Assembly: GCA_964598205.1 (NCBI GenBank)
Contig: CAZRBB010000005.1
Location: 5,721 to 69,720 of the forward strand
Direction: 5' to 3'
Origin: an uncultured Candidatus Saccharibacteria bacterium
GTDB lineage: Bacteria; Patescibacteriota; Minisyncoccia; CAIUEV01; JAHKAQ01
DNA length: 64,000 nucleotides
Numbering within the stretch: the first letter of the stretch is position 1; every line of letters begins with the position of its first letter. Positions 1-64,000 of the stretch are shown here, one piece after another. Both the position numbers and the translations under genes were made by a program. The notes beneath the pieces are model-generated. The model was not told the origin of the DNA. It searched no databases and worked only from the letters and a program-made list of their open reading frames with translations.

Positions 1-695
<695 letters not shown>

Positions 696-705
696 TTAAA
701 TTAAT

Positions 706-1680
706 TTAACTCTCCAAAACCACCATGCCACCGCTGATTTCGGCCAACTCGGCCGTAATTGCTGCTTGTCTGGCTTGGTTGTATTGAAGAGAAAAATTAT
801 AAATCATGTCTCCCGCCGTGTCGCTAGCATTCTTCATGGTCAACATTCTAGAAGAAAATTCCGCCGCTTGGAATTCCAAAAAAGCCTGGTAGATTTGACT
901 CTCCACCACCTTGGGTAGGATCGCTTTTAAAATCTTTTCCTTACTCGGTTCAAAAAGATAGCTTCGTTCATGCACTTCTTTTTTTAATTCTTCCATTTCT
1001 TCTTTTTCGGAAATTCCCCGACCCAACTCTTCTAGTTGGCGTTCCAAATCTTTTCTAGAAACCGGCAGTACCTGTCTTAGTCTTGGCTTATTGACCGCAG
1101 TAGAAATAAAGTCGGTATAAGCTAGGATCACTTTGTCGTAGCGTTTTTCCTTGTAGCCATCAATGGCGATCTTGGCTACTGGTCGCAAATCATAAAAGCC
1201 CGATTGGTCGTTAAAATCAGTAAAAGAAGCCACCAAATTTCTTCCCCGACGCACCATTTCTTCTCTCCCCTTTTTCCCTATCACCACCACCTCTGTTACT
1301 ACTTCGGAAGGATTGATCTTAGGCATAATCTTTCTCCCCCAAGTCCGATTAATCATCATGTTGTAAGGGTTGTCTAAATTTTCGGCCACCTTTCTTAAAA
1401 GTTGAGAATTCAACCCTCCACAAAGACCTTTATTGGAAGTAATAAGAATCAAACAGATTCGCTTTACATTACGAATTGCCAGAAGCGGATGCGTCTTGGC
1501 CGCCGCTTCCGAAATCTTAGTCAAAATTTCCCAAGCAGTTTGCGTGTATTCTCTGGTACAAAGCGCCCGTCCAATCACCTTCTTCATTTTAGAAGCAGCC
1601 ACCATTTCCATTGCCTTGGTGATTTTCTTGGTGTTCTTAATAGATTTTAGCCGGACCCTTAATTGTTTGGTGTTGGCCAT
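706..1680 (-). CDS. atpG: ATP synthase gamma subunit
   Basis: 324 aa, MANTKQLRVRLKSIKNTKKITKAMEMVAASKMKK... is a typical gamma N-terminus. The gene sits between atpA and atpD in the operon. Confidence 0.9.
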   Translation of the reverse strand: MANTKQLRVRLKSIKNTKKITKAMEMVAASKMKKVIGRALCTREYTQTAWEILTKISEAAAKTHPLLAIRNVKRICLILITSNKGLCGGLNSQLLRKVAENLDNPYNMMINRTWGRKIMPKINPSEVVTEVVVIGKKGREEMVRRGRNLVASFTDFNDQSGFYDLRPVAKIAIDGYKEKRYDKVILAYTDFISTAVNKPRLRQVLPVSRKDLERQLEELGRGISEKEEMEELKKEVHERSYLFEPSKEKILKAILPKVVESQIYQAFLEFQAAEFSSRMLTMKNASDTAGDMIYNFSLQYNQARQAAITAELAEISGGMVVLES

Positions 1681-1704
1681 AAATAAATTTAACCGCGAAA
1701 CAAT

Positions 1705-3285
1705 TTATTCTTTCTTGGAAGAATCAATCTTTTTTTCAAAGAAATGTTCCTTGCTCTCTTTTTCTACTTGATCCTTTTTGTCTACCTTTAATTTCTTAAA
1801 ATCATTCAGCGCTGCTTTAATTTTTTCCTTTAATTCATCGGCTAGAATTCCCGTAGTTTCTATCTCTTCTAATTCTTTAGATAAATTTTCCACCGCATAC
1901 TTTAACCATTCTTTTTCGTACTTCTGAATCGCTTCTATTTTTATGTCATCAAAAAAACCTTCGTTAACTGCCAAAATGGAAAAAACCTGCTGCGCCACCG
2001 GCATTGGCTGGTATTGGTCTTGTTTAATAATTTCTGTTAATCGTTTTCCCCGTTCTATTTGAGCTTTAGTCTTGGGATCTAAATCAGAAGAAAATTCGGC
2101 AAAAGCCGCCATTTCTCTGAATTGCGCCAAGTCCAAACGCATTTTTCCGGCTACCGCTTTAATCGCCTTAATCTGCGCCGCCGAACCTACCCGAGAAACC
2201 GAAAGACCAACATTCACCGCTGGTTTAATTCCCTGATAAAACAAATCGGATTCCAAATAAATTTGACCGTCGGTAATAGAAATAACATTCGTTGGAATAT
2301 AAGCAGAAACATCGCCAGCTTGAGTTTCAATGATTGGCAAAGCCGTTATAGAACCGCCACCCGCTTCTGGACTTAGGCGCGCTGCCCGCTCCAAAAGCCG
2401 AGAATGAAGATAGAAAATATCTCCAGGATACGCTTCTCGTCCTGGTGGACGGCGAAGCAATAAGGAAACCTGCCGATAACTCCAAGCGTGCTTGCTTAGA
2501 TCATCGTAAACCACTAAAACATCTTTTCCTTGATCCATAAAAAATTCAGCCATGGCACAACCAGCGTAAGGAGCAATAAAAGAAAGCGATGCTGGATCAG
2601 AAGATCCCGCCAAAACCACAATGGTGTGCTCCATTGCTTCTCTTTTTTCTAATTCGTGAACAATCCGTGCCACCTTAGACTTTTTTTGACCAATCGCCAC
2701 ATAAATACAAAGACAATCTTTTCCTTTTTGATTAATAATGGCATCTATGGCCAATGCCGTTTTCCCCGTTTGCCGATCACCAATAATTAATTCCCGTTGA
2801 CCGCGACCAATCGGAATTGTTAAATCGATTGCCTTAATGCCGGTTTGTAAGGGAACAGTTACCGATTTTCTAGCCATTACTCCCGGCGCTATCTTTTCTA
2901 TTGGATAAAATTGATCACTCTTTAATTCGCCTTTGCCATCTAACGCAAAACCCAGTGGATTAACCACTCTCCCCACCAATTCATTGCTTACCGGCACCGA
3001 AAGAATTCGTCCAGTAGTCTTTACCGGATCTCCTTCTTTGATTCCAGAAGCGTCTCCTAAAATCACCGCTCCTACGCTATCTTCCTTTAAATTCATTGCC
3101 ACTCCAAAAACATTGTTGCCAAAATCCAAAAGCTCAGAACTCATTGCTGCTCCTAAACCAGAAACCAAGGCAATCCCGTCTCCGGTTTCAATTACCCGAC
3201 CCACACCAACCGTTTCGGTTTGGGGATCAAAGCCTTCAATTTCCTTTTTTAAAAGCTCAATTATTTCGTCTTTTTTTTGAACCAT
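1705..3285 (-). CDS. atpA: ATP synthase alpha subunit
   Basis: 526 aa with the GDRQTGKT P-loop and full alpha-subunit homology. It carries a Lys-rich C-terminal tail. Confidence 0.95.
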
Positions 3286-3315
3286 CTTAAGTTTTAAAAA
3301 CTAAATTGTTAATTT

Positions 3316-3717
3316 TTAAGCATCAACACTGGAGCGCCAACGACTAAGCGCACCCCGAAAAGATCCGTCAATCAACCGATCAGGAAAACTTATCTTAAAA
3401 CCTCCAATCAGATCTTTATTTTCCTTGGCTTTAATCAAAATTTCTTTATCTGGATAAACCGCTTTTAATGTTTTTTCAACTTCCGCCAAAGGAGATCCGG
3501 AAGCATATTCCAAAAAAGCTTTTACAGTAAAATCAGGATCGGTTTCGTATTTTTTCTTAATGATTTCTAAAACCAAAGACCAATCCCCTAAACGATGGTG
3601 CTTTTTTAAAAGTCGCCATAAATTTTGACTAAGCCGAGAAAGTTCTTCCTTTTCCCCAGAAGAAGCAATCGCCGCTTCGTAAAAGGCCGAGGCGTATTTT
3701 TCAAGAGCCAAGGCCAT
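3316..3717 (-). CDS. atpH: ATP synthase delta (OSCP) subunit, short form
   Basis: 133 aa at the operon position between atpF and atpA, with an OSCP-like C-terminal region. It overlaps atpF by 17 nt. Confidence 0.65.
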   Translation of the reverse strand: MALALEKYASAFYEAAIASSGEKEELSRLSQNLWRLLKKHHRLGDWSLVLEIIKKKYETDPDFTVKAFLEYASGSPLAEVEKTLKAVYPDKEILIKAKENKDLIGGFKISFPDRLIDGSFRGALSRWRSSVDA

Positions 3718-4228
3718 TGTTTTTGGTGTTACCTTTTCTTAGTAGATCTTCTAATTCACCAATCGCCGCTGCTTCTCCTTCGGAAGAAATGCTTTGTTTA
3801 AGTATTTTCCCGGCAAGCATTACCGAAAGATCCGCAATCTCTTTCTTAGCCGAAAGAACTAGGGCTTCCTTTTCTTGAGCAATTTCTTTTCGCGCTTTTT
3901 CTTTTAATTCTTCTAGTTGCCGTAATAACTGTTCCTTGGTTTTTAATCGTTCTTCTTCCGCTTCTTTCTGAAAAATTTCTCTAGAAGCAGCTGCTTCTTT
4001 CTTGGCTTTTAGAATTCTTTTTTCCATTTCTAAATCAGCCTGAGCCGTTTTTTCGGCCAACTCCTCTGCTCCTTTTAGACTTTCCGCTATTTTTTTTCGG
4101 CGCTTTTCTAAAACCGAAAGTAAAGGATGATAAAGAAACTTATAAAGCACTATTAAAAGAAGAAAAAAATTAACAATCTGCGCTAAAATAATTTTTCCAT
4201 CTATTCCTAATTTTTCAATTAATTCCAT
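3701..4228 (-). CDS. atpF: ATP synthase Fo subunit b
   Basis: 175 aa with an N-terminal TM helix followed by a long charged coiled coil (EELAEKTAQADLEMEKRILKAKKEAA...). Confidence 0.8.
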   Translation of the reverse strand: MELIEKLGIDGKIILAQIVNFFLLLIVLYKFLYHPLLSVLEKRRKKIAESLKGAEELAEKTAQADLEMEKRILKAKKEAAASREIFQKEAEEERLKTKEQLLRQLEELKEKARKEIAQEKEALVLSAKKEIADLSVMLAGKILKQSISSEGEAAAIGELEDLLRKGNTKNNGLGS

Positions 4229-4306
4229 AATTGAAGCTCAAAATTTGAAACTTGCTTTTTGTGTTGCGGGACCAAATAAAATACCTAATCCCACCTTAAA
4301 AATAAA

Positions 4307-4561
4307 CTAGGCTACGAATTTAATAATCAAAGCCACTACTAAAGAATAAATTGCAATTGCTTCTGCAAAGGCAATCGCCACGACCATTGCTCCTTGAATC
4401 TTAGAAGCAGCTTCTGGATTGCGACCAATTGCTCGCATTGCTTTTCCGGCTAAAACTCCGATTGCAATTGAAGGACTGATTCCTCCAACAGCAATTGCCA
4501 AGGCGCTAGCCAAGTCTTTTAACTGCATTCCGGCTTCTACTGCTTGTTTGGTTTCTTCCAT
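4307..4561 (-). CDS. atpE: ATP synthase Fo subunit c
   Basis: 84 aa two-helix proteolipid. The GRNPEAASKIQG loop and conserved acidic residue are typical of the c-ring subunit. Confidence 0.9.
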   Translation of the reverse strand: MEETKQAVEAGMQLKDLASALAIAVGGISPSIAIGVLAGKAMRAIGRNPEAASKIQGAMVVAIAFAEAIAIYSLVVALIIKFVA

Positions 4562-4619
4562 ATAATTTTTTAAAACTTATTATTTATTAAATTAAGTTAT
4601 TTATCTTAATAAAACAACT

Positions 4620-4715
4620 TTCCTAATTATGAATTTCTAATTTTGAATTTCGATTAAAATTTGAATTCTAAATTTTAAATTATTTCGAAACTCAAAATTA
4701 GAAATTCAAAATTAA
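4620..4715. repeat. AT-rich GAATTTCGA / ATTTCGAAACTCAAAATTAGAAATTCAAAATT motif cluster between atpE and atpB
   Basis: Contains ctaattttgaatttcgattaaaatttgaattc and ttatttcgaaactcaaaattagaaattcaaaatt, read directly. Confidence 0.7.
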
Positions 4716-5450
4716 TCAATGGTGCGCTTCTGTAGCCATTTTTATAAAGAACAAAGAAAGCATGGTGAAAACCAAAGCCTGAACCACTCCCACAAAAAGC
4801 TCCATTCCGTAAAAAGGCAAAGGGACTAAGAACGGAGCAATACTGGTAATTACCACTAAAAGAACTTCTCCAGCAAAGACATTGCCAAAAAGCCGAAAAC
4901 TAAAAGAAACAATTTTTGCCGCTTCACTAACTATTTCTAAAATTCCCATAAAAAAATCAATCGGACTTTTAAAATTAATAAATTTTTTTAAATAGTCACG
5001 ACCTAGAGTCGCCACTCCAAAAAACTGAACTAGCACCACAGAAATCAGCGCCCAGCTTAAAGTAGCATTTAGGTCAGAATTAACACTTCTAAAAAGTGGA
5101 ATAAATTTTTCGTGGCCAGCCTCTCCTTCCCTAAAACCAATACTCCCAATTCCTGGTAAAAGACCGAACCAGTTAGAAAACATAATAAAGATAAAAAAAG
5201 TAGCCAAAAGGGAAAAATATTTTTGGGTTTTTTTTCGATCTTCCCAAATGGAATCAAAAAAATTAAAAAGACCCTCTATAATGGCCTCAAAAAAATTCTG
5301 CATTTTCCCAGGAATCATTTTAGTACCGCGACCACCAAAATAAGCCAGTACAGATAGAATAATCACCACCAACCAACTAGTTAGCAGGGCATTATTTACC
5401 CCAAAAGATCCTATTTTAAAAATTGGTTCAGCCGCTAGGGAAACATGCAT
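4716..5450 (-). CDS. atpB: ATP synthase Fo subunit a
   Basis: 244 aa polytopic membrane protein carrying the conserved Arg motif (...FSFRLFGN...) of subunit a. Confidence 0.85.
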   Translation of the reverse strand: MHVSLAAEPIFKIGSFGVNNALLTSWLVVIILSVLAYFGGRGTKMIPGKMQNFFEAIIEGLFNFFDSIWEDRKKTQKYFSLLATFFIFIMFSNWFGLLPGIGSIGFREGEAGHEKFIPLFRSVNSDLNATLSWALISVVLVQFFGVATLGRDYLKKFINFKSPIDFFMGILEIVSEAAKIVSFSFRLFGNVFAGEVLLVVITSIAPFLVPLPFYGMELFVGVVQALVFTMLSLFFIKMATEAHH

Positions 5451-5535
5451 CTTTTGTTCATTTAGAATTTAGGCGTTTAAGTGCGCAAATTCTTAACTTA
5501 ATTAAATAAACCAGTCAATTGACTGCTTTTATTAT

Positions 5536-5793
5536 TTATTTAATTTTTTCCAAATACTGTTTAAACTTTCTAACCAGTCCCACACTAGAAATAACGCTGG
5601 CCAAAAACATAGAGCTCAAAAGAAAAAGTGGAGACTTGCCAGTTTTTTGATCTAGCCACATTCCTCCCCAAACCGCACCCAAAAGAGGAATCACAATTAC
5701 ATAACCCATTGTCCAAGCAATTTCTAAAGCCTTAAATAACGCACCAGAATCTTTTTTAAAAACCTCTTTTTTGCTTGGTTCTTTATTTTCCAT
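5536..5793 (-). CDS. AtpZ/AtpI-like small membrane protein at the head of the atp operon
   Basis: 85 aa with two TM helices, sitting immediately upstream of atpB. This position and size match the AtpZ/AtpI family. Confidence 0.5.
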   Translation of the reverse strand: MENKEPSKKEVFKKDSGALFKALEIAWTMGYVIVIPLLGAVWGGMWLDQKTGKSPLFLLSSMFLASVISSVGLVRKFKQYLEKIK

Positions 5794-5831
5794 AGCAGAA
5801 TATCTTCATCATAGCGAGGAAATAATGAATG

Positions 5832-6902
5832 TCAACCTCTCTTTTCTTTCCACCAGATCAAAAGTGGACTGGCTACAAAAATGGAAGAATAGCTACCTAA
5901 GGTAATTCCCACAATCAAGGCTAGCGCAAAATAAAAAGTACTAGCACCTCCCCAAATCAAAATCGCAAAAAGAGTTATTAATGTGGCAAAAGAAGTGTTA
6001 AGAGAACGCGTTAATGTCTCATTGATGCTTCTATCTACTAAATCCCGAAAATTATCTTCCTTTCCTGCTAAAACATTTTCCCTAATCCGATCAAAAATAA
6101 TTATAGTGTCATTGACTGAATATCCCAAAATAGTTAAAAGTGCTGCAATAAAAAATGAATTAACTTCCACTCCCCCAAATCTCCCAAGTACCGAAAAAAC
6201 TCCAACAGTGATTAAAATATCGTGCGCCAAAGCAATAATCGCCACCGTTCCATAACGAAAAGATTCATATTTATTAAAACTTCCAGAAATTCCCCGAAAA
6301 GCCCAAGCCACATAAATTAAAATAGAAATCAACACCAAGATAATTGCTGACTGGGTTTTTTGCCTTAATTCTTTTCCAACTTTAGCCCCGATCGACTGAA
6401 AATCAACCTCCTCTACTGATTCACCGGAAGTTGATTTAATTTCTTCTTGAGTATTTTCTTCTTTTGATTTTTCGGCCACTTTTTGGCGTAATTGACTTAA
6501 GACCAGTTGATGTTCTGGCTCTGTGAGTGATCTCATTTTAATCAATACTTCCCTTTTTCCCACCGGCTGAGTCGTAATTTCTCCTAAATTACCCAAAGCA
6601 GTAGGAGAAGATTTTTCCGAGTTAAGATTTTTTAATAATGGATCATTAGACAAAACTGCTTTTTCTTTTTGGGTTGCTCCCTGTGTTACTGCTCCTCCCC
6701 CACCAAGCGCTTGCTTAATTTCTACAGCCGAAAGCTCTGCTTGATTAAATTTTACTCGCAAAAGCGAACCACCGGTAAAATCAATTCCGGGTTTTAACCC
6801 CCAAAACATTAAAGAAATCAAAGAAAGAACCATTAAAGATCCAGAAATAGAAAGCCAAATTTTCCCTCTTGCAACAATCTTCATCTTTGAATTTAGAATC
6901 AA
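5832..6902 (-). CDS. secF: Protein-export membrane protein SecF
   Basis: 356 aa with an N-terminal TM, a periplasmic domain and a C-terminal 5-TM bundle typical of SecF. It lies directly downstream of secD. Confidence 0.9.
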   Translation of the reverse strand: MILNSKMKIVARGKIWLSISGSLMVLSLISLMFWGLKPGIDFTGGSLLRVKFNQAELSAVEIKQALGGGGAVTQGATQKEKAVLSNDPLLKNLNSEKSSPTALGNLGEITTQPVGKREVLIKMRSLTEPEHQLVLSQLRQKVAEKSKEENTQEEIKSTSGESVEEVDFQSIGAKVGKELRQKTQSAIILVLISILIYVAWAFRGISGSFNKYESFRYGTVAIIALAHDILITVGVFSVLGRFGGVEVNSFFIAALLTILGYSVNDTIIIFDRIRENVLAGKEDNFRDLVDRSINETLTRSLNTSFATLITLFAILIWGGASTFYFALALIVGITLGSYSSIFVASPLLIWWKEKRG

Positions 6903-6937
6903 AAATTATTTCTTCTCTAACTATCTTTACACTTTCT

Positions 6938-7100
6938 AACAGCTATGGTTTGTTTTTCCAAGGAGAGCATATCGGAAAAATTGCTCGGTTCCGGAATTTA
7001 TAATTTTTTCCAAATAAATTCCGGAAATTTTTCCGATATTCTAGCAAGATTTTTCGCCGGAAAAAATCGAGCGTCTCCTTAAAAACAAACCATAGCTGTT
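6938..7100. repeat. Perfect 20-bp inverted repeat (AACAGCTATGGTTTGTTTTT / AAAAACAAACCATAGCTGTT) enclosing an internal TTCCGGAA-rich nested palindrome
   Basis: The arms were read directly at 6938-6957 and 7081-7100. The ~123-nt interior holds a second hairpin, ttccggaatttat...ataaattccggaa. The element lies in the secD-secF intergenic region. Confidence 0.8.
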
Positions 7101-7117
7101 AAAAAGTTATTTGCTTG

Positions 7118-8827
7118 TTATTTTTTCTCATCGTCCGTAATTCGTGATTTCCTTACTAGTCCCCAAGCTAATTTTTTCCCCATGAACTGCTCCAAAAATC
7201 CTAAAATAGTTTGGGAAACAAAAATTGCCGAAAACATGGAAAAAATAATACCCACTCCTAAAGTAATGGCGAATCCCTTAACCGATCCCGTACCCATCCC
7301 CGCTAAAATAACACAGGTTATAAGAGTAGAAAAATTGCCATCCCGAATAGACGGCCAAGCTCTTTTTTCGGCATTTTTTAGCGCCGTCTTCATGTTTCTA
7401 CCTTCCCTTAACTCTTCTTTCATCCGCTCAAAAATTAGAACATTGGCATCCACTGCCATTCCCAAAGACAAAACAAATCCCGCAATTCCAGCTAAAGTTA
7501 AAGTTACTCCTAAAATTTTAAAAACCGCTACTAAAGTTACCGCATAGAACGCCAATGCCAAAACCGCTATTAATCCTGGTAAAAGATAAAAAGCAATCAT
7601 AAATCCAGAAACCAAAGCCAAACCAAAAGCACCAGCAGTAAGACTTTGCTGTAACGAAACCTTTCCTAGACTTGCACCCACCAATTCCTGGCTCAAAAGT
7701 TCAATCGGTACCGGCAACGCTCCGGAATTTAATCGCTTGGCCAAATCCTTAGCTTCTGCTAAATCCCTAGAACCAGTGATTACTGCTTGACCATCGGCAA
7801 TCACCGTTCGCACCACTGGCACAGTAACCGGCTGTCCGTCTAATAAAATAGCTACTCTCTTTTCCTGATTTCTTTCGGTGATTTCTCTAAAAAGATTTTT
7901 GCCTTCTTCGTCGAATCGCAAAGAAACTTGGGGTTCTTGCGTATTCTGATCAAAAACTACTTGCGCATCTTTTAGGTTTTTACCAGAAAGTCCCGTTGGT
8001 TTAAAAGGAAACCCTGTAGTTTCTTCTTTCTTTTCTTCGTCCACCAAAAGAAATAGAATATGACTCGTCCTTACTTCTTTCCCATCACCCTCACCCCTTT
8101 CATTGGTCTTTTTAAGAATATGATAACCAAAAGGACTCTTTACTAATTCCCGCCAAACCGAACCTTTTATAAAACGAGAATTAAAAAAAATCGTTTCTAA
8201 TTCGGGAACAAAAGCTTGTTCACCATTCTTCTTGTAAAAATCCAAATCACCGCCCGCCTCTTTGCTCCCAGGATCTTCTGAATATTTCTTAGCTAATTTG
8301 GAAAAATCTTCTCCACTTAAAGCTCTTTTTAAAACCGCTTCAGCTTCAACTTTTTTTGCTTGATTCTGCTCCTTTCTTAGTGTCTTTTCGGAATCGGTTA
8401 GGGCATAATCTTTGTCTGTTTTTTCTTCCCAAAATTCCAAAATGGGAGTCTCCCCAATCATTTTCACAGCCAAAGAGATATCTTTAGCGCCAGCCAAATC
8501 CACTGTAATTCGCTGCTCCCCGCCCGATTGTGAAGTAGTTACTTCTGGTTCAGAAATACCATAAGCATTGACTCTTCTTTCAATTACATCTCTAGCTCCG
8601 CTTAAGCTTTCTGCCACCCGATCCGAAGGAATCCGGCTCATGTCCGCCTTGTAAACCAAGTGCGCCCCTCCTTCTAAGTCTAGCCCTAGATCAATTTTTA
8701 AATCTCTTAAATACTTTCCAATATTTTTACCAAAAATAGAAAAATCCGGCATTACAGGACTAGCTATCGCCGCAAAAGCAATAAACATTAAGCTAATCAA
8801 AAAAAGTCTGGAATTTATCTTTTTCAT
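7118..8827 (-). CDS. secD: Protein translocase subunit SecD with an embedded parvulin-type PPIase-like domain in its periplasmic head
   Basis: 569 aa with SecD N- and C-terminal homology and a 6-TM bundle. The central segment ...SKEAGGDLDFYKKNGEQAFVPELETIFF...SPFGYHILKK...VRTSHILF matches the parvulin GGDLG...FGYHII signature. Confidence 0.9.
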   Translation of the reverse strand: MKKINSRLFLISLMFIAFAAIASPVMPDFSIFGKNIGKYLRDLKIDLGLDLEGGAHLVYKADMSRIPSDRVAESLSGARDVIERRVNAYGISEPEVTTSQSGGEQRITVDLAGAKDISLAVKMIGETPILEFWEEKTDKDYALTDSEKTLRKEQNQAKKVEAEAVLKRALSGEDFSKLAKKYSEDPGSKEAGGDLDFYKKNGEQAFVPELETIFFNSRFIKGSVWRELVKSPFGYHILKKTNERGEGDGKEVRTSHILFLLVDEEKKEETTGFPFKPTGLSGKNLKDAQVVFDQNTQEPQVSLRFDEEGKNLFREITERNQEKRVAILLDGQPVTVPVVRTVIADGQAVITGSRDLAEAKDLAKRLNSGALPVPIELLSQELVGASLGKVSLQQSLTAGAFGLALVSGFMIAFYLLPGLIAVLALAFYAVTLVAVFKILGVTLTLAGIAGFVLSLGMAVDANVLIFERMKEELREGRNMKTALKNAEKRAWPSIRDGNFSTLITCVILAGMGTGSVKGFAITLGVGIIFSMFSAIFVSQTILGFLEQFMGKKLAWGLVRKSRITDDEKK

Positions 8828-8886
8828 AGAACAGAATAATAAAGCTATCTTTTATTTGTGGCAAGCTTTTGCCTCTTAATTTCGCT

Positions 8887-11610
8887 TTATTGTTTTTTTC
8901 CGCAACACTTCTTATATTTCTTTCCCGATCCGCAGGGACAAGGACTGTTGCGACTTACTTTTGGAGTAAAATTAGCTCCAACATTAACACTAGCCGCTTC
9001 TGCGGTATCCTTTCCGGGAACGCCCTTTAATTCTAGTTTAGAAGGAGGAGGTAGAATATTTTTTTCTTCTTCCTCTTTTCCCTTAACCATTATTTCTGTT
9101 TTAAAAAGCGCTTCTACGGAAGAAAAAAGAACACTACTAAAAAAGTTTTGGAACATTTCAAAACCATCTTTTTTGTATTCCACCAAAGGATCTCTCTGAC
9201 CATATCCGCGAAGTCCAATTCCTTCTCGTAAATGTTGCATATTATCCAAATGCTCCATCCATAAAAGATCAGAATTTTTTAGAATAATCACCCGCTCCAA
9301 ACTGCGAAAAACACTGGCGCCAAACTTCTCTTCTTTCTCTTTGTAAAGAGAAAGAACATAGTCATTAATTGTCTTTTTGATTTCTTTAATTTTTTCTTCA
9401 CCACTAAAATGCGAATCATTAAAAATCTTCTCTAACTTTTCTTCTAAATCTTCTTTGGCATTAAAAACAGCCCGACAGTTTTCTTTGATTTCCCCTAAAT
9501 TCCAGGAGCGTTCTTCTTCTCCTAGGGTATGCGCCTTAACAACTCTCCCTACTACTTCTTTGATCATACCTAAAACATCTTCCTTCTGTAATAATCCTAA
9601 AAGATTTTCCCTTCGTTTTTGGTAAACTACTTCCCGTTGGCGGTTAATTACATCGTCGTATTCCAAAACATGCTTTCTAATATCAAAGTTAAAACCTTCA
9701 ATTTTTTTCTGCGCTGATTCTATGGAACGATTTACAATTTTATTTTGAATCGGCTGGTCTTCTGGTAGCCCCAAAGCATCCATCATTTGCTTTATCTTTT
9801 CTGAACCAAACCGTTTCATTAATTCATCTTCCAAGGAAACATAGAATTGCGAACTCCCAGGATCTCCTTGCCGACCAGCACGACCACGAAGCTGATCGTC
9901 TATTCGCCGTGCTTCGTGTCGCTCCGTTCCAATAATATGTAGTCCTCCCAAAGAAGCTACGCCCTCTTCTAGCTTAATATCTGTTCCTCGACCGGCCATA
10001 TTAGTAGCCAAAGTGATTGCTCCCTTTTCTCCCGCTTTGGCAATAATTAACGCTTCTTTTTCGTGATTCTTAGCGTTTAGGATTTCGTAATCCAACCCTT
10101 CTCGCAAAAGATACTCAGCCAGTTCTTCTGATTTTTCTACCGAAATAGTTCCCACCAAAACTGGTTGACCTTTTTTATTTCTTTTTTTGATTTCCTTAGC
10201 AATTGCTTCCATTTTCCCATGCTCGCTTTTGTATATTTTGTCTGAAAAATCTTGTCTTACCATTGGCCGATTGGTGGGAATAGAAAGAACGTCTAGTTTA
10301 TAGACCTTAAAAAGTTCTTCAGCAGAAGTCATTGCCGTTCCGGTCATTCCCGCTAATTTTTTATAAAGCCGAAAATAATTCTGAAAAGTGATTGTGGCCA
10401 GTGTTCGACTTTCTTTTTGGATCGCCACTCCTTCTTTTGCTTCTAGTGCTTGATGCAACCCCTCAGAAAAACGCCGTCCAGGCATTAAGCGACCAGTAAA
10501 ATCGTCTACAATAATCACTTCTCCTTCTTGCACCACATATTGCTTGTCTCTTTTAAAAATAGCGTGCGCTTTTAATGCTTGATTCAAATGGTGTACAAAC
10601 CGCATATTCTCCGCAGCGTACATATTACTAATACCCAATTTCTTTTCGATTTTCTCCATACCGCTTTCCGAAAGAGAAACCGCCTGCATTTTTTCGTCTA
10701 AATTGTAGTCCTTTTCCGGGATTAAAATCGGCACTACCTTGGCAAACTTAAGATAAAGTTTGTTAGATTCTTCGTCTGCGGCAGAAATAATTAAAGGCGT
10801 TCGCGCCTCGTCTATTAAAATACTGTCTACTTCGTCTACAATGGCAAAATTCAAATAATCTTTTTTAAAAAAGCCTTCTTTTTTTTCATCCTTTTTTTGT
10901 CGCTTCTCTTCTTCTTCTTTTAAAAGTCCCAAGTCTCTCACTTGAACCATTTGCGCCAAATCTAAAACCATATTGTCTCGCAGGTAATCAAAGCCAAATT
11001 CATTATTAGTCCCATAAGTAATATCGGCCGCATAAGCTTCTCCGCGAGGCACTGCTCTTAAATTATCGTACTCAATACTCACCTCTTCTTGATCCGATTT
11101 AACTAAGGAGGAATATAAGTAAGCAGTATCGTGCTGAACACAACCTACCGAAAGCCCTAAAAAAGAATAAACGGCTCCCATCCAATTAGTATCCCGCCTA
11201 GCCAAGTAATCGTTCACCGTAATTATGTGCACTCCCCTTCCTTCTAGGGCGTTTAGGTAAACAGCAAAAACAGCGGCTAAAGTCTTTCCTTCACCGGTTT
11301 TCATTTCTGTGATTTTCCCCTGATGCAATCCTATTCCTCCCATAATTTGTGCATCGAATGCCCGCTGACCAATTGCCCGCTTGGCTCCTTCTCGGCAAAC
11401 AGCAAAAGCCCCTGGAAGAATTTCGTCTAGCGTCTTTCCTTTTCTTATTTGCTCCTTTAATTCAAAAGTTTTAGAACGCAGTTCGTTGTCGGAAAGCTTT
11501 ATTAAATCAGCTTCTAGTCCATTTATCCTTTCAACCAAAACTTTTATTTTCTTTATTTCTTGATTGTTGGAATCAACAAAAATATTCTGGATTTTTTTTA
11601 AAAAATTCAT
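8887..11610 (-). CDS. secA: Preprotein translocase ATPase SecA
   Basis: 907 aa with DEAD-like motor motifs and a C-terminal zinc-binding tail CPCGSGKKYKKCCGKKQ. Confidence 0.95.
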   Translation of the reverse strand: MNFLKKIQNIFVDSNNQEIKKIKVLVERINGLEADLIKLSDNELRSKTFELKEQIRKGKTLDEILPGAFAVCREGAKRAIGQRAFDAQIMGGIGLHQGKITEMKTGEGKTLAAVFAVYLNALEGRGVHIITVNDYLARRDTNWMGAVYSFLGLSVGCVQHDTAYLYSSLVKSDQEEVSIEYDNLRAVPRGEAYAADITYGTNNEFGFDYLRDNMVLDLAQMVQVRDLGLLKEEEEKRQKKDEKKEGFFKKDYLNFAIVDEVDSILIDEARTPLIISAADEESNKLYLKFAKVVPILIPEKDYNLDEKMQAVSLSESGMEKIEKKLGISNMYAAENMRFVHHLNQALKAHAIFKRDKQYVVQEGEVIIVDDFTGRLMPGRRFSEGLHQALEAKEGVAIQKESRTLATITFQNYFRLYKKLAGMTGTAMTSAEELFKVYKLDVLSIPTNRPMVRQDFSDKIYKSEHGKMEAIAKEIKKRNKKGQPVLVGTISVEKSEELAEYLLREGLDYEILNAKNHEKEALIIAKAGEKGAITLATNMAGRGTDIKLEEGVASLGGLHIIGTERHEARRIDDQLRGRAGRQGDPGSSQFYVSLEDELMKRFGSEKIKQMMDALGLPEDQPIQNKIVNRSIESAQKKIEGFNFDIRKHVLEYDDVINRQREVVYQKRRENLLGLLQKEDVLGMIKEVVGRVVKAHTLGEEERSWNLGEIKENCRAVFNAKEDLEEKLEKIFNDSHFSGEEKIKEIKKTINDYVLSLYKEKEEKFGASVFRSLERVIILKNSDLLWMEHLDNMQHLREGIGLRGYGQRDPLVEYKKDGFEMFQNFFSSVLFSSVEALFKTEIMVKGKEEEEKNILPPPSKLELKGVPGKDTAEAASVNVGANFTPKVSRNSPCPCGSGKKYKKCCGKKQ

Positions 11611-11617
11611 AATTTTA

Positions 11618-11971
11618 TTAAAAACGAGCCCCCTTATCTATGGAGAAGAGTTTTTTTAGGCTCAAAGTTCCCCTCTTAAAAAGAGTTCTTTTCTTTTTTT
11701 GTTCTTTATTAATTTGCGATTTTAGTTGCTCAACCACTAAATCCCCGGCTACTTCTACAACTTCCGCCTTCTCTCTGGCCAAATAATGCTGACCAGATCC
11801 CCTAATCTGCATTTCCACTAGAAAAAAACCCTGCTTGTCTTTCTCTACCTCTATTTCTAAAATTTCTTCCTTATTCTTAAAAAATTTTTCTAACTTCTGA
11901 ATTTTTTCTTCTAAATAAGTCTTGTTTTTATCCGAAAGCACAACTCCCTTTTGGCGATACTTGATTTGCAT
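11618..11971 (-). CDS. hpf: Ribosome hibernation promoting factor / RaiA family protein
   Basis: 117 aa, MQIKYRQKGVVLSDKNKTYLEEKIQKLEKFF... is a typical YfiA/HPF beta-alpha-beta-beta-beta-alpha fold sequence. Confidence 0.8.
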   Translation of the reverse strand: MQIKYRQKGVVLSDKNKTYLEEKIQKLEKFFKNKEEILEIEVEKDKQGFFLVEMQIRGSGQHYLAREKAEVVEVAGDLVVEQLKSQINKEQKKKRTLFKRGTLSLKKLFSIDKGARF

Positions 11972-12078
11972 GGCGGTTTCTTAATATTTATTTCTATAGT
12001 TCTTAGGACTTACGCATTTGGTATAGCAGACCCTAATTTATTCTACTTGTTTTTCTTGGTAAAGCAATTCATCCAATT

Positions 12079-12400
12079 TTGAATTTCGAATCAACAGTTT
12101 TGATTCATAGCTTTTCTGAACCAATGTTCTTCTCCCAGTTCGTTCGTCCTCGACCAGGACTCGCTCCGCCTTGTTCCTGTTTTACTTTACCTAAAAAGCT
12201 TAAGACTTTAGAGACTAGAAGAATAACTGTTTCAAGCAGAATTGAGTTGTTTCTGCTTGAAACAGTTATTCTTCTAGTCTCTTTCTGTTGTGGGAACAAG
12301 GAGCCTCCTCTAAGAACATTGTTTCAGAAAAGCTTGATTCATAATTCTTTATTCAAAATTATTTCGAAATTCAAAATTAGTCATTCGTAATTAAATAATG
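12079..12400. repeat. Large palindromic intergenic element copy A (~320 bp) with a central perfect 31-bp-stem hairpin
   Basis: The hairpin gagactagaagaataactgtttcaagcagaa-ttgagttgtt-ttctgcttgaaacagttattcttctagtctc lies at ~12221-12292. The flanking arms are mutually reverse-complementary. A second copy is at 18700-19035. The ORFs 12079..12390 and 12105..12299 on this element are probably spurious. Confidence 0.8.
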
Positions 12401-12431
12401 TATACTTGCTTGGTTTTTATTAAGAAAAATC

Positions 12432-15248
12432 ATGAAAAAAATCGTTATTCAAGGAGCCAGAGAAAATAACTTAAAAAATATCAGTTTAGAGTTGCCTCGA
12501 GGCAAGTTTATTGCTTTTACGGGTGTTTCCGGTTCCGGCAAATCCACTCTAGCCTTAGACACCATTTTTGCCGAAGGTCAAAGAAGATACCTAGAAAGTC
12601 TTTCTAGTTACGCTCGGCAATTTTTAGGGCAAATGGACAAGCCAGATGTAGATTTAATAGACGGCCTTTCTCCCGCCATTTCTATTAGCCAAAAAACTGC
12701 CGGTGGCAATCCTCGCTCTACCGTTGGTACCGTAACCGAAATCTACGATTATCTGCGACTTCTTTTTGCCAAAGCAGGAACACCCCATTGCCTTTTTTGC
12801 GGAAAAGAAATCAAAAAAATCTCTAGCGACGAAATGCTCTGTGAAATCCTAGATCAATTCCCAGAAAAAGAAACCTTAGAAATTTACGCCCCAATCGTCC
12901 GTGGTCGCAAAGGAGAATACCAAGGACTCTTAGAAAATCTTTACCGAGAAGGTTACGAAGAAGCACTTGTTAATGGTCGCGTCTTTAAACTTTCCGCTCA
13001 TCGATTTGCCAACCTGGACCGTCATAGCCGTCATCGCATAGAAGTTTTGGTAGACAGACTAGAACTTGAACCCGGTAACTTAGAACGGCTAAACGAAAAT
13101 GTTGAGCAAGCACTAAAGCTAGCAGGAGGAACTGTTACTATTAAAAACAAAGAAAAAACAGCAACCTTTAATCGCAATCAAATCTGCCCCGATTGTAACT
13201 ACAGTTCGCCAGAAATTGAACCCCGCTCTTTCTCCTTCAACAGTCCATACGGCGCCTGCCCCGACTGTGACGGATTAGGAAGAAAACTAGAACTTTCCGA
13301 AAAATTAATTATTCCCGATTACACAAAAACTATTGGCCAAGGCGGTCTTTTGCCTTGGAGCTACCGAACAGGTAATTGGATTGCTTCTATTATTAACGCC
13401 GTGACCCAAGAATTAAAAATTTCTACTCACGATCGCTTAAAAGACATTCCCGCTCACAAGATGGAACGCCTATTAAAAGGCGACGAAGAACCAATCTTAA
13501 TCAAAGTTCGCCTTCATAGTCACCATCAACGAATTTGGCGCTTTCGTTTTTCTGGATTGCTAAATTATTTAGAAAAACGACACCTAGAAACCGATTCCGA
13601 AAAAGTAAGAAAAGAAATAGAAAAATACATGATTCGCCGAGTTTGCCCCGCCTGCCAAGGAGCCCGACTTAAAAAAGAAAGTCTCTTGGTTAAAATTGGT
13701 GGAAAAAACATTAGCCAAGTAACTGAATTTTCCATTCAAGAAGCCGTTAAGTTTTTTAGTGATTTAAAATTAACCAAAACTCAAGCAGCTATTGCCAAGA
13801 GTATTAATAAAGAAATTCAAAACCGACTTTCTTTCTTAGAAAATGTTGGCTTGTCTTACCTTTCACTAAGCCGCGCTTCTAATACCCTTTCCGGCGGCGA
13901 ATCTCAACGCATCCGCTTAGCCAGTCAAATCGGTGCTGGACTAACCGGCGTACTTTATATCTTAGACGAGCCGTCTATTGGTCTTCATGCCAAAGACAAT
14001 CAAAAATTACTCACAACTCTTCACCATTTACGCGATCTAGAAAATACCGTCATTGTAATTGAACACGACGAAGAAACTATTCTAAGTGCCGACTGGCTCA
14101 CAGATATTGGTCCAGAAGCCGGAAAAAAAGGTGGCAATATCGTGGTTAACGCCCCTCTAAAAAAAGCACTAAAAAATTCTGATTCGCTTACCGTCCGCTA
14201 TTTGACCGGTGAAGAAAAAATTGCCGTTCCCGCCACTCGTCGTCGAAAAGGAAAAAATATTTTAAAAGTAGTAGAAGCCGAAGAACATAACTTAAGAAAG
14301 ATTAGTCCAGAAATCCCGCTTGGTTCGTTTACGGTTGTTACTGGAGTTTCTGGTTCCGGCAAGTCTACCTTGGTCAACGAAATTATTTACAAAACACTTG
14401 CCCGCCATTTTTACCGATCCTTAGAACAGCCGGGGCGATGCAAAGAAATCAAAGGATTGCACCATTTAAAAAAAGTAATCAATGTTGATCAATCTCCTAT
14501 TGGTCGCACTCCCCGATCCAACCCGGCCACTTACACCAAGGTCTTTACCCCTATTCGGGAACTTTTTGCCCAAACCAAAGATGCCCGCCAAAAAGGTTTT
14601 GGACCAGGAAGGTTTAGTTTTAATGTTAACGGCGGTCGTTGTGAAAATTGCAAAGGAGAAGGGTTTCTTAAAGTATCTATGCAGTTTTTGCCAGATGTTT
14701 ACCTACCCTGCGATATTTGCCAGGGACAACGCTTTAAAAAGGAAACTCTAAAAATCCATTACCGAGGAAAAAACATTGCCGAAGTTCTAGGAATGACTGT
14801 AACCGAAGCTTTTGAATTTTTTCACGACATCCCTCAAATTGCCGATATTCTAAAAGTAATCGACGAAGTTGGTCTGGGATATATTCAATTAGGACAAGCA
14901 GCCACCACTCTTTCTGGAGGCGAAGCCCAGCGAGTTAAGCTAGCTTCGGAGCTGGCTAAAAGAAGTGTTGGTCAAACACTCTACATTTTAGACGAACCGA
15001 CTACGGGTCTTCACTTTGAAGATATTAAAAAATTACTTTCAGTTTTACAAAAACTAACCGATCAAAACAACACCGTCTTGGTTATTGAGCATAACTTAGA
15101 TGTAATTAAATCTGCCGATTGGATTATTGATCTTGGTCCCGAAGGAGGCAAGCAAGGCGGAAAGATCATTGCCCAAGGATCGCCAGAAGAAATCATTAAG
15201 TATCCCGAAAGTGCTACCGGCCAATTCTTAAAAGAAAAATTAGTTTAA
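12432..15248 (+). CDS. uvrA: Excinuclease ABC subunit A
   Basis: 938 aa with two ABC ATPase modules (GVSGSGKST twice), LSGGE signatures and zinc-finger Cys pairs. Confidence 0.95.
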   Translation: MKKIVIQGARENNLKNISLELPRGKFIAFTGVSGSGKSTLALDTIFAEGQRRYLESLSSYARQFLGQMDKPDVDLIDGLSPAISISQKTAGGNPRSTVGTVTEIYDYLRLLFAKAGTPHCLFCGKEIKKISSDEMLCEILDQFPEKETLEIYAPIVRGRKGEYQGLLENLYREGYEEALVNGRVFKLSAHRFANLDRHSRHRIEVLVDRLELEPGNLERLNENVEQALKLAGGTVTIKNKEKTATFNRNQICPDCNYSSPEIEPRSFSFNSPYGACPDCDGLGRKLELSEKLIIPDYTKTIGQGGLLPWSYRTGNWIASIINAVTQELKISTHDRLKDIPAHKMERLLKGDEEPILIKVRLHSHHQRIWRFRFSGLLNYLEKRHLETDSEKVRKEIEKYMIRRVCPACQGARLKKESLLVKIGGKNISQVTEFSIQEAVKFFSDLKLTKTQAAIAKSINKEIQNRLSFLENVGLSYLSLSRASNTLSGGESQRIRLASQIGAGLTGVLYILDEPSIGLHAKDNQKLLTTLHHLRDLENTVIVIEHDEETILSADWLTDIGPEAGKKGGNIVVNAPLKKALKNSDSLTVRYLTGEEKIAVPATRRRKGKNILKVVEAEEHNLRKISPEIPLGSFTVVTGVSGSGKSTLVNEIIYKTLARHFYRSLEQPGRCKEIKGLHHLKKVINVDQSPIGRTPRSNPATYTKVFTPIRELFAQTKDARQKGFGPGRFSFNVNGGRCENCKGEGFLKVSMQFLPDVYLPCDICQGQRFKKETLKIHYRGKNIAEVLGMTVTEAFEFFHDIPQIADILKVIDEVGLGYIQLGQAATTLSGGEAQRVKLASELAKRSVGQTLYILDEPTTGLHFEDIKKLLSVLQKLTDQNNTVLVIEHNLDVIKSADWIIDLGPEGGKQGGKIIAQGSPEEIIKYPESATGQFLKEKLV

Positions 15249-15250
15249 AA

Positions 15251-15505
15251 TCTAAATCTAAAACCCCAAAGTCAATATTCTCTTTTAGACAATAGCTCCC
15301 AAGAGACTCGCTTGGGCAGACAAGGCTCTGAGTCTGCCTACGCGAGTCTCTTGGGAGCTATTGAAGCTTAAAATAATATTTGAGGACTAAGGATATATCT
15401 GTTCAGAAGACTAAGAGCCTTGTCTTCTGAACAGATATATCCTTAGTCCTCTTTCCATAATAAAAGCATCTCAAAAGAATATTGGTTTTTGGGGTTTTAG
15501 ATTAT
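15251..15505. repeat. Nested palindromic element: an outer inverted repeat enclosing two perfect hairpins
   Basis: The outer arms are aatctaaaaccccaaagtcaatattctctttt (15255-15286) and aaaagaatattggtttttggggttttagatta (15473-15505). Inner hairpin 1 spans 15294-15359 with an 18-bp stem (agctcccaagagactcgc). Inner hairpin 2 spans 15382-15451 with a perfect 30-bp stem (gaggactaaggatatatctgttcagaagac). Confidence 0.8.
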
Positions 15506-15568
15506 TGCGCTTTTTTGCTATAATTTACCCGCAAGAATTAATCGTCGATTAAAATAAAAACACAGTTA

Positions 15569-15943
15569 ATGTTTCATTTTTTCTCTTTTTATCTTTCTTC
15601 TGTTTCCGAGACTGCTTCTTCTTGGATTGTCTCTTTTTTGTTCTTTTGGCTTGTAGAAGCTCCTCGCCGTTTTTGGGAAAAAGCAATTGCCATGTCCTTG
15701 GTTTTTGAAAAGTCTTGGGCCACCTATATTACTTTTAGAAATTTATTCGCCCCTCTTTATCAAGATTACTCAATAATCGGTCGAATAATTGGTCCATTTT
15801 TTAGATTAGGACGCATTGTCATTGGCATCTTGATCCATTTATTGCTCCTTTTATTTTGGCTTTTTTCGTTCCTTATTTTTTGCTTGGTGCTTTGGGGATC
15901 GCCGATTTTCTTTTTGATCAATCTTTTTATCTGGAATCAATAA
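15569..15943 (+). CDS. Hypothetical small polytopic membrane protein
   Basis: 124 aa, very hydrophobic with about 3-4 predicted TM segments. It lies immediately upstream of, and abuts, the Clp-like gene. Confidence 0.4.
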   Translation: MFHFFSFYLSSVSETASSWIVSFLFFWLVEAPRRFWEKAIAMSLVFEKSWATYITFRNLFAPLYQDYSIIGRIIGPFFRLGRIVIGILIHLLLLLFWLFSFLIFCLVLWGSPIFFLINLFIWNQ

Positions 15944-18676
15944 ATGAGTATTGAAAAAACAAAAAATAAAACAAAAGAGTTTTCTTGTTCTTCTTGCCAA
16001 GGAACCGGTCGTGCTGGTCAAACCGAAGGAACTTGCCCCAATTGTAATGGCAAAGGTTTTTACCAAAAAATCCGCGGATTGGTTCTTTTTTGGGGAAAAA
16101 AACAAAAAGGAATCCCTAGTGTAATTCAAAAATCATTAGAAAAAACTGCCGAAACAATAGAAATTATTATTTTTGTTTTAGGAACACTGTTTATTTTCTT
16201 GGGAGCAATTAATCTTTGGGACAATCTGAAAGCTCACGACAGTATTCTCTTTGATTTGAATCTATTTTTTGACATTTTTTTTGCAGGCTACGCCACCGCC
16301 CCTCTCTGGTTGGGAATATTTCTTCTTTTGGTTCTTTATTTTCATCGGTTCGTTTTTAGAAAGCCCAATCCTATTAACGCCAAAAATCCTTTTTACCGTT
16401 ATCTTTTAGCTGAAAACCCATTCTCCCAAGACAAAAAACAAACACCAAAAGCACTAGATATTTCCACTTCCGCTTCTAAAAATATTATTAAAATCCTCGC
16501 CGATTCATTAAATCTAGCTTTTAGGCGTCAACAAAAACCAGAACTTACTCATTTGCTTTTTGCCCTTATTCAAAAAAAAGAAATCCAGTCCGTCTTTTAT
16601 AAATTAGAAATTCCACCATTAGAATTCATTGAAGAGGCCTTAAAAAAATCTGCCGGATTCACACCGGAAAATTTTTTTCTACTTCCTAAAGAATATAAAA
16701 AAATTCTTTTAAGATCTTTCTGGGAAGCAGTAAGAAACGAAGACGAGACCATTCTCCCGGAACATCTTTTGGCGGCACTAGTCGATGAAAAAGACTTCAA
16801 ATTGGTCTTAAACCGCTTTGGGGTCACTGTAGAAGATTTTCGTAATGTTATTTTTTGGATCAAGTATCAAAAAAAGAGAACCGAAGGATTCCTAGAAGAA
16901 GACTCTTTTCGTCGACCACCGCATAGAATAATGAACAAAAGCTGGAGTGCCGTAATGACCAAAACCTTAGACGCTTTTTCCACGGATATCACCGACTACG
17001 CCCGAGCAGGATTGCTTTTCCCAATTGCCAACCGAGTAGAAGAAATTAGATCCTTAATTCAAATTCTAGAAAGAAGGAGTCGCAACAATGCCCTTCTAAT
17101 TGGAGAAGAAGGCAGCGGCAGAGAAACATTGGTCAGAGGCTTGGCCCAGAAAGTAGTTCGAGGAAAAATATCTGGATCACTTTTTGACAAACGAATCGTC
17201 AAGCTAAACTTGGCCAGCCTTGGTAGCGGTTTAGGATCTGATGGTGGTCTTCTTAAAAATAGGATCGAAGTTATTATGAGAGAAATAATCCACACCCAGA
17301 ATGTTATCCTTTATATTCCAGAAATTCACGAACTAGCCAAGGTAACTAGTTTTTCTTCTTTCGATATTCTTAGCTACCTAGCGCCGCTTTTCTCTCAAAG
17401 CATTATCCAAGTGATTGGTTCTACTTCCCAAGAATACTATCACGACTACTTAGAACCACGAGGAGAATTTGCTCAAATGTTCGACATTATTAAAATACCA
17501 GAACTCTCCTTGGACGCATCTCTTAAAGCAGTTTCTCTACGCGTACCACTCTTGGAAAGACAAGAAGGAGTTTCTATTTCTTACCGTGCCGCCGAAGAAG
17601 CCGTGAAAAAATCTGCTAGATACATTACCGACCGACTCCTTCCTCAAAAAGCCATAGACATTTTAGCCGAGGCGGTAGTTAGAAGTAAAAACATTAAAGG
17701 ACAAGGCTTTGTTACAGAACAAGAAGTCCAAGAAGTTTTTTCCGAAAAGACCGGTATTCCACTAACCGCCATGAAAGAAAACGAAGCCGATGAACTTTTG
17801 CTTTTAGAAGAAAAAATAAGAAAACAAGTAATCGGTCAAGAAAGAGCAGTCTCCGATGTTTCGGCCGCTATTCGCCGTGCCCGCGTAAGGATCGGAGAAA
17901 TAGAACGACCCATTGCCGTCTTTTTATTTGTTGGACCAACAGGTGTTGGTAAAACGGAATTAGCCAAAGCACTTGCCGAAATTTATTTCGGCGCCAAAGA
18001 AAAAATGATTCGCCTAGACATGAGCGAATTCGCCACTCCCTACGACATTGAAAGACTACTGGGCAATACTGGCGGTTCCGTCTCTGGACTCTTAACCGAA
18101 CAAGTTCGCAAAAGCCCCTTCTCCTTAGTCCTTTTAGATGAATTTGAAAAAGCTTCTTCTAATATTTGGGACCTCTTTTTACAAATCTTCGATGACGGCC
18201 GAATCACAGACGGTATGGGAAGAGTGGTCAACTTTACCAACACCATTATTATTGCCACTTCCAATGTTGGCAGTCGGCAAATTCTAGAAAACTTAGCTCA
18301 AGGAGGATCGCAAGAATCTATTCAAGAATTAGTTCAAAAAGAACTCCTCACCGTTTTCCGACCAGAATTTATTAATCGCTTTGACGATGTAGTAACTTTT
18401 AATCCGCTTTCCAAAGACAATATTAAAGAAGTTTCTCTTTTGGAAATTAAAAACTTAAACCAGCGACTTGGCGAAGAACAAGGATTAACCGTTGTCTTGG
18501 CCGAAGATGCACTAGACCATTTAGCAGAAATCGGCTATAGTCCCAAGTTCGGTGCCCGCTTCTTAAAACGCTTAATGAGAGAGAAAATAGAAGACGCTCT
18601 GGTAGTAGGAATCCTAAAGAATCAATACCCGCGGGGCAGCGTCGTTACAATTACGAAAGAACAGCTAGTAAAGTAG
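15944..18676 (+). CDS. Membrane-anchored Clp/Hsp100-family AAA+ protein with an N-terminal DnaJ-type CxxCxGxG zinc finger, a degenerate D1 domain and an intact D2 domain
   Basis: The N-terminus carries CSSCQGTGRAGQTEGTCPNCNGKGF, followed by two hydrophobic TM segments and a Clp_N-like repeat. The D1 domain reads LLIGEEGSGRETLV, where Walker A K/T are replaced, and ILYIPEIHEL, where the Walker B Asp is Pro. The D2 domain has GPTGVGKTELAKALA, LLDEFEKA and NTIIIATSN. No M-domain or IGF loop was seen. Confidence 0.8.
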   Translation: MSIEKTKNKTKEFSCSSCQGTGRAGQTEGTCPNCNGKGFYQKIRGLVLFWGKKQKGIPSVIQKSLEKTAETIEIIIFVLGTLFIFLGAINLWDNLKAHDSILFDLNLFFDIFFAGYATAPLWLGIFLLLVLYFHRFVFRKPNPINAKNPFYRYLLAENPFSQDKKQTPKALDISTSASKNIIKILADSLNLAFRRQQKPELTHLLFALIQKKEIQSVFYKLEIPPLEFIEEALKKSAGFTPENFFLLPKEYKKILLRSFWEAVRNEDETILPEHLLAALVDEKDFKLVLNRFGVTVEDFRNVIFWIKYQKKRTEGFLEEDSFRRPPHRIMNKSWSAVMTKTLDAFSTDITDYARAGLLFPIANRVEEIRSLIQILERRSRNNALLIGEEGSGRETLVRGLAQKVVRGKISGSLFDKRIVKLNLASLGSGLGSDGGLLKNRIEVIMREIIHTQNVILYIPEIHELAKVTSFSSFDILSYLAPLFSQSIIQVIGSTSQEYYHDYLEPRGEFAQMFDIIKIPELSLDASLKAVSLRVPLLERQEGVSISYRAAEEAVKKSARYITDRLLPQKAIDILAEAVVRSKNIKGQGFVTEQEVQEVFSEKTGIPLTAMKENEADELLLLEEKIRKQVIGQERAVSDVSAAIRRARVRIGEIERPIAVFLFVGPTGVGKTELAKALAEIYFGAKEKMIRLDMSEFATPYDIERLLGNTGGSVSGLLTEQVRKSPFSLVLLDEFEKASSNIWDLFLQIFDDGRITDGMGRVVNFTNTIIIATSNVGSRQILENLAQGGSQESIQELVQKELLTVFRPEFINRFDDVVTFNPLSKDNIKEVSLLEIKNLNQRLGEEQGLTVVLAEDALDHLAEIGYSPKFGARFLKRLMREKIEDALVVGILKNQYPRGSVVTITKEQLVK

Positions 18677-18699
18677 CTTCACTTAATTATTTTTAGACA

Positions 18700-19035
18700 A
18701 TTTCAAAAATTATCTCTACATTCTTTCCCGAACTAATGTTCTTAGAGGAGGCTCCTTGTTCCCGCTAACAGAAAGAGATTAGAGGAATAACTGTTTCAAA
18801 CAGAAACAACTCAATTCTGTTTGAAACAGTTATTCCTCTAATCTCTAAAACCTTAAGCTTTTTAGGCAGAGTAAAACAGGAACAAGGTGGAGCGAGGCCC
18901 GGTCGAGGACGAGCGTACTCCGAGAAGGACATTGGTTCGGGAAAGAATGCTTAATTCAAAAAATTCCTTAATTAATACGCTTAAGCTTTTTCAAAATTAA
19001 TCATTTGAATTTTAATCAAAATTAGTAATTCAAAA
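18700..19035. repeat. Large palindromic intergenic element copy B, the reverse-orientation homolog of 12079-12400
   Basis: Identity to the reverse complement of copy A is about 85-90%. It includes the hairpin gagattagaggaataactgtttcaaacagaa-acaactcaat-ttctgtttgaaacagttattcctctaatctc, which carries compensatory stem substitutions relative to copy A. Confidence 0.8.
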
Positions 19036-19039
19036 TTTA

Positions 19040-20098
19040 ATGAAGGTCCTTTCCCTAGAAACTTCCTGCGACGAAACTTCTTTTGCCTTAGGAGAAATCA
19101 ATAAAAGAAGCGGGCAATTGCTCACCTCTACCACTTTGTCGCAAACCGAAACCCATCGCCCTTTTGGCGGTGTTGTTCCCAATCTTACCGCCAGAGAACA
19201 TCTTAAAAATTTTAAACCACTACTCAACAAAACTCTTAAAAAAGCTGGAATTGAACTTTCCCAGATTGATCTTTTTTCCGTCGCTGCCGGACCAGGGCTA
19301 ATTCCAGCACTCTTAGTTGGGGTAAGTATTGCCAAGGCTTTTTCTTTTTTCTACCAAAAACCACTCTTAGGGTTAAACCACTTAGAAGCCCATCTTTATT
19401 CCGGTTGTTTAGAAAAATCAGGCCGAATTAATCCGGAACTAAAATTTCCCGCTATTGCTCTAATTGTTTCCGGTGGCCACACTCAACTTGTTCTTTTGAC
19501 CGATTTTTTTAATTATCAAATATTAGGAGAAACCATTGACGATGCCTGTGGCGAAGCCTTTGACAAAGCCGCCAGAATTTTAAAGCTAGGTTACCCAGGT
19601 GGCGCAGCAGTCGCCATAGCCGCCGAAAAAGGAGACCCTCATCGCTTTAACTTTCCCCGACCCATGATTCAAAACCCCAATCTTAATTTTAGTTTTTCTG
19701 GCTTAAAAACCGCCCTTCTGTATCAAGCCCAAAAGGAATTTTCTCTGAAAAAACACAATCCCCAAACTGTTTACGATCTGGCAGCTTCTTTTTCCGCCGC
19801 CGCCCTAGAAGTTTTGATTAAAAAAACCGAACGCGCTAGTCAAAAATTCAAACCAAAAACCTTAATCTTAGGAGGAGGCGTTTCTGCTAATAAAAACCTA
19901 AGAAAAGACTTTCAAGAATTGGGGAGCAAACTTGGTTGTAACCTAAAAATCCCCCTTCTTTCGTTTGCCCAAGACAATGCCGCCATGCAATTGCCACTTG
20001 TCTTCTTTCTAAATCAAAAAGATAAAATCAAAAAACTAGAAACAGACTTTTCAAAGATAGAAGCGAAAGCTAATATGGAGTTGGTTAGCTTAGTCTAA
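19040..20098 (+). CDS. tsaD: tRNA N6-adenosine threonylcarbamoyltransferase TsaD (Kae1/YgjD family)
   Basis: 352 aa, MKVLSLETSCDETSFAL...GVVPNLTAREH... together with the HLEAH motif. Confidence 0.9.
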   Translation: MKVLSLETSCDETSFALGEINKRSGQLLTSTTLSQTETHRPFGGVVPNLTAREHLKNFKPLLNKTLKKAGIELSQIDLFSVAAGPGLIPALLVGVSIAKAFSFFYQKPLLGLNHLEAHLYSGCLEKSGRINPELKFPAIALIVSGGHTQLVLLTDFFNYQILGETIDDACGEAFDKAARILKLGYPGGAAVAIAAEKGDPHRFNFPRPMIQNPNLNFSFSGLKTALLYQAQKEFSLKKHNPQTVYDLAASFSAAALEVLIKKTERASQKFKPKTLILGGGVSANKNLRKDFQELGSKLGCNLKIPLLSFAQDNAAMQLPLVFFLNQKDKIKKLETDFSKIEAKANMELVSLV

Positions 20099-20110
20099 GT
20101 TTAAAGAATT

Positions 20111-20794
20111 ATGAAAAGATTTGTTATTTTGGATTGGGACGACACTCTAATGGACACCCATTCCTTTAAAGCCGAGCTTAATAAAATCTTAGCTAGTCTA
20201 AACATCTCTCCTAAAAAAGTAGAGCAGTTAGTTAATCAAAAATTTATAAAAGAACGACTCCCCTCTTTTATTTATTCTCCAGAATTTGTTGGAAACACCC
20301 TCCTAAAAGCCGGTCTTGTTGATTCAGAAAAAAAACGCCTGCTATTAGGAAAAATAAACACTAGTCTAAAAGAATCTTTTAGATTCCTGCCAGAATCTTC
20401 TATTAAATTTATTTTAGAATTAAAAAATGAGTTTAAAATAGAACCAATTATCCTTTCTTTTGGAGATCAAAAATTTCAGGAAAATAAAATTAAAAATAGT
20501 AAGCTTTTAGAAAAGATAGGACCACTAGAAACCCATATTATCCAAGAAAATAAAGCCAACTATCTTGCCAAAAAAATTATTCCCCAAAAAGGTAATCAAA
20601 AAATTCTTTATTTTATCAACGACAAAAAAGCAGAAAATAAAGAGGTGGAAGAAAAAACCAATATTAAGACAATTTTAAAACTTCCCTTTTACAAAGAAGG
20701 AAAAACTAAAAAACTAAAAACAGCAACGAGATTAGAAGGCCAGGGATATACTTGGAAAGAAATTTTAGCTAAACTTAAACAATCTCTTTCTTAA
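20111..20794 (+). CDS. Putative HAD-superfamily hydrolase
   Basis: 227 aa. The N-terminal ILDWDDTL matches HAD motif I (DxDxT). The remainder is weakly conserved. Confidence 0.4.
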   Translation: MKRFVILDWDDTLMDTHSFKAELNKILASLNISPKKVEQLVNQKFIKERLPSFIYSPEFVGNTLLKAGLVDSEKKRLLLGKINTSLKESFRFLPESSIKFILELKNEFKIEPIILSFGDQKFQENKIKNSKLLEKIGPLETHIIQENKANYLAKKIIPQKGNQKILYFINDKKAENKEVEEKTNIKTILKLPFYKEGKTKKLKTATRLEGQGYTWKEILAKLKQSLS

Positions 20795-20810
20795 ACCATT
20801 AATTATTTTT

Positions 20811-22637
20811 ATGTGTGGCATTATTGGTTATGTCGGAAAAAAACCAGCAACACCCCTTTTAATTGCCGGCCTTCGGCGCTTGGAATATCGTGGCTACGAT
20901 TCAGCAGGAATTGCACTTCTTTCGCAAGGAAAAATCACTCGCATTCGCTCTGTGGGTAATATCCAAAAATTAGAAGAAAAGATTGGAAAAAAAATCCTCA
21001 CAGGCACCACTGGCATTGCTCATACCCGCTGGGCTACCCATGGAGGAGTTACTCAGGCCAATGCTCATCCTCATTTTGGTCCTAAAGAACACATTGCCTT
21101 AGTGCATAATGGCATTATAGAAAACTATCAAGAATTAAAAGCCAAATATCTTAAAGATCATCAGCTCTCTTCTGAAACCGACACTGAAGTCTTGGCTCAC
21201 TTGATCGAGCTTTTTTGTGAAAAATTACCACTTAAAAAAGCAGTAGAAAAAACTCTAAAAAAAGTTCGCGGCACTTATGGTCTAGTAGTTTTTTCCAAAG
21301 ATGAACCAAATAAGATTATTACTGCCCGCCGTGGTAGCCCGATTGCTATTGGCGTTGGCGATGATGAATATTTTGTAGCTTCAGACGCCTCGCCGATTCT
21401 CCCTTATACCAGGAAAATAATTTACCTAGACGACGGCGAAATGGCAGAGATTACTCCTCAAAGTTGCGATCTGTTTAAAATTGGAGTCGGCTCTATTACT
21501 AAAGAAGCCGAACAAATAGAATGGAACACCGAAGAAACCCAGAAAGGTGGTTTCCCTACTTTTATGTTAAAAGAAATTTTTGAACAACCGGCCGTCTTTT
21601 TAGATGCTATTCGTGGCCGGATTAGAGACAAAGAAGCCTCTGCTAGAATGGGAGGTTTTAACATGACAGACGAACAATCAAGAAAAATAAAAAAAATTGT
21701 TCTTATTTCTTGTGGCACTGCTAATTACGCCGCCATGATTGGTAAATACTTAATAGAAAAAATTGCTCATATTCCCACAGAAGTTGAGATTGGTTCTGAA
21801 TTCCGTTATCGCAATCCAATAATCAACAAAAGCACTTTAGTTTTTGCTATTTCTCAATCCGGAGAAACTCTAGACACCTTAGCCTCCCTTAAAGAAGCAA
21901 AACGAAAAGGCGCCCAGGTCCGAGGAATTGTCAATGTAGTCGGCTCTACCATTGCTAGAGAGGCAGGAGCCGGAACTTACATTCATGCCGGACCAGAAAT
22001 GGCAGTCGCTTCTACTAAGGCCTTTGTTAATATGATCGCCATCCTTGTTCTTTACGCCCTTTACTTTGGTCGCCTTAAAAAAACCTCCTTCGAAACCGGC
22101 GAACATATTCTAAAAGCCCTAAAAGAAATCCCAGAAAAAATGAACCGCATCCTTGCTCAGGCAGAAACTATTAAAAAAATAGCTAAAAAATATAAGCGGT
22201 TTGGAAATTTTCTTTTCTTGGGACGAGGCTTAAATTATCCCATTGCCCTAGAAGGCTCTCATAAATTAAAAGAAATTTCCTACATTCATTCTGAAGCTTA
22301 CCCTGCCGGAGAAATGAAGCACGGCGTTAATGCTCTTCTTTCTAAAGACTTTCCGGTTCTTGGCATTGCCACACAAAACGGCCTCTACGAAAAAATGATT
22401 TCCAATTTAGAAGAAGTTCGTGCCCGTCGCTCTCCTCTAATTGCTTTGGCTTCCGAAGGCGATCAAGAGATTGGAAAAATTGCCAACGATGTAATTTTTG
22501 TTCCCAAGACATTAGAAATCTTAGAACCTCTTTTAAACACCGTCCCCTTACAACTTTTCGCCTATTACCTAGCCACTGAATTAAAAAGAGATGTTGACCG
22601 TCCGCGCAACTTGGCCAAAAGCGTTACCGTGGAATAA
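20811..22637 (+). CDS. glmS: Glutamine--fructose-6-phosphate aminotransferase
   Basis: 608 aa with the MCGIIGY N-terminal nucleophile Cys, two SIS domains and the C-terminal ...KSVTVE. Confidence 0.95.
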   Translation: MCGIIGYVGKKPATPLLIAGLRRLEYRGYDSAGIALLSQGKITRIRSVGNIQKLEEKIGKKILTGTTGIAHTRWATHGGVTQANAHPHFGPKEHIALVHNGIIENYQELKAKYLKDHQLSSETDTEVLAHLIELFCEKLPLKKAVEKTLKKVRGTYGLVVFSKDEPNKIITARRGSPIAIGVGDDEYFVASDASPILPYTRKIIYLDDGEMAEITPQSCDLFKIGVGSITKEAEQIEWNTEETQKGGFPTFMLKEIFEQPAVFLDAIRGRIRDKEASARMGGFNMTDEQSRKIKKIVLISCGTANYAAMIGKYLIEKIAHIPTEVEIGSEFRYRNPIINKSTLVFAISQSGETLDTLASLKEAKRKGAQVRGIVNVVGSTIAREAGAGTYIHAGPEMAVASTKAFVNMIAILVLYALYFGRLKKTSFETGEHILKALKEIPEKMNRILAQAETIKKIAKKYKRFGNFLFLGRGLNYPIALEGSHKLKEISYIHSEAYPAGEMKHGVNALLSKDFPVLGIATQNGLYEKMISNLEEVRARRSPLIALASEGDQEIGKIANDVIFVPKTLEILEPLLNTVPLQLFAYYLATELKRDVDRPRNLAKSVTVE

Positions 22638-22680
22638 ATTACAAATTTTGATTTCCGAATTTCGATTAAAATTAGAAAAT

Positions 22681-22790
22681 CAAAATTCAAAACAATTTAT
22701 AAATTATAATTTCAAGCTTTAGTCAAAATTCAAAACAATTTATAAATTATAATTTCAAGCTTTAATCAAAATTCAAAATTCGTAATTCAA
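22681..22790. repeat. 43-bp AT-rich tandem repeat (~2.5 copies)
   Basis: The unit caaaattcaaaacaatttataaattataatttcaagcttta(g/a)t occurs at 22681-22723 and 22724-22766, followed by a partial third copy. Confidence 0.85.
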
Positions 22791-22810
22791 AATTAAGGTT
22801 AAGCCCCCTT

Positions 22811-23830
22811 ATGAACAACAATCCCAATCAAAAATCTACCCCCAAAAACCTAGTATTAATCGGCGGTACCGGCGCCGCAGTGATTGGTAAAGTCGCCAAA
22901 AAAAATCCTAATTGGCTCGTTTCTCTTTTGGTTTCTTTGGTAGACGATGGCGGTTCTACTGGTCGCCTGTCTAAAACCCTAAACATCCCTCCGGTTGGCG
23001 ATATCCGTAAAGCCTTAGCTGCCCTTTCTACTTGGTCCCCCAAAGCCATTACCCATTTTGAAGCTCGCTTTCTAGACGGAGAATTGAAGTGCCACCCCTG
23101 GGGTAATCTATTTCTGGCAGGACTCCTGCTCCAAAACAAAGATATCAATCAAACATTAAAAAAAGCCCAAAAAATTCTAAAAACCAAAGGCCAAGTAATC
23201 ACCACCACCAAAGAACCGACCAAGCTCAATACTCGTTTTAAAAACGGAAAAGTAATTAAAGGAGAAAATAATTTAGATGAAAATAAAATCACCAGTTTTG
23301 GGCCACCGGTAGAATATTTCTTAACTACCCCCACACCCAAAGCCAACCCCAAAGCAACTCAAGCACTTAAAAAAGCCGACTGGATTGTCTTGGGGCCGGG
23401 AGATTTAGGAGCCAACACCATTGCCCCTATTCTAACCCCAGGCATTGCTAGTGCCATTCGCCAATCAAAAGCCAAAATAGTTTACATAGCTAATCTAATG
23501 ACAAAACTCGGAGAGACCGATCAATTAACCCTGTCCGACTGCTTGCGCCTAATAGAAAAAACCCTCCAAAGAAAAATTGATTACCTTCTTTTGAACCAAG
23601 CCCCTCTTCCCCAAAAAGCGCTCTCTCGCTACCATAAACAAGGAGAAGTTCCTTTTCCTTTAGATTTTTCTCTGCTTAAAAAAGAAAGCTATCAAGTTTT
23701 TTTGGCCGATCTTCTAAATCCCCAACCGCAAGAAAAATCCACCGCCGACAAGCTGCGTCGTAGTTTATTAAGGCATTCTGGAGAAAAAACTGTTCGCCTT
23801 CTAGATAAAATAATTAAAGAATTAAAATAA
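22811..23830 (+). CDS. YvcK/CofD-family protein (UPF0052, gluconeogenesis factor-like)
   Basis: 339 aa. LVLIGGTGAAV...VSLVDDGGSTGRLSK matches the YvcK/CofD GGGTG and DDGGSSG motifs. Confidence 0.75.
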   Translation: MNNNPNQKSTPKNLVLIGGTGAAVIGKVAKKNPNWLVSLLVSLVDDGGSTGRLSKTLNIPPVGDIRKALAALSTWSPKAITHFEARFLDGELKCHPWGNLFLAGLLLQNKDINQTLKKAQKILKTKGQVITTTKEPTKLNTRFKNGKVIKGENNLDENKITSFGPPVEYFLTTPTPKANPKATQALKKADWIVLGPGDLGANTIAPILTPGIASAIRQSKAKIVYIANLMTKLGETDQLTLSDCLRLIEKTLQRKIDYLLLNQAPLPQKALSRYHKQGEVPFPLDFSLLKKESYQVFLADLLNPQPQEKSTADKLRRSLLRHSGEKTVRLLDKIIKELK

Positions 23831-23838
23831 TAAACCCC

Positions 23839-24510
23839 ATGGAAAAAATTAATTTCGCTGACTTTTTTGGGGAAATTCCCCAGGAACTAAAACCACTTCT
23901 AGAAGAATCAAAAAATATCTGGGACATTTTTAAAAACCTGAATTCTTTTTTGGAATCTTTAGTCAAAGAGCAAAACGATACCGATAACCCCTCTTATTTT
24001 GGAAAAATCGGTGACGCCTATTTAGCAGAAAATGTTTTTATTGGCGAAGGAACTGTTGTTGAACACGGCGCCATGATCAAGGGTCCAACCTTTATTGGTC
24101 AAAATTGTCAAGTAAGGAGCGGCGCTTATATCCGCGGCGGCGTTTTTACCGGAGACAATGTGATTCTTGGCCACGCCACCGAAATTAAAAATTCTATTTT
24201 ACTTGAAGGCACCAATGCTGGCCATTTCAACTACTTGGGAGACAGCTTTTTAGGGAAAGAGGTCAATTTAGGTGCTGGCACAATTTTGGCCAACCTCCGC
24301 TTTGACAAGCAACCAATTGTTGTGGGAGATTTTAACACTGGCCTAAAAAAGCTTGGTGCCATCTTAGGAGATTATTCTCAAACAGGCTGCAACACCGTTC
24401 TTAACCCAGGAACTTTCTTTAAACCCAATACTTTTTATAGTGGCATGACCCTAAAAGGAGGAATCTATGACAAGGAAGCTATTAAAGAGATTATTCGGGC
24501 AAATAAATAA
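23839..24510 (+). CDS. Left-handed beta-helix (hexapeptide-repeat) transferase-family protein
   Basis: 223 aa. The C-terminal two-thirds consists of [LIV]-G-x-x-x-x hexapeptide repeats (IGEGTVV, IGQNCQV, LGHATEI, LGAGTIL...). Confidence 0.6.
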   Translation: MEKINFADFFGEIPQELKPLLEESKNIWDIFKNLNSFLESLVKEQNDTDNPSYFGKIGDAYLAENVFIGEGTVVEHGAMIKGPTFIGQNCQVRSGAYIRGGVFTGDNVILGHATEIKNSILLEGTNAGHFNYLGDSFLGKEVNLGAGTILANLRFDKQPIVVGDFNTGLKKLGAILGDYSQTGCNTVLNPGTFFKPNTFYSGMTLKGGIYDKEAIKEIIRANK

Positions 24511-24556
24511 TCGTCACTTATCCTAGAATTATTTTTCGTTTAATAATTAGAATTCC

Positions 24557-27223
24557 ATGGAACCTCGTTTTAATTTTCAAAAAGAAGAACCAAAAATTTA
24601 CTCTCACTGGGAAAAATCCGGCGCCTTTTCTCCAAAAAAAAACAAAAACCAAAACCGTTTTTCAATTGTTATGCCACCACCTAATGTTACCGGAACGCTC
24701 CACGCTGGCCATGGGCTTTTTCTGGCACTTCAAGACTTAATGACCCGTTACGCCAGACTTTTAGGTAAAGAGACTCTCTATCTCCCAGGCACCGACCACG
24801 CCGCCATTGCTACTCACGCCAAAGTAGAAAAAGAACTGTTTAAAAAATCCGGCCAAACTAGGCACGATTTGGGCCGAGAAAAATTCCTAAAAGAAATAGA
24901 AAAATTCGTTGAAGAATCCAAAAGCACCATTCATTCCCAAATCAGAAAAATGGGTACTTCTTGCGACTGGGACAAGGAAGCTTACACCATGGATGCTATC
25001 CGCAATAAGACCGTCCGGCTGATGTTTGTAAAAATGTACCACGACGGCCTAATTTACCAAGGAGAAAGAATTGTTAACTGGTGCCCCCGCTGCCACTCTA
25101 CCCTAGCAGACGACGAAGTGGAGCATCGCGAAGAAAAAGGAAAACTTTATTGGATTAAATACGGTCCATTTATCCTAGCTACCAGTCGACCAGAAACCAA
25201 GCTAGGCGACACCGCGGTAGCTGTTCACCCCAAAGACAAGCGCTATTCCAAGCTCGTTGATAAGGAGTTCATGATTAAAGGCGTTCTAGGAGAATTTAAA
25301 ATAAAAGTGGTCGCCGACTTAGCCGTAGATCCCCAATTCGGATCGGGTGCCATTAAAGTTACCCCTTCCCACAGTTTTACAGACAACGAAATTGCTCAAA
25401 GACATAACCTCCCCTACCGGCAAATTATCAATGAAGACGGGCGCATGATGCCTAACTGTGGTAAATACCAAGGACTCACCACCAAGGAAGCCAGAGAAGC
25501 AATTGTTCATGATATGGAAAAAATAGGAATCATGGATCACATTGAAGAAAATTATCTACATAATTTATCCGTTTGTTACCGTTGTGGCGAAACCATTGAA
25601 CCGATTCCTTCCAAACAATGGTTTGTGGCCGTTAGTAAAAAAAGTTCAGCAGTCGGCACCAAGAACAAACCTCTTTCCTTAAAAGAAAAAGCCCTAAAAG
25701 TTGTTAAAAACGGAGAAATCAAAATCGTCCCTGATCGTTTTAATAAAATCTATTTTCACTGGATCAAGAATTTGCATGACTGGTGCATTTCTAGACAAAT
25801 CTGGTTCGGTCACCGCATTCCCGCTTGGTACTGCCAAAAAGAACACGGTGGTTGTGGAGAAATAATCGTCGATTCCAAAACTCCCACCCATTGCCCAAAA
25901 TGCCAAAACACTAAGCTGATTCAAGACCCAGACACACTAGACACTTGGTTTTCTTCTGGTGCTTGGTCTTTCTCTACTTTTTACCAAAAAGAAAAAGAAG
26001 TAAAGCTTACCCCCAATGGACTTTTTGCTTCTACTCCACTTCTTTCCCGCTTCCACCCAACTTCAATTCTAGAAACCGGTTACGACATTCTACCTCTTTG
26101 GGTTTCTCGAATGATCCTAATGACCACCTATGCCAGAAACGAAGTCCCCTTTAAAACCGTTTACTTCCACGGCTTAGTCAAAGACAAGCTTGGCAGAAAA
26201 ATGAGTAAGTCCTTAGGTAATGGTGTTGACCCGGTAGAAATGATCCAAAAGTACGGCGCCGACGCCGTTCGCTTAGCCTTGGTCTTAAATAACGCTCCCG
26301 GAAACGACTTAAAAATTTACGAAGAAAAAATCAACGGCTATTCCAAATTCATTACCAAAATTTGGAACATTAGCCGCTTTATTTTAAAACAGGAGCCAAC
26401 CTTTGTTTCCAAAAAATTGATTCTAAAAACGCCCATCGACCATTATCTATTTTCTCGCTTCTCTGAACTAAAAAAATCCGTTAAAAAAGATTTAGACTCC
26501 TTTTGCTTTGCTTCTGCCGGCGAAAAATTAAAAGATTTTACCAAAAACGAATTTGCCGATTGGTACCTAGAAGCTTCCAAAGTAGAACCAGAAAAAAAGG
26601 AACTGTTAGGAGTAATTCTAAAAGAACTTTTAGTCCTTTGGCATCCCTTTATTCCTTTTGTTACCGAAGCTATTTGGAGTGAACTTCCTAGCGCTAAAAG
26701 AAGAGGCTTCTTGATGGCTGGCAATTTCCCTAAAGCTGACTCCCTTCCTATTGGCCAATCTAAAACAGCTCAAAGATTTAAAAAAGTAATGGAAATTACT
26801 CAAAAAATAAGAAGTTTAAGAAACTTACTCAACCTTTTGGAAAAAGAAAAACCAGCTTTATTTTTAAAATGTTCAGATAAAGAATTAAAGAAAGTTATTC
26901 TAATCACTGAACCACTTTTGCAAAAGCTCGCCGGCATTGATCAGTTCATCACCAAGAAAAAAGAAAAAGAAGAAGGTTTGCCGTTAACTTTTGGAAAAGG
27001 AACTATCACCATTTATCCTTCTAATAGCGCCGATTGGAAAGAACCATTAAGGCGCCTTAAAGAAGAAGCTCAACAATTAAAAAACCGCATCAACGGTCAA
27101 AAAAAGAAATTAAAAAACCAAGCCTTTTTAGAAAAAGCCCCAGCCATAATTGTTCAAAAAGAAAAAGACAAATTACTTTTTTGGGAAGAAAAATCAAAAG
27201 AGATTAGTGCTTTTTTAGGATAA
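24557..27223 (+). CDS. valS: Valine--tRNA ligase
   Basis: 888 aa with the class I motifs PNVTGTLHAGHG (HIGH) and KMSKSLGN, an editing domain, and a C-terminal coiled coil. Confidence 0.95.
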   Translation: MEPRFNFQKEEPKIYSHWEKSGAFSPKKNKNQNRFSIVMPPPNVTGTLHAGHGLFLALQDLMTRYARLLGKETLYLPGTDHAAIATHAKVEKELFKKSGQTRHDLGREKFLKEIEKFVEESKSTIHSQIRKMGTSCDWDKEAYTMDAIRNKTVRLMFVKMYHDGLIYQGERIVNWCPRCHSTLADDEVEHREEKGKLYWIKYGPFILATSRPETKLGDTAVAVHPKDKRYSKLVDKEFMIKGVLGEFKIKVVADLAVDPQFGSGAIKVTPSHSFTDNEIAQRHNLPYRQIINEDGRMMPNCGKYQGLTTKEAREAIVHDMEKIGIMDHIEENYLHNLSVCYRCGETIEPIPSKQWFVAVSKKSSAVGTKNKPLSLKEKALKVVKNGEIKIVPDRFNKIYFHWIKNLHDWCISRQIWFGHRIPAWYCQKEHGGCGEIIVDSKTPTHCPKCQNTKLIQDPDTLDTWFSSGAWSFSTFYQKEKEVKLTPNGLFASTPLLSRFHPTSILETGYDILPLWVSRMILMTTYARNEVPFKTVYFHGLVKDKLGRKMSKSLGNGVDPVEMIQKYGADAVRLALVLNNAPGNDLKIYEEKINGYSKFITKIWNISRFILKQEPTFVSKKLILKTPIDHYLFSRFSELKKSVKKDLDSFCFASAGEKLKDFTKNEFADWYLEASKVEPEKKELLGVILKELLVLWHPFIPFVTEAIWSELPSAKRRGFLMAGNFPKADSLPIGQSKTAQRFKKVMEITQKIRSLRNLLNLLEKEKPALFLKCSDKELKKVILITEPLLQKLAGIDQFITKKKEKEEGLPLTFGKGTITIYPSNSADWKEPLRRLKEEAQQLKNRINGQKKKLKNQAFLEKAPAIIVQKEKDKLLFWEEKSKEISAFLG

Positions 27224-27256
27224 ATAGAAAAAATAAATAGACTTCTACATAGAAAA

Positions 27257-27302
27257 AGAGGATTAGGCGTACAATTAAGTAAATACGCCATAATCCTCTT
27301 TT
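27257..27302. terminator. Putative bidirectional intrinsic terminator hairpin between valS and a convergent small gene
   Basis: The imperfect stem agaggattaggcgta / tacgccataatcctct is followed by TTTT. Confidence 0.45.
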
Positions 27303-27334
27303 AGCCGAACAAAAAACGGAAGATCAGATAAAGA

Positions 27335-27652
27335 TCAGATTGCGAAAAACTTATTCCGTTCTTCGTCCGGAACCTTTGTTCCGCAGATAGCACAAAAGTT
27401 GGCTAGCTGCGTAATTTTATGCCCATTCGGGCATTGCACACTTACATCTAATATTTGCTGCTTCCCGCACTCAGGGCAAAAATTTGCCTCGGGATCCCAA
27501 GTGGCATGCCGGCGGGATTCGAAATCGTTCTTATTTTCTCTTCGGATAATAAATATCCAAAGAAACACCCCCACCAAAAAAGTCATAATCACAAAAAACA
27601 TTAAGATGTAATCGAACATATACTTTCCTCCCTTAAAAAAATTAATGTGCAT
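27335..27652 (-). CDS. Hypothetical membrane-anchored zinc-ribbon protein
   Basis: 105 aa with an N-terminal TM helix and two CxxC pairs (CPECG...CPNGH; CAICG). Confidence 0.4.
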   Translation of the reverse strand: MHINFFKGGKYMFDYILMFFVIMTFLVGVFLWIFIIRRENKNDFESRRHATWDPEANFCPECGKQQILDVSVQCPNGHKITQLANFCAICGTKVPDEERNKFFAI

Positions 27653-27813
27653 TTTTCCGCTCTCCTGCCAGAAGACTTTTCTTCTGCCGAGCCATCCTTT
27701 ATGCCATAAAAAACAGCAAATGTAAACAAAATTAAAATAAAGACTTGATTGTTAAAAATCATTTTTATATAATGGGAGAAAGCCGAAAATAATTAGTAGC
27801 TTATTTTTTCCTC

Positions 27814-28368
27814 ATGGCCAAAACAAAACGCTCTTTCCTTCAGCGACTAATCGGTAAAGAAAGCGCCGAAGAAACTCAAGAAGTTAATTACCAAAACTTA
27901 GAAGAAAGCCAATCTTTTGAACCCCAGCCACTCCAAGAAAACATGGAAGTTCCCATAAACCAAGAAGCTGCTAGTTATCCGGCCATGGCTCAAGAGGAGG
28001 CTCCAGAACAAGGTCACAATTCCTGGGTTGCCGATCAAGAAGGCCAATTAACAATCGATGTTTACCAAACAGAAACCGAAATTGTAATTAAATCAACCAT
28101 TGCCGGAGTTAAACCAGAAGACCTAGATGTCCAAATCAATAACGACATGGTCACTATTAAGGGAGAAAGAAGGCAAGAAGAATTAGTTTCCGAAGAGAAT
28201 TATTATTATCAGGAATGTTATTGGGGATCTTTTTCCCGATCTATAATTTTACCGGTAGATATTCAAGCCAATAAAGCCGAAGCCGCCATGAAGAATGGCA
28301 TCCTAACCATTCGTCTACCAAAAACGGATTCTGCTCAATCCCGTAAAATTCAAGTAAGAGGATTTTAA
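27814..28368 (+). CDS. Hsp20/alpha-crystallin family small heat-shock protein
   Basis: 184 aa. The alpha-crystallin domain runs ...DVYQTETEIVIKSTIAGVKPEDLDVQINNDMVTIKGER...GILTIRLPK. An acidic N-terminal extension precedes it. Confidence 0.85.
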   Translation: MAKTKRSFLQRLIGKESAEETQEVNYQNLEESQSFEPQPLQENMEVPINQEAASYPAMAQEEAPEQGHNSWVADQEGQLTIDVYQTETEIVIKSTIAGVKPEDLDVQINNDMVTIKGERRQEELVSEENYYYQECYWGSFSRSIILPVDIQANKAEAAMKNGILTIRLPKTDSAQSRKIQVRGF

Positions 28369-28378
28369 GGTCGCTAAA

Positions 28379-30217
28379 TTGTTTAAAAAAATTAAAGCCA
28401 TCTTTTTAAAAATCAACAAAAAAAAGGTCTTTTTGTTTTTGTTCATTACTCTTTGGTTTGCAGTTTTTGCCGGAATTTTCTTAACTCTTGGATATTTAAA
28501 AAAATATCAAGGGAAAATTTATCCCCATGCTTCTTTCTACGGAGCCGATCTTGGAGGCAAAACCCAAGAAGAATCCTTGGTTTTGATTCGAAAAAAGTCT
28601 GCTGATTTAGAAAACAAAGAATTACTGCTAGTTAAGGAAGGAAACACTATTAGCGCCTCTCTTTCCGAATTGGGCGTTAATTTAGAAACCGAAACCGTTT
28701 CCCAAAATGCATTTTCAATAGGAAGAAAAGGGAATTTGCTTTCTAAGTTAAAAGAAATTATTCAGTCTCGTTTTTTAAGCTTACCAGTTGAAATTTCTTT
28801 TTCCTTGGACAAGGGAAAATTTGAACGGTTTACTTTAGAAAACTTAAATCAAGACGAACTCTTAGCTCGCCCAGCAGAAATCGTTTACTTAGAAAATAAA
28901 TTTGTTGTTAATCCACCGCAAGACGGATTCGGCATAGATAAACTAAATCTCTTGGAAAAGATTGCTTTATATCTCTCCCAATCAGAAGGAAAAAATTCAT
29001 TAGCAGTTTCTGTCCTAAGCAATAAAACCCCCTCTGTTACCAAAGAAGAAGCCATTCCTGCAGCAGAAAAAGCTAATTTGTTAATTGCTAAAACCTATCG
29101 ACTCTCTGCCGGAGAAAAAACCTGGGAAATGAGCCAGGAATTTTTAGTAAAAATGCTGGACTTTAAAACTCCCACAGAAGAAAAAAATCAAGAGAAAAAA
29201 GAAATCCTTACCCCAAAAACTTTTGCTAATTCTGCCACCTACCACTTTTTTAGTAAGCAAAATAAAAAACAAGCCCCAGAAACAATAGAAGTTTTTCTAA
29301 AAGAAAAAGAAGTCTTAGATTATCTTTCCACCATTGCTCCCGGCATTGAACAAGCATCGGTTAGCGCTATCCTAGGATTCACAGACAACCAATTAAAAGT
29401 TGTAAGCCCAGGCCAAAACGAAATAAAATTAAACATTCCCGAAAGCGCTAAATACTTAACAGTTAAGATTCTTGCTGGAGAAGAAAATATTTCTTTTCCT
29501 GTTGTTTCCATGCCAGCCACCGTCTCAGAAAGCAACCTCAATACCCTAGGCTTAAAGACTCTGCTTGCTCAGGGAGAATCAAATTTTGTTGGCTCGCCCC
29601 AAAACAGAAAACACAACATTGCCACTGGCGCCGCCCGTTTTAACGGTGTTCTTATTAAACCAGGAGAAGAATTTTCTTTCATAGAAAGATTGGGGCCAGT
29701 AGATAAAAGCACCGGCTACCTGCCAGAACTCGTAATCAAAGAAAATAAAACCATTCCTGAATATGGTGGCGGTATGTGCCAAGTTTCTACAACCGCTTTC
29801 CGTGGTGCAGTTAATGCCGGCTTAGCAATCACTGAACGCCGGAATCACGCTTACCCTGTTCAATATTACGCTCCCCAAGGAACAGACGCGACTGTTTACA
29901 TTCCCAACCCCGATTTAAAATTTAAAAACAACACTCCTGCCCATATTTATATTCAAACTCGTATTGAAGGCACTAAATTATTTTTTGAATACTACGGCAC
30001 CAATGATGGCCGCATAGTTAAAACCGAAGGTCCTATTACTTACGATCGCACCGGTGATGGCGGTATGCGCGCCAAATGGATTCAGAAAGTATATAATCCA
30101 GACGGGAGTCTTCTTTTTGAAGACACTTTTTTGTCCAAGTACGATTCCCCAAACAAATATCCCCACCCTGGTCAGGAACCCCAGCCAGTAGAAAAAAAGA
30201 AAAAGAAAAAACATTAA
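28379..30217 (+). CDS. VanW-family protein with an N-terminal TM anchor
   Basis: 612 aa. The C-terminal region PEYGGGMCQVSTTAFRGAVNAGLAITERRNH matches the VanW signature GGG(V/M)CQVSTT. Confidence 0.7.
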   Translation: MFKKIKAIFLKINKKKVFLFLFITLWFAVFAGIFLTLGYLKKYQGKIYPHASFYGADLGGKTQEESLVLIRKKSADLENKELLLVKEGNTISASLSELGVNLETETVSQNAFSIGRKGNLLSKLKEIIQSRFLSLPVEISFSLDKGKFERFTLENLNQDELLARPAEIVYLENKFVVNPPQDGFGIDKLNLLEKIALYLSQSEGKNSLAVSVLSNKTPSVTKEEAIPAAEKANLLIAKTYRLSAGEKTWEMSQEFLVKMLDFKTPTEEKNQEKKEILTPKTFANSATYHFFSKQNKKQAPETIEVFLKEKEVLDYLSTIAPGIEQASVSAILGFTDNQLKVVSPGQNEIKLNIPESAKYLTVKILAGEENISFPVVSMPATVSESNLNTLGLKTLLAQGESNFVGSPQNRKHNIATGAARFNGVLIKPGEEFSFIERLGPVDKSTGYLPELVIKENKTIPEYGGGMCQVSTTAFRGAVNAGLAITERRNHAYPVQYYAPQGTDATVYIPNPDLKFKNNTPAHIYIQTRIEGTKLFFEYYGTNDGRIVKTEGPITYDRTGDGGMRAKWIQKVYNPDGSLLFEDTFLSKYDSPNKYPHPGQEPQPVEKKKKKKH

Positions 30218-30268
30218 AACGCGTAAGTCCTAGCTAAATATAAAAATTACCCCTAAAAACAAAAAATC

Positions 30269-32038
30269 ATGAAAAAACTAAACCAGCTCGCTCCTTGGAT
30301 TGCCACGGCTATTCTCTCTTTTACCTTTATTGTCTCTCTAGGAAGCATGAGTGAAGATTCCGCTGTTCGCGACGAAATGCCTCATATTGTTGCTGGCTAC
30401 ACTTACCTAAAATACGCCGACTATCGCATTAACCCCGAACATCCACCGCTAATCAAACAATTAGCAGCCATCCCTCTTTTTTTTCTCCATGTCAAATTCC
30501 CAGAAGATAATCCTGCCTGGAAGGATCGTGTTAACGATCAATGGTCATTAGGTGATACTTTTCTTTACAAATCCGGAAACAATGCCGACCAAATGTTATT
30601 CTGGGGCCGATTACCAATAGTCTTTTTAATGCTTCTTACAGGCTGGATTATTTTTGTTTGGACCAAAGAAATTTTTAAGAGTCCACTCGCTGGATTAATT
30701 GCTCTTCTTCTTTTTGCTCTTTCCCCAAACATTATTGCTCATGGTCGCTTTATTACCACCGATATGGGCGTAGCCGCTTTTTCTGTTTTTGCCCTTTATT
30801 CTTGGTGGAAGTTTCTAGTTAAACCTTCTAAAATAAAGTTCACCATTGCTGTTTTATTACAAACCTGTCTCCACTTAGCTAAATTTTCTAGTCCACTTTT
30901 TTTACCGATCATTGGCTTAATGACTTTAGGTGCCGCTTTTTTTGGCGGAGAAAAAGGTGAAAGCATTAAAAAAAGATTTTGGTTTTATTTGGGAGCAACT
31001 GTTGCCGCCACAGCCCTAGCTTTTATCTTGGTTGGCATTTGGTATCAAATATTCACCAGAGAGATGCCCCTTGCTGTTCAGCAACAACTAGTTTCCGAAT
31101 CTATCTTTGACAACAACTTTAAAAACGCTGGCCTAGCAACCAAGCTTGGGAGAATGACCAACTTCCCAATTCTCCGACCATACGTTCAATACCTATTGGG
31201 TTTCTTTATGGTAGCTGCTCATGCTTCTTATGGTCACTCCACCTATTTTATGGGAGAGGTCGGCCAAAACTGGAAAGAATATTACTTCATCACTTATTTA
31301 CTAAAAGAACCAATTGCTTCTCAGATTTTGGTTTATATTTCTTTTACCGTTGCTCTTATTTCTTTCTTCCGCTTTCTTTTTTCTTCCCAAAAAGGCAAAA
31401 AAGTCCGTGCCTTTTTAAAAAATTATTTCGTCCTCCTAGCTTTTGTTATTTTAATTTCCCTTTTCCTTTATATGGGAGCAATAGCCAGGCTCCAGTTAGG
31501 TATTCGCTATGTTGTTCCTATCTTCCCTTATCTTTATATGATTGCCGGAGGAATTCTGGGTGCTTGGTTTACCCGCCTTTCTAAAAACCATGTCACTTCT
31601 ATCTTTGGAAAAGGATTAGCCATAGTCCTTTTTGGTTGGCTCTTCTTGGCCAACATTCTTACTTATCCTAGCTACCTCTCTTACTTTAATGAATCAGTTG
31701 GCGGGAATAAGAATGGCTGGCTTTACTTGGTTGATTCCAATGTTGACTGGGGGCAAGATTTAAAACGCCTTAAAACATACGCCGATCAAAACGGCATTAA
31801 AGATTTAAAGATAGATTATTTTGGAGGTGGCAATTTAGATTACTATTTTGGCCAAGGAAACTACACTCCTTGGGGATTCGAAAAAGGTCCCGCCAAAGGG
31901 TGGTTCGCTATTTCCGCCAGCGCCATTCAATGGAATTCCCAAAACGCGGAAATTAATAAAAGTTACCATTGGCTAACCGATCACTATGAACCAAAAGCCA
32001 AAATTGGTTCTTCAATCTTTGTTTACAAAATAGAATAA
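30269..32038 (+). CDS. Family-39-like (ArnT/PMT-type) polytopic glycosyltransferase
   Basis: 589 aa with about 11 TM segments. The first extracytoplasmic loop, AVRDEMPHIVAGYTYLKYADYRINPEHPPLIKQL, is typical of GT39/GT83 lipid-carrier-dependent glycosyltransferases. Confidence 0.65.
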   Translation: MKKLNQLAPWIATAILSFTFIVSLGSMSEDSAVRDEMPHIVAGYTYLKYADYRINPEHPPLIKQLAAIPLFFLHVKFPEDNPAWKDRVNDQWSLGDTFLYKSGNNADQMLFWGRLPIVFLMLLTGWIIFVWTKEIFKSPLAGLIALLLFALSPNIIAHGRFITTDMGVAAFSVFALYSWWKFLVKPSKIKFTIAVLLQTCLHLAKFSSPLFLPIIGLMTLGAAFFGGEKGESIKKRFWFYLGATVAATALAFILVGIWYQIFTREMPLAVQQQLVSESIFDNNFKNAGLATKLGRMTNFPILRPYVQYLLGFFMVAAHASYGHSTYFMGEVGQNWKEYYFITYLLKEPIASQILVYISFTVALISFFRFLFSSQKGKKVRAFLKNYFVLLAFVILISLFLYMGAIARLQLGIRYVVPIFPYLYMIAGGILGAWFTRLSKNHVTSIFGKGLAIVLFGWLFLANILTYPSYLSYFNESVGGNKNGWLYLVDSNVDWGQDLKRLKTYADQNGIKDLKIDYFGGGNLDYYFGQGNYTPWGFEKGPAKGWFAISASAIQWNSQNAEINKSYHWLTDHYEPKAKIGSSIFVYKIE

Positions 32039-32085
32039 AGAGCAGTCAATACTTACTACCCTTTCTGTTTCTAGATTTTCATTTT

Positions 32086-32907
32086 CTAAGATTTTTTAAT
32101 TTTTCCCTTGCTAAAATCAGCGATCATTTTTTTTAATTGAACCATTTTCTCTTGAGTCGCTTCTTCCCCGGCCAAAATTAAATCTTTCCCCTTTAAGAAT
32201 CGATGCCAGCGAGTACCGTTAGTTTTTGGCTTAATCACCAAATCTGCGTTTTTAATGTTCCCCAAAGTTAAATGATGGCGCAAAATATTTAGCGAATTTT
32301 CCGCTACCTGATAAAAATTAGGTTTCATTTCTTTATTTGGCGCGTAACGATCTAAATCAACGGCAATCACCAAATCTGCTCCCATCTTTTTGGCAGTCTC
32401 TACGGGAATTGGCGACGAAAGCCCACCATCAATCAATAAACGATTTTCAATCTCTACTGGTTTAAAGACTAAGGGAATAGAAATGCTAGCCCGAATGGCC
32501 GGCGCTAACTCTCCTTTTTTTAGAATAACTGCTTCGCCAGTCCTTAAATCCGTTACCGCAATTGCTAAAGGAATTGCACAGTCTTCTATTCTTATCCCAT
32601 CAACACATCCCTCTATAAACTTTCTAACCTTTCTTCCACTAATTAGCCCTTGTCTAAAATGCGGATCAACTAGGGAAAATAAAAGACGCCAATTGGTATC
32701 ATTGGCAATTTTCTCTATTTCCAAAACAGTTAAGCCAGAGGCATAAAAACCGCCAACCATTGCTCCAATACTAGAGCCAGCAATGTAATCAATATTAATC
32801 CCCTCTTCCTCTAGGGCTTTAATTACTCCAATCAGAGACAATCCTCGCGCACCACCACTCCCAAGCGCCAGGCCAATCTTGGGCTTTTTGGTTTTACATT
32901 TCCGCAT
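32086..32907 (-). CDS. Patatin-like phospholipase
   Basis: 273 aa. It has the oxyanion GxGxxG element (LGSGGARG), the GxSxG nucleophile motif (GSSIG) and a DGG(L) Asp-containing motif. Confidence 0.85.
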   Translation of the reverse strand: MRKCKTKKPKIGLALGSGGARGLSLIGVIKALEEEGINIDYIAGSSIGAMVGGFYASGLTVLEIEKIANDTNWRLLFSLVDPHFRQGLISGRKVRKFIEGCVDGIRIEDCAIPLAIAVTDLRTGEAVILKKGELAPAIRASISIPLVFKPVEIENRLLIDGGLSSPIPVETAKKMGADLVIAVDLDRYAPNKEMKPNFYQVAENSLNILRHHLTLGNIKNADLVIKPKTNGTRWHRFLKGKDLILAGEEATQEKMVQLKKMIADFSKGKIKKS

Positions 32908-32918
32908 CTTTTAGAATT

Positions 32919-34703
32919 TTATTGGTCAACTTTCGTCTCAAAATAACATCCCTTCTTATTTGGCACAACACTTAAATAGCTATCACAAAAAACACTAGCT
33001 TGTTCCGGAACCAATAGAGTCGGCTGATATTTTTTTATATCATAGGGAAATAAATAGAATTCTGTTTTTTCCCCACTAAAAACAACCCCTACTCCAAGAC
33101 CTTTGTTTGTTTCTTTGCCAACTTGATCAAAAATAAAATTACCCAAAGAATAAAAGATAGCTTTATTTTTATATATTTCCATCGGTTGGATAACATGAGG
33201 ATGATGGCCAATTATTACATCTACCCCACTATCAACTAAGGAATGAGCAACACCCTCCTGAATTTCCGATTGGTTTTCATGATACTCGTATCCCCAATGA
33301 ATATTTACCACCACAAAATCATTGTGCTCCTTTAGTTCCCTAATCAACTCATAATCTTGCGTTAAGTCACCAGAATGAACCGTGGTATCAATTCCAATAA
33401 AAACAATTTTCCTACCATTGATTTCTTTCTCAATATATTTTCTATTAGCATAAAAGCTACCAAAAAAATCAATCCCCTCTTTTAGCAAATAATCTTCCGT
33501 ATCTTTTAATCCTTCAGCCTTGCAGTCTCCTGTATGATTATTAGCCAAATTAACTATATTGATTCCATTCTTAGCAATCAGACCAGTGACCGTTGGATCA
33601 AACTTAAAACTATACGCTTTCTCCAAACAATTACTTTTCTCGGTAATTGGCCCTTCCAAATTCGCCGAAATAAAATCAACCCCTTTTAAAAAATTACCCT
33701 CCGGTCCTTTAATTTTTTCAAAAGGATTTACTCCATTTTCCATAGACTTTTCTACATCTCGAGAAAACATCATGTCTCCAAAATTAAGAACAGAAACTTT
33801 CCTATCTTTTCTTTGACCACCTCTAATAAAATGAGCAAAAAAATAACTTGTAACATCTCCAAAATTCTCCTTGCCCATAAAATCTGCCGAATTAGTATTT
33901 TTGTAAATTATCTTTTTCGCCTCTCTTAATTCTAAATATTTAAGTAGTGCATAAATTGAAGATGGACTGTCTATCTCACTGTTAAAAATTCCCTCATAAT
34001 TAAAATCTTTAATCGCTGAAATGCTTTTTTTGTCATGAAAATTAGCCGCTGTTTTGTTTAGGTGATGAGAAAAATCAACACTAGCAATAACCACCGCATC
34101 TTCTGGTAGAATTTGATCCAGATTTTTTGCCAACAATTCCGCTTTTTCTTTGGTTGTGCTTCGTTTTACAATAATGGGAATTATTTTTGCATCAGGTAAA
34201 AAGTATTTAACAAAACTAACCAAAGACGAAATAGAGTGCTCACTAGAAAAAGGGTCTTCCTCATTAAAAACCGTTCCCGTGTTCAATAATTCATTAATAT
34301 ATTTCTCTTCTGACTCCACCACGCCCCAAGGAGTTTTGTAAGGATATTTTGATAATAAAATATCTCTCTTCCCAACATTAAAATGATTTGGCCCAATAAT
34401 AACAATCGTTTTAGGCGATTGCTTTTTAAAAGCACTAAAAAACTGAGCAATTTCTTTAGCCACTAACAAATGGTGAGATACTATTCCGCCGTAAATTTTC
34501 TCTTCACTAACATTTGCCGGAACTATTTTGTCTAGATCCCCGTAAAATTGCTTATCCACATAAAAAGAAGAATGGAACCGAGTCGCCCCATCTGAAAACT
34601 CTATAGGGTTTTTCTTTATTTTTCTAACTATTGAATAACAAAAAAAGACCCCTGCCAAAAAAAACACGATCATTACCAAAAACAGCAGGAGTCTCTTTTT
34701 CAT
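32919..34703 (-). CDS. Membrane-anchored fusion of a Memo-like (AmmeMemoRadiSam system protein B) domain with a CapA/PgsA-family metallophosphatase-like domain
   Basis: 594 aa with an N-terminal TM. The Memo-like part includes GGIVSHHLLV...VIIGPNHF. The CapA-like part includes GDMMFSRDV..., NLEGPI, NLANNHTGDC, NIHWGYEYH, IIGHHPHVIQP and SLGNFIFDQ. Confidence 0.6.
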   Translation of the reverse strand: MKKRLLLFLVMIVFFLAGVFFCYSIVRKIKKNPIEFSDGATRFHSSFYVDKQFYGDLDKIVPANVSEEKIYGGIVSHHLLVAKEIAQFFSAFKKQSPKTIVIIGPNHFNVGKRDILLSKYPYKTPWGVVESEEKYINELLNTGTVFNEEDPFSSEHSISSLVSFVKYFLPDAKIIPIIVKRSTTKEKAELLAKNLDQILPEDAVVIASVDFSHHLNKTAANFHDKKSISAIKDFNYEGIFNSEIDSPSSIYALLKYLELREAKKIIYKNTNSADFMGKENFGDVTSYFFAHFIRGGQRKDRKVSVLNFGDMMFSRDVEKSMENGVNPFEKIKGPEGNFLKGVDFISANLEGPITEKSNCLEKAYSFKFDPTVTGLIAKNGINIVNLANNHTGDCKAEGLKDTEDYLLKEGIDFFGSFYANRKYIEKEINGRKIVFIGIDTTVHSGDLTQDYELIRELKEHNDFVVVNIHWGYEYHENQSEIQEGVAHSLVDSGVDVIIGHHPHVIQPMEIYKNKAIFYSLGNFIFDQVGKETNKGLGVGVVFSGEKTEFYLFPYDIKKYQPTLLVPEQASVFCDSYLSVVPNKKGCYFETKVDQ

Positions 34704-34705
34704 TT

Positions 34706-36442
34706 TTATTTAAGCAGAGTTCCTCCCCATTCTACAGCCGTAAAACCATTTCGCCTTGGAATTTTTGCTGGGAGAATTTGTTCGGAAATATTAGCATAAT
34801 CATCTAGCTCTTCTGCGGTCATCATCACTCTAATAAACACATCTGGCTTTATAGGATTAAATTCTACCGGAGCTAAACTATCAAACTGTTCTCGACTCAA
34901 AAAAGATATCTTATAAAAAGGTTTTTCGTTAAGTCTAGCTAGCCAATATTCTTTAAAATCACTTGCTTCTTTTTCGTTAAGTCCCAATATTTGCAATTTT
35001 TCACTTAGAAACAAATTTAAATCTTCCCGCTTTACTACCCAACCTTTGTCTTGTTTTGGATAATTTGCACCAATCCCCTCCCACAGTAAATAATCATATT
35101 CTTTACCACCTTCTAGATTTTTTATTTTTCCATTAGGCAAAACATTTACCGTCCATCCATTATTATATGCTGGATCAGTATGCGTAAAGCCACCATTCGG
35201 ACTAACTTTTACGCTTAGATTAATTTCATTCTGAGGATAAAGATAAATAACCGGCTTACACATTTCGGCCGCTGGGCTAAACTTACTATTTTTAAATTCT
35301 ATCCATTTCCCTAAAGGATTTTTCCAATAAAGATAGGGATTTGATTTAATAAATTCTTCATAAGTATATTTGCTTCCTCCTTGCTGTTGATTATCGTTGC
35401 CACCGTAATAGGCTAGAGTTTGTTCGTTGTTATATAGATCTTTTAGATATTGATCGTTCGGATCCTTAATTCCCAAAATGTCCTCTCCATTAACTGTTTT
35501 TCCAACTACTTGTAGCCTTTCTTCTGGCTTAAGATCATTTGGATCCATCTCCAATAAATTCGTACAGACACCTCCGCAAGTATGGTTAATATAGTCGTAC
35601 TCATCTTGATTCTTTTTGCCATCGTTAAAAGTCACATTGATCACTCTATCTTCATTGTTCACGAACGGAATAACAAGATTGTAAGCAATCGCCGTATGAT
35701 TAGGAAGTTCCGCCACAATACAACCTTCCCCTTCTGTTAAATAAAAATCTCCAATTTCTTTGTTGGTAAATAATTTATTTTTTATTTTTACTTCAGAGAA
35801 TAAATAAGTCGGAGAATAATATTTTTTTAATTGATAGCTAGTTTCCGGTAAAGGTATTTCTTCTGGGAGGTCATCTATCCCCACAATCGTTGCCTCAGTC
35901 CCTGCCTCTTGCAAACCCTCGTTGATATACAGCTTATTTTCGGTAATCCCATCGGATCCCTTTTCGATTATAAAATATGTCATTTCTGAACCCCCCATAG
36001 ACGGCGTCACTTCAAGATAAAAATCCTTCCCTTTATATAGCGGATCGTCGTTGGCTATTTTCCCCACCAAAAAACACCGAGCAACTCCATTACAATTTTC
36101 TTTTACCTCAATAGTTTTTTTCTCCCAATCCACCAAAATCTTTTTCAACTTTATTGTAGGAATCTCTGCAATTTCTTGCGAATTACTAGCATTCCCTTGA
36201 ATATTACTACTTAAATCTTGCTGATTTTGTTGTTTAAACTGATTCTGTTGTCTTTGCAAGCTTTGAATTTGTTGTTGGTATCTTTTTTCTAGTTGATTAG
36301 TTTTTTCTTTGTAAAAATAAGCAACATAACCAAAAAACAGCATTATTATAACCACCAAGGAACCAACAATTATCCAGAAATTGACCCTTTTTTTACTATT
36401 ATCCACAAAATTTACCTCACCACCCCCTAATTTTTTTTCCAT
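34706..36442 (-). CDS. Hypothetical membrane-anchored extracytoplasmic protein (Gln-rich linker)
   Basis: 578 aa with an N-terminal TM, followed by a QQIQSLQRQQNQFKQQNQQ low-complexity stretch and a large domain with no recognised motifs. Only 3 nt separate it from the Memo-CapA gene, so the two are probably co-transcribed. Confidence 0.4.
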   Translation of the reverse strand: MEKKLGGGEVNFVDNSKKRVNFWIIVGSLVVIIMLFFGYVAYFYKEKTNQLEKRYQQQIQSLQRQQNQFKQQNQQDLSSNIQGNASNSQEIAEIPTIKLKKILVDWEKKTIEVKENCNGVARCFLVGKIANDDPLYKGKDFYLEVTPSMGGSEMTYFIIEKGSDGITENKLYINEGLQEAGTEATIVGIDDLPEEIPLPETSYQLKKYYSPTYLFSEVKIKNKLFTNKEIGDFYLTEGEGCIVAELPNHTAIAYNLVIPFVNNEDRVINVTFNDGKKNQDEYDYINHTCGGVCTNLLEMDPNDLKPEERLQVVGKTVNGEDILGIKDPNDQYLKDLYNNEQTLAYYGGNDNQQQGGSKYTYEEFIKSNPYLYWKNPLGKWIEFKNSKFSPAAEMCKPVIYLYPQNEINLSVKVSPNGGFTHTDPAYNNGWTVNVLPNGKIKNLEGGKEYDYLLWEGIGANYPKQDKGWVVKREDLNLFLSEKLQILGLNEKEASDFKEYWLARLNEKPFYKISFLSREQFDSLAPVEFNPIKPDVFIRVMMTAEELDDYANISEQILPAKIPRRNGFTAVEWGGTLLK

Positions 36443-36532
36443 TTATTTTTAAAAAATTATTTACACTGCCACATGCTCATTCGACATTATTTTTCACATA
36501 CTTCCTGCTTAAAACATAAAACAGAATTACCC

Positions 36533-37753
36533 CTATTTCACTTCTCCTTTCAACAAAAAATCAATTAGCTTCATATGCTTGATGCCCTGATATTCATTGA
36601 CTACTGGATCCATTGAAATAACTATTTTCTCAAAATTATCCTTAATTTTCAATAAATTTCCAAATTCTCGTTCTCTGGTTTTTGTATCCCCGATTGTCAG
36701 CGCCACTTGAATATATTTAATTTTTGTATTTTTAATTGCCACAAAATCGATTTCCCTGCCTTCCAATGTTCCTGTATATATTTCATACCCATCGCTTTTC
36801 AATTGCATAAAGACAATATTTTCCATCACTTGATTAGTCATCGCCTCATTGAAGCCAGCGAGGGCGTTTCTTATTCCAATATCATTCACATAATATTTGG
36901 CATTTTGCTTAAATACTTTCTTGCCCACTAGGTCATACCTTTTCACCTCATGGAGAAAATAGCCCGCGCGCAAAGCATATAAATAGTCCAAAATAATACT
37001 CGGCGTCACTTTAATGCCTTCATTTTTTAAATATTTGCAAATTGAATTGGCAGAAAATTCATAACCAATATTACCACATAAAAACATAACCAATTTTTCC
37101 AGCAATGCGATATTGCGTATTTCAAATTTTTTTATCACATCCTTCAACAAGATGGAATTGAAAATATTTTTAGCATATGTAAAAACCACCTCGTCATTTA
37201 GTGGCATATTGTGAATAAAAGGTAAGCCTCCATAGCGGAAATATTTCTCAAGACTTTCATGATTCGTTCTCAATCCAGAAAACTTCAAAAATTCCTTGAA
37301 GTCCAACGGTGCAATAAAATTTTCGATATATCTTCCTCCCAAATAAGTACTCAGCTCGGAAGAAATGATTTCAGAATTGCTACCTGTAATATAGATATCG
37401 AATTTTTTATTTAGCGCGTAACTCCGAATGGCTTTTTCAAATCCGCTTATTTCCTGAACCTCATCAATCAGTAAATAAATCTTTTTATTTTTATTCGCCT
37501 TTTGCAATTTAGTTTCAATAAAAATATGCAACTCTTTATAGGAAATAATCTTATCGAACTGCAAATCCTCCTTGTTTAGATAGATAATATTTTTTTTTAA
37601 AACGCCCTGCAATTCCAACTCACCGATAATGCTTTTTAAAATATAGCTCTTACCGGTTCGTCTCTGTCCCGTTATCACTTTAATGACAGCTTGATTTTTA
37701 AAAAGATATATTTTTTCAAGATATTTTTCTCTGCGGATAACCTCATTTAACAT
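36533..37753 (-). CDS. AAA+ ATPase of the COG1373/DUF4143 family
   Basis: 406 aa. The Walker A is GQRRTGKSY and the Walker B is LLIDEVQ. The C-terminal region is DUF4143-like. Confidence 0.75.
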   Translation of the reverse strand: MLNEVIRREKYLEKIYLFKNQAVIKVITGQRRTGKSYILKSIIGELELQGVLKKNIIYLNKEDLQFDKIISYKELHIFIETKLQKANKNKKIYLLIDEVQEISGFEKAIRSYALNKKFDIYITGSNSEIISSELSTYLGGRYIENFIAPLDFKEFLKFSGLRTNHESLEKYFRYGGLPFIHNMPLNDEVVFTYAKNIFNSILLKDVIKKFEIRNIALLEKLVMFLCGNIGYEFSANSICKYLKNEGIKVTPSIILDYLYALRAGYFLHEVKRYDLVGKKVFKQNAKYYVNDIGIRNALAGFNEAMTNQVMENIVFMQLKSDGYEIYTGTLEGREIDFVAIKNTKIKYIQVALTIGDTKTREREFGNLLKIKDNFEKIVISMDPVVNEYQGIKHMKLIDFLLKGEVK

Positions 37754-37784
37754 GTTATTCCTACCTTAATGTTTATGTTTATAG

Positions 37785-37827
37785 TATAAGCTAAACTTTT
37801 TTAAATGTCAAGAAAGTTTAGCTTATA
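37785..37827. promoter_or_regulatory. 15-bp inverted repeat (tataagctaaacttt / aaagtttagcttata) upstream of the AAA+ ATPase gene and downstream of the LysM pseudogene
   Basis: The repeat was read directly. The spacer is 12 nt, and a direct repeat of agctaaact follows. It could act as an operator or a terminator. Confidence 0.4.
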
Positions 37828-37842
37828 AGCTAAACTCGTTAA

Positions 37843-38790
37843 TCATCCCTCCCCAAAACATCCACCGTCGCTTGCATTACTTAAATCAATAATTTTTTGA
37901 TATTGATTTGCATCACCATAAACTTTCTTGGCAATACTCCAAAGAGTGTCGCCGGATTCTAGAACATAAGAGCAAATATTGGGTTTACTTGTATTGCTCG
38001 CCTCCAGACCTGATGTTTGATTGTCTAAATTATTTGCTGGCGTATTTTTATTAACATTAGCTATATTTAATAGTTTTCTGCGATATTCAAAATAGTTTTT
38101 TCTTCGACATAATTTCCTGCTTTGTCATAAGCTCTAACTATAATAATATCCGCCTGATCTAAGATGCTTTCCGGAATAAAATAGAAACTCTTGATTTGTT
38201 TTTTCCAGGCTCTGACAACATGACCTTGATTATTTAAAATTTTAATTTTGTAATAATCCACTCCTGTGTCATCAGTCGCTTCAAAATTTATTTTGTCGTT
38301 TTTTTGGATAGTGATGGTTTGGAAATGTGCCTGAAGGATATCTCCGCGATGTTCTCCATATCTTCCCTATATGGCCCGGGCATTCACCAGTTATTGTGAT
38401 TCGTGAATTTTCATCATCACCTAAATATGCCTTGAGACCCGTAAAATAAAAAATAGATCCAGACCCTACATCGCCATGTTCGTCACATATGTGCAATGTG
38501 TCACCAGACTGTATTCCGCCCGTTCCCGCCCAAACAGGGCCAATCGTCGCAATATGAACGCCAGATCCTTGGTTTGTAAATTTAACCTGATTCACCAGTG
38601 CCTGATCTGTGTATAATTTGTAGACATAGGTACTTACCCATTTTGCATAATACACAGTCCCTGCCTGCAAAATTCCAGAAGCGCCGCCAACTGTTATAGA
38701 AGGTAACGCCCCAGTTGTTTTGAATGTGACAGGCTGTCCATTAACAGCAAAATTGCCAGGACCTGCTGTAATAGTATTGGAAAGACGATT
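37843..38790 (-). pseudogene. Frameshift-disrupted gene for a LysM-domain cell-wall-binding protein (three frames: 38670-38281, 38261-38067, ~38066-37843)
   Basis: The C-terminal fragment translates to ...ESGDTLWSIAKKVYGDANQYQKIIDLSNASDGG*, a LysM signature. The three ORF pieces lie in different frames. One junction sits beside a T7/A7 homopolymer at 38297-38303. The first piece lacks an ATG and begins directly after the tRNA-Val 3' end. Confidence 0.5.
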
Positions 38791-38809
38791 TTACTATTCT
38801 AGATTATTG

Positions 38810-38884
38810 TGGGCAGTACAGGGTTCGAACCTGTGGCCTTACGAGTGTGAATCGTACGCTCTAAACCAACTGAGCTAACCGCCC
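38810..38884 (-). tRNA. tRNA-Val (anticodon CAC)
   Basis: The reverse complement folds as a cloverleaf: acceptor GGGCGGT/ACTGCCC, D-arm GCTC..GAGC, anticodon stem TACGA/TCGTA with loop TTCACAC, T-arm ACAGG TTCGAAC CCTGT, and discriminator A. No CCA is encoded. Confidence 0.85.
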
Positions 38885-39000
38885 GAATAATTACGAATTA
38901 TGAATTTTGAATTTCGATTAAAATTAGAAATCTGAATTTAGAAATGATTTTTAAATTCTAATTTATAGTTTATTTCAAAATTCAAAATTCATAATTCGTA
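38885..39000. repeat. AT-rich GAATTTCGA / ATTTCAAAATTCAAAATT palindromic motif cluster
   Basis: Contains ttttgaatttcgattaaaattagaaat and ttatttcaaaattcaaaattcataattcgtaattc. It belongs to the same family as 4620-4715, 12340-12400, 18950-19035, 22640-22800 and 43840-43995. Confidence 0.7.
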
Positions 39001-39004
39001 ATTC

Positions 39005-40045
39005 TTAATCATCCTTAGTATCCTTGTTTTTAATCTGAACCTGCTCTAAATTTATTTCCTGTCTTTCTTCTTGATTTGAATCTTGTCCTTGTCCTTGTCC
39101 TTGACTCTGTTCTTGTGTCTGATTCTTATTCTTCTTTAATTCCTCACAATCGTCAAAGTATTTATAGTAGACCCGCTTAGGAATTCGCAAGTCTAAATAT
39201 TCTAAACAAACTCTGTTTTCTGGTCCAATTTCCTTAGCTAAAATTACTTTTAAGGTCTCTGACAATTGCAATAGAGGCATTTTAACATCTACCAAAAGCA
39301 GCCATCCTTCCTCCATTTTCAATTTTAACTCCGAAGCAAAAATTAAAGGAGAAAAAATATCGTTAATTTTTAATCGATTATTTTCTTCTAAATATTTTTT
39401 AACATTGCTAGCAAAATCCACATAAACAGCCGTATTAATTCCCCGGCCAGCTTCTGTAACACTTCCCGACTCGTCTCTTACTAAAACAAATCGTCCACCA
39501 TATCGTGACAAATCTGTTAGAGGGAAAACATCGATCGCCGTTCCCTCTTTGTCTAAGGCAGTACATCTTTCGTTCCCACAAAAAACAACCGTCACCGATT
39601 TTATCGTAGCAGTCACCCTTAACTTATCTGGAAACTTTCTTTCTACCTGAGCTTCATTTACATTTTTAAATTTATCTAGAATATCTTTTTTAATCGCCAC
39701 CGCTGGCACCCAAAATAAATGATCCTTACGCAAAAAAACAAACCGCTTTCCTAAAAGTTGCTTGTCTACCTCTACCTTAATAGCTGCCACATCCACTCCC
39801 TCATCTCCTTTTACAATCACCTCCTTCACCATTAAAAAAGGTGAAATAAAAATCAAATAAAAAATAAGCGAAAGAACAAAGGCAATAGAAAAATGATAAA
39901 AAAACACTGCCAAAACCAAGCGATACTTTGGCAAATTTGTTTTTTGAGTCACTAAATCAATCTTTGGTTTTCTCTTGAAAAAAGATTTTTTCCTAACAGA
40001 AGGAGTCGGTCGCCTGCGTGTTCTTTTTTTTGGTAAGAAAGCCAT
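39005..40045 (-). CDS. ftsQ: FtsQ/DivIB-like cell-division protein (POTRA domain)
   Basis: 346 aa with a basic cytoplasmic tail, one TM, and a POTRA-like region (VKEVIVKGDEGVDVAAIKVEVDKQLLGKRFVFL). The C-terminal tail is Q/E-rich. Confidence 0.55.
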   Translation of the reverse strand: MAFLPKKRTRRRPTPSVRKKSFFKRKPKIDLVTQKTNLPKYRLVLAVFFYHFSIAFVLSLIFYLIFISPFLMVKEVIVKGDEGVDVAAIKVEVDKQLLGKRFVFLRKDHLFWVPAVAIKKDILDKFKNVNEAQVERKFPDKLRVTATIKSVTVVFCGNERCTALDKEGTAIDVFPLTDLSRYGGRFVLVRDESGSVTEAGRGINTAVYVDFASNVKKYLEENNRLKINDIFSPLIFASELKLKMEEGWLLLVDVKMPLLQLSETLKVILAKEIGPENRVCLEYLDLRIPKRVYYKYFDDCEELKKNKNQTQEQSQGQGQGQDSNQEERQEINLEQVQIKNKDTKDD

Positions 40046-40057
40046 ATCAATTAACCA

Positions 40058-41374
40058 CTATTTCTTGGTTATTTTTTCCATTCCTCCTGGCAAATACTTT
40101 CTTAAAACTTCTGGAATAATCACCGAACCGTCTTTTTGTTGATAGTTTTCTAAAATGGCGATCAATGGCCGGACCGAAGGCAGCGCCGTATTGTTTAAAA
40201 GAAAAGCATATTTCTTTTCTCCATCCTTGGTAACATACTTAATATTCATGCGTCTTGCCTGCCAATCAGTAAAGTTAGTTGCCGATCCGGTTTCTCCCCA
40301 ACGATTCAAACCCGGCATCCAAGCTTCCAAATCAAAAGCCCGATATTTACCAGGAGACATATCACCAGTACAAATTTGCAATCTACGATAAGGTAGTCCC
40401 AAGTCGCGATGAATCTCTTCAGAGATCGCCACCATCTCTTCTTGAATGGCGGTAGACTTTTCCACATCCGCCGAACAAACCACCACCTGCTCTACCTTCA
40501 TAAATTCATGCACCCGATAAAGCCCCCTTGTGTCTTTTCCATAACTTCCAATTTCACTCCTATAACAAGGACTAAATCCGCAAACTCTAATTGGTAGATT
40601 TTCTTCCTTTAGGACTTCGTCAGAAAAATAAGCCAAAAGACTTGGCTCGGCCGTTCCCACTAAAAACTTTTTTTCTTTGCTCTTCTCTCCATCCGCTTCT
40701 TTATCTGAAGTTGCCACCTGATAAATCTCGTCTACTTCTCCGTCATATTCTGTCCCCTTAAAATAACCGCTGCCAAAAAGCGGAAAGCCCTTAACCAATG
40801 TCGGCGGAATCATCGGTGTATAACCCTTCTCTGCCATTTTATGAAAAGCAAACATCATTAAAGCCATAGCCAAAAGCGCCCCTTCATTTTTTAAGTAATA
40901 ACCACGGTAACCACCTACCTTGGCGCCTTTTTCAAAATCAGCTAAATCCAAATCCAAAGCAATTTTTATATGCGTCTTTACCGGAAAATCAAAAACAGGA
41001 ATTTTCCCAAAACAAGAAATCTGCTGGTTTTCGTCACAGTTTTTCCCTACGGGAGTATCCGCCGAAGGAATAGCCGGAACCCTAACCATTAATTCTTGAT
41101 AAATCTTTTCAATCTCTTTCTCCTTCTTTTCTAAAGTTACCAATTTTTCTTTAATTTCCCGACCTTCTTTAATTTCTTTTTCTTCTGGCTTTCCTTTTTT
41201 ACCGGCTTCTGCCAATTCGTTTCTTTTTTTTCGCAAACTATCAATCTCCCCTAAAATTTTTCGACGGTTATCGTCAGCCACCAAAAGTTCGTCTAAATTT
41301 AGGGTGACATTTTTATTTTCAATCGCCTTCCGCAATGCCTCTTGGTTTTCTCTAATAAATTTAATGTCTAACAT
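40058..41374 (-). CDS. serS: Serine--tRNA ligase
   Basis: 438 aa with an N-terminal coiled-coil arm and a class II catalytic core carrying motifs 1-3. Confidence 0.95.
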   Translation of the reverse strand: MLDIKFIRENQEALRKAIENKNVTLNLDELLVADDNRRKILGEIDSLRKKRNELAEAGKKGKPEEKEIKEGREIKEKLVTLEKKEKEIEKIYQELMVRVPAIPSADTPVGKNCDENQQISCFGKIPVFDFPVKTHIKIALDLDLADFEKGAKVGGYRGYYLKNEGALLAMALMMFAFHKMAEKGYTPMIPPTLVKGFPLFGSGYFKGTEYDGEVDEIYQVATSDKEADGEKSKEKKFLVGTAEPSLLAYFSDEVLKEENLPIRVCGFSPCYRSEIGSYGKDTRGLYRVHEFMKVEQVVVCSADVEKSTAIQEEMVAISEEIHRDLGLPYRRLQICTGDMSPGKYRAFDLEAWMPGLNRWGETGSATNFTDWQARRMNIKYVTKDGEKKYAFLLNNTALPSVRPLIAILENYQQKDGSVIIPEVLRKYLPGGMEKITKK

Positions 41375-41454
41375 CTCTATTTGATTACAAATTAATTTTC
41401 AATTGCGATTTTTGATTAAATTTCTCTATATTCATAGCAATAACTTAGAACCGA

Positions 41455-42375
41455 TTAAAGTTGCCAGCTGTTCATTTTAAAACGCACCACCTCTTTAATA
41501 AACTTAAAAGTAGCATTCTTAATTCTAGGCAACCGTGCCGGCTCTTTGATTAAACGGAAAAGCCATTCTAACCCTCGTTCCCTCATCCATCGTGGTGCTC
41601 TTTTTTTAGTATGTGCCAAAAAATCCAAAACCCCGCCAATTCCCACCGCCACCTTAACGCTTGGCATTCGATCCATGTTTTTAAAAATCCACTCTTCTTG
41701 CTTAGGACTACCAAGACCGACCAAGAGAATATCTGGCTGCGCCTTATTCACTGCTTCAAATAGTTTTTCCTTGCTTCCCTTCTTTACAAAACCGCCACGA
41801 CTGCCAACCACCAAACCTTTAGGGTATTTCCTCTCTAGTTCCAACTGGGCTCTTTGAGCTACTCCTTTTCCCCCACCCAAAAGATAAACCGAAAAGTTTC
41901 CTTCTTTAGTTAAATCCATTAACAAATTAACCAAGGAAGAACCGGTAACCCGCTCCGGAATTACCGATTTTATGAATTTTGGGAAAAGCGCCACCGCCGA
42001 AAGACTATAAAAAGCCTGAAACAAAGCGATCATTTTATAACGATAGATCCGCCATTTCCGTGAACGGGAAAAATTATCGTTAATCTTTAAGCTTAAATAC
42101 TTAGCCGCCCAAAGCACACCAATTCCATCGGCCAAATTCAAATCAGAAAAATTAAGAATTCGCAGAAACCGGTCATTAGTCTGTGCCTCTATTACAAATT
42201 CAGCATTAACTGTTGCTAAAAAATGTTGTTTTTTGTCTCGTAGGAAACCGTTTAGAATTCTTGCTAATTCGCTCTTTCTAAAAGAATCCACACCCACGCC
42301 CAAAATACCAATCCGATCACTACCAAGCTCACTACCAAACTCATTTTTTAAAATCGATTTTTGCCCTGTTTTCAT
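41455..42375 (-). CDS. WecB/TagA/CpsF-family glycosyltransferase
   Basis: 306 aa. ...ILGVGVDSF...LATVNAEFVIEAQTNDRFLRILNFSDLNLADGIGV... is typical of the WecG/TagA family. Confidence 0.8.
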   Translation of the reverse strand: MKTGQKSILKNEFGSELGSDRIGILGVGVDSFRKSELARILNGFLRDKKQHFLATVNAEFVIEAQTNDRFLRILNFSDLNLADGIGVLWAAKYLSLKINDNFSRSRKWRIYRYKMIALFQAFYSLSAVALFPKFIKSVIPERVTGSSLVNLLMDLTKEGNFSVYLLGGGKGVAQRAQLELERKYPKGLVVGSRGGFVKKGSKEKLFEAVNKAQPDILLVGLGSPKQEEWIFKNMDRMPSVKVAVGIGGVLDFLAHTKKRAPRWMRERGLEWLFRLIKEPARLPRIKNATFKFIKEVVRFKMNSWQL

Positions 42376-42469
42376 GGCTTCATTTTAGCTTAAACCAAGG
42401 CGAAATTCAAACCGAGCATTATTTTTGGTGGACATAAAAAACAAAAAAAGCTAGATTAAAAGCCAAATT

Positions 42470-42541
42470 GCCGAGTTCGTCTAGGGGTTAGGACGCCAGG
42501 TTCTCATCCTGGTAACACGGGTTCGAGTCCCGTACTCGGTA
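42470..42541 (+). tRNA. tRNA-Glu (anticodon CUC)
   Basis: Cloverleaf: acceptor GCCGAGT/ACTCGGT (G1-U72 wobble), anticodon stem CCAGG/CCTGG with loop TTCTCAT, T-arm ACGGG TTCGAGT CCCGT, and discriminator A. Confidence 0.85.
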
Positions 42542-42639
42542 CACTGTAAAATCCAACCAAATTGAGACTCAAAAAAGCCCCTAATTTCTCGCCAAAACAA
42601 TCGCGAAGAATCAGGGGCTTAGTTTTTATTAAAAAAGTC

Positions 42640-43827
42640 TCACCTCCGACTCTTGGCCACTAAAATTTCCAAATACGAATCAGTCGTAAAGTCTTCCGTA
42701 GAAAGACCAAGTTTTTTTAATAAGTTATCTAGCTTTTCTTTTTCCATTTCTTTTTCTTCATCTAAAAATATCTCCACAAAATAGCCTAGCTCTTGTTCTG
42801 CCAGTTCCCCTTTCCGACCAAACACTCGATCGGTAGAAAATTTTATTCCATCCAATTCAAAGACTCGCCTTTCCTTGGTAACCGTTGCCGCTCTAAACCC
42901 ATAAACATCCACAAATCGTTCTGCCGAACGCCTGCTCAGTTTAAACTTAAACGCCGCTCGCTTTTTAAAGTCCGAATCAATGGGTGGCCCTTCGTAGATA
43001 AAAAGAAAATTCTCTTTCTCCTTCCTAATTCGCAGCGTCTCCCCTGTTTCTCCAAAGTTTCCCCGAAAAGGATAGTAATAAGCGTCTGCTTGTTTTAATA
43101 ATTCAATTTCTCTTCCTCCGGCTTCTTTTATTTTCTTTGGATCTAGTTTTCGTTTAAATTTAAACTGCACTCGATACAAACCAAACTTTTCTGCTTCTTT
43201 TTTGGGATCATAATCATTTTTTACCACCCAATCGGCACTCAATCGCCCTGGCTCCACAAATTCTTGGTGCATTGGCTCCACAATTTCCGTAAAATAGCGA
43301 ATAATGTTTTCCGGACTACGACCAGTCTCACTTATGTAATGAAAAAGTCGCCGCACAATCCGACCGTGCTTTTGAGCGTCTATAAAAATCTTTAAATCAT
43401 AATTGGCAATAAATTCAGCCGAAAGCGCAAATAATCCCTCTACTAAAATCACTCGAGTCGGCGCAAACAATTCCTCACCCACTCTTTTATTAAATCTTTT
43501 GTCGTAAATCGGCTTCTTGACTGACCGCCCTTTTTTAATTTCCTCCAAGTGACGAATAAAAAGATTCAAGTCCAATGCTTTTGGACAGTCCCAATTCACC
43601 AAACCATTTTCCTTTTTTAAATCTTTTAAGTCCAAATAATAACTATCCATGGAAAGAACTGCCGCTTTTTTTCCCAACCGATTTTTTATTTCCGCACAAA
43701 AAACATTAGTCTTGCCAGAAGAAGAGCCACCCGCCACCCCAATAACAAAAGGACTTTTAAGCGATTTTTTACTTACCGCCCTAATTACGCTTTTGATTCC
43801 TTCTTTTAAGTTAAATTCTTGAGACAT
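42640..43827 (-). CDS. Fusion of a uridine-kinase-like P-loop kinase with a C-terminal CYTH (triphosphate tunnel) domain
   Basis: 395 aa. The N-terminal half has VIGVAGGSSSGKTNV and the LSMDSYYLD udk/PRK motifs. The C-terminal half, ...GGREIELLKQADAYYYPF...RFVDVYGFRAATVTKERRVFELDGIKFSTDRV..., is CYTH-like. Confidence 0.6.
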   Translation of the reverse strand: MSQEFNLKEGIKSVIRAVSKKSLKSPFVIGVAGGSSSGKTNVFCAEIKNRLGKKAAVLSMDSYYLDLKDLKKENGLVNWDCPKALDLNLFIRHLEEIKKGRSVKKPIYDKRFNKRVGEELFAPTRVILVEGLFALSAEFIANYDLKIFIDAQKHGRIVRRLFHYISETGRSPENIIRYFTEIVEPMHQEFVEPGRLSADWVVKNDYDPKKEAEKFGLYRVQFKFKRKLDPKKIKEAGGREIELLKQADAYYYPFRGNFGETGETLRIRKEKENFLFIYEGPPIDSDFKKRAAFKFKLSRRSAERFVDVYGFRAATVTKERRVFELDGIKFSTDRVFGRKGELAEQELGYFVEIFLDEEKEMEKEKLDNLLKKLGLSTEDFTTDSYLEILVAKSRR

Positions 43828-43839
43828 GGGAGATTAATT

Positions 43840-43995
43840 TCTAATTACTAGTTTTGAATTTCGAAATAAATTTTAATAGTTAATTTTAAAACAGTTCGAT
43901 TTTACTAAATGAAACTTTTCCGAAGCTTGTTTTAAAATTTAAATTTCTAATTTATTTCGAAATTCAAAATTCAAAATTCAAAATTATCCAATTCC
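43840..43995. repeat. AT-rich GAATTTCGAAAT / ATTTCGAAATTCAAAATTCAAAATTCAAAATT motif cluster
   Basis: Contains ctagttttgaatttcgaaataaatttt and ttatttcgaaattcaaaattcaaaattcaaaatt, read directly. Confidence 0.7.
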
Positions 43996-44100
43996 CTCTC
44001 TAGAATCCTAGCCTGCCTTGCTCAAAACGGCAAATTAACCTAACTTTAAGGCTAAAAAGAACCTTACCAACCACCAACCAAAACCCGAGGGAGGGCTATC

Positions 44101-44925
44101 ATGATCAAGCTAGTTGTAATGGATCTAGACGGAACCTGCTTGGTTCCAGATCCAATCATTGGTTTAGGCGGCAAGGAGGAACATTTTCCCAAATCATTAA
44201 TAAAATGTTCCAAAAAGATTAACATACCGTTCACTCTGGCCACCGGAAGAACTTTTTCCGGATTAAGTGTTCTCTTGAGCAGAGAAAACCCGCTCCATTC
44301 CAGGACGCCAATCATTACAGATAACGGTTCCAGAATGGCAAAGCACTGCGGTGAACTCCATTGGGAGAAAAAACTTTCCGAAGCAGAAATTGCAGCCACC
44401 TTGGAATCTTTCGATTCTCAAAGAAAAGGCAGTGATGCAATCCTGTTTTTCCCCCACAAGGCCGAAGGAGTTTTCTTCTCAAGAAGTAAAAAAACACTGA
44501 AAATCTGCAGACATTATGTTAAGCAATATTTAAAAGATTTTAAGGAGTTTTCTGCTTCCGCTCTTACCCAGGAGCCAGCTCAAATCATCATCCGAGGCAC
44601 CGAAAGATCGTTCCGTTTCCCGGAACACCTTAACCATTCGGGCAACGGCGGGAACAATGGCAAGCACACCTGCCATTGGCAAAACATCCAGCCGACCGGC
44701 ATTAACAAGGCGGAAAGCATTAAGCGACTACTGGAACTGACCGGTATTCTCCCCGAAGAAATGATTTTTGCCGGAGACGACACCAATGACCGAGTAGTTT
44801 TTCGGGATCCGGTCCTGGCTCCAGCCAAAAAAATCGTAGTCGGTTCCAAGCTAAGGGAGGAGTCAGCAGATATCCGCATTGACTCACCGCACCAGCTGGC
44901 CGAAGCGATTTACAAAATCGTCTAG
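44101..44925 (+). CDS. Cof-type HAD-IIB phosphatase, in a GC-enriched segment
   Basis: 274 aa. It has MDLDGT (motif I), LATGR (motif II), GINKAESI and GDDTND (motifs III/IV). The local GC content (~47%) and codon usage differ from the flanks. Several spurious opposite-strand ORFs overlap it, as is typical of higher-GC DNA. Confidence 0.75.
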   Translation: MIKLVVMDLDGTCLVPDPIIGLGGKEEHFPKSLIKCSKKINIPFTLATGRTFSGLSVLLSRENPLHSRTPIITDNGSRMAKHCGELHWEKKLSEAEIAATLESFDSQRKGSDAILFFPHKAEGVFFSRSKKTLKICRHYVKQYLKDFKEFSASALTQEPAQIIIRGTERSFRFPEHLNHSGNGGNNGKHTCHWQNIQPTGINKAESIKRLLELTGILPEEMIFAGDDTNDRVVFRDPVLAPAKKIVVGSKLREESADIRIDSPHQLAEAIYKIV

Positions 44926-45274
44926 AACCAGAACCTAAATCCAAAGACATTCCCAATTCGCTAAAAATCAATCAACCAACCCAACCTCAACCAAGAAGCG
45001 CTCTGTTCTAATTATTATCTTAGAAAAAAGCGCTTCTTTAATTTTCCCCCATTTCCCCTAATTCCTCTCCATATTCTCCTAAGAATCAAAGCCCTAATCT
45101 ACTATCCTCGCTTGGATTGCAAAAAAAACCTACAATTAAGCGTATTAATTCATGGTGCTATTTTTGAAGATAAGCCTTCGTATAGCCAGACTGCCAAGAA
45201 TAAAGAAATGTGCCAAACTCGTAAGTCCTTATTAATAGAATAAATGTTGTTCGGAATGACACTAACAGTGATTA

Positions 45275-45862
45275 ATGGCCAAAAAATCAAACAATAAACT
45301 AAAATCAGACGCCGAACTTCTTTTAATGGCTCAAAAAGACCCTGAACTTTTTGGCTCCTTAATAGAACGCTATGCTGACCCCCTAAAACGCTTCCTAAGA
45401 AGAACTTTCTTTCTTCTGCCAGAAGACCTAGAAGATATTACCCAAGAAGTTTTTGTTAAAGTTTACCAAAAAAGTAACGCTTACAATCCTTCCTTAAAAT
45501 TTTCTAGCTGGATCTACCAAATCGCCAGAAACCATGCCTTAGACTTTTTAAGAAAAAACAAAAAACGCCGCGGCGATTTTTATTTAGAAGAAAAAGATTT
45601 AACAAAAATTATCCGCTCCAGTTCTGACTCAGAAAAAGAAATTTTTATTAAAGACTGCTTTTTAAAGGTAAAAAAAATAATTAGTAACCTGGATTCTAAA
45701 TATCAGGAAATACTTATCCTCCGTTTCTTAGAAGAAAAAAACTACGAAGAAATTGCCGATATCTTAAAGAAGCCCCCAGGAACAATTGCCTCTTTGGTTG
45801 CTCGTGGCAAAAAAATACTCCAAAAAGAATTAAAAGCCCAAAACATTAACTGCCTTAATTAA
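45275..45862 (+). CDS. ECF-type sigma-70 family RNA polymerase sigma factor
   Basis: 195 aa. Region 2 reads ...ITQEVFVKVYQKSNAYNPSLKFSSWIYQIARNHALDFLRK. Region 4 reads ...EILILRFLEEKNYEEIADILKKPPGTIASLVARG. Confidence 0.85.
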   Translation: MAKKSNNKLKSDAELLLMAQKDPELFGSLIERYADPLKRFLRRTFFLLPEDLEDITQEVFVKVYQKSNAYNPSLKFSSWIYQIARNHALDFLRKNKKRRGDFYLEEKDLTKIIRSSSDSEKEIFIKDCFLKVKKIISNLDSKYQEILILRFLEEKNYEEIADILKKPPGTIASLVARGKKILQKELKAQNINCLN

Positions 45863-45866
45863 GCTC

Positions 45867-46583
45867 ATGAACAAAGAAAAAACCGCTTCCGCGGTGATCA
45901 AGAAAATCAAAGAAGAAAAAATTGCTCCCGAACCTAAGTGGAAAATAAAAACCAGGGACGGAGCAGTTTGGTTTTTGTTTTTTCTTTTTATTTTTTGGGG
46001 TGGCTTAATTTCTTCACTTCTTTTTTCCTCTGTTTCGGAAATAGAAAATGATCTCTTTTGGAACTACCATTTATTATTAGAAAATAGTATTCCCCTCTTA
46101 TGGCTTCTCTTGGCCTCTTTATTCCTAACCCTTGCCCTTATTATTTTTCAAAAAACGGCTAGGGGATACCGCTACCATTGGGAGCTAGTGCTTTTAATCT
46201 TAATCTTGGCCGCCGGAGCGCTAGCTCTAGGATTAAAATTAACCAAACCCGGAAGGAATATTGAAGGAATCTTAAACTGCCCTTATCACAAGTTCCAAGA
46301 AGGAACTAAAAAAAAGCAGTGGTCAAAACCAGAAACCGGTTTCTTAGGAGGGAAGATACAAACCATTCAACCAGAAGCTTTTATTTTAGAAGATTTTAAA
46401 GGAAATACATGGTTAGTTCCTTGCTGTTTAAATGTTCGAATCAAAGGAGGCCTAAAACTAAAAGAAAATCTGTTAATCAAAATAATCGGCCAAAGAACCA
46501 ATAATAAAGATGAATCAGAAATCTTTGAAGCAGAAGAAATCAGACCATGGCAAAGGAATGGAACTCTCTTGCAATATTTTTAA
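45867..46583 (+). CDS. Hypothetical polytopic membrane protein immediately downstream of the ECF sigma gene (possible anti-sigma)
   Basis: 238 aa with about 4 TM segments. It starts 4 nt after the sigma gene stop. No zinc-binding anti-sigma motif is recognisable. Confidence 0.35.
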   Translation: MNKEKTASAVIKKIKEEKIAPEPKWKIKTRDGAVWFLFFLFIFWGGLISSLLFSSVSEIENDLFWNYHLLLENSIPLLWLLLASLFLTLALIIFQKTARGYRYHWELVLLILILAAGALALGLKLTKPGRNIEGILNCPYHKFQEGTKKKQWSKPETGFLGGKIQTIQPEAFILEDFKGNTWLVPCCLNVRIKGGLKLKENLLIKIIGQRTNNKDESEIFEAEEIRPWQRNGTLLQYF

Positions 46584-46650
46584 GAAAGAAGCGTATTAAT
46601 AGACAGAGGAGCCTAGGAACCTCAAAAAATTTAAGCAATAATCAAAGCAA

Positions 46651-47049
46651 ATGAATCAAAGAAATAAATTAATCTTAGGAAGTATTATTGGTTTGGGAGT
46701 CGTTGCTTCCGCTTCCGCCTTCGCCCTTTCTTCTTTTAATAACGCCCAGGCAGAAACCAACGGTCCTGGCACTAGAATGGGACCCAACTATTCACCAGAA
46801 AGACACGCCCAAATGGAAGAAGCGTTTAATAACAATAACTATGCTCAGTGGAAAGAACTGCAAGGAAATCGTGGTCAAGTAAGCCAAGTAGTCAACGAAC
46901 AAAATTTTGCTCGGTTCGCCGAAGCCCATCGCTTAATGATTCAAGGTAAAACCGAAGAGGCCACTAAAATAAGAGCCGAATTGGGACTCAAGAATCAAGC
47001 AGGCGGAAGAATAAGAGATGGAGGTTGCAACTGCGCTAACCAAAAATAA
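46651..47049 (+). CDS. Small secreted protein with a C-terminal CNCANQK Cys motif
   Basis: 132 aa with a signal peptide (LILGSIIGLGVVASASAFA) and a hydrophilic body. It ends ...DGGCNCANQK. Confidence 0.4.
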   Translation: MNQRNKLILGSIIGLGVVASASAFALSSFNNAQAETNGPGTRMGPNYSPERHAQMEEAFNNNNYAQWKELQGNRGQVSQVVNEQNFARFAEAHRLMIQGKTEEATKIRAELGLKNQAGGRIRDGGCNCANQK

Positions 47050-47077
47050 ATTTTTTAGATATATCCTTTTTGTTTGG

Positions 47078-47110
47078 CACTCCCGGGTTTAAGCTCGGGA
47101 GTGTTTTTTT
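47078..47110 (+). terminator. Intrinsic terminator: GC-rich hairpin cactcccgggtttaagctcgggagtg followed by T7
   Basis: Read directly at the 3' end of the 46651..47049 gene. The hairpin overlaps the last codons of the convergent lgt gene. Confidence 0.65.
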
Positions 47111-47982
47111 ATTCCTTTTTTTTCCAACCGATTAATAAAAAACCAAAGAACCGCTCCTGTAATAATCATTAAAAAGCAAAGCAACTGCCCCAAACTCAAT
47201 TTACCCAAAAGAAAACCCAAATGCTCGTCTGGCTCTCGCCAAAACTCAATCACAAAACGAATCGTTCCATAACTAAAAAGATAAAGAGGCAATAAATAAG
47301 CTTTCGCCTTCTTCTTATTTCTTAAATTCCAAAGCAAAATAAAAATAAAAATACCTTCACCCAAGGCTTCGTAAAGTTGTGACGGATGCCGCAAAAAACT
47401 TTCTCCATCTAAAAAATAGGCATTGGGAAAATACATCCCCCAAGGTTTTTGAGTAACCCTCCCCCACAATTCACCATTAAAAAAATTGCCCATCCGCCCC
47501 CAAAAATAACCTAATGGCACGGCCGGTAAAATAAAATTAAGAGCCGAAAAAAAAGGTAAACCACTTTTTTTAGAATAAAACCAAAAAGCCAATAGACTTC
47601 CAATTAAACCGCCATGGTAACTCATTCCGTAAATCCCCCGATACCTAAATCCACCTTCCTCCCAAACAAATGGACTAAAAACGCCCAGCGGATGAGAAAA
47701 AAAACCAGATAAATCGTAGAAAAAAACATACCCTAGTCGTGCCCCTAAAATCAATCCCCCAAAAACCCAAAAAAGACTTTCTATTAATTTTTCACGATCC
47801 AAAGAAGAAGTATCTTTCCAAAAACGATACAGCACTAAAAGATAAACTGTAAAAAATCCCAAAAGATAGCCCATAAAATACCAACGCACCGTAAAAAATC
47901 CCCAGCTAAAAATCTCAGGATTAATTTTATACGGCAAGAATTGCCAAAAAGAAATCAGATTTTCCATTATGACATTAACCAT
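47089..47982 (-). CDS. lgt: Prolipoprotein diacylglyceryl transferase
   Basis: 297 aa polytopic protein with the Lgt signature GYFWGRMGNFFNGELWGR. Confidence 0.9.
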   Translation of the reverse strand: MVNVIMENLISFWQFLPYKINPEIFSWGFFTVRWYFMGYLLGFFTVYLLVLYRFWKDTSSLDREKLIESLFWVFGGLILGARLGYVFFYDLSGFFSHPLGVFSPFVWEEGGFRYRGIYGMSYHGGLIGSLLAFWFYSKKSGLPFFSALNFILPAVPLGYFWGRMGNFFNGELWGRVTQKPWGMYFPNAYFLDGESFLRHPSQLYEALGEGIFIFILLWNLRNKKKAKAYLLPLYLFSYGTIRFVIEFWREPDEHLGFLLGKLSLGQLLCFLMIITGAVLWFFINRLEKKGIKKHSRA

Positions 47983-49268
47983 TCCTCTTCCTGTCTAATC
48001 AATAAAGACGGAGCTTTGCTGGGATCTTCTAGAATTTCTTTTACAATTTTTTCCATCCGCATTCCCTGAGATCCCTTCACTAACGCTACCACCTTTTTAT
48101 CTAAGAGAAGTTTTAGGGCCTCAATCAATTCTTGCTGAGTTAAAAAATGTTCGGCTATTTTTTTATCAGAAGCACCAATTTTCTTCTTAACCATTCTATG
48201 AATTTCTAACGCCGCTTCTCCTATGGTAAAAATAACATCCGCCGAACCAGCCGCCGCCAGCCCTACCTCCCTATGAGCCAAAACTTCTTTTTCTCCCAAC
48301 TCAAGCATGTCTCCCAAAACAGCAATCCGCAAAACAGCCGGCGCTTCTTTTAGGATTTCTAAAGCATTGACCATTGATTTTGGCGCAGAAGCATTGTAAG
48401 TATCGTCTAAAACAATGCTCCCGTTCATTCCCTTTAAAATATTTAATCTCCCCCTAGGCGAGCGATATTTAGAAAGTGCTTCTCCAATCTCCAAAAGATT
48501 CATTCCTAAAGCCGTTCCCACTGCCGCTCCAGCCAAGACGGCGTAAATCTGGCTCCTTCCTAATGCTCCCCAAAGCCTAACCGGAATCACCCTCTCTTTA
48601 TACATCAATTTAAAGCTCATTCCCCATTCCTCGGGATGCGTAAAACGACCAAAATTTAGAATAAGATTAGAAGCCCTAATTAAATTTTTTTCTCCCAAAC
48701 CAAAAGTTAAGACAGCGGCCTTGGTTTTTCCTAGATTATTTATTAATCCCAAATCATCACCACAAACCACCGCCCAACCGTCAACTGGCAGATTTTTAAT
48801 GATTTCTGTTTTTTCGCTTAGTGTTGCTTCTAGGTTTTTAAAATATTTTAAATGACTAAAGGTAGCGTTGGTAATTACTGCTATTTTTGGTGGCGCTATT
48901 GCTACTAATTTTTTAATATCTCCTGGTTTTCCCGCTCCCATTTCTAAAATCAAAAACGGTTTTATTTTCTCTTTTCCAGAAGCAATATTCCTTAATTTTT
49001 TCAAAGCCCCTAACCAAAAAGCAGTATCTGTTTTTTTCCCCTCGGCAAATCCAGCAATCGCCAAAGGCAATCCTAGTTCGCTATTCAAACTTCCCCGAGA
49101 ACGAGAAACAGAAAAACGGCTTTTTAGGACAGTGTAAATTGCCTCTTTGGCGCTAGTTTTCCCCAAACTACCAGTTACCCCAACAATCAAAGGATTATTC
49201 TTTTCCACCGCTTTTTTAGCTAACCTCCCCGCTGACATTTCTACAATTTTTTTAAATACTTTTTTCAT
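47967..49268 (-). CDS. murF: Mur ligase, probably UDP-MurNAc-tripeptide--D-Ala-D-Ala ligase (short N-terminus)
   Basis: 433 aa. The P-loop is VGVTGSLGKTS, the central domain is Mur-ligase type, and DDTYNASAPKSM matches the MurF DDSYNANP motif. It overlaps lgt by 16 nt. Confidence 0.75.
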   Translation of the reverse strand: MKKVFKKIVEMSAGRLAKKAVEKNNPLIVGVTGSLGKTSAKEAIYTVLKSRFSVSRSRGSLNSELGLPLAIAGFAEGKKTDTAFWLGALKKLRNIASGKEKIKPFLILEMGAGKPGDIKKLVAIAPPKIAVITNATFSHLKYFKNLEATLSEKTEIIKNLPVDGWAVVCGDDLGLINNLGKTKAAVLTFGLGEKNLIRASNLILNFGRFTHPEEWGMSFKLMYKERVIPVRLWGALGRSQIYAVLAGAAVGTALGMNLLEIGEALSKYRSPRGRLNILKGMNGSIVLDDTYNASAPKSMVNALEILKEAPAVLRIAVLGDMLELGEKEVLAHREVGLAAAGSADVIFTIGEAALEIHRMVKKKIGASDKKIAEHFLTQQELIEALKLLLDKKVVALVKGSQGMRMEKIVKEILEDPSKAPSLLIRQEEEWLMS

Positions 49269-49320
49269 ATTTTTTTATTATTCCTTCTCTTTACCTTTTA
49301 CTCTTTATAAGCTCGCAATC

Positions 49321-51240
49321 TTACAAAGAGAATCCTTCTTGTCCCGCCGCTGCTTCTTCCCTAGCCTTCTTTAAATCTTCTTCGTTGAATTGCATTAAGC
49401 GATCGTAATATTGTTGCTCTTCTGGCTTAATCTCTTTGGTTGGGAAAATATGATAAAAATCGAGCAGAAAATTATTTAATTTTCCCGTAATCGGCGCCGC
49501 TGAGTCAGAAGAAAAATTAACTTTTCTTGCTCTATCCAATCGTACCAATGTTACAAACCGTGGATCTTCCGCCGGTCCAAAGCCCATGTAACTATGAATA
49601 GTATCATTCCCATATCCAGGACCGTCTAGATTAGGCATCTGTGCCGTCCCTGTTTTTCCGCCCACTTCATAACCGGGAATATTCGCTTTTTTACTCCAAC
49701 CATTCTTCACCACAGAAACCAACATCTCTCTCATTTTCTTAGAAGTCTCTGGGCTAATCACTCTCCTTTTTGCTTCTGGAAAAACTTTTTCAATTTTTCC
49801 GCCAGGATAAATAAAGCGTTCCACTATTTGCGGTTTCATTAATTCTCCTCCATTCACCACTGCCGAAAAAGCCGTAACCAACTGCAAAGAAGTCACCGAA
49901 ACGCCCTGACCAAAAGCAGAAGTGGCAAAATTAATATCCCGTAAAAATTTAAGATTAGCCAAATCTCCACTAGCTTCTCCCGTAAGCTCAATCCCTGTTG
50001 TTTCTCCAAAACCATATTTCTTTAAATAATCTAAGAATTTTTCCTTAGGAACAGATTGCATTGCCCAAATCGCTCCAGTATTTAAAGAAAGTTCCAAGGC
50101 TCGAGTAAGCGTTGTTTCTCCGTTAGCCACCATGTTTGCATTGTGAATATTAAACCCTCCCACCGAATAAACTCCTTTATCAAAATAAGTAGAATCCGGC
50201 TTTAATCCTCCTGCTTCTAGTGCAATAGAAAAGGTAAAAGGTTTAAAAATAGACCCCGGCTCAAACTGATAAGCAATACTATTATTCTTAAAAAGAGCAC
50301 TGTCTTCTACTAACCCAAAATCATTATTGTTAAATGTTGGCTGATTAGCCATGGCAATAATCGCTCCCGTTTTGGGATCCATCACTAAAATTGAACCAGA
50401 AGTGGCTTCATATTTAGCGAGCGATTCTTTTAAAAGTTTTTCTACAAAATACTGGACTGTTTGATCAATCGTTAAAACAATCTCTGCTCCATCCTTGGGT
50501 TGTTCTAGGACTCTTTCTTTAATAGGAATCCACCGGCCAGCAGTATCTTTTTCGGCTTTCATAAATCCCGACTCTCCTTCTAAAATATTGTTAAAATAGT
50601 TTTCAATCCCATAACGCCCCTCCCGTTTCTCTCCATTATTACCAACAAAACCCAGCACCTGAGAAAGAAATTCCCCCTCAGAATAATAGCGCCAATCTTC
50701 ACCTAAAAGCCCTACCCCCTTCATCTTTTTTTCTAAAAGCTGCCGAGATTCTTCTTTTGTTAACTTTTTTTTGATTACCTCATAAGGATCATTCTTCTTT
50801 AAAACTTTTTGTCTAATCCCCTCTTCATCCAAACTTAAAATCGTAGCCAGCGTTTTTACCGTTCCTTCAATATCTTCTATTTCTTTAGGCACAATAAAAA
50901 CTAAATCGCGTTTTTCATTAGTAGCTACCGGAATAAAATTATCCGTTCCATCTTTTAGGTAAACTTGCCCACGAGAAGGAGCTAATTGTTCAGAAAATTG
51001 ATACTGTTTCTGAGCTCTAGCACTTAGTATTTTTTGACTAAAAATCTGTAAAAAAAACAACCGTCCTCCAATAGTCAGTGTAGTAGTAAAAAAAAAGAAA
51101 ATAACTACCCAGCATCGCCAATCATTTTTTGGAGAAGCATTCCTCCCTCGCGATTTCTTTTCGTAAGAAACAGAAATCACCCCCGGCCGGCAATGTTTCA
51201 TTTTTAAGACCAGTCTTTTCTTTTTTTTGAATATCCTCAT
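49321..51240 (-). CDS. ftsI: Penicillin-binding protein 2 / FtsI-type transpeptidase
   Basis: 639 aa with an N-terminal TM and a dimerisation domain. The transpeptidase motifs are GSIFKPF (SxxK), SLN and GKTGTAQ (KTG). Confidence 0.9.
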   Translation of the reverse strand: MRIFKKKKRLVLKMKHCRPGVISVSYEKKSRGRNASPKNDWRCWVVIFFFFTTTLTIGGRLFFLQIFSQKILSARAQKQYQFSEQLAPSRGQVYLKDGTDNFIPVATNEKRDLVFIVPKEIEDIEGTVKTLATILSLDEEGIRQKVLKKNDPYEVIKKKLTKEESRQLLEKKMKGVGLLGEDWRYYSEGEFLSQVLGFVGNNGEKREGRYGIENYFNNILEGESGFMKAEKDTAGRWIPIKERVLEQPKDGAEIVLTIDQTVQYFVEKLLKESLAKYEATSGSILVMDPKTGAIIAMANQPTFNNNDFGLVEDSALFKNNSIAYQFEPGSIFKPFTFSIALEAGGLKPDSTYFDKGVYSVGGFNIHNANMVANGETTLTRALELSLNTGAIWAMQSVPKEKFLDYLKKYGFGETTGIELTGEASGDLANLKFLRDINFATSAFGQGVSVTSLQLVTAFSAVVNGGELMKPQIVERFIYPGGKIEKVFPEAKRRVISPETSKKMREMLVSVVKNGWSKKANIPGYEVGGKTGTAQMPNLDGPGYGNDTIHSYMGFGPAEDPRFVTLVRLDRARKVNFSSDSAAPITGKLNNFLLDFYHIFPTKEIKPEEQQYYDRLMQFNEEDLKKAREEAAAGQEGFSL

Positions 51241-51258
51241 TAAATAAAATCATTTGGT

Positions 51259-51705
51259 CTAAAATGTTGCTGCCTTTTTAATAACAGATTTTCCTCTAGT
51301 CTTGTAATGATCAACTCCTGACGACTCATCCCAGTCATAAGAATAATGAAGAATTTTTTCTTCTATTTCGTAGTAACTGATTTTTGCAGGGTCCACTTCC
51401 CACATATTTATCTTTTCTAAATTTTCTTTTATTTGATTAGTGGAACGCAACTTAGCCGCCTCCAATTCCAAGCTCGCCCTTTCCTTTTTTAGTTCAGACA
51501 ATTTATTATCATATTTTTCTATCTCGTAACCATAGGTCGCTGTCCGGTTAGCCTGAACCAAATAAAACAATGAAAGAAGGCAAATAATTAAAACAGTTGC
51601 CAAACCAACGGCCGTTGTTCCACATTTAAAAGGAAGACTAAGCCGTGAACAGCGAGCATTCCCCGGTTTAATTTTCTTTTTAAAAATATCAATTTTTTCT
51701 ACCAT
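51259..51705 (-). CDS. ftsL: FtsL/DivIC-like septum-formation protein
   Basis: 148 aa with a single TM and a coiled coil (ELKKERASLELEAAKLRS). It occupies the expected dcw-cluster position between rsmH and ftsI. Confidence 0.5.
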   Translation of the reverse strand: MVEKIDIFKKKIKPGNARCSRLSLPFKCGTTAVGLATVLIICLLSLFYLVQANRTATYGYEIEKYDNKLSELKKERASLELEAAKLRSTNQIKENLEKINMWEVDPAKISYYEIEEKILHYSYDWDESSGVDHYKTRGKSVIKKAATF

Positions 51706-51713
51706 TTTTATTT

Positions 51714-52637
51714 TTAGATCTTCTCTACTACTCTTAATTTGGCGCTCCGTGATCGAGGATTTTCTTTTCTTTCTTCCTCGCTCGGAGTTATTGGTTTTTT
51801 ATTTAGCCTTTTTAAAACTGGCCGATGACCGCAAGTGCATTGCCAAGCATCTTCTTCGCAAATACACCCTTGACTTTCCTTTCTAAAAAAATTCTTAACC
51901 AATCGATCTTCTAGGGAATGAAAGGAAATTATTCCTAATCGACCACCTTTTTTTAAACATCCCACCGCTTCCGGTAAAAATTCTTCCAAATTAGAAAGCT
52001 CCTTATTAACCGCAATCCTTAGTGCCATAAAAATCTTGGTCGCTGGATTAATTTTAAAATTTCGACTTTTCCCCTTGTAATGCTTTTCTATTAACTCTTT
52101 TAGCTCCTGCGATTTTTCCCAGAGCTTTCTTTTCCTCCGCTCAACAATTAATTTAGCTATCGGTTCTGCCTCCCTTTCCTCTCCATATTCCCTAAAAATC
52201 CGCACCAGTTCATTTTCTTTTTCTTCATTTAAAATTTCCGCAGCCGTCTTCTCTATTGAACTGTCTAATCGCAAATCCAGTTTTTCATCTTTTTGAAAAC
52301 TTAAGCCCGGAGTTCTTTCTAATTGATCAGAAGAAAATCCCAAATCCGCCAAAATCATTGATACTGATTCAATCTTTAATTTTTGAATGATCTTTTTAAT
52401 ATTTTTAAAATTCCCTAAAACTACCTTAAAATTTTTCCCAACTACCAATCTTTGACCAGCATTCTCCTGATCAAAGTCAATTCCCGCTACCATTCCCTCG
52501 GAACCAACTCTTTTTAAGATCTCCTTAGCATGACCGCCACCGCCCAAAGTACAATCCACAAAGATTTCCCCTTTCGCTGGATCAAGCAATTTCAAAACCT
52601 CCTCTAAAAGAACCGGGGAATGCTTTGTTTCTGGCAT
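51714..52637 (-). CDS. rsmH: 16S rRNA (cytosine1402-N4)-methyltransferase RsmH/MraW
   Basis: The motif HSPVLLEEV...FVDCTLGGGGHA is typical of RsmH. The track ORF extends to 52733, but the conserved protein starts at the internal M (MPETKHSPVLL, codon ending 52637), which abuts mraZ without overlap. Confidence 0.85.
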   Translation of the reverse strand: MPETKHSPVLLEEVLKLLDPAKGEIFVDCTLGGGGHAKEILKRVGSEGMVAGIDFDQENAGQRLVVGKNFKVVLGNFKNIKKIIQKLKIESVSMILADLGFSSDQLERTPGLSFQKDEKLDLRLDSSIEKTAAEILNEEKENELVRIFREYGEEREAEPIAKLIVERRKRKLWEKSQELKELIEKHYKGKSRNFKINPATKIFMALRIAVNKELSNLEEFLPEAVGCLKKGGRLGIISFHSLEDRLVKNFFRKESQGCICEEDAWQCTCGHRPVLKRLNKKPITPSEEERKENPRSRSAKLRVVEKI

Positions 52638-52639
52638 TC

Positions 52640-53074
52640 TTAGTAAGCTCCCAGTTCTCCTAATTTTTCTGCTACCTTTTCGGTATCTTTCTCCGCTTTT
52701 TCTTTGTAGGCTTTCCATTGTTTTTCTTCCCAAATTTCCAATCTATTAAAAAGTCCGTTGATCACCGCATTTTTTCCTAAAACAGCATAGTCCTTTAAAT
52801 ATTCAGGAATTAGAATTCTTCCCAATCCATCTAGTTTCACTTCCGAAGCTCCAGCTAACATTAAACGCACAAAACTACGAGTTCCTCCTTCTCCAATCGG
52901 CATCTTCCCTAACTTAAAAGCAATTTCTTCCCATGCTTTCTTGGAGTACAAAAACAAACAACGATCCAATCCCCTAGTAATAACGGCTGATCTACCCAGT
53001 TCATCTCTAAATTTAACCGGCACCGCCAACCTGTTCTTAGCATCTAAGTTATGACTGTACTCTCCAATAAACAT
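52640..53074 (-). CDS. mraZ: Transcriptional regulator MraZ
   Basis: 144 aa. MFIGEYSHNLDAKNRLAVPVKFR... is part of the duplicated MraZ domain. Confidence 0.9.
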   Translation of the reverse strand: MFIGEYSHNLDAKNRLAVPVKFRDELGRSAVITRGLDRCLFLYSKKAWEEIAFKLGKMPIGEGGTRSFVRLMLAGASEVKLDGLGRILIPEYLKDYAVLGKNAVINGLFNRLEIWEEKQWKAYKEKAEKDTEKVAEKLGELGAY

Positions 53075-53184
53075 TCTGGAATATTAACACTTTTACCCAC
53101 TTTTAAACACTTAAAAACATTTTAACCCACAATAAAAAGAGAGTCAACTAAGAACAATCAGAACCGTTTTTCCCAAAAAGCGCC

Positions 53185-54036
53185 TTATTTTTTAATTTTT
53201 GACTTTTTTCCTAAAGAAAGAGAAAGAGCTTTTATTTGTTTATCTTTTTGATTCAATTGATCTTCAAAAAAGATAAGGTTTCTAGTCACCTCTTCTTTCA
53301 TTCCTTGCTTTTCTTTTTCTAAAATTTTAGTCTTTAGTGAAAGTTTTTTATTATTTTTTTGAAGCATTGCTAAATCTTCTTGTAGCGCAGAAACAGCCAA
53401 GCTATGAGCCATAATAGCCGCTTTTAATTCTTTTTCCCGTCCCGAAAGTGCCTCTTCTAAAAAACTCATTTCTTTCTTCCAAGAACTTTTTTGACTATTT
53501 AAATTTCCTTCTTTTTCTAAAAAACTTTTCCTCTCTCTTGCCACTTCACTCTTTAGCTCATCATTTTTTTTCCTCGCTACTAACAGCTCTTTTTCTAATA
53601 CTATCTTTGCAATTTCCCCTTCTTTCTTTTGATTTTCCTCTTTTTTCCGCAACTCTTTTTTAAAAAAAAGTAATTGCTCCGCCTTTGCGGAACTTTCTTT
53701 TAAAGTTTCTAACCGATTAATATTTTCTCCTATTAGTTGATCCTTCTTCTTTAATTCTTCTTCTAAAACATTAAGACTTTCCTTGACCAAACTTTCTAAC
53801 TTTTCCTTTTCTTCCCTTACTTTTTGAATCTCTGTAGAGAGTTTTTTTTGATTCGCCTTCTTTTTTTTATTCTTAATCTCTGTCTTTATCTTTTTCTCTT
53901 GGGGAAAAATTTTAGTTTCCACGGCAAAGCCCCAATCAATAAGAACCGTCCCCTTCTCTTTATCTTTTTGACTCTTGCAAAAATGAGTCTCCCCTTTTTG
54001 GTATTTACCCAAATCTTTTGTAAATTTAATCAACAT
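53185..54036 (-). CDS. Hypothetical K/E-rich coiled-coil protein
   Basis: 283 aa with a globular N-terminal ~45 aa followed by a continuous heptad-like charged coiled coil. Confidence 0.4.
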   Translation of the reverse strand: MLIKFTKDLGKYQKGETHFCKSQKDKEKGTVLIDWGFAVETKIFPQEKKIKTEIKNKKKKANQKKLSTEIQKVREEKEKLESLVKESLNVLEEELKKKDQLIGENINRLETLKESSAKAEQLLFFKKELRKKEENQKKEGEIAKIVLEKELLVARKKNDELKSEVARERKSFLEKEGNLNSQKSSWKKEMSFLEEALSGREKELKAAIMAHSLAVSALQEDLAMLQKNNKKLSLKTKILEKEKQGMKEEVTRNLIFFEDQLNQKDKQIKALSLSLGKKSKIKK

Positions 54037-54649
54037 TGGTTTTCTTTATTTTTGCTAATTTTAAAAAACACCAAAATTTTAAGTTAGATAATTTTACCTT
54101 CTCCTTCTCCTTTTCTTCTTCTACTTCCTTTTGATCTTCTTCCTGATTCAATGTTAATGTTTCCGTTTCCAATCCCTTTGAGTTTTCTGTTCCCGGCTCC
54201 ACTAAAAAATCCATCAAACTACTTTCTGTTTCTTCTCTAATGTTTTCTACTGGCACTTCCTTGGAAACTACCTTCTCAATCTTAAAAGATTCTTCTTCTG
54301 CTTCTTTTAAAAATTCGCTTACAGTTTTTTCGGCTTGATAAAGCTCTTCATTTAAAAAACTAAGCTGTTCCCTCTTTTTATCTAGCTGATTTCTTAACAC
54401 CAAAAACTTTTTTTCAAAGAAGAAAATTTCATCCTTCCCTTCGGTTAAACCAGCCAAAAGCCGATCCTGTTCTTTTTTAAAACGGACTAGTTCTTCTTTT
54501 TTAAACTTATATTTTCCATTTTTTTCTTCTGGATTCAAAAAAACCGGTCGCAATATTTTTTTATCAATAAAAGCCAAAAGATCTTCTTCTTTAATGTCCA
54601 AGAACTCCAAAGCCTCTTTTATCTTTACTAATGCCAATTTTGATTCCAT
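54026..54649 (-). CDS. Hypothetical coiled-coil protein
   Basis: 207 aa, charged with coiled-coil character. It overlaps the downstream coiled-coil gene by 11 nt. Confidence 0.4.
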   Translation of the reverse strand: MESKLALVKIKEALEFLDIKEEDLLAFIDKKILRPVFLNPEEKNGKYKFKKEELVRFKKEQDRLLAGLTEGKDEIFFFEKKFLVLRNQLDKKREQLSFLNEELYQAEKTVSEFLKEAEEESFKIEKVVSKEVPVENIREETESSLMDFLVEPGTENSKGLETETLTLNQEEDQKEVEEEKEKEKVKLSNLKFWCFLKLAKIKKTNVD

Positions 54650-54802
54650 TTTTTAAATTCTAGATTTGCTTAAAGGACCTAGTTTTGTAGCACAGCCCTT
54701 TCTTATTGGCAAGAGGAAGGCTATAATTATTCAAAGGTCGAATCACTGTTTATCTAAAAACAAAATATTTACTAAGCTTAAAATCTAAATAAATCAACCT
54801 TT

Positions 54803-55804
54803 ATGGAAAAAATAATAAAAATAATTCCCGAAAAATTAAAAGAAGGCGATGAAATAAGAGTAATCGCTCCGTCTCAGTCTTTGGCTATTATTTCCGAAGA
54901 AATCAAAACAATAGCTTTAGAGCGTTTTTTTGAAATCAACATTCAAATAACTTTTGGAGAAAACGCAGAAGAAAAAGACGAAACCAATTCCAGTCGAATT
55001 GATTCCCGCATTAAAGACTTGCACCAAGCTTTTAGCGACCCCAAGGTTAAAGGAATATTAACGGTCTTGGGTGGTTTTAATAGCAATCAGCTCCTAGATT
55101 ATTTGGATTGGGAACTAATCAAGAAAAATCCCAAAATCTTTTGCGGTTTTGCCGACATCACCGCCCTAAATAATGCCATCTTTCAAAAAACGGGTCTGGT
55201 CAACTATTCTGGTCCCGACTTCTCTACTTTTGGTCAAAGACTTTATTTTGAATACACGCTAGAATATTTTAAAAAATGCTTGTTTCTGAATTACCCTTTT
55301 TATTGTGGCGCCTCCAAGGAATGGAGCGACGATTCCTGGTTTTTGGATCAAAACAACCGAAGTCTAACCACTAATAGTGGCCTATCTTTAATCAAAGAAG
55401 GAGAAGCAGAGGGAACAATTGTTGGAGGTAACCTAAGTACTTTTAGGCTACTTCAGGGAACACAATATTTTCCAAGCTTGGAGGGTACCATTCTTTTTAT
55501 AGAAGAAGACGGCGAAATTCCACTAGAAAAACTAGATAGGGATCTACAATCACTGATCCATCTTCCTGATTTTAAGGGGGTAAAGGGAATGATTTTTGGC
55601 CGATTCCAAAGAGGAAGTAGTTTAGATGAATACAAAATCAAACAGTTAGTTGATTCCAAAAAGGAACTTGCTAATTTACCCATGATTGCTGGAGTAGACT
55701 TTGGCCATACCGATCCTAAAATCACTTTTCCTATTGGCGGCAAAGCCAGAATCAAAGCCTACGAAGCAATGGAGCATTTAGAGCTAGAGATATTAGAACA
55801 CTAA
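54803..55804 (+). CDS. Peptidase S66 family (LD-carboxypeptidase LdcA / microcin-C immunity MccF-like) homolog with Ala at the predicted nucleophile position
   Basis: 333 aa. EGDEIRVIAPSQSL, LTVLGGFNSN and CGFADITAL correspond to the S66 G(F/Y)SD(I)TAL block, with Ser replaced by Ala. LFIEEDGE carries the Glu, and GVDFGHTDP carries the His. Confidence 0.75.
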   Translation: MEKIIKIIPEKLKEGDEIRVIAPSQSLAIISEEIKTIALERFFEINIQITFGENAEEKDETNSSRIDSRIKDLHQAFSDPKVKGILTVLGGFNSNQLLDYLDWELIKKNPKIFCGFADITALNNAIFQKTGLVNYSGPDFSTFGQRLYFEYTLEYFKKCLFLNYPFYCGASKEWSDDSWFLDQNNRSLTTNSGLSLIKEGEAEGTIVGGNLSTFRLLQGTQYFPSLEGTILFIEEDGEIPLEKLDRDLQSLIHLPDFKGVKGMIFGRFQRGSSLDEYKIKQLVDSKKELANLPMIAGVDFGHTDPKITFPIGGKARIKAYEAMEHLELEILEH

Positions 55805-55810
55805 TAAGCC

Positions 55811-56776
55811 ATGCCCACACTACAACTCTATTCTAATTGGTGGTGGATTCGTTTTCTTTTAACACAAAAGTGCAACCAAAAATGCCCCGACTGTTCTCTT
55901 TGTGAGCTTAAAAAAAACAAGGATGATTTTATAGATCCCAAAAAAATTATTGATGCTTTTAGAGTCTTTTCTCTTTGGGGTTATCGGAATGTCACTCTTT
56001 ACGGAGGAGAACCACTGCTTCATCCTTCTTTCCTTAATATTTACAACAAAGCTCAGCACTTTTTCCCAAATATCCAAGTATTTACCAACGGAACAATTAC
56101 CTTCCCAATAAAAATTGTTCCTAGAAAAACAGATTTTTTTATTTTCAATTTTGACTTTAATAAAAATAAAACCTTTATTAAAAATGTTTTCTTTTTAAGG
56201 AAAAATATTCATCCTCACTTGAATTTTAGCATTATTGTTCAGAAAGAAACCGATATTAATCAATTAAAAGCTGATTTGAATTTTTTTGTTAAAAACAATC
56301 TTCAGGATTTTTCTGTTCGTATTTCCATGAACTGTTTTGCAGATATCCTAAAAGAAAAGAAAATTCTTAATCAGAAAATAGTCAGTTTAATAGGCGTTCT
56401 GCAAGAATTGGGTATCCCTTGTGGAATGGCACAAAAAATCCCTCTCTGTTTTTTTCTTTTTCCACTAAAAAAAATCATTAAGTCAACAGTGAATCCCTTT
56501 TGTGGGAAAGAATGTGGTGGTCTTATAGACCCGAATTTTAATATTTTATCTTGTGGAGCGCTATATCGTTACGAGATTAACCCTAGAGATATTAAACCAA
56601 AAAATATGTTTTATAAAAACAAAATTATTTCTCGCAAAAAACATCAAGAAGTGCTTAAACAAATTCTTAAAATTAAATTAAAAAGAAAATCTCCTGATCC
56701 AAAATGCCAAGCTTGCGAATACTACAAAAGAAGAGATTGTGACAGTACCGGCTGTTTTCCTTATACTAAACCATAG
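55811..56776 (+). CDS. Radical SAM protein with a Cys-rich SPASM/twitch-like C-terminal region
   Basis: 321 aa. FLLTQKCNQKCPDC provides the CxxxCxxC motif, and GGEPLLHP is the SAM-binding GGE motif. The C-terminus carries CGMAQKIPLC...CGKECGG...SCGALY...CQACEYYKRRDCDSTGC. It lies 7 nt downstream of the S66 gene. Confidence 0.75.
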   Translation: MPTLQLYSNWWWIRFLLTQKCNQKCPDCSLCELKKNKDDFIDPKKIIDAFRVFSLWGYRNVTLYGGEPLLHPSFLNIYNKAQHFFPNIQVFTNGTITFPIKIVPRKTDFFIFNFDFNKNKTFIKNVFFLRKNIHPHLNFSIIVQKETDINQLKADLNFFVKNNLQDFSVRISMNCFADILKEKKILNQKIVSLIGVLQELGIPCGMAQKIPLCFFLFPLKKIIKSTVNPFCGKECGGLIDPNFNILSCGALYRYEINPRDIKPKNMFYKNKIISRKKHQEVLKQILKIKLKRKSPDPKCQACEYYKRRDCDSTGCFPYTKP

Positions 56777-56781
56777 ACAAA

Positions 56782-58488
56782 TCATTTCTGTTTTTCTTTA
56801 TTCACTTTTTTCTCTTTTTTATTTTTAAATTTATCAACAATTATTTTCTTTACCATTATTAACCAAGGAAAAAATAAAGTCACCCCCAAAAGCGTCCAAA
56901 AAACTCTCCTATTAAACTGGTCACGGAGACAGACCACTCCTTCAATTTTTTTACAATCATAAATCTCTTTCATTGTCTTTTTTGATTCTCCCTTACTATT
57001 GTAAGAACTTACTTCTAATTCTAAATAATCAAGGTCTTTTGGAGCTTTAATCTTATTCCTCCATCCCTTTATCACTCCGTCTATTTTCCCCACATAAACA
57101 GCTCTTCCAATTTCTCCTCCTTCTTTGTCTTTTAATAAAAGTTCTATTCTTGAAACATTATTTTCATTGGCTAGTGATTGTTTTTTTTGAATATCCTGAA
57201 AAAATTCATATAAACTTAAATCAAAAAAACCCGTAAAAAGATCCACCGTTTCTCCTTTTCTTATTGGAAATTTATTAATACCAGTACCAATTAAACATGG
57301 CACATCTCCTTTATACTCAAGAAAGATCGGAAAATAAACAATATATTTCCTCCCTTCGCCTTCAATTAAAACCTGGAGAGAGGAGCCACCAAAAGTATTG
57401 TCCGCTCCATAAAATCCCTTCTCCTTAAAAGTTTTTTGAGCCCTCTCAATATAATCGTCCAAATTGAACTCATGAGAAACTTCTTCTGTTGACCTTGGTT
57501 TTACTGCAAAAGAACGCCTTTCGGCAATTTCGTTCAAATCCTTATCCAAGCCCGCAAATCTTCCGCCAAAAAAATTAATCAAATCATAACGAACATTAAA
57601 ATTCTTTGCTTCTTGTGAATTATTAAACATTTTAAAACGAACTGTTACCTGAGAATAGCTAATAATATTCTGGATATTTTTGATAAAAAATCTATTCTCT
57701 TTATTTATCATTTCAAAATCAAAACCCCCATCCTTGGAAACCAAGCCAAAACTTTTATCACCCTTTAATACGGAAAAAATAAAAGAACCTCTAGAAAGTT
57801 TTGGGAGCCACTGACGAGGATTAGCATAAAGCATGGAACCCTCAAGTCTCCGCGAAACACTACTATCAACAGCTCCTACATCTAAGGAATAATTTCCTGG
57901 GGGAATATTTTCTGGAATAGTGTATAAAAAAGAAATCTTCTTTTCCCTTCCCCCTGTCAAATCAAAAGAATTGGGAGTTATTAGAAATAAATCATTCAAC
58001 AATTCAGTAGGATAATAATTTGCACCTAGTGTCTTTAATGATCCATGAATTTTTATATTAACTAACGGATAGCTTTCTGGATTTTTTAATAAAATATTCA
58101 AAATAATCTTCTCCCCACCTTTTAGCTCTTTATTGTTTTTATCACCATTCTCTTTTACTGCAGAAACTAGCTCAAGAACAGATTGCTGATTGGATTTTTG
58201 ATACCCCGCTCTATTTACCAATTCTCCAAGATAAAAAGGTTCACCAATAGACCCTTCCCTTACATAATTCCCTCCCAAACCAAAAGAAGGATCTTTTAGC
58301 AAAAAAGCATCAGGGGCCAGTCGTTCATTTTTTATAATTTCGTTCTTGTGATTACGAAAATACAGAACGAGAAAAACGATTAGTATCCCAATTGAAAGAA
58401 CAGTAAGTACTTTCTGCCAAGCAAGTATTTTTTTTACTTTTTTGTCTTTATTCATAAGACCGCTTAATAAAAAGTATCTAAGGGACAT
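56782..58488 (-). CDS. Paralog 1 of a three-member family of bitopic (TM at both ends) surface/extracytoplasmic proteins
   Basis: 568 aa. The likely true start is at M12 (MNKDKK, ~58455), by alignment with the paralog N-termini. It has an N-terminal TM, a large hydrophilic body sharing blocks with 58498..60054 and 61315..63000, a conserved C-terminal YDCKKIEGVVCLRDQFNRRVFW, and a second TM. Confidence 0.6.
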   Translation of the reverse strand: MSLRYFLLSGLMNKDKKVKKILAWQKVLTVLSIGILIVFLVLYFRNHKNEIIKNERLAPDAFLLKDPSFGLGGNYVREGSIGEPFYLGELVNRAGYQKSNQQSVLELVSAVKENGDKNNKELKGGEKIILNILLKNPESYPLVNIKIHGSLKTLGANYYPTELLNDLFLITPNSFDLTGGREKKISFLYTIPENIPPGNYSLDVGAVDSSVSRRLEGSMLYANPRQWLPKLSRGSFIFSVLKGDKSFGLVSKDGGFDFEMINKENRFFIKNIQNIISYSQVTVRFKMFNNSQEAKNFNVRYDLINFFGGRFAGLDKDLNEIAERRSFAVKPRSTEEVSHEFNLDDYIERAQKTFKEKGFYGADNTFGGSSLQVLIEGEGRKYIVYFPIFLEYKGDVPCLIGTGINKFPIRKGETVDLFTGFFDLSLYEFFQDIQKKQSLANENNVSRIELLLKDKEGGEIGRAVYVGKIDGVIKGWRNKIKAPKDLDYLELEVSSYNSKGESKKTMKEIYDCKKIEGVVCLRDQFNRRVFWTLLGVTLFFPWLIMVKKIIVDKFKNKKEKKVNKEKQK

Positions 58489-58497
58489 TCTTGTTGA

Positions 58498-60054
58498 CTA
58501 GTCACGAAGACAAGCCACTCCTTCAATCTTTTTGCAATCGTAAATCTCTTCCGTTGTTTTATCTAATTTCCCTTGATTGTTATAAATGCTCGCCGTTAAC
58601 TCTAAATAATCAAGGTCTTTTGGAGCTTTAATCTTATTCCTCCATCCCTTTGTTGATCCGTCTATTTTCCCCACATAAACAGCTCTTCCAATTTCTCCTC
58701 CTTCTTTGTCTTTTAATAAAAGTTCTATTCTTGAAACATTATTTTCATTGGCTAATACTTGCTTCTCTTTGCTATTTTGAAAGGATTGAGACAATCTTAA
58801 ATCAAGAAAGCCTGTAAAAAGATCTACCGTTTCTCCTTTTCTTATTGGAAATTTACTAATATTGGGAACAGTCAAGCAAGCCGCATACCCCTTAAATTCA
58901 CGAAACAGGGGAAAGTAAACAATATATTTTCTTCCTTCGCCCTCAATTAAAATCTGGAGAGAAGAGAATCCAAAAATATTATCCGCCCAAGAAAAATCCT
59001 TATCATTAAAAGATTTTTGAGCCCTTTCAATATAATCGTCCAAATTGAACTCGTGAAAAACTTCTTCTGTTGACCCTGGTTTTACTGTAAAAGAACGCCT
59101 TTCGGCAATTTTGTCCAAGTCTTTATTAAAATCCATAAACAATCCACCGGCAAGATTAATTAAATCATAACGAACACTAAAATTCTTTGCTTCTTGTGAA
59201 TCATTAAACATTTTGAAACGAACCCCTACTTGAGGATAACTAACAATATTCCAAGAACTTTTTAATGAAAATTTGTTCTCTTTGTTTATTATTTCAAAAT
59301 CAAGATCCCCATCCTTAGAAACCAAGCCAAAACTTTTATCACCATCTAGCACGGAAAAAATCAAAGAACCTTTAGGCGGCTTCTTCCACCCCCAATTACG
59401 ATAAAAAGTGAAACCGGCCAAATAACGATGATTATTCCCCTCAGTGGCTCCCAATTCTAAGGAATAATTTCCTGGAGGAATATTTTCTGGAATAGTGTAT
59501 AAAAAAGAAATCTTTTTTTCCTTTCCCCCTGCTAAATCAAAAGAATTGGAAGTTATTAGAAAAAAATCATTCAAAAAACTGGTTGGAAGATTTTTATCGC
59601 CCACTATCCCTCTTAGAACCCCAGCAATTTTTATATTAACTAACGGATAGTTTTCTGGATTTCTAAATAAAATATTTAGAACAATCTTCTCCCCACCTTT
59701 TAGCTCTTTATTGTTTTTATCACCATTCTCTTTTACTGCAGAAACTAGCTCAAGAACAGATTGCTGATTGGATTTTTGATACCCCGCTCTATTTACCAAT
59801 TCTCCAAGATAAAAAGGTTCACCAATAGACCCTTCCCTTACATAATTCCCTCCCAAACCAAAAGAAGAATCTTTTAGCAAAGATGATTCAGGAGAAACAA
59901 AAGACTCTTTTTCAAAAATCAATCTTTTGCGACTGCGAAAAAAAAGAACGAGAGAAGCAACTAATACCAAAACCAAAAAAACAACAAATATCTTTCGCCA
60001 AAAAAAAACATTTTTTAATTTTACTTCTTTCTCTTTATTTTTTATTATATCCAC
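58498..60054 (-). CDS. Paralog 2 of the surface-protein family, lacking the C-terminal TM
   Basis: 518 aa with the same N-terminal TM and conserved blocks. It ends ...YDCKKIEGVACLRD* at a TAG that is in frame with the start of paralog 1. Confidence 0.6.
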   Translation of the reverse strand: MDIIKNKEKEVKLKNVFFWRKIFVVFLVLVLVASLVLFFRSRKRLIFEKESFVSPESSLLKDSSFGLGGNYVREGSIGEPFYLGELVNRAGYQKSNQQSVLELVSAVKENGDKNNKELKGGEKIVLNILFRNPENYPLVNIKIAGVLRGIVGDKNLPTSFLNDFFLITSNSFDLAGGKEKKISFLYTIPENIPPGNYSLELGATEGNNHRYLAGFTFYRNWGWKKPPKGSLIFSVLDGDKSFGLVSKDGDLDFEIINKENKFSLKSSWNIVSYPQVGVRFKMFNDSQEAKNFSVRYDLINLAGGLFMDFNKDLDKIAERRSFTVKPGSTEEVFHEFNLDDYIERAQKSFNDKDFSWADNIFGFSSLQILIEGEGRKYIVYFPLFREFKGYAACLTVPNISKFPIRKGETVDLFTGFLDLRLSQSFQNSKEKQVLANENNVSRIELLLKDKEGGEIGRAVYVGKIDGSTKGWRNKIKAPKDLDYLELTASIYNNQGKLDKTTEEIYDCKKIEGVACLRD

Positions 60055-60110
60055 AAAAATCTAATAATCTATTGCTAAAGAAGCTCTAAAAAAATTATTT
60101 ATGTTTTTCT

Positions 60111-61337
60111 TTATCCCTTTGGTCCACCGTTCTGGTAGGTACTCGCTAAAAATCCTTCGGCAAAGAAATTAGTCTCTCCGTCTATCTTCCAAAGATTAAA
60201 GGTTCGTATTTTCTTTTTTAGTTCCTTAATTTTTACTATCTTAATCCACTCTTTCTTTAGACTAAAAAGCTCGTCTCCTTCTTTTAATTCAAAAGGATTT
60301 TTAACATGAGTAGCAATCTTACATTTTTTAAAATTCTTTTTACTCAAAACACCCCAACCAATTTTATCTTTCTTTTTTGAATACAATGGGTGCTCTGCAG
60401 ACACTACTAATCTTTTACCGTTTTCCATTAGTAATTCAAACATGTCTTCCCGTTGAGCAGTGGTAATAGTTCTAATAACTTTTTTTTCTAATTTATTTTC
60501 ATTAACATTGTAAGAAACCACCTTTTGTCCAATTTTTAATTTATCAATAGGAAGAGACTTGTTTTCGTAAAGAGCAATTTTGGTATTACTAGCAAAGCAT
60601 TGGTCACTGCCGCTATCGGCTGTGGTGCAGTTGGTGGTGTAATCGATGGAGGTAGTGGAGGTAGTTTCGGTAGTGGAGGTAGTTTCGGTAGTGGAGGTAG
60701 TTTCGGTAGTGGAGGTAGTTTCGGTAGTGGAGGGGGCGGGAATGTAGAGGTAGTAGAGGTAGTAGTAGTAGTCGTAGGTGTCGGAGTAGGTGTTGGAGTA
60801 GGTGTTGGAGTAGGTGTTGGAGTAGGTGTTGGAGTAGGTGTTATGATAATTATTAACATACTGGCTGGTAGTGGCGGTAGTGGCGGTAGTGGCGGTAGTG
60901 GCGGTAGTTTCGGTGAAGGTAGTGGAGGTAGTGGAGGTAGTGGAGGTAGTGCTGGTAGTGGCGGTAGTACAGTCGCAATCACAGGTTGTTCCTGCTGGAG
61001 TAATTGTTGGATACGCTTCATCCCAAGAACTAGCACTCCCTGTCCAACTACCACTGTTCGTAGGAACAGCATAAACCCTGTCCCCTTTAAACAATTGACT
61101 AACGCTGCTTAATAAAACATCATCGTTCTGGTGAACCCGATGAACCATAAAAGTATAATCCGTCCTTGCAGAATAATTAAAACCAGCGGAAATATTACTT
61201 CCAGTGCAGGAAGAACTTGCAGATTGATTGGTAGGAGAAGCCGCTAAGACGCTCTCCCCCTTTTCTTGATTCTTAGAAGCCAAAAAAGAAGAAGCGCAGA
61301 GAAGAGAAATAAGTTTAGCAATGTCCCTTTTTTTCAT
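60111..61337 (-). CDS. Secreted Ser/Thr-rich tandem-repeat protein with a C-terminal Hint (Hedgehog/intein-like) domain
   Basis: 408 aa with a signal peptide, then repeats (TTS)n, (TTA)n, (YSNT)5, YYYYLYYLY and (TTETTS)4. The Hint-like domain runs CFASNTKIALYENKSLPIDKLKIGQKVVSYN...VVSAEHPLYS...KEGDELF...TFNLWKIDGETNFFAEGFLASTYQN. Confidence 0.65.
   Translation of the reverse strand: MKKRDIAKLISLLCASSFLASKNQEKGESVLAASPTNQSASSSCTGSNISAGFNYSARTDYTFMVHRVHQNDDVLLSSVSQLFKGDRVYAVPTNSGSWTGSASSWDEAYPTITPAGTTCDCDCTTATTSTTSTTSTTSTTFTETTATTATTATTATTSQYVNNYHNTYSNTYSNTYSNTYSNTYSDTYDYYYYLYYLYIPAPSTTETTSTTETTSTTETTSTTETTSTTSIDYTTNCTTADSGSDQCFASNTKIALYENKSLPIDKLKIGQKVVSYNVNENKLEKKVIRTITTAQREDMFELLMENGKRLVVSAEHPLYSKKKDKIGWGVLSKKNFKKCKIATHVKNPFELKEGDELFSLKKEWIKIVKIKELKKKIRTFNLWKIDGETNFFAEGFLASTYQNGGPKG
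60648..60960. repeat. Perfect in-frame coding tandem repeats (18-nt x4, 15-nt x5, 9-nt x7) inside the Hint-protein gene
   Basis: ggaggtagtttcggtagt repeats 4 times at ~60648-60735. gtaggtgttggagta repeats 5 times at ~60774-60843. ggtagtggc/ggtagtgga repeats 7 times at ~60866-60960. These produce ORFs in all frames (60536..61072, 60600..61112, 60871..61074). Confidence 0.9.
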
Positions 61338-63000
61338 TTTTCTTTTTTAATTTATCAACGATAATTAAGGCTAGCACTAAACCGGAGAAAAATAAAGTCA
61401 CTCCTAAAAGCGTCCAAAGAACTTTCCGGTTAAACTGGTCACGGAGACAAACGGCTCCTTCAATCTTTTCACAATCGTAGACATCTTTCATTGTCCTTTC
61501 CAATTCCCCTTGATTGTTATAAATACTCATCGTTAACTCTAAGTAATCAAGATCATTTTGAACTTTTATTTTATTTCTCCAACCTTTTGTTACGCCATCA
61601 ACCTTTCCTATATAAACGGTCCTTCCTATTTCATTTCCATCTTTATCTTTTAATAAGAGCTCTATTTTAGAAACATTGTTTTCGCTAGCTAATGATTGCT
61701 TTTTTTGAATATCTTGGAAAAATTCAAACAACATTAAATCAAAAAAACCCGTGAAAAGATCCACCGTCTCCCCTTTTTTTATAGGGAATTTACTAATACC
61801 AAAATTATGCGAATATGTCCCTGCCATTTCAAATTCAAGATACAAAGGAAAGTAAACAATATATTTTCTTCCTTCACCCTCAATTAAAACCTGAAGAGTA
61901 GAAGAACTAAAAGAATTATCCGCCCAATAAAATCCCTTTTCCCTAAAAGCTTTCTGAGCCCTTTTAATGTAGTCTTCCAGATTAAACTCATGAAGAACTT
62001 CTTCGGTTGATCTCGGTTTTACCGTAAAAGAAGCCCTTTCGGGAACTTTGTCTAAATCCTTATCCAGATCCGCAAATATTCCACCAAAAAGATTAATTAA
62101 ATCATAACGAACACTAAAATTCTTTGCTTCTTGTGAATCATTAAACATTTTAAAACGAACCCCTACTTGAGGATAGCTAATAATAATCCAAGGATTTTTT
62201 AATGAAAATTTATTCTCTTTGTTTATCACTTCAAAATCAAGATCCTCATCCTTAGAAACCAAGCCAAAACTTTTATCACCATCTACTACGGAAAACACCA
62301 AAGAGGTTCTGCCAACCTGTATCTCCCGATCGATATAAACAAAACCACTTCCATCTAAATATCGCAAAGCATTACTATCAACGGCTCCTACACCTATAGA
62401 GTATTCTCCCGGAGAAATGTTTTCTGGAATAGTATATGGAAAAGAAATCTTCTTTTCCATTCCTCCCGCCAAACTAAAAGAATTAGGAGTTATTAAAAAG
62501 AAATCATTCAGCAATTTAGTAAGTCTGCCTGCATGTCGCGTCTTTAATGCTCCATGAATTTTTATATTAACTAACGGATAGCTTTCTGGATTTTTTAATA
62601 AAATATTCAAAATAATCTTCTCCCCACCTTTTAGCTCTTTATCGTTTTTTATATCACCATTTTCATTTTCTACAGAAATTAGTCTGAGTATAGCTTGATT
62701 TTTGCGGTTTTTCCACCATCCTCTATTTATCAATTCTCCAAGATAAAAAGGTTCACCAATAGACCCCTCTCTTACATAATTCCCTCCCAAACCAAAAGAA
62801 GGATCTTTCGATAAAGATGTTTCATGAGAAACAGAAGTCTCTTTTCTAAAAATTCCGCTTTTACGATTGCGAAAGAAAAGAACAAGAGAAGCAACTAATA
62901 CCAAAACCAAAAAAACAACAAATATCTTTCGCCAAAAAAAAATATTTTTTAGCTTCCCTTTTTCATCTCCACTTTCGTTTTTGTTTTTGTTTTTGTCCAT
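61315..63000 (-). CDS. Paralog 3 of the bitopic surface-protein family
   Basis: 561 aa with an N-terminal TM (FFWRKIFVVFLVLVLVASLVLFF, identical to paralog 2). It has conserved blocks and a C-terminal YDCEKIEGAVCLRDQFNRKVLW followed by a TM. Confidence 0.6.
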   Translation of the reverse strand: MDKNKNKNESGDEKGKLKNIFFWRKIFVVFLVLVLVASLVLFFRNRKSGIFRKETSVSHETSLSKDPSFGLGGNYVREGSIGEPFYLGELINRGWWKNRKNQAILRLISVENENGDIKNDKELKGGEKIILNILLKNPESYPLVNIKIHGALKTRHAGRLTKLLNDFFLITPNSFSLAGGMEKKISFPYTIPENISPGEYSIGVGAVDSNALRYLDGSGFVYIDREIQVGRTSLVFSVVDGDKSFGLVSKDEDLDFEVINKENKFSLKNPWIIISYPQVGVRFKMFNDSQEAKNFSVRYDLINLFGGIFADLDKDLDKVPERASFTVKPRSTEEVLHEFNLEDYIKRAQKAFREKGFYWADNSFSSSTLQVLIEGEGRKYIVYFPLYLEFEMAGTYSHNFGISKFPIKKGETVDLFTGFFDLMLFEFFQDIQKKQSLASENNVSKIELLLKDKDGNEIGRTVYIGKVDGVTKGWRNKIKVQNDLDYLELTMSIYNNQGELERTMKDVYDCEKIEGAVCLRDQFNRKVLWTLLGVTLFFSGLVLALIIVDKLKKKNEKKGHC

Positions 63001-63150
63001 AAATAAAAATAAAATAAAGTAAGATAAAATAAAACCCTACCAAAATTACACTACAAATATACCATGCCCCACATTTTCTAGCAAATTAATCATCCTTCTC
63101 AGTCGTACTTTATTCATGTAGAATCACTAAGACAATAAAAAGCCCAAAAA

Positions 63151-64000
63151 ATGGAAAAATTTTTCTCAAATTTAATATCCCCTTTCCGCTCAACAATAAA
63201 AAAGAAGATTAGATTCAAGAAAGAAATCTTCACCAATACTCTAAAAATTAATTTAACTCAAAGCTGCAATCAAGAACATCTTTCTTGTTACTCTAAATGC
63301 CCAGAAGAAAACAACAACACTTTCATAAAAAAAGAGAAATTACTAAAAACAATGAAAGAATTCTCTTTTTGGGGGTTAAAGAGAATTTCCTTTTCAGGAG
63401 GAGAGCCCTTGCTTCATCCGGACTTCTTTTTTATTTATAACCAAGCCCAAATACTATTTGAAGAAGTTCGAGTTTCCACTAATGGAACCATTCCCCTACA
63501 AGGAGAGCTGGTAGCTAGACAAAGCGATGTCTTTATTTTTAATTTTAAATTTTCAAAAGATGAAAATTTTATTAGAAACTTACATTTACTAAACAATAAA
63601 ACAAACCCTAAAATATTATTCAACATTTTAATAGAAAAAGACACTAACATTCCTCTTTACAAGGAACAGATTCTCCTTTTAAAAAACATTAATTTAAAAA
63701 GAATACTCTTTTCTCTTTCCTTTGATTCCAAAAAAAACATTAACCAAGAAAAAGAAATTCTTAACGAAAAAACTTTTGAAATAGTTAATTTCATTTATAA
63801 CAATAGACAGAATTGCATTCTTCATCAAAGAGTTCCTTACTGCTTTCTCCTTCCAAAATTAAAAGAATTACTAAAAATAAAGACTCCCCAAGGCTATAGC
63901 CTAGAATGCTTAGGAATGCTGGATCACAATTTCAACATCTACCCCTGCCCTCAACACCACCAAGAAAAAAATCCCAAAAACATGTTTTCTAAAAACGACA
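63151..64000 (+). CDS. Divergent paralog of the 55811..56776 radical-SAM protein with a non-canonical Cys spacing (3' end beyond the window)
   Basis: ATG is at 63151 and no stop occurs before 64000, which is why it is missing from the ORF track. The translation runs MEKFFSNL...INLTQSCNQEHLSCYSKCPEEN...FSGGEPLLHPDFFFIYNQAQ...FIFNFKFSKDENF...CFLLPKLKELL...ECLGMLDHNFNIYPCPQ. It is clearly homologous to rSAM1 (GGEPLLHP, FIFNF(D/K)F, NMF(Y/S)KN), but the cluster motif is Cx6Cx3C. Confidence 0.65.
   Translation, partial: MEKFFSNLISPFRSTIKKKIRFKKEIFTNTLKINLTQSCNQEHLSCYSKCPEENNNTFIKKEKLLKTMKEFSFWGLKRISFSGGEPLLHPDFFFIYNQAQILFEEVRVSTNGTIPLQGELVARQSDVFIFNFKFSKDENFIRNLHLLNNKTNPKILFNILIEKDTNIPLYKEQILLLKNINLKRILFSLSFDSKKNINQEKEILNEKTFEIVNFIYNNRQNCILHQRVPYCFLLPKLKELLKIKTPQGYSLECLGMLDHNFNIYPCPQHHQEKNPKNMFSKND

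Follow-up and report, generated by a model that had tools for sequence, protein, structure and literature searches.

Gene content of the locus

Towards the end of the window (the whole stretch of 64,000 nucleotides that was analysed) lie genes for an S66-family protein, two small radical-SAM (rSAM) enzymes, three paralogous surface proteins and a protein with a C-terminal Hint domain (Table 1). All open reading frames listed in an initial annotation were found, at the positions it gave. The rSAM genes and the surface/Hint cassette are on opposite strands, and the start of the Hint gene overlaps the end of that for paralog 3 by 23 nt. The spacer between paralog 3 and the second rSAM gene presumably holds the promoters for both directions.

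Table 1. Features of the locus, with positions in the window
Feature	Position	Strand	Basis or remark
S66 protein, MccF/LdcA-like	54803..55804	+	ORF and both S66 domains
rSAM1	55811..56776	+	321 aa, no N-terminal RRE
Surface-protein paralog 1	56782..58488	-	ORF
Gene-conversion tract within paralog 1	58166..58230	-	Comparison of two assemblies
Surface-protein paralog 2	58498..60054	-	518 aa
Hint fusion protein	60111..61337	-	408 aa
Hint domain, bacterial-intein-like	60135..60599	-	Pfam Hint, also Vint and Intein_splicing
Ser/Thr/Tyr-rich linker of Hint protein	60600..60968	-	Three in-frame tandem arrays (TRF)
N-terminus and small domain of Hint protein	60969..61337	-	Conserved in six orthologs
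Surface-protein paralog 3	61315..63000	-	First gene of the minus-strand operon
Intergenic region between divergent paralog 3 and rSAM2	63001..63150	.	No plausible small precursor ORF
rSAM2	63151..64000	+	Truncated by window end; 331 aa complete

The S66 neighbor

Both S66 domains are recognized by Pfam (PF02016, E = 1e-29; PF17676, E = 1.5e-30), and two solved MccF-like proteins, BA_5613 and Lmo1638, are matched very strongly (E about 1e-109 and 1e-104, respectively), with the LdcA equivalog model, NF008424, giving 114 bits against a cut-off of 378. The difference from MccF and LdcA is at the nucleophile. On alignment to the solved structure of B. anthracis BA_5613, GYSDITAL in that protein corresponds to GFADITAL here, which upholds the Ser to Ala change (Ala117, 55151-55153) read from the sequence initially; the His (FGHTDP) and Glu (FIEED) of the Ser-His-Glu triad are retained, and the triad as a whole is incomplete. 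As the protein is identical in the NCBI, JGI and Logan assemblies, Ala117 is not a read error. The gene ends 6 nt upstream of rSAM1 and, given that gap, the two are probably co-transcribed in the window. It is positioned beside the dcw cluster, is absent from every related locus considered below (L006, L007 and L010), and genes of its type are unlinked to the other components in other genomes. The pseudo-peptidase, earlier taken to belong with the rSAM enzymes and the paralogs, is thus most likely an unrelated neighbor outside the conserved module.

Surface-protein paralogs and their Cys pair

Paralogs 1 and 3 each have an N-terminal membrane helix, a beta-sandwich ectodomain, a Cys-pair motif (YDCKKIEGVVC and YDCEKIEGAVC, respectively) and a C-terminal membrane helix; the true start of paralog 1 is probably Met12 at 58455, giving the 557-aa JGI call. 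Paralog 2, of the same length in its NCBI and JGI versions, has the N-terminal helix and ectodomain and ends directly after the Cys pair at ...DCKKIEGVACLRD, with no C-terminal membrane helix. The expectation of a transmembrane segment at each end therefore holds for paralogs 1 and 3 but not for paralog 2, and of the proposed DCKKIEGxxC motif it is the Cys pair that stands, the wording failing in paralog 3.

Among 40 family members the pair (YDCxxxxxxxC) hardly varies. The predicted model places it outside the cytoplasm, after the last beta-sandwich and before the C-terminal helix. One possibility, put forward initially, is that the rSAM enzymes crosslink it and that the S66 pseudo-peptidase serves the same system by binding a peptide-like ligand. 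Its near invariance is in keeping with this, as is the flanking of the paralogs by rSAM genes, with the S66 gene just upstream of the first. However, the predicted location would put the pair beyond a cytoplasmic rSAM enzyme unless modification preceded membrane insertion; it is retained in distant members with neither an rSAM nor a Hint gene nearby (P0019, P0022 and P0025) and absent from paralog-family genes that are inside rSAM clusters (the second copy in L007, and L018), and no related locus has the S66 gene. An extracellular C-x7-C loop would most simply be a disulfide, and because the pair is extracellular and present in relatives lacking a nearby rSAM, that identity is more likely than an rSAM target. 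Crosslinking of the pair is accordingly considered quite unlikely. A DsbA-like gene is present in L006.

The paralogs are mosaic, as had been recognized from their DNA. Exact blocks are shared by paralogs 1 and 2 (185 and 98 nt), 1 and 3 (92 nt) and 2 and 3 (63 and 58 nt) against about 75-80% identity elsewhere, and which pair is most similar shifts along the gene. In some of the shared blocks pS = 0; dN/dS is 0.3-0.4 overall and gives no clear signal of positive selection. Shuffling between strains had also been anticipated, and over 14 kb the window assembly and that of a JGI strain differ only by one 65-nt tract in paralog 1, which contains all 23 substitutions, and by one repeat unit elsewhere. 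In the tract the window sequence matches paralog 2 exactly, and that of the JGI strain is paralog-3-like (53/65 nt). The paralogs exchange segments by gene conversion, though the evidence is weakened by the liability of near-identical paralogs to form chimeras in short-read assembly.

Gene-conversion surface families such as Neisseria pilE/pilS and Borrelia vlsE have one expression site together with silent cassettes. The window paralogs resemble these, and the Mycoplasma families, in being tandem with mosaic blocks of identical DNA, in the zero synonymous divergence of such blocks and in having their strain difference limited to a single conversion tract. They differ in that there are only three copies, all with intact ORFs, apparently expressed and in one apparent operon, with no silent donor cassettes, and in the dN/dS values and lack of a positive-selection signal given above.

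The Hint protein

The Hint fusion protein is probably a precursor. Its N-terminus is signal-peptide-like (MKKRDIAKLISLLCASS...) and a very conserved part of it, MKKKDIFK..SLLVAA, could serve as a leader. The small domain that follows is ~85 aa long, ends in ITPAGTTCDCDC, is conserved in six orthologs and has no match in Pfam or PDB. In the linker, the TTS/TTA, NTYS and TTETTS arrays are perfect or near-perfect and in-frame, with TRF bearing out the long tandem repeats noticed initially (18 nt x 4.6 copies, 100%; 12 nt x 5.8, 98%; 9 nt x 12). Linker length is variable, the repeat-unit difference between the two assemblies being a 12-nt indel of one NTYS unit. In the ortholog alignment the Ser/Thr repeats are absent in L006 and L010 and short in L007 and, because they are specific to the window lineage, they are not a conserved rSAM target, contrary to one initial proposal. 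All orthologs have Cys-rich segments flanking the Hint domain, which in the window protein is separated from the TTCDCDC motif by about 120 repeat residues.

The domain itself scores 31.4 bits with Pfam Hint (cut-off 29.7) and 25.1 bits with Intein_splicing, under the 35.8 cut-off of the latter, and its PDB matches are 6y75/6tmm (5e-5) and, weakly, the BIL domain 2lwy. Its first residue, Cys247 (codon 60597-60599), is invariant in four orthologs, and block B, which is SAEH in the window, is TFEH, TLEH or TNDH at the aligned position. The protein ends ...GFLASTYQNGGPKG (domain end ...GFLASTY) with no His-Asn and no C-extein, and so is not a true splicing intein. The C-terminal His-Asn is also absent from the L006 and L007 proteins, which leaves only N-terminal cleavage possible in all three. 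In fold, N-terminal Cys nucleophile, block-B His and location at the C-terminus of a variable secreted protein, the window domain is like BIL and Hedgehog-type Hint domains and, since the C-terminal Asn is missing, N-terminal cleavage or transfer alone, rather than splicing, is expected. BIL and Hog proteins, however, are not described with dedicated rSAM partners or a cognate membrane-anchored surface protein, and the cargo here consists of a novel small domain followed by a junction rich in Cys, Thr and Asp, with no sterol-recognition region after the Hint domain.

Radical-SAM enzymes

The cluster motif of rSAM1, CNQKCPDC (residues 21-28, at 55871-55894), is of the CX3CX2C type and is kept in P0004 and both L010 copies. 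The match to Pfam PF04055 (Radical_SAM) is marginal and limited to the N-terminal half (31.7 bits, cut-off 29.5); the SAM-binding GGE motif, as GGEPLLH, is conserved. With the radical-SAM core beginning at about residue 13, there is no N-terminal RRE. SPASM/twitch auxiliary-cluster domains have a seven-Cys motif of the CX2CX5CX3C type. The C-terminal Cys-rich segment of rSAM1, CQACEYYKRRDCDSTGCFPY, has instead the pattern CX2CX7CX4C, with conserved Cys213 and Cys248 upstream, and the Pfam SPASM model, PF13186, gives no match to rSAM1. SuiB alone of the solved rSAM enzymes aligns over the full length. An AF2 model (pLDDT 65.5, with residues 289-321 below 50, so that its C-terminal region is poor) has SuiB, SkfB, anSME and EpeE as its best Foldseek matches, all of them SPASM/twitch enzymes that modify peptides or proteins.

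The second enzyme is a paralog of the first (35% identity, E = 1e-49), complete on the source contig. It scores 38.2 bits with Pfam Radical_SAM and retains the C-terminal CQSCEYYKKGICNTGCFPY segment, but its cluster motif is degenerate, with C39-x3-H43-x2-C46 (63265-63288) in place of the canonical C-x3-C-x2-C and a further Cys at position 50, and it may be inactive. No NCBIfam equivalog (MoaA, QueE, NirJ, anSME, HxsC, PqqE and others) reaches its cut-off with either protein; the best scores, each over the N-terminal 80-100 residues only, are 35.8 bits for rSAM1 (MoaA, cut-off 231) and 50.1 bits for rSAM2. With all equivalogs so far below cut-off, the counter-case raised at the outset, that these are enzymes of a housekeeping family, is not borne out.

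With SPASM/twitch maturases of the SuiB, SkfB, anSME, QhpD and PapB types rSAM1 shares two motifs, CX3CX2C and GGE, and a C-terminal extension rich in Cys, and genes of its type adjoin Cys-rich sequences; like anSME it has no RRE and would act on a protein bound for export. The differences are that it satisfies no equivalog or Pfam SPASM model, has non-canonical Cys spacing and is short, that its presumed substrate is a 300-400-aa Hint fusion and not a short peptide, and that one of the two window copies has His for the middle cluster Cys.

Related loci

Neighborhoods were compared for those paralog-family relatives that a full HMMER scan gave at E < 1e-18. The close relatives of the surface protein are 21-28% identical to it, and wherever flanking sequence suffices each has a Hint-protein homolog beside it, directly after the surface gene in L007, L010 and L016/L017 and about 2 kb from it in L006. 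In one lineage, seen in three samples (L008/L009/L015), the gene after the surface gene encodes a homolog of 152-155 aa that lacks the Hint domain. It ends ...SGGGDDDDSGGN, precisely at the position where Cys1 opens the Hint domain in the others; a natural stop at this junction gives indirect support to self-cleavage there by Hint-containing forms. At every locus with enough flank, rSAM genes adjoin the surface/Hint pair. L006 has a full-length rSAM1 relative (P0004, 32% identity) and L010 has two in tandem, in both cases next to genes for the paralog family and the Hint protein. The predicted co-occurrence of rSAM enzymes with the paralog family thus extends, with the Hint protein or its homolog, to L006, L007, L010, L008/L009/L015 and L016/L017. 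Neither an rSAM nor a Hint neighbor is found beside more remote members of the family, in which the C-terminal module is all that is shared. The conserved neighborhood amounts to about six metagenomic lineages, several on short contigs. Two scans of species-representative genomes, by public searches that are insensitive, yielded no relatives, and a public k-mer search missed known ones; rSAM1-family genes away from Hint/surface genes could for this reason be missed.

Three of the loci, L006, L007 and L010, are larger, with five to seven rSAM genes and ThiF, U32, nitroreductase and PRTase-propeller genes, all such extra enzymes being absent from the window locus. With so many rSAM and enzyme genes, the rSAMs may serve a different pathway, encoded in the same region by chance. 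Two genes downstream of the Hint gene, L010 encodes an ACGX-system-like SPASM rSAM; the 322-345-aa enzymes of this kind in L006 and L010 score 245-272 bits with NCBIfam TIGR04340, a hypothetical equivalog with a cut-off of 400 bits. After VHN, a (x-C-G-x)n tail closes the Hint proteins of L010 and L016; it has no HMM match and we liken it, as a lead only, to the ACGX-repeat peptide family. The window has neither such an rSAM nor such a tail.

The larger loci invite comparison with a classical RiPP cluster whose small precursor has escaped recognition, the Hint and surface proteins then being for export, immunity or display. Their ACGX/SbtM-like SPASM rSAM, HxsC-like rSAM and B12 rSAM C-methyltransferase-like enzyme, and their ThiF-like, nitroreductase and methyltransferase genes, would fit. 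But no candidate small ORF is found between the genes of the window locus, and no RRE, peptidase or dedicated exporter is within it, a MacB-type transporter downstream being part of a separate sigma/anti-sigma unit, and this explanation is very improbable.

Is co-location itself meaningful? The surface and Hint genes could be a cell-envelope operon and the rSAM genes something separate, perhaps a RiPP or cofactor island, their proximity in a few related anaerobes reflecting shared ancestry of gene order. Few lineages are sampled, gene order varies between loci with an rSAM complement of one to seven genes, and in the window the two sets are on opposite strands. Yet from locus to locus protein identity is just 21-37%, a divergence at which gene order not under selection does not normally survive, the window keeps just the small rSAM, surface and Hint genes with everything else lost, and distant surface-protein relatives have neither neighbor. 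Absence of any functional link is, on balance, unlikely.

A proposed three-part module and its possible operation

We tentatively take the functional unit to be not the eight-gene set of the initial annotation, but a conserved three-part module, an assignment to which we attach slightly less than even confidence. The first part is a membrane-anchored surface protein of beta-sandwich domains, here triplicated and diversified by gene conversion. The second is a Sec-exported protein in which the small novel domain is joined through a Cys/Thr/Asp-rich junction (...TTCDCDC...) to the C-terminal Hint domain, the junction being expanded into Ser/Thr repeats in the window genome. The third is one or more small RRE-less SPASM/twitch-like rSAM enzymes, of which the window genome has two, one with the degenerate cluster motif. 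An episymbiont lifestyle, suggested initially as a setting for the cassette, gained no support from the analysis. Literature on pairing of surface protein, Hint protein and rSAM was not found, and a search combining 'Hint domain' with 'radical SAM' gave no match.

Resolution of the Hint thioester could take more than one course. Hedgehog-type autoprocessing domains only transfer N-terminal cargo. By analogy, the rSAMs and the enzymes of the larger clusters might make or tailor a non-protein moiety, lipid or cofactor-like, with the thioester being resolved by that moiety or by a surface-protein side chain, rather than by simple release, and the small domain becoming covalently anchored. A C-terminal Hint domain without C-terminal Asn is just what Hedgehog-type proteins have, the coupling of Hint and surface genes is tight (the overlap in the window; adjacency in L007, L010 and L016), and larger loci have B12-type rSAMs weakly similar to lipid/hopanoid families and a PRTase-propeller fusion. 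Against this, the Hint-less L008/L009/L015 ortholog has a free C-terminus, from which the thioester is not essential, the window locus is without any of the extra enzymes, and nothing resembling a sterol-recognition region follows the Hint domain. Such transfer seems rather improbable.

The operation we favor for the three-part module starts in the cytoplasm, where the rSAM enzyme(s) would modify the Cys-rich junction of the Hint precursor before export. A precedent in this regard is anSME, which modifies exported sulfatases in the cytoplasm prior to their export. After export, an N-to-S acyl shift at Hint Cys247 would lead to self-removal of the Hint domain by hydrolysis or transfer, and the modified small domain with its stalk may then act alongside the product of the surface-protein gene directly upstream, or while attached to it. 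The complete scheme, rSAM modification of the junction, Hint self-removal and partnership with the surface protein, all of it our inference, is possible but falls somewhat short of being probable. The module, recurring in a few distant metagenomic lineages, is apparently undescribed and would give its bearers a surface protein with an enzymatically modified, self-processed partner.

Recurrence of the neighborhood in distant loci

Genes for two radical-SAM (rSAM) paralogs, a Hint-domain fusion protein and a family of membrane-anchored surface proteins very probably form a conserved module as such. Linkage of the rSAMs with the surface paralogs had been set as the refutation test in the initial annotation, which envisaged that the rSAMs mature the surface or Hint proteins and that a neighboring S66 (MccF/LdcA-like) protein may bind a peptide-like ligand. 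The association of rSAM, surface protein and Hint protein recurs in related loci from public assemblies (handles beginning with L in the table). The contig (L006) of P0004, a full-length rSAM1 relative of 32% identity from a k-mer-based search, encodes a 527-aa paralog homolog (26% identity) with the same two helices and the sequence YDCNELGDGQC, together with a 300-aa Hint protein homolog that has the same small domain and Hint domain and no repeats. Adjacency that persists when the proteins are 21-37% identical from locus to locus speaks for a functional link.

When paralog 3, rSAM1 and the paralog alignment served as queries in k-mer-filtered protein searches, almost all matches apart from P0004 were to the queries themselves; the self match of rSAM1 is missing because a 95-aa fragment stands for its cluster. 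Neither of two scans of species-representative genomes, one with the paralog alignment and one with the Hint alignment, gave a match, and a metagenome scan with the latter gave one 1.2-kb contig only (L015). When the paralog profile was run with full HMMER against 1.84 billion representative proteins, 99 relatives were obtained, four of them under 1e-30; most of the remainder share just the last ~150 residues, which finish with Y-D/S-C-x6-7-C plus a helix, and the distant members P0017, P0019, P0022 and P0025 have neither rSAM nor Hint neighbor.

The enzymes of the larger clusters (393-, 457- and 545-aa rSAMs, a phosphoribosyltransferase-propeller fusion, ThiF and U32) were sought with tblastn and none is present in the window or its 10-kb extension, so the window locus, with surface genes, a Hint gene and two small rSAMs, is a minimal version, and it is the smallest version of the module found so far. 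In L006 and L007, two distant loci, the last gene of the large rSAM clusters is this fusion, in which a phosphoribosyltransferase domain is joined to a PQQ-like beta-propeller; the two copies are 49% identical.

Features of the window locus (window positions), its extension and related loci
Feature	Location	Strand	Length	Remarks
SecD-like protein	7118-8827	minus		PPIC-type peptidyl-prolyl isomerase domain inserted or fused (Rotamase, residues 151-243)
Two overlapping Lys/Glu-rich ORFs	53185-54649	minus	283 and 207 aa	between mraZ and S66
S66 protein	54803-55804	plus	333 aa	MccF/LdcA-like
rSAM1	55811-56776	plus	321 aa	starts 6 nt after S66
Paralog 1		minus	568 aa, or 557 from Met12	9 nt after paralog 2
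Paralog 2		minus	518 aa	56 nt beyond Hint protein
Hint protein	60111-61337	minus	408 aa	
Paralog 3		minus	561 aa	overlaps Hint protein start by 23 nt
rSAM2	63151 onward	plus	331 aa	complete on extended contig
Hint protein, JGI contig	L001 11664-12902		412 aa	
Secreted protein	L001 8399-8845		148 aa	flanks MacB-type transporter and ECF sigma/anti-sigma unit
Secreted protein	L001 4608-5102		164 aa	flanks the same unit
Third rSAM gene	L001 2-175	minus	320 aa called	N-terminus MITKNCNQNCPYCF...; 58 residues available
Phosphoribosyltransferase-propeller fusion	L006 17932-19587			
Phosphoribosyltransferase-propeller fusion	L007 10367-11681			
Locus of P0011	L007			surface, Hint, second paralog without helices or Cys pair, five rSAM genes, phosphoribosyltransferase-propeller fusion
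Locus of P0014	L010			two tandem rSAM1-family genes, two more rSAMs, surface, Hint, methyltransferase, SPASM rSAM, nitroreductase
Hint ortholog	L010 11604-12521			Cys/Gly-rich tail KGGCGGSCGDGCGGGCC
Locus of P0016	L016/L017			surface, Hint, methyltransferase; two wastewater samples
Hint ortholog	L016 2439-3389			Cys/Gly-rich tail KDGDCSGGCSGGCEGGGCEGGSCGCGSGGACGMGCNE
Locus of P0013	L008/L009/L015			rSAM, surface, secreted protein; three samples
Secreted protein of P0013 locus	L008 3055-3513; L009; L015 372-839		152-155 aa	small domain and Cys/Thr/Asp-rich tail
Locus of P0015	L018			HemN-like rSAM, surface-like protein, without Hint

Gene organization and surroundings

All genes listed in the initial annotation for 54803-64000 are present. 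Paralog 3, the Hint protein, paralog 2 and paralog 1 constitute an apparent minus-strand operon converging on S66 and rSAM1; rSAM2 is divergent, separated from paralog 3 by a 150-nt spacer, and leaves the window. The source contig was found in public assemblies (L001 and L003, JGI 3300045131, 91 kb), and its extension past 64000, a check that the annotation had asked for, completes rSAM2. A small hidden precursor ORF was considered; the intergenic regions contain none.

Small secreted proteins lie past rSAM2, together with a MacB-type ABC transporter and genes for an anti-sigma-like protein and an ECF sigma factor. They are followed by UvrC and a PMT_2 glycosyltransferase, next to which is a third rSAM gene ~9 kb past rSAM2. 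The unit with the transporter and ECF sigma factor is unrelated to the module; with its two flanking secreted proteins, whose C-terminal halves look alike by eye, it probably has a separate role in envelope stress or export. On the upstream side of S66 comes the dcw cluster (MraZ, RsmH, FtsL-like, FtsI, MurE and Lgt). The Lys/Glu-rich ORFs at its edge are kept in all assemblies of this organism, have no Pfam family in JGI and Logan gene calls, and are probably coiled-coil. The remaining window is ordinary chromosome, e.g. SecA, UvrA, ClpB, ValRS and GlmS, and includes a SecD-like protein with a PPIC-type peptidyl-prolyl isomerase domain.

The S66 protein probably does not belong to the cassette in which it had been placed, its gene being in none of the related loci. 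Both S66 domains are matched at about E = 1e-30, and the solved MccF-like BA_5613 (4e5s) and Lmo1638 at E = 4e-109 and 3e-104. The replacement of the nucleophile Ser by Ala is borne out by the alignment, with GYSDITAL of the solved proteins being GFADITAL here (Ala117) and the triad His and Glu retained; the sequence is identical in three independent sources. At 368 bits over 318 residues, the similarity to these MccF-like proteins of Bacillus anthracis and Listeria is unexpectedly high for a gene of a low-GC uncultivated bacterium, and acquisition by horizontal transfer is possible. A literature search on BA_5613 and Lmo1638 found nothing relevant.

The Hint protein

Four parts can be discerned in the Hint protein: a signal-peptide-like N-terminus, an ~85-aa domain ending in ITPAGTTCDCDC for which Pfam and PDB sequence searches gave no match, the in-frame tandem repeats noted earlier, which amount to 123 residues of perfect or near-perfect Ser/Thr/Tyr repeats, and the Hint domain, which begins at Cys247 and has SAEH as block B. 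The N-terminus, MKKKDIFK..SLLVAA, is conserved far above what is usual for signal peptides at such distance and might double as a candidate recognition leader. A lipobox was rejected, as orthologs do not share the Cys of LLC and the residues at -3 to -1 are unsuitable, and so was a type IV pilin-like signal, the G|F...E motif being absent.

The secreted protein of L008, L009 and L015 ends ...SGGGDDDDSGGN, exactly where Hint Cys1 starts in other orthologs, and is thus a natural Hint-less form. As a natural experiment, it suggests that the conserved product is the small domain plus Cys-rich tail, with the Hint domain behaving as a removable C-terminal module. The window Hint domain ends ...GFLASTY without His-Asn, and, since there is no C-terminal Asn in the Hint domains of the window, L006 and L007, N-terminal cleavage or transfer alone is chemically possible for them. 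The Hint domains of L010 and L016 retain the canonical VHN ending, beyond which lies an (x-C-G-x)n tail, and a methyltransferase gene follows the Hint gene. Cys-rich segments are thus found beside the Hint domain in the whole family. In L010 the second gene downstream of Hint encodes a SPASM rSAM that scores 272 bits, under the 400-bit cut-off, against the ACGX-system rSAM model; nothing relevant was found in the literature on ACGX.

The radical-SAM proteins

rSAM1 has the motifs CNQKCPDC and GGEPLLH, and its Pfam match is marginal (31.7 versus 29.5 bits) and in the N-terminal part only. No NCBIfam equivalog is near cut-off for rSAM1 or rSAM2, and a housekeeping identity of the MoaA or QueE type was rejected, with every score far under cut-off. 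With a profile of the family, viperin-like proteins, SkfB and MoaA are matched in their N-terminal halves, and SuiB alone aligns at full length. The AF2 model of rSAM1 is moderate (pLDDT 65.5), with SuiB, SkfB, AbmM, anSME, EpeE and PqqE the nearest structures. Given that the radical-SAM core starts from about residue 13, there is no N-terminal RRE domain.

The two proteins are 35-37% identical and have CxxCxYYKxxxCxxxCFPY in common at the C-terminus. CX3CX2C is kept in rSAM1 and all three orthologs elsewhere, unlike in rSAM2, where residues 39-46 (63265-63288) are C-x3-H-x2-C, with His for the middle Cys and another Cys four residues on. rSAM2 may, from this substitution, be a non-catalytic partner or the user of an unusual ligand set.

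Surface paralogs and their variation

Paralogs 1-3 are 68-71% identical to each other. A confident AF2 model (40-sequence alignment; pLDDT 85.4, pTM 0.79) has a membrane helix at 14-47, a beta-sandwich domain chain at 64-510 and a second helix at 519-558. The Lys-rich tails at both ends imply an intracellular position for the two termini and an external one for the ectodomain. The claim of a transmembrane segment at each end of all paralogs holds except for paralog 2, which ends right after the Cys pair without a second helix. That pair had been proposed as an rSAM target, an idea that finds no support here, since the pair is extracytoplasmic, kept without an rSAM nearby and missing from some copies within rSAM clusters. 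It is more simply explained as a disulfide.

The mosaic character of the paralog DNA is evident in exact blocks of 185, 98, 92, 63 and 58 nt common to different pairs, and the closest pair changes along the gene. Zero synonymous divergence in blocks, e.g. codons 76-120 and 451-480 of paralogs 1 and 2, points to recent conversion. Positive selection was considered and rejected, dN/dS being 0.3-0.4 (overall 0.30-0.41) with pN about equal to pS in two patches only (codons 91-120 and 211-240). Window and JGI contig are identical over 14 kb save for two differences. One, in keeping with the strain shuffling anticipated, is 23 substitutions within 65 nt of paralog 1 (58166-58230), a stretch in which the window sequence is that of paralog 2 and the JGI sequence is paralog-3-like; the other lies in the Hint protein (window 60782), whose 408 aa in the window and 412 aa on the JGI contig differ by exactly one NTYS repeat unit, a 12-nt indel. 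Short of long reads, it is possible that mosaics and strain tract are assembly chimeras; two further assemblies break inside paralog 1, which repeats would lead one to expect.

Proposed mechanism and significance

The rSAMs that neighbor Hint genes are of peptide- or protein-modifying types. Tentatively, and with a likelihood we put somewhat short of even, RRE-less SPASM/twitch-like rSAMs would introduce modifications at the Cys-rich junction of a secreted precursor fused to Hint, this domain would then remove itself, and the processed product would act together with the adjacent surface protein. A far-reaching alternative, improbable in our estimation, would make the module a hitherto unknown bacterial system for protein ligation and display. 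The rSAMs would then install crosslinks, such as Cys-Asp or Cys-Thr thioethers, in the junction, the Hint thioester would be resolved not by water but by a nucleophile on the surface protein or envelope, and the small head domain, together with a crosslinked, mucin-like stalk, would become covalently grafted onto a variable membrane-anchored receptor: a Hedgehog-style transfer used for building a bacterial cell surface.

To our knowledge, Hint domains in bacteria, inteins and Hedgehog aside, are poorly understood, and almost the only substrates known for radical-SAM maturases are short peptides or a few enzymes such as sulfatases. In the open-access literature no paper was found naming both 'Hint domain' and 'radical SAM', and a search joining intein-like, radical SAM and surface protein found nothing relevant. 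The known kinds that we infer to be combined here are an rSAM maturase with its substrate, Hint autoprocessing and a recombining surface family. If conserved, the rSAM/Hint pairing would be a new case for both fields, in which a Hint domain that removes itself carries or releases a protein segment modified by an rSAM. As the smallest version, with two small rSAMs, a Hint protein and a surface gene, the window locus is the most practical for reconstitution in E. coli. The cognate surface protein, triplicated and recombining in one lineage, points to a role at the cell surface, and the three families together provide a genomic signature for further examples in uncultivated bacteria.

What the first reader, a model, noticed from the sequence alone, without database searches (positions are those of the whole stretch)
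54803..55804. S66 peptidase homolog has Ala where the catalytic Ser is expected (GFADITAL)
S66 enzymes (LdcA, MccF) use a Ser-Glu-His triad, with the Ser embedded in a G(F/Y)SD(I/V)TAL block. Here the block reads CGFADITAL. The Glu (LFIEEDGE) and His (GVDFGHTDP) contexts are retained. If the alignment is right, the protein cannot form the acyl-enzyme and would be a binding or sequestering pseudo-enzyme. This is notable because it heads an operon with a radical-SAM maturase.
Basis: partly seen in the sequence, partly recalled or inferred. Interest (0 to 1): 0.6.

Follow-up and report, generated by a model that had tools for sequence, protein, structure and literature searches.

The report
S66 peptidase homolog lacking its catalytic serine
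A candidate-phyla-radiation bacterium carries an otherwise normal MccF/LdcA-type (S66) peptidase gene in which one base change replaced the catalytic serine with alanine; the change is real, but it is a one-off with no sign of a new role or a functional tie to the radical-SAM gene next to it.

Summary
ORF 54803-55804 (+) encodes a 333-aa two-domain S66 protein. Its Ala117 (GCC, 55151-55153) aligns without gaps to the nucleophile Ser of BA_5613 and Lmo1638, the same residue that was engineered to Ala in PDB 4inj. Glu234 and His302 are retained. The identical sequence was assembled from at least 4 independent samples, and no Ser allele is on record, so it is not an assembly error.

The change is a singleton. 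Ser is present in all 119 nearest relatives, in 54 copies across 52 GTDB genomes, and in 148 of 149 diverse cluster representatives. The one exception is an independent Ser->Gly variant in a Bacillus. No relative is more than 63% identical, so the event cannot be dated. Apart from the nucleophile, the protein is no more deviant than its divergence predicts.

Engineered S->A mutants of this family are inactive but still bind ligand, so the protein is most likely hydrolytically dead. Whether it is a selected pseudoenzyme or a recent loss of function cannot be told.

The radical-SAM gene starts 6 nt downstream. Its conserved partners are the downstream membrane-protein and Hint-domain genes, not S66. 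None of the Ser-bearing relatives examined has an rSAM neighbour.

Verdict: real, modestly interesting, and not shown to be a new system.

The parts
54803..55804 (+). S66 (LD-carboxypeptidase/MccF family) homolog, 333 aa, of the BA_5613/Lmo1638 ('YocD-like', MccF-clade) branch, with Ala at the nucleophile position
   Evidence: ORF and translation. Pfam PF02016 + PF17676. PDB phmmer E 4e-109 to 4e5s. AF2 model pLDDT 85.7, Foldseek TM 0.92 to 4e5s.
55151..55153 (+). Codon GCC = Ala117, at the position of the catalytic Ser; one transversion away from TCC
   Evidence: Sequence. Aligned to Ser in 119/119 nearest relatives, 54/54 GTDB copies and 148/149 diverse representatives. All relatives examined use TCN Ser codons here. 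Equivalent to the engineered S111A of Lmo1638.
55502..55504 (+). Codon for Glu234, the retained triad glutamate (in LFIEEDGE)
   Evidence: Column is E in 120/120. The following residue is E235, where the 119 nearest relatives have D, but E is common there in the wider family at 44/150.
55706..55708 (+). Codon for His302, the retained triad histidine (in DFGHTDP)
   Evidence: Column is H in 120/120.
55811..56776 (+). Adjacent radical-SAM gene (rSAM1, 321 aa; CX3CX2C at C21/C25/C28; Cys-rich C-terminus). It is positionally coupled, starting 6 nt after the S66 stop, but is not shown to be functionally linked to S66
   Evidence: Its conserved partners are the downstream genes.

Best explanation
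This is a real, naturally nucleophile-less member of the BA_5613/Lmo1638 (MccF-clade) branch of peptidase family S66, in an isolated Patescibacteria (CPR) lineage. A single T->G change (TCC->GCC) replaced the catalytic Ser with Ala117. The fold, the Glu234/His302 pair and the rest of the family-wide conserved residues are intact. The protein therefore very likely folds and can still bind its small peptide-like or aminoacyl-nucleotide-like ligand, but it cannot form the acyl-enzyme and so is hydrolytically dead or impaired by orders of magnitude. The change is a sporadic, lineage-specific loss of catalysis. It is not the signature of a dedicated pseudoenzyme family, and the radical-SAM gene 6 nt downstream is a positional neighbour whose own functional partners lie further downstream. 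Shown: residue identity and position, reality of the allele, its uniqueness, retention of the rest of the site, and non-conservation of the S66-rSAM pairing. Inferred: loss of activity, retention of binding, and absence of a selected new role.
For: Position: gap-free alignment to 4h1h (Ser) and 4inj (engineered Ala); in the model, A117 lies between strand 112-115 and helix 120-130, with TM 0.92 to 4e5s. Reality: the gene DNA is identical in 4 loci from JGI and Logan assemblies, with 9 contigs in all; the 90% cluster has one member. Uniqueness: Ser in 119/119, 54/54 and 148/149; no S66 gene with CG[FY]ADITAL in 241 M metagenome records. Sporadic recurrence: an independent S->G variant, P0246 / WP_295971434.1, in an uncultured Bacillus. 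Otherwise normal constraint: only 2 of about 68 family-wide conserved columns deviate (S117A and the conservative L279I), which is typical for its divergence. Overall about 40% of residues differ from relatives, but only 15 of 157 columns that are >=90% conserved do. Single-step mutation: relatives use TCN at this codon. Functional consequence by analogy: gonococcal LdcA S165A is inactive (PMC5646250); MccF S118A binds substrate (PMC8323819); PDB holds S->A mutants of five family members, several with ligand bound. rSAM link not conserved.
Against: No activity or binding measurement exists for this protein. The query has the most departures at sites conserved in its nearest 119 relatives: 15, against a median of 4 and a maximum of 12. 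These include N215R, D235E and F244L at positions invariant in those relatives. This could mean the pocket has been re-tuned for a new role rather than simply lost, although those positions vary in the wider family. The intact full-length ORF and the tight 6-nt junction with rSAM1 are compatible with a retained function. No close relatives exist (best 63%), so whether purifying selection continued after the substitution cannot be tested. The comparative sample for the rSAM is a single locus.
Confidence: 0.6

Rival explanations
1. Selected pseudoenzyme. The Ala variant is maintained because ligand binding without turnover is useful, for example sequestering a toxic aminoacyl-nucleotide or peptide, sensing a murein fragment, or serving as a recognition or scaffold partner for the co-transcribed radical-SAM enzyme.
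For: The ORF is intact and the fold and Glu/His are retained. The allele is the only one seen, in all samples. Extra substitutions occur at residues invariant in the nearest relatives, and from the model's topology several sit in loops bordering the catalytic cleft: R25Q, H139D, Y140F, N215R, D235E. There is a 6-nt junction with rSAM1 and no terminator-like site in it. S->A mutants of homologs retain ligand binding.
Against: It is a singleton, and no clade conserves the substitution. The motif was not found in other S66 genes in metagenomes. The 'extra' substitutions are at positions that vary across the wider family, and in the wider alignment the query is not an outlier. The rSAM's only homolog lies in a locus lacking S66. 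Ser-type relatives never have the rSAM neighbour.
Confidence: 0.22
2. Still an active hydrolase that uses another nucleophile, either Cys114 or a His/Glu-activated water, so the Ala is not inactivating.
For: Glu234 and His302 are retained. A Cys lies three residues upstream. PDB 4inj (the S111A mutant) is titled 'with product', which leaves some residual turnover in such mutants formally possible.
Against: Cys114 is ancestral, not compensatory: it is present in 109/120 and 108/150 Ser-bearing relatives. In the model it lies inside strand 112-115 rather than at the elbow. No new Ser, Thr or Cys appears at positions 116-118. The S->A mutant of a family member is inactive in vitro and in vivo.
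Confidence: 0.07
3. Artefact: a sequencing, assembly or consensus error, or a minority allele promoted to the consensus.
For: It is a single-base difference from a Ser codon, and the samples appear to come from related projects (adjacent accession numbers).
Against: The DNA is identical across the whole gene in four loci from independent read sets and two assembly pipelines, 9 contigs in total. No Ser-bearing near-identical protein exists in 15 billion sequences.
Confidence: 0.04

Closest known systems
BA_5613 (B. anthracis, PDB 4e5s/5fd8) and Lmo1638 (L. monocytogenes, PDB 4h1h; S111A mutant 4inj): the 'MccF-like / MccF clade' S66 proteins, named YocD-like in some annotations
   Same: Full-length homology: E 4e-109 and 7e-104, with about 50% identity in the structural alignment. 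Same two-domain fold (TM 0.91-0.92). Same motifs around all three triad positions. The window protein's nucleophile motif, CGFADITAL, is letter-for-letter that of the engineered Lmo1638 S111A mutant.
   Different: The Ala here is natural. The wild-type relatives have Ser. The physiological substrate of this clade is not documented in the literature I could search.
MccF (E. coli plasmid-borne and B. anthracis microcin C immunity peptidases, S66)
   Same: Same family and fold. Same Ser-His-Glu architecture except for the missing Ser. E 1e-32 to 1e-40, TM about 0.82. The S118A/S112A mutants bind substrate without turnover, which is the model for what the natural Ala variant would do.
   Different: Only 27-30% identity. 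There is no mcc biosynthetic context in the window. Activity on aminoacyl-adenylates was not tested.
LdcA (muramoyl-tetrapeptide LD-carboxypeptidase; P. aeruginosa 1zrs, E. coli 5z01, N. gonorrhoeae)
   Same: Same S66 family and nucleophile-elbow design. The S->A mutants (2aum, 5z03, gonococcal S165A) are catalytically dead.
   Different: Distant: 20-25% identity and TM about 0.7. The NCBIfam LdcA equivalog model scores 114 bits against a cutoff of 378, so the JGI name 'LdcA involved in peptidoglycan recycling' is not justified at equivalog level.
WP_295971434.1 (P0246), S66 family protein of an uncultured Bacillus with Gly at the nucleophile
   Same: An independent natural loss of the nucleophile in the same clade, with motif CGYGDVTAL, Glu and His retained, and 50% identity to the query.
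   Different: A different substitution (Gly) in a different phylum. It is also a singleton cluster, seen on 3 contigs.

Membership tests
Peptidase family S66 (homology level) | Both Pfam domains (PF02016 N-terminal, PF17676 C-terminal) score above their gathering thresholds | tested here: met
   103.6 bits against 25, and 106.7 bits against 23.7.
Peptidase family S66 (homology level) | Two-domain S66 fold with strand-nucleophile-helix elbow | tested here: met
   AF2 model pLDDT 85.7, pTM 0.88; strand 112-115, residue 117, helix 120-130. Foldseek TM 0.92 to 4e5s and 0.67-0.73 to LdcA structures.
Peptidase family S66 (active enzyme) | Catalytic Ser in the G-[FY]-S-D motif | tested here: not met
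   Ala117 aligns to Ser in 4h1h and 4e5s, and in 119/119, 54/54 and 148/149 relatives.
Peptidase family S66 (active enzyme) | Catalytic Glu of the Ser-His-Glu triad | tested here: met
   E234; the column is E in 120/120.
Peptidase family S66 (active enzyme) | Catalytic His of the triad | tested here: met
   H302; the column is H in 120/120.
LdcA (muramoyltetrapeptide carboxypeptidase) equivalog | NCBIfam NF008424 score at or above the curated cutoff | tested here: not met
   114 bits against a cutoff of 378.
MccF (microcin C immunity peptidase, strict sense) | Close similarity to characterised MccF and/or an mcc gene-cluster context | tested here: not met
   27-30% identity to E. coli and B. 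anthracis MccF. The neighbours are dcw genes, an rSAM and unannotated membrane proteins.
MccF (microcin C immunity peptidase, strict sense) | Hydrolysis of aminoacyl- or peptidyl-adenylates | not testable with these tools
   Requires an enzyme assay.
BA_5613 / Lmo1638 clade of S66 | Full-length, high-scoring similarity to the solved clade members | tested here: met
   E 4e-109 and 7e-104 over residues 7-324.
Pseudoenzyme with a selected non-catalytic role | The inactivating substitution is conserved across a clade, or there is evidence of purifying selection after the loss | tested here: inconclusive
   It is a singleton. The nearest relative is 63% identical and has Ser. There is no sequence variation among the samples. 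No other Ala variants were found.
Radical SAM superfamily (neighbour gene 55811-56776) | CX3CX2C cluster motif and a Pfam Radical_SAM match | tested here: met
   C21-X3-C25-X2-C28. PF04055 scores 31.7 bits against a cutoff of 29.5.
SPASM/twitch peptide maturases (neighbour gene) | A recognisable SPASM domain and an adjacent precursor peptide | tested here: inconclusive
   There is no Pfam SPASM hit. NCBIfam maturase models match only residues 13-96 and fall far below their cutoffs. The C-terminus is Cys-rich (CX2CX7CX4C). No obvious precursor ORF was found.

The most novel reading that the evidence does not exclude
Ala117 is a selected feature. On this reading the protein is a natural substrate-trap S66 that was recruited, by insertion directly upstream of rSAM1, into a rare CPR-specific module of radical-SAM enzymes, about 530-aa membrane proteins and a Hint-domain protein. 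There it would bind, without cleaving, a D-amino-acid-containing or C-terminal peptide intermediate, acting as a recognition or immunity subunit.
Probability: 0.07. Interest if true: 0.65.

Novelty: new variant of a known kind. Interest (0 to 1): 0.27.

Why it matters
If the Ala variant is simply a dead enzyme, it matters mainly for annotation. The gene is labelled 'LdcA involved in peptidoglycan recycling', yet it is neither an LdcA equivalog nor likely to be catalytic, so metabolic reconstructions of this reduced-genome CPR bacterium should not count this activity. It also gives a rough natural frequency, about 1 in 150-300, for nucleophile loss in this S66 clade. If the variant were instead maintained by selection, it would be the first described natural S66 pseudoenzyme and a ready-made substrate trap for identifying the unknown ligand of the widespread BA_5613/Lmo1638/YocD clade. 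That clade is abundant in CPR bacteria and, curiously, in DPANN archaea.

Tried and rejected
1. Sequencing error: rejected. The DNA is identical in four independently assembled loci and no Ser allele is on record.
2. Cys114 as a substitute nucleophile: rejected as a compensatory change, because the Cys is ancestral in Ser-bearing relatives.
3. Decaying pseudogene: rejected. The ORF is full length and conserved sites are strongly retained.
4. Population data to test selection: uninformative. The loci show no polymorphism within the gene.
5. A conserved S66-rSAM operon: not found in 4 Ser-type loci, in 52 GTDB loci, in the rSAM homolog's locus, or in the three closest relatives' syntenic regions.
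6. Metagenome scan for the motif CG[FY]ADITAL: 4 hits, all chance matches in unrelated proteins. No positive-control scan was possible, and the window's own contig is apparently not in that collection.
7. Finding the rest of the genome to look for a second S66: failed, because the genome is not a GTDB representative. There is none in the window or in L001.
8. Promoter and terminator scan: uninformative, with fewer sites than in the shuffles.
9. Rfam: no RNA element near the locus.
10. PADLOC: no defence-system match beyond generic rSAM similarity.
11. Composition: no clear sign of foreign origin.
12. Literature: nothing on S66 pseudoenzymes or on the YocD-clade substrate. The primary MccF papers by Nocek, Agarwal and Tikhonov are not held.
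13. Caveat: double-counted the GTDB loci, so its absolute counts are not used. Only the relative comparison and the codon classes are.

Full report
**The observation**

The ORF at 54803-55804 (+) is real and encodes 333 aa. It contains CGFADITAL at residues 114-122, LFIEEDGE at 231-238 and GVDFGHTDP at 297-305. Ala117 is encoded by GCC at 55151-55153. Both S66 Pfam domains match far above threshold: PF02016 over residues 18-137 at E 1e-29, and PF17676 over residues 203-317 at E 1.5e-30.

**Which residue is at the nucleophile position**

A phmmer search of PDB sequences gives full-length alignments, gap-free around the motif, to BA_5613 of B. anthracis (4e5s, E 4e-109) and Lmo1638 of L. monocytogenes (E about 1e-104). 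Lmo1638 is present as two sequences, 4h1h with CGFSDITAL and 4inj with CGFADITAL. Foldseek's description of 4inj is 'S111A mutant of member of MccF clade'. The window protein therefore naturally carries exactly the motif of the engineered catalytic mutant.

An AlphaFold2 model built on 32 sequences has pLDDT 85.7 and pTM 0.88. It places residue 117 between strand 112-115 and helix 120-130, which is the classical nucleophile elbow. The model matches 4e5s at TM 0.92, MccF structures at about 0.82 and LdcA structures at about 0.7. Coordinates are not returned by the tool, so I could not measure distances. At about 50% identity without nearby gaps, the residue assignment is not in doubt.

**Is it real**

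The exact protein is encoded on 9 contigs. I retrieved four loci from four samples: JGI 3300045131 and 3300044991, and Logan assemblies of SRR35365923 and SRR35365835. All are identical to the window across the whole gene. The protein's 90%-identity cluster, in a collection of about 15 billion proteins, has this single member, so no Ser allele of this gene has ever been recorded. An assembly or sequencing artefact is very unlikely. A within-population minority allele can only be excluded with reads.

**How unusual it is**

- Among the 120 best database hits, the column is Ser in 119 and Ala only in the query. Glu234 and His302 are 120/120.
- In 52 loci from GTDB species representatives (54 gene copies), all have Ser, always with TCN codons. 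GCC is therefore a single transversion from TCC.
- In an exhaustive HMMER search of 1.84 billion cluster representatives, 148 of the 149 alignable top hits (34-64% identity) have Ser. One, P0246 (WP_295971434.1, uncultured Bacillus, 50% identical), has Gly with Glu and His retained.
- A back-translated scan of 241 million metagenome records for C-G-[FY]-A-D-I-T-A-L returned four hits, none in an S66 gene.

Loss of the nucleophile is thus a rare, sporadic and independently recurring event in this clade, not the hallmark of a sub-family. The nearest relative of the query is only 62-63% identical. The organism itself is isolated: its PBP is at most 63% identical to anything known, the best hits are Patescibacteria, and Moranbacteria follow at 50-55%. 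The substitution therefore cannot be dated.

**State of the rest of the protein**

Against its 119 nearest relatives, the query departs at 15 of 157 columns that are at least 90% conserved. The others have a median of 4 and a maximum of 12. The query's departures include N215R, D235E and F244L at positions invariant in those relatives, plus R25Q, H139D and Y140F. From the model's topology, several of these lie in loops at the sheet edges that form the catalytic cleft. That placement is an inference, not a measurement.

However, the query is also the most divergent sequence in that set, with mean identity 60% against a median of 70%. In an alignment that adds more distant relatives, it deviates at only 2 of about 68 columns that are at least 95% conserved: S117A and the conservative L279I. 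That is ordinary for its divergence. Positions 25, 139, 215 and 235 vary in the wider family; for example, E at position 235 occurs in 44/150 and R at position 215 in 11/150.

So the only departure at a position the whole family conserves is the nucleophile. The strong retention of conserved sites, set against about 40% overall divergence, shows the gene evolved under purifying selection for most of its history. It is not a decaying pseudogene. This cannot show whether selection continued after the Ser was lost.

**Functional consequence**

This rests on analogy and is inferred. In N. gonorrhoeae LdcA, S165A abolishes activity in vitro and phenocopies a deletion, and the Ser-His-Glu triad is the one defined for P. 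aeruginosa LdcA (PMC5646250). E. coli MccF S118A was crystallised with processed microcin C bound (PMC8323819). PDB holds S->A mutants of P. aeruginosa and E. coli LdcA, B. anthracis MccF, Ba3275 and Lmo1638, several of them with ligands.

The natural Ala variant should therefore bind ligand but not turn it over. Cys114 is not a replacement nucleophile. It is present in 109/120 and 108/150 Ser-bearing relatives, and it sits within the strand rather than at the elbow.

**The radical-SAM neighbour**

rSAM1 (55811-56776, +) starts 6 nt after the S66 stop codon. It has a canonical CX3CX2C motif at C21/C25/C28 and a Cys-rich C-terminus. It just passes the Pfam Radical_SAM threshold. Co-transcription with S66 is likely, but the scans for promoters and terminators were uninformative.

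Comparative evidence argues against a functional link:

- The rSAM family is extremely rare, with one full-length homolog in 5.8 billion proteins (P0121, 32% identity).
- That homolog's 20-kb locus (L009) has no S66 gene. It does contain homologs of the window's downstream genes: a 527-aa protein (E 1e-42 to 1e-46 to the three window paralogs) and a Hint-domain protein (33-39% identity), plus five more rSAM genes.
- Four Ser-type S66 loci have unrelated housekeeping neighbours. None of the 52 GTDB loci has an rSAM1 homolog within 3 kb.
- The three closest relatives of the organism conserve mraZ-rsmH-ftsL-PBP-murE-lgt but have neither S66 nor rSAM beside it.

The rSAM therefore belongs with the downstream module, and S66 is a lineage-specific positional neighbour. 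The sample for this conclusion is small.

**Classification**

The protein is an S66 homolog of the BA_5613/Lmo1638 clade. It is not an LdcA equivalog: NCBIfam NF008424 scores 114 bits against a cutoff of 378. It is only distantly related to bona fide MccF, at 27-30% identity. It fails the defining catalytic-Ser test for an active S66 peptidase, so it should be filed as a non-peptidase homolog.

I found no literature on natural S66 pseudoenzymes or on the physiological substrate of this clade.

**Verdict**

The 'cannot form the acyl-enzyme' inference is well founded. The 'binding/sequestering pseudoenzyme in an operon with a radical-SAM maturase' reading is possible but unsupported. The simplest account is a sporadic, lineage-specific loss of catalysis in a reduced-genome CPR bacterium.

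A second, canonical copy elsewhere in the genome could not be checked. The window and L001 hold none, and the genome is not in the searchable genome collection. Interest is modest. The adjacent rSAM-membrane-protein-Hint module is arguably the more unusual feature of this region.

Noticed in passing
window 55811-64000 (continues beyond the window end; see L001 11009-19356): A rare conserved gene module unrelated to S66. It comprises rSAM1 (55811-56776, +), three roughly 70%-identical paralogs of a 518-568-aa N-terminally membrane-anchored protein with no Pfam match (56782-58488, 58498-60054, 61315-63000, all on the minus strand), a Hint-domain protein (60111-61337, -), and a second paralogous rSAM (starts 63151, +, 37% identical to rSAM1). 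The same trio of rSAM, ~530-aa protein and Hint protein recurs in L009 with five further rSAM genes. Its function is unknown.
   Followed up: partly
window 63151-64000 (+) / L001 18361-19356: In rSAM2 the canonical CX3CX2C motif is replaced by SCNQEHLSCYSKC (CX6CX3C spacing), while Pfam Radical_SAM still matches at E 3e-9. It may have a non-canonical cluster-binding motif, or it may be an inactive paralog.
   Followed up: no
window 60111-61337 (-): The Hint-domain protein has a signal-peptide-like N-terminus and long Thr/Ser-rich tandem repeats (TTSTTS, TTETTS, NTYS, then YYYYLYYLY) ahead of a C-terminal Hint/intein-like domain (Pfam Hint E 2e-7). The repeat region has locally raised GC (0.44) and reversed GC skew.
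   Followed up: no
window ~58166-58230 and ~60843 onward, compared with L001: The window and locus L001 (from a different sample) are identical through the S66 gene but differ by indels and substitutions inside the first membrane-protein paralog (568 aa against 557 aa) and the Hint-protein repeats (408 aa against 412 aa). This is strain-level hypervariability confined to the module.
   Followed up: no
loci L034, L036, L038, L039, L042, L044, L050, L054, L055, L064: Close homologs of this S66 clade (46-54% identity, all with the Ser) occur in DPANN archaea (Nanoarchaeota, Micrarchaeota) as well as many CPR bacteria. Archaea lack murein, so the clade's substrate may not be the cell's own peptidoglycan.
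   Followed up: no
P0246 (WP_295971434.1, uncultured Bacillus sp.): A second natural nucleophile-less S66 protein, with motif CGYGDVTAL (Ser->Gly) and Glu and His retained. It is a singleton cluster seen on 3 contigs.
   Followed up: partly
loci L054 and L056: These two GTDB loci, an uncultured archaeon and a Patescibacteria MAG, each carry two S66 copies within a 7-kb stretch, both with Ser. One copy in L056 is very divergent (36% mean identity to the core set).
   Followed up: no
window 53185-54649 (-): Two lineage-specific Lys/Glu-rich proteins that look coiled-coil from their composition (283 aa and 207 aa; the latter has a weak N-terminal HTH_17 match, E 7e-5) sit between mraZ and the S66 gene. 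They are absent from the syntenic position in the three closest relatives.
   Followed up: no

Follow-up and report, generated by a model that had tools for sequence, protein, structure and literature searches.

SuiB, SkfB, anSME, CteB and PqqE are SPASM/twitch enzymes that modify peptides and proteins. They share a layout in which the radical SAM core comes first and the C-terminal domain, rich in Cys, contains a C-x16-C element and a CxxC...C...C block, and the two proteins considered here, rSAM1 and rSAM2, are laid out in the same way. The SPASM signature is a seven-Cys motif, CX9-15GX4C-gap-CX2CX5CX3C-gap-C, and auxiliary clusters held by three Cys with an open site, or by non-Cys ligands (Asp in PqqE, Ser in LipA, Arg in BioB), are established (PMC6231123). 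Departures from CX3CX2C in the SAM-binding cluster are known in ThiC (CX2CX4C), HmdB (CX5CX2C), QueE (CX14CX2C) and PhnJ (CX2CX21CX5C), which are active nonetheless and which keep three Cys by a change of spacing found throughout each family (PMC4389238). NCBIfam also holds a "pseudo-SAM/SPASM" family, TIGR04347, of radical SAM/SPASM homologs with a degenerate SAM-cluster motif. Radical SAM paralogs that work as partners are known as well, for instance Dph1-Dph2 (PMC11048331), a pair with unequal subunit roles. The best-scoring named NCBIfam and PADLOC models for our pair are those of pVip and MoaA, with which it has a CN(x)xC..C / GGEP / TNG core in common.

The radical SAM pair and its family

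The stretch analyzed is a window of 64,000 nucleotides from an uncultured bacterium of ultra-small size. rSAM1 is an ORF at 55811-56776 on the forward strand, encoding a radical SAM enzyme of 321 aa whose C-terminal half is rich in Cys and SPASM-like; rSAM2, also on the forward strand, has the first 283 of its 331 codons inside the window (63151-64000) and runs 146 bp past its end. As the first-pass annotation had it, they flank a surface-protein cassette. That annotation, made on the truncated rSAM2, suggested recovering the whole gene, searching both proteins with PF04055 and SPASM profiles, and building a phylogeny of the pair. The complete 331-aa rSAM2 (protein P0001, at L001:17353-18348) was recovered from another, longer contig of this genome. 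The window, L001, L009 and L010 have the same rSAM2 DNA, and there is no difference across both rSAM genes in four independent assemblies, so the features of rSAM2 described below are not assembly errors.

Both proteins score above the PF04055 gathering score of 29.5 bits, with 31.7 for rSAM1 and 38.2 for rSAM2, and all 44 family members match this profile. The AlphaFold2 models (rSAM1 with pLDDT 87.1 and pTM 0.88, rSAM2 with pLDDT 86.3 and pTM 0.85) are confident and near-identical folds of alternating beta and alpha elements at a pLDDT of 86-87, with 18 extra residues at the N-terminus of rSAM2 modeled as a low-confidence helix. The GGE motif and a partial TIM-barrel core are present, and Foldseek matches to radical SAM structures have a probability of 1.0. 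For the rSAM2 model, the top matches include SuiB, SkfB, anSME, CteB and PqqE at probability 1.0, with TM scores of 0.56-0.65 over 300-360 columns. The resemblance extends to the SPASM/twitch fold, the family profile aligning to SuiB over positions 12-299.

The profile search for SPASM came out the other way, PF13186 having no match at E ≤ 1 for rSAM1 or rSAM2 and none at E ≤ 0.01 for any of the 44 members (0/44). Unlike the SPASM/twitch enzymes, the pair also lacks the conserved Gly, the final Cys and an RRE, the triad starting at residue 21 in rSAM1 and 39 in rSAM2 with no N-terminal RRE ahead of it; both proteins are shorter (~300 aa), and in rSAM2 the middle triad Cys is missing as well. 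We found no specific NCBIfam model for the family, and more distant members of the wider family are located in RiPP-like clusters. The family is unnamed and SPASM-like.

The pVip and MoaA likeness is confined to the first ~85-90 residues, the C-terminal halves being unrelated. Against the viperin/pVip model NF038283, with a cutoff of 180 bits, the two proteins score 31.4 and 37.5 bits over residues ~13-114 only; the PADLOC pVip matches are partial, covering profile positions 2-89 of ~260; and the MoaA equivalog models, with cutoffs of 231-325 bits, reach at most 50 bits in the N-terminal third only. A defense-system assignment was considered on the basis of the pVip matches and set aside for their being partial. 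Auxiliary-cluster Cys are absent from viperin. Neither protein belongs to TIGR04347, scoring 22.7-23.3 bits against a cutoff of 525.

The cluster motif of rSAM2

In rSAM1, the cluster motif C21-x3-C25-x2-C28 with an extra C31 is encoded at 55871-55903 on the forward strand by the codons TGC AAC CAA AAA TGC CCC GAC TGT TCT CTT TGT, so that the triad has CX3CX2C form, and CNQKCPDC and GGEPLLHP are present as first annotated, at residues 21 and 65. The variant motif of rSAM2, within SCNQEHLSCYSKC at residue 38, is encoded at 63265-63300 on the forward strand, with C39 at 63265-63267, H43 at 63277-63279 (codon CAT), C46 at 63286-63288, and an extra C50, 4 residues past the third triad Cys, at 63298-63300. 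It had been described as a Cx6Cx3C spacing. The literal spacing of Cys 39, 46 and 50 is as stated, but what has changed is not the spacing: in every alignment the motif reads C39-x3-H43-x2-C46, with His where CX3CX2C has its middle Cys. Both MAFFT and HMMER, the latter against the CNKECLFC of solved viperin, place His43 on the middle Cys, and the motif region is ungapped between rSAM2 and rSAM1, the family, and viperin. In either protein, 44 residues separate the first Cys from GGEP, GGEPLLHP being at residue 83 in rSAM2 with TNGT also kept. The equal distance and the ungapped alignments together indicate a substitution and not an insertion.

This bears directly on the idea that Cx6Cx3C is a new spacing variant produced by insertions in the cluster loop, comparable to those of HmdB or QueE. 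Cys are indeed present at 39, 46 and 50, and active enzymes with variants of this kind are known (PMC4389238), but with no length difference between the sisters and His43 aligned on the middle Cys without gaps, an insertion is refuted and we regard the idea as very improbable. The spacing is not among the known variants listed in PMC4389238, and it is common in none of the relatives that we collected, so the refutation that the first-pass annotation had named for itself, by the spacing being common in a known active subfamily, fails. rSAM2 would join ThiC, HmdB, QueE and PhnJ as a CX6CX3C addition if Cys50 were a ligand, with the difference that it is a single sequence with a Cys-to-His change at unchanged length. 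Cys50 as the third ligand stays on as a sub-case of an altered-ligand explanation.

The column of position 43 is Cys in 43 of the 43 other family members, and rSAM2 is the only sequence to depart from CX3CX2C among 45 family members and 229 full-length relatives. Having a PF04055 match but no CX3CX2C triad, it is a homolog of the radical SAM superfamily that may or may not be an active member. It is also alone among 44 members in having no Pfam Fer4_12 match, and its Pfam Radical_SAM match begins at residue 48, after the motif. The extra Cys 3-4 residues past the triad is found in rSAM1 and rSAM2 and in none of the 43 other members; being unique to the sister pair, it is a plausible replacement ligand in rSAM2. 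Literature searches for strings of the CX3HX2C type returned no match in the library covered, and those on "pseudo-SAM" only irrelevant papers. We know of no radical SAM enzyme whose SAM-binding cluster has a ligand other than Cys. The Cys-to-His swap in the catalytic cluster motif appears, from these comparisons, to be a rare change. Apparent relatives without the N-terminal motif (P0004-7, P0050, P0059 and P0078), which resembled further degenerate copies, are gene-call or contig-end truncations; in L004 and L032 the actual ORFs have CX3CX2C.

C-terminal cysteines and auxiliary clusters

The Cys of rSAM1 are at positions 21, 25, 28, 31, 175, 204, 213, 231, 235, 248, 299, 302, 310 and 315, and all 12 that are conserved in the family, by an alignment of conserved columns, are among them. 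The last 120 residues hold 9 Cys and not the 7 first counted, and the tail starting at residue 299 (CQACEYYKRRDCDSTGC) is spaced Cx2Cx7Cx4C, in place of the Cx2Cx5Cx3C that had been read there. Set against the seven-Cys motif, rSAM1 shows C231-x16-C248, in which the Gly is missing, followed by this tail, and it has no final Cys, the protein ending 6 residues past the fourth tail Cys. Eight non-triad Cys are conserved in the C-terminal half across the family, which is enough for two auxiliary Fe-S clusters.

The first-pass annotation also held that rSAM2 had lost C-terminal Cys. Its tail has in fact kept all four (C310, C313, C321 and C325), as Cx2Cx7Cx3C where the family consensus is Cx2Cx6Cx3C, and the loss is real at two family-conserved positions upstream of it. 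Tyr249 (TAT, 63895-63897, forward strand) is in a column that is Cys in 43 of 43 other family members, rSAM2 alone being without this otherwise invariant auxiliary-cluster Cys; judged by spacing, that Cys would open the SPASM-type C-x(14-20)-C element (motif definition in PMC6231123). The second such change is C193S, at Ser193 (TCC, 63727-63729, forward strand), a column that is Cys in 36 of 43 other members.

One of three ligands invariant in 229 relatives is missing from rSAM2 along with an invariant auxiliary Cys, and these absences, like the lack of a Fer4_12 match and the late start of the Radical_SAM match, are in keeping with a catalytically dead pseudo-enzyme in which the fold, and perhaps a single auxiliary cluster, would be retained, and which would serve rSAM1 as a scaffold, a substrate-binding partner or an electron relay. 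This corresponds to the scaffold or regulatory partner of the first-pass annotation. The TIGR04347 family indicates that such proteins exist, and paired radical SAM paralogs are known in the Dph1-Dph2 case (PMC11048331). Against this, GGE and the other signatures of the SAM site and the ribose site are fully kept and would be superfluous if SAM binding were lost; unlike TIGR04347 proteins, rSAM2 has 2 of 3 triad Cys and GGE, with candidate replacement ligands His43 and Cys50 at the site; and rSAM1 and rSAM2 are neither adjacent nor co-oriented in one operon. We consider this account possible but rather doubtful.

Divergence of the two copies

The two proteins align end to end and form a sister pair at 100% bootstrap, as expected of the paralog pair that had been proposed. 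BLASTP finds 35% identity over 266 aa (E = 1e-49), and overall the identity is 35-37%, a divergence of ~63%. The pair would represent a duplication, within one lineage, of a single gene of the unnamed ~300-aa radical SAM family; an independent duplication of an rSAM gene is present in L004 (91.5% bootstrap). The branch of rSAM2 is slightly longer than that of rSAM1, and mean identities to the family are 23.8% and 24.5%, respectively. Of 43 conserved columns, rSAM2 misses 17, 10 of them in common with rSAM1; of its 7 own misses, three are Cys and one is F>S, the remaining three being conservative (R>K, L>M, I>L). With Cys making up 12 of those 43 columns, three Cys among seven own losses is not significantly above chance. 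rSAM2 is the atypical copy, being alone in its lack of CX3CX2C, of a Fer4_12 match and of the invariant auxiliary Cys.

The search for homologous proteins returned only rSAM2 itself, the exhaustive HMMER search leaves it alone in its 50% cluster, and scans of genome contigs and metagenome contigs gave no ortholog. As a singleton, rSAM2 is represented by a single sequence, the same in all four assemblies. The contig scan with the family pattern was swamped by generic GGEPLL-containing enzymes and gave one real relative, L032; a profile search of 5.8 billion proteins was likewise swamped, and it served only as background for the motif statistics.

A singleton without detectable orthologs, and with Cys losses that are not enriched among its changes, might be a functionless gene in early decay whose Cys losses are neutral damage. 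The retention of every non-Cys signature, at a divergence from the family no greater than that of rSAM1, argues against simple decay, as do an ORF of 331 codons intact despite ~63% divergence, a branch barely longer than that of rSAM1, a confident fold, and identity of the sequence across four samples, and this explanation strikes us as improbable.

The surface-protein and Hint cassette

The genes between rSAM1 and rSAM2 are on the reverse strand. Surface-protein paralog 1 (56782-58488, 568 aa), convergent with rSAM1, has N- and C-terminal TM segments; paralog 2 (58498-60054, 518 aa) is without the C-terminal one; a secreted Hint protein follows (60111-61337, 408 aa, Pfam Hint at 31.4 bits with a cutoff of 29.7); and paralog 3 (61315-63000, 561 aa) is divergent from rSAM2 across a 150-bp intergenic region. 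The Hint protein has, in order, a signal-peptide-like N-terminus, a conserved domain of ~120 aa ending in TTCDCDC, Thr-rich repeats, and the intein-like Hint domain at the C-terminus. Paralog 1 is 68-71% identical to paralogs 2 and 3 and 24-28% identical to homologs in L004 and L005, loci in which homologs of the Hint protein also adjoin rSAM family members. An rSAM gene, a surface protein of ~530 aa with two TM segments, and a secreted Hint protein thus recur as a trio in three loci (the window, L004 and L005) with differing surroundings, a co-occurrence that amounts to two or three genomes. The Hint protein has only 4 matches in a homolog search, marking the cassette as rare; in related genomes, the cassette is missing from the vicinity of the dcw cluster. 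Scans for promoters and terminators gave matches at chance level only, and a literature search linking Hint domains, radical SAM and CPR found none.

Upstream of rSAM1, a Peptidase S66 gene (LD-carboxypeptidase/MccF family; 54803-55804, forward strand; Pfam Peptidase_S66 and S66C, E = 1e-29 to 1e-30) ends 7 bp ahead of it, so the two are probably co-transcribed. That arrangement, which would tie rSAM1 to the peptidase and not to the cassette, together with the MoaA, viperin and pVip models as best NCBIfam and PADLOC matches, could be taken to mean that both rSAM proteins are viperin-like or MoaA-like small-molecule enzymes and merely neighbors of the cassette. The matches, however, do not extend past ~85 residues at the N-terminus and miss their cutoffs by a wide margin (50 against 231 bits, 37 against 180 bits), and the recurrence of the trio amid different neighbors and the absence of the cassette beside the dcw cluster of related genomes also count against it, making it quite improbable. 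From the gene neighborhood, the surface proteins and the Hint protein are likely substrates of the rSAM enzymes.

Possible roles of rSAM2

The reading toward which we tentatively lean, at a little less than probable, is that rSAM2 is a paralog that has been maintained and has diverged in function, its Fe-S ligation being altered. rSAM1, with all 12 conserved Cys, would be the ordinary catalytic copy. rSAM2 would have been kept under selection with its ligand set remodeled at His43, Tyr249 and Ser193, and with GGE, TNGT, the tail of four Cys and the rest of the conserved residues retained. It has most likely kept the ability to bind both SAM and a cluster, which may be ligated by Cys39 and Cys46 with either His43 or the extra Cys50, and it would have diverged from rSAM1 in substrate or chemistry. 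The surface and Hint proteins would be modified in the cytoplasm and then exported.

A more specific form of the altered-ligation reading, in which rSAM2 is a working enzyme with a [4Fe-4S] cluster on Cys39, Cys46 and His43 or Cys50, and acts with rSAM1 on a Hint-processed secreted protein and variable surface proteins, is in our view unlikely. If true, it would give a His/Cys50 ligand set undescribed for a SAM-cleaving cluster, and a protein-maturation system with no characterized counterpart.

With the rSAM2 variant being one sequence and the cassette occurring in three loci, these findings are a lead and not a discovery. If rSAM2 is active, the most conserved ligand triad of a very large superfamily tolerates a His or a relocated Cys, and it would be necessary to reconsider motif filters by which sequences of this kind are thrown out as dead. 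An inactive rSAM2 would instead be a clean case, provided by nature, of a radical SAM pseudo-enzyme kept near an active sister. Either way, the trio in uncultured Patescibacteria (CPR), cells that live attached to others, points to an unstudied route of surface-protein modification.

The rSAM1 and rSAM2 genes

rSAM1 is a forward-strand ORF of 321 aa at 55811-56776, with CNQKCPDC at residue 21, GGEPLLHP at 65, and CQACEYYKRRDCDSTGC at 299. rSAM2 begins on the same strand at 63151 and leaves the window after 283 codons, which include SCNQEHLSCYSKC and GGEPLLHP. The complete gene was obtained by an exact-sequence look-up of rSAM1, which found L001, a 91-kb JGI contig of the same genome with 99.8% identity to the window over an 18.2 kb overlap; there, rSAM2 (L001:17353-18348) encodes 331 aa with the C-terminal end ...KCQSCEYYKKGICNTGCFPYFKP. 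BLASTP aligns the two proteins end to end (35% identity across 266 residues, E = 1e-49) and each scores above the gathering threshold of 29.5 for Pfam Radical_SAM (rSAM1 31.7 bits, rSAM2 38.2 bits). The paralogs, and the motifs as literal strings, that the first-pass annotation reported are therefore real; its count of 7 Cys in the last 120 aa of rSAM1 is corrected to nine. rSAM2 is a singleton sequence, carried by four assemblies with identical DNA, which rules out an assembly error and is uninformative on selection.

Family, fold, and ancestry

An HMMER profile built from the pair, searched exhaustively against 1.84 billion cluster representatives, gave 4222 matches at E ≤ 1e-3 and only 100 at E ≤ 1e-10. 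The full-length top scorers are a family of ~300-aa proteins with the consensus LTE.CNA.C..CFN ... MGGEPT.HP ... FTN ... P.CF ... C...C.GLID...NL..C ... C..C......CNGGCF. Counting over 43 members, with rSAM1 and rSAM2 excluded, the triad of cysteines in CX3CX2C that holds the SAM-binding cluster is invariant (43/43), as are seven further Cys columns, and one more has Cys in 36/43; eight such cysteines suffice for two auxiliary [4Fe-4S] clusters.

In a Foldseek search of the PDB with the rSAM2 model, the first matches are SuiB, SkfB, BlsE, viperins, EpeE, anSME, CteB, and PqqE (prob 1.0, TM 0.45-0.65, 300-360 aligned columns), and the family profile aligns with SuiB across almost its full length. 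The Pfam SPASM model, however, matches no family member. No NCBIfam model matches at its cutoff, the best (MoaA, viperin, NirJ, HxsC, mycofactocin maturase) covering the first ~90 residues only. Of the seven-Cys SPASM motif, the conserved Gly and the final Cys are absent, and there is no room in these proteins for an N-terminal RRE domain. On these grounds we would describe the family as SPASM-like, by predicted fold and Cys pattern, and not as a SPASM-domain member.

In a bootstrapped neighbor-joining tree, rSAM1 and rSAM2 are sisters at 100%. Two adjacent copies in L004, one of two further cassette-bearing loci, are sisters at 91.5%, and the five cassette-associated sequences form one clade at 97.5%. 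Separate sister pairs within this clade indicate independent duplication in at least two cassette-carrying lineages; both L004 copies are canonical. More distant family members are without surface-protein or Hint neighbors and sit in RiPP-like clusters. In one of these (L028 1459-3587), which may be a RiPP cluster of the wider family, a 41-aa ORF (MDTQDKFNPWLMQNLNVSQQITVMTPSGWYEVDCFSDDGDD) lies ahead of a radical SAM/SPASM gene, family member P0015, and a pyroglutamyl (C15) peptidase. Another neighborhood has an S8 peptidase, another LanC-like and B12-radical SAM genes, and one more distant member is in an unrelated context that looks archaeal.

The cluster motif of rSAM2

The rSAM2 motif had been read as a Cx6Cx3C spacing. 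That string is literally present, but the alignments show a Cys-to-His substitution with no change of spacing. The distance from the first Cys to GGEP is 44 residues in both proteins (C21/G65 in rSAM1, C39/G83 in rSAM2), so they do not differ in length here. The motif is ungapped in a pairwise MAFFT alignment, in three family alignments of 10-45 sequences, and in an independent HMMER alignment to a solved fungal viperin (cnqehlscy vs CNKECLFCF), and all of these put C39 on Cys1, H43 on Cys2, and C46 on Cys3. The motif is therefore CX3HX2C, with His in place of the middle cysteine. The H43 codon is CAT, two substitutions from TGY. The third Cys of the earlier pattern, C50, is an extra residue at +4 from the true third Cys; rSAM1 has its own at +3 (C31), and an extra Cys there is found only in these two among 45 family members. 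Both have also lost the CFNxxxR family signature, so the region directly after the triad had already been remodeled in their common ancestor.

To gauge the rarity of the substitution, 229 full-length radical SAM proteins were gathered from profile searches, all of them containing GGEP with 40 or more residues ahead of it, and rSAM2 alone among them is without CX3CX2C. Of 44 members, 43 have a Pfam Fer4_12 match; the exception is rSAM2, whose Radical_SAM match starts at residue 48, past the motif. Active spacing variants are known, namely ThiC CX2CX4C, HmdB CX5CX2C, QueE CX14CX2C, and PhnJ CX2CX21CX5C (PMC4389238), and none of them equals the CX3HX2C change; in the literature searched, no paper with a CX3HX2C-type string was found. 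Among the relatives collected, Cx6Cx3C is not a common spacing. Several close relatives appeared motif-less (P0004-P0007, P0050, P0059, P0078) but are N-terminally truncated gene calls or contig ends. Those automatic calls begin either at the Met that directly precedes GGEP or ~24 residues ahead of this motif, and the upstream in-frame sequence of the short-called relatives carries CX3CX2C. The true ORF in L004 (9896-10843) has CNQHCPFC, and the full version in L032 has CNQKCPSC.

Conserved cysteines and the state of rSAM2

rSAM1 has all twelve conserved cysteines and rSAM2 is without three of them (C43H, C249Y, C193S). C249Y falls in a column that is invariant Cys elsewhere and, by spacing, is the first Cys of a SPASM-type C-x(14-20)-C element (as defined in PMC6231123). 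C193S is in a semi-conserved column, Cys being missing also in P0012, P0008, and P0024. A loss of C-terminal cysteines had been suggested; it holds for C249 and C193 in the visible region, and is wrong for the tail, which lay beyond the window. All four tail cysteines are present in the 331-aa protein, C299, C302, C310, and C315 of rSAM1 corresponding to C310, C313, C321, and C325.

The Cys changes aside, rSAM2 does not appear to be decaying. Against the 43 other members it averages 23.8% identity, compared with 24.5% for rSAM1, and its neighbor-joining branch is just slightly longer. At 43 columns conserved at ≥80%, it deviates at 17, 10 of them in common with rSAM1; the other seven, private to rSAM2, comprise the three Cys plus R>K, L>M, I>L, and F>S. 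Because 12/43 conserved columns are Cys, three Cys among seven is no significant excess. GGEPLLHP, TNGT, R123, D126, N131, P229, and the tail are kept. AlphaFold2 models built with a 44-sequence family alignment have pLDDT 86.3 and pTM 0.85 for rSAM2 and 87.1 and 0.88 for rSAM1, with confident, almost superimposable secondary-structure maps.

In the radical SAM cluster, three of the irons are bound by three Cys and the fourth is chelated by SAM (PMC4389238). Of the rSAM2 substitutions, the critical one is His43. In SPASM/twitch enzymes, an auxiliary cluster can have an open site or non-Cys ligands, and substrate can bind at that site (CteB, MoaA, SkfB, PqqE Asp, LipA Ser, BioB Arg; PMC6231123). 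On this precedent, an auxiliary cluster could persist in rSAM2 despite the loss of Cys249 and Cys193, which could open a coordination site that alters how substrate is held. The reading we rank first, tentatively, is a maintained, functionally diverged paralog with altered Fe-S ligation, since rSAM2 retains GGE along with two of the triad Cys and offers two candidate replacement ligands, His43 itself or the pair-specific Cys50. Ranked second, and rather unlikely, is a non-catalytic partner of rSAM1, which is close to the scaffold or regulatory role first suggested. Overall, the first-pass observation is confirmed in part and its interpretation partly supported.

The cassette and its neighborhood

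The pair does flank a cassette, of four opposite-strand genes. Three encode surface-protein paralogs (56782-58488, 58498-60054, and 61315-63000, all −) of 520-570 aa, ~70% identical, with terminal TM segments. The middle one ends ...CLRD without the C-terminal TM segment of the other two, its stop 10 bp from the start of the next gene. The fourth (60111-61337, −) encodes a 408-aa protein with a C-terminal Hint domain (31.4 bits, cutoff 29.7), preceded by a start that resembles a signal peptide, a conserved domain of ~120 aa that ends TTCDCDC, and Thr-rich repeats; the Thr-rich tracts give long spurious ORFs in other frames (60536-61112).

Nearest-relative look-ups found two further loci, both from run SRR33452766, L004 (1-20410) and L005 (1-20209). 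In each, an rSAM clade member lies within a few kb of a surface-protein homolog (24-28% identity, E 1e-27 to 1e-45) and near a Hint-protein homolog (L004 16746-17663, L005 15282-16184; E 1e-20 to 1e-32, two segments). The Hint-protein family is rare, with four matches in 5.8 billion proteins. In all three loci, an invariant P..P..TTCDC motif of the N-terminal domain stands directly ahead of the linker, and the Hint domain is at the extreme C-terminus with no C-extein, so it is an autoprocessing (Hog/BIL-like) module and not an intein. In known radical SAM thioether peptides, the cross-linked residues are Cys, Asp, and Thr. L004 and L005 are radical-SAM-rich islands with 6-7 such genes apiece, and around their surface and Hint genes are a glycosyltransferase, U32 peptidase, ThiF-like, nitroreductase, DUF6580, and PQQ-like beta-propeller.

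rSAM1 is likely co-transcribed with the gene that ends 7 bp ahead of it, a peptidase S66 of the LdcA/MccF family (54803-55804, +); neither the L004 nor the L005 cassette has one nearby. rSAM2 has an upstream region of its own, 150 bp long. Beyond the window end (L001 18358-20966 and L008 11006-20996), it is followed by a Gly-rich secreted protein (148 aa) and an exporter of the MacB/FtsX-ABC-MFP (YknX-like) type, both in L001. Next come an ECF-type sigma factor, UvrC, and a PMT_2 glycosyltransferase, and after these a third radical SAM similar in architecture, ~320 aa long (CNQNCPYC...CATCHYKKRQQCQGGC), and another of 483 aa. The host is one of the Patescibacteria (CPR), and its FtsI-type PBP shares 52% identity with the one in a Candidatus Moraniibacteriota MAG; in the related genomes retrieved, the cassette was not found beside the dcw cluster. 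Two tRNA genes (38810-38884, −; 42470-42541, +) are the only Rfam matches within the 64-kb window.

Just two regions differ between the window and L001, both within the cassette. One is a 65-bp patch in surface paralog 1 (58166-58230), where the window version equals paralog 2 (NRAGYQKSNQQSVLELVS) and the L001 version resembles paralog 3 (NRGWW...); the pattern resembles gene conversion within this set of paralogs, so that the surface proteins vary between strains. The other, at ~60782 in the NTYS repeat tract of the Hint protein, is a 12-bp unit indel giving 5 vs 6 units and 408 vs 412 aa.

From the conserved neighborhood, we propose the Hint protein and surface paralogs as putative substrates, which would be modified ahead of export in the way that anSME acts on sulfatases. 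The pair is best described as a duplication, within this lineage, of an unnamed SPASM-like radical SAM maturase, set in a rare surface-protein/Hint cassette of a CPR bacterium; one copy has CX3HX2C and is missing an invariant auxiliary-cluster Cys. It is possible that rSAM2 has an active cluster ligated by His or by a relocated Cys, and that the pair may serve in the maturation of Hint-processed surface proteins.
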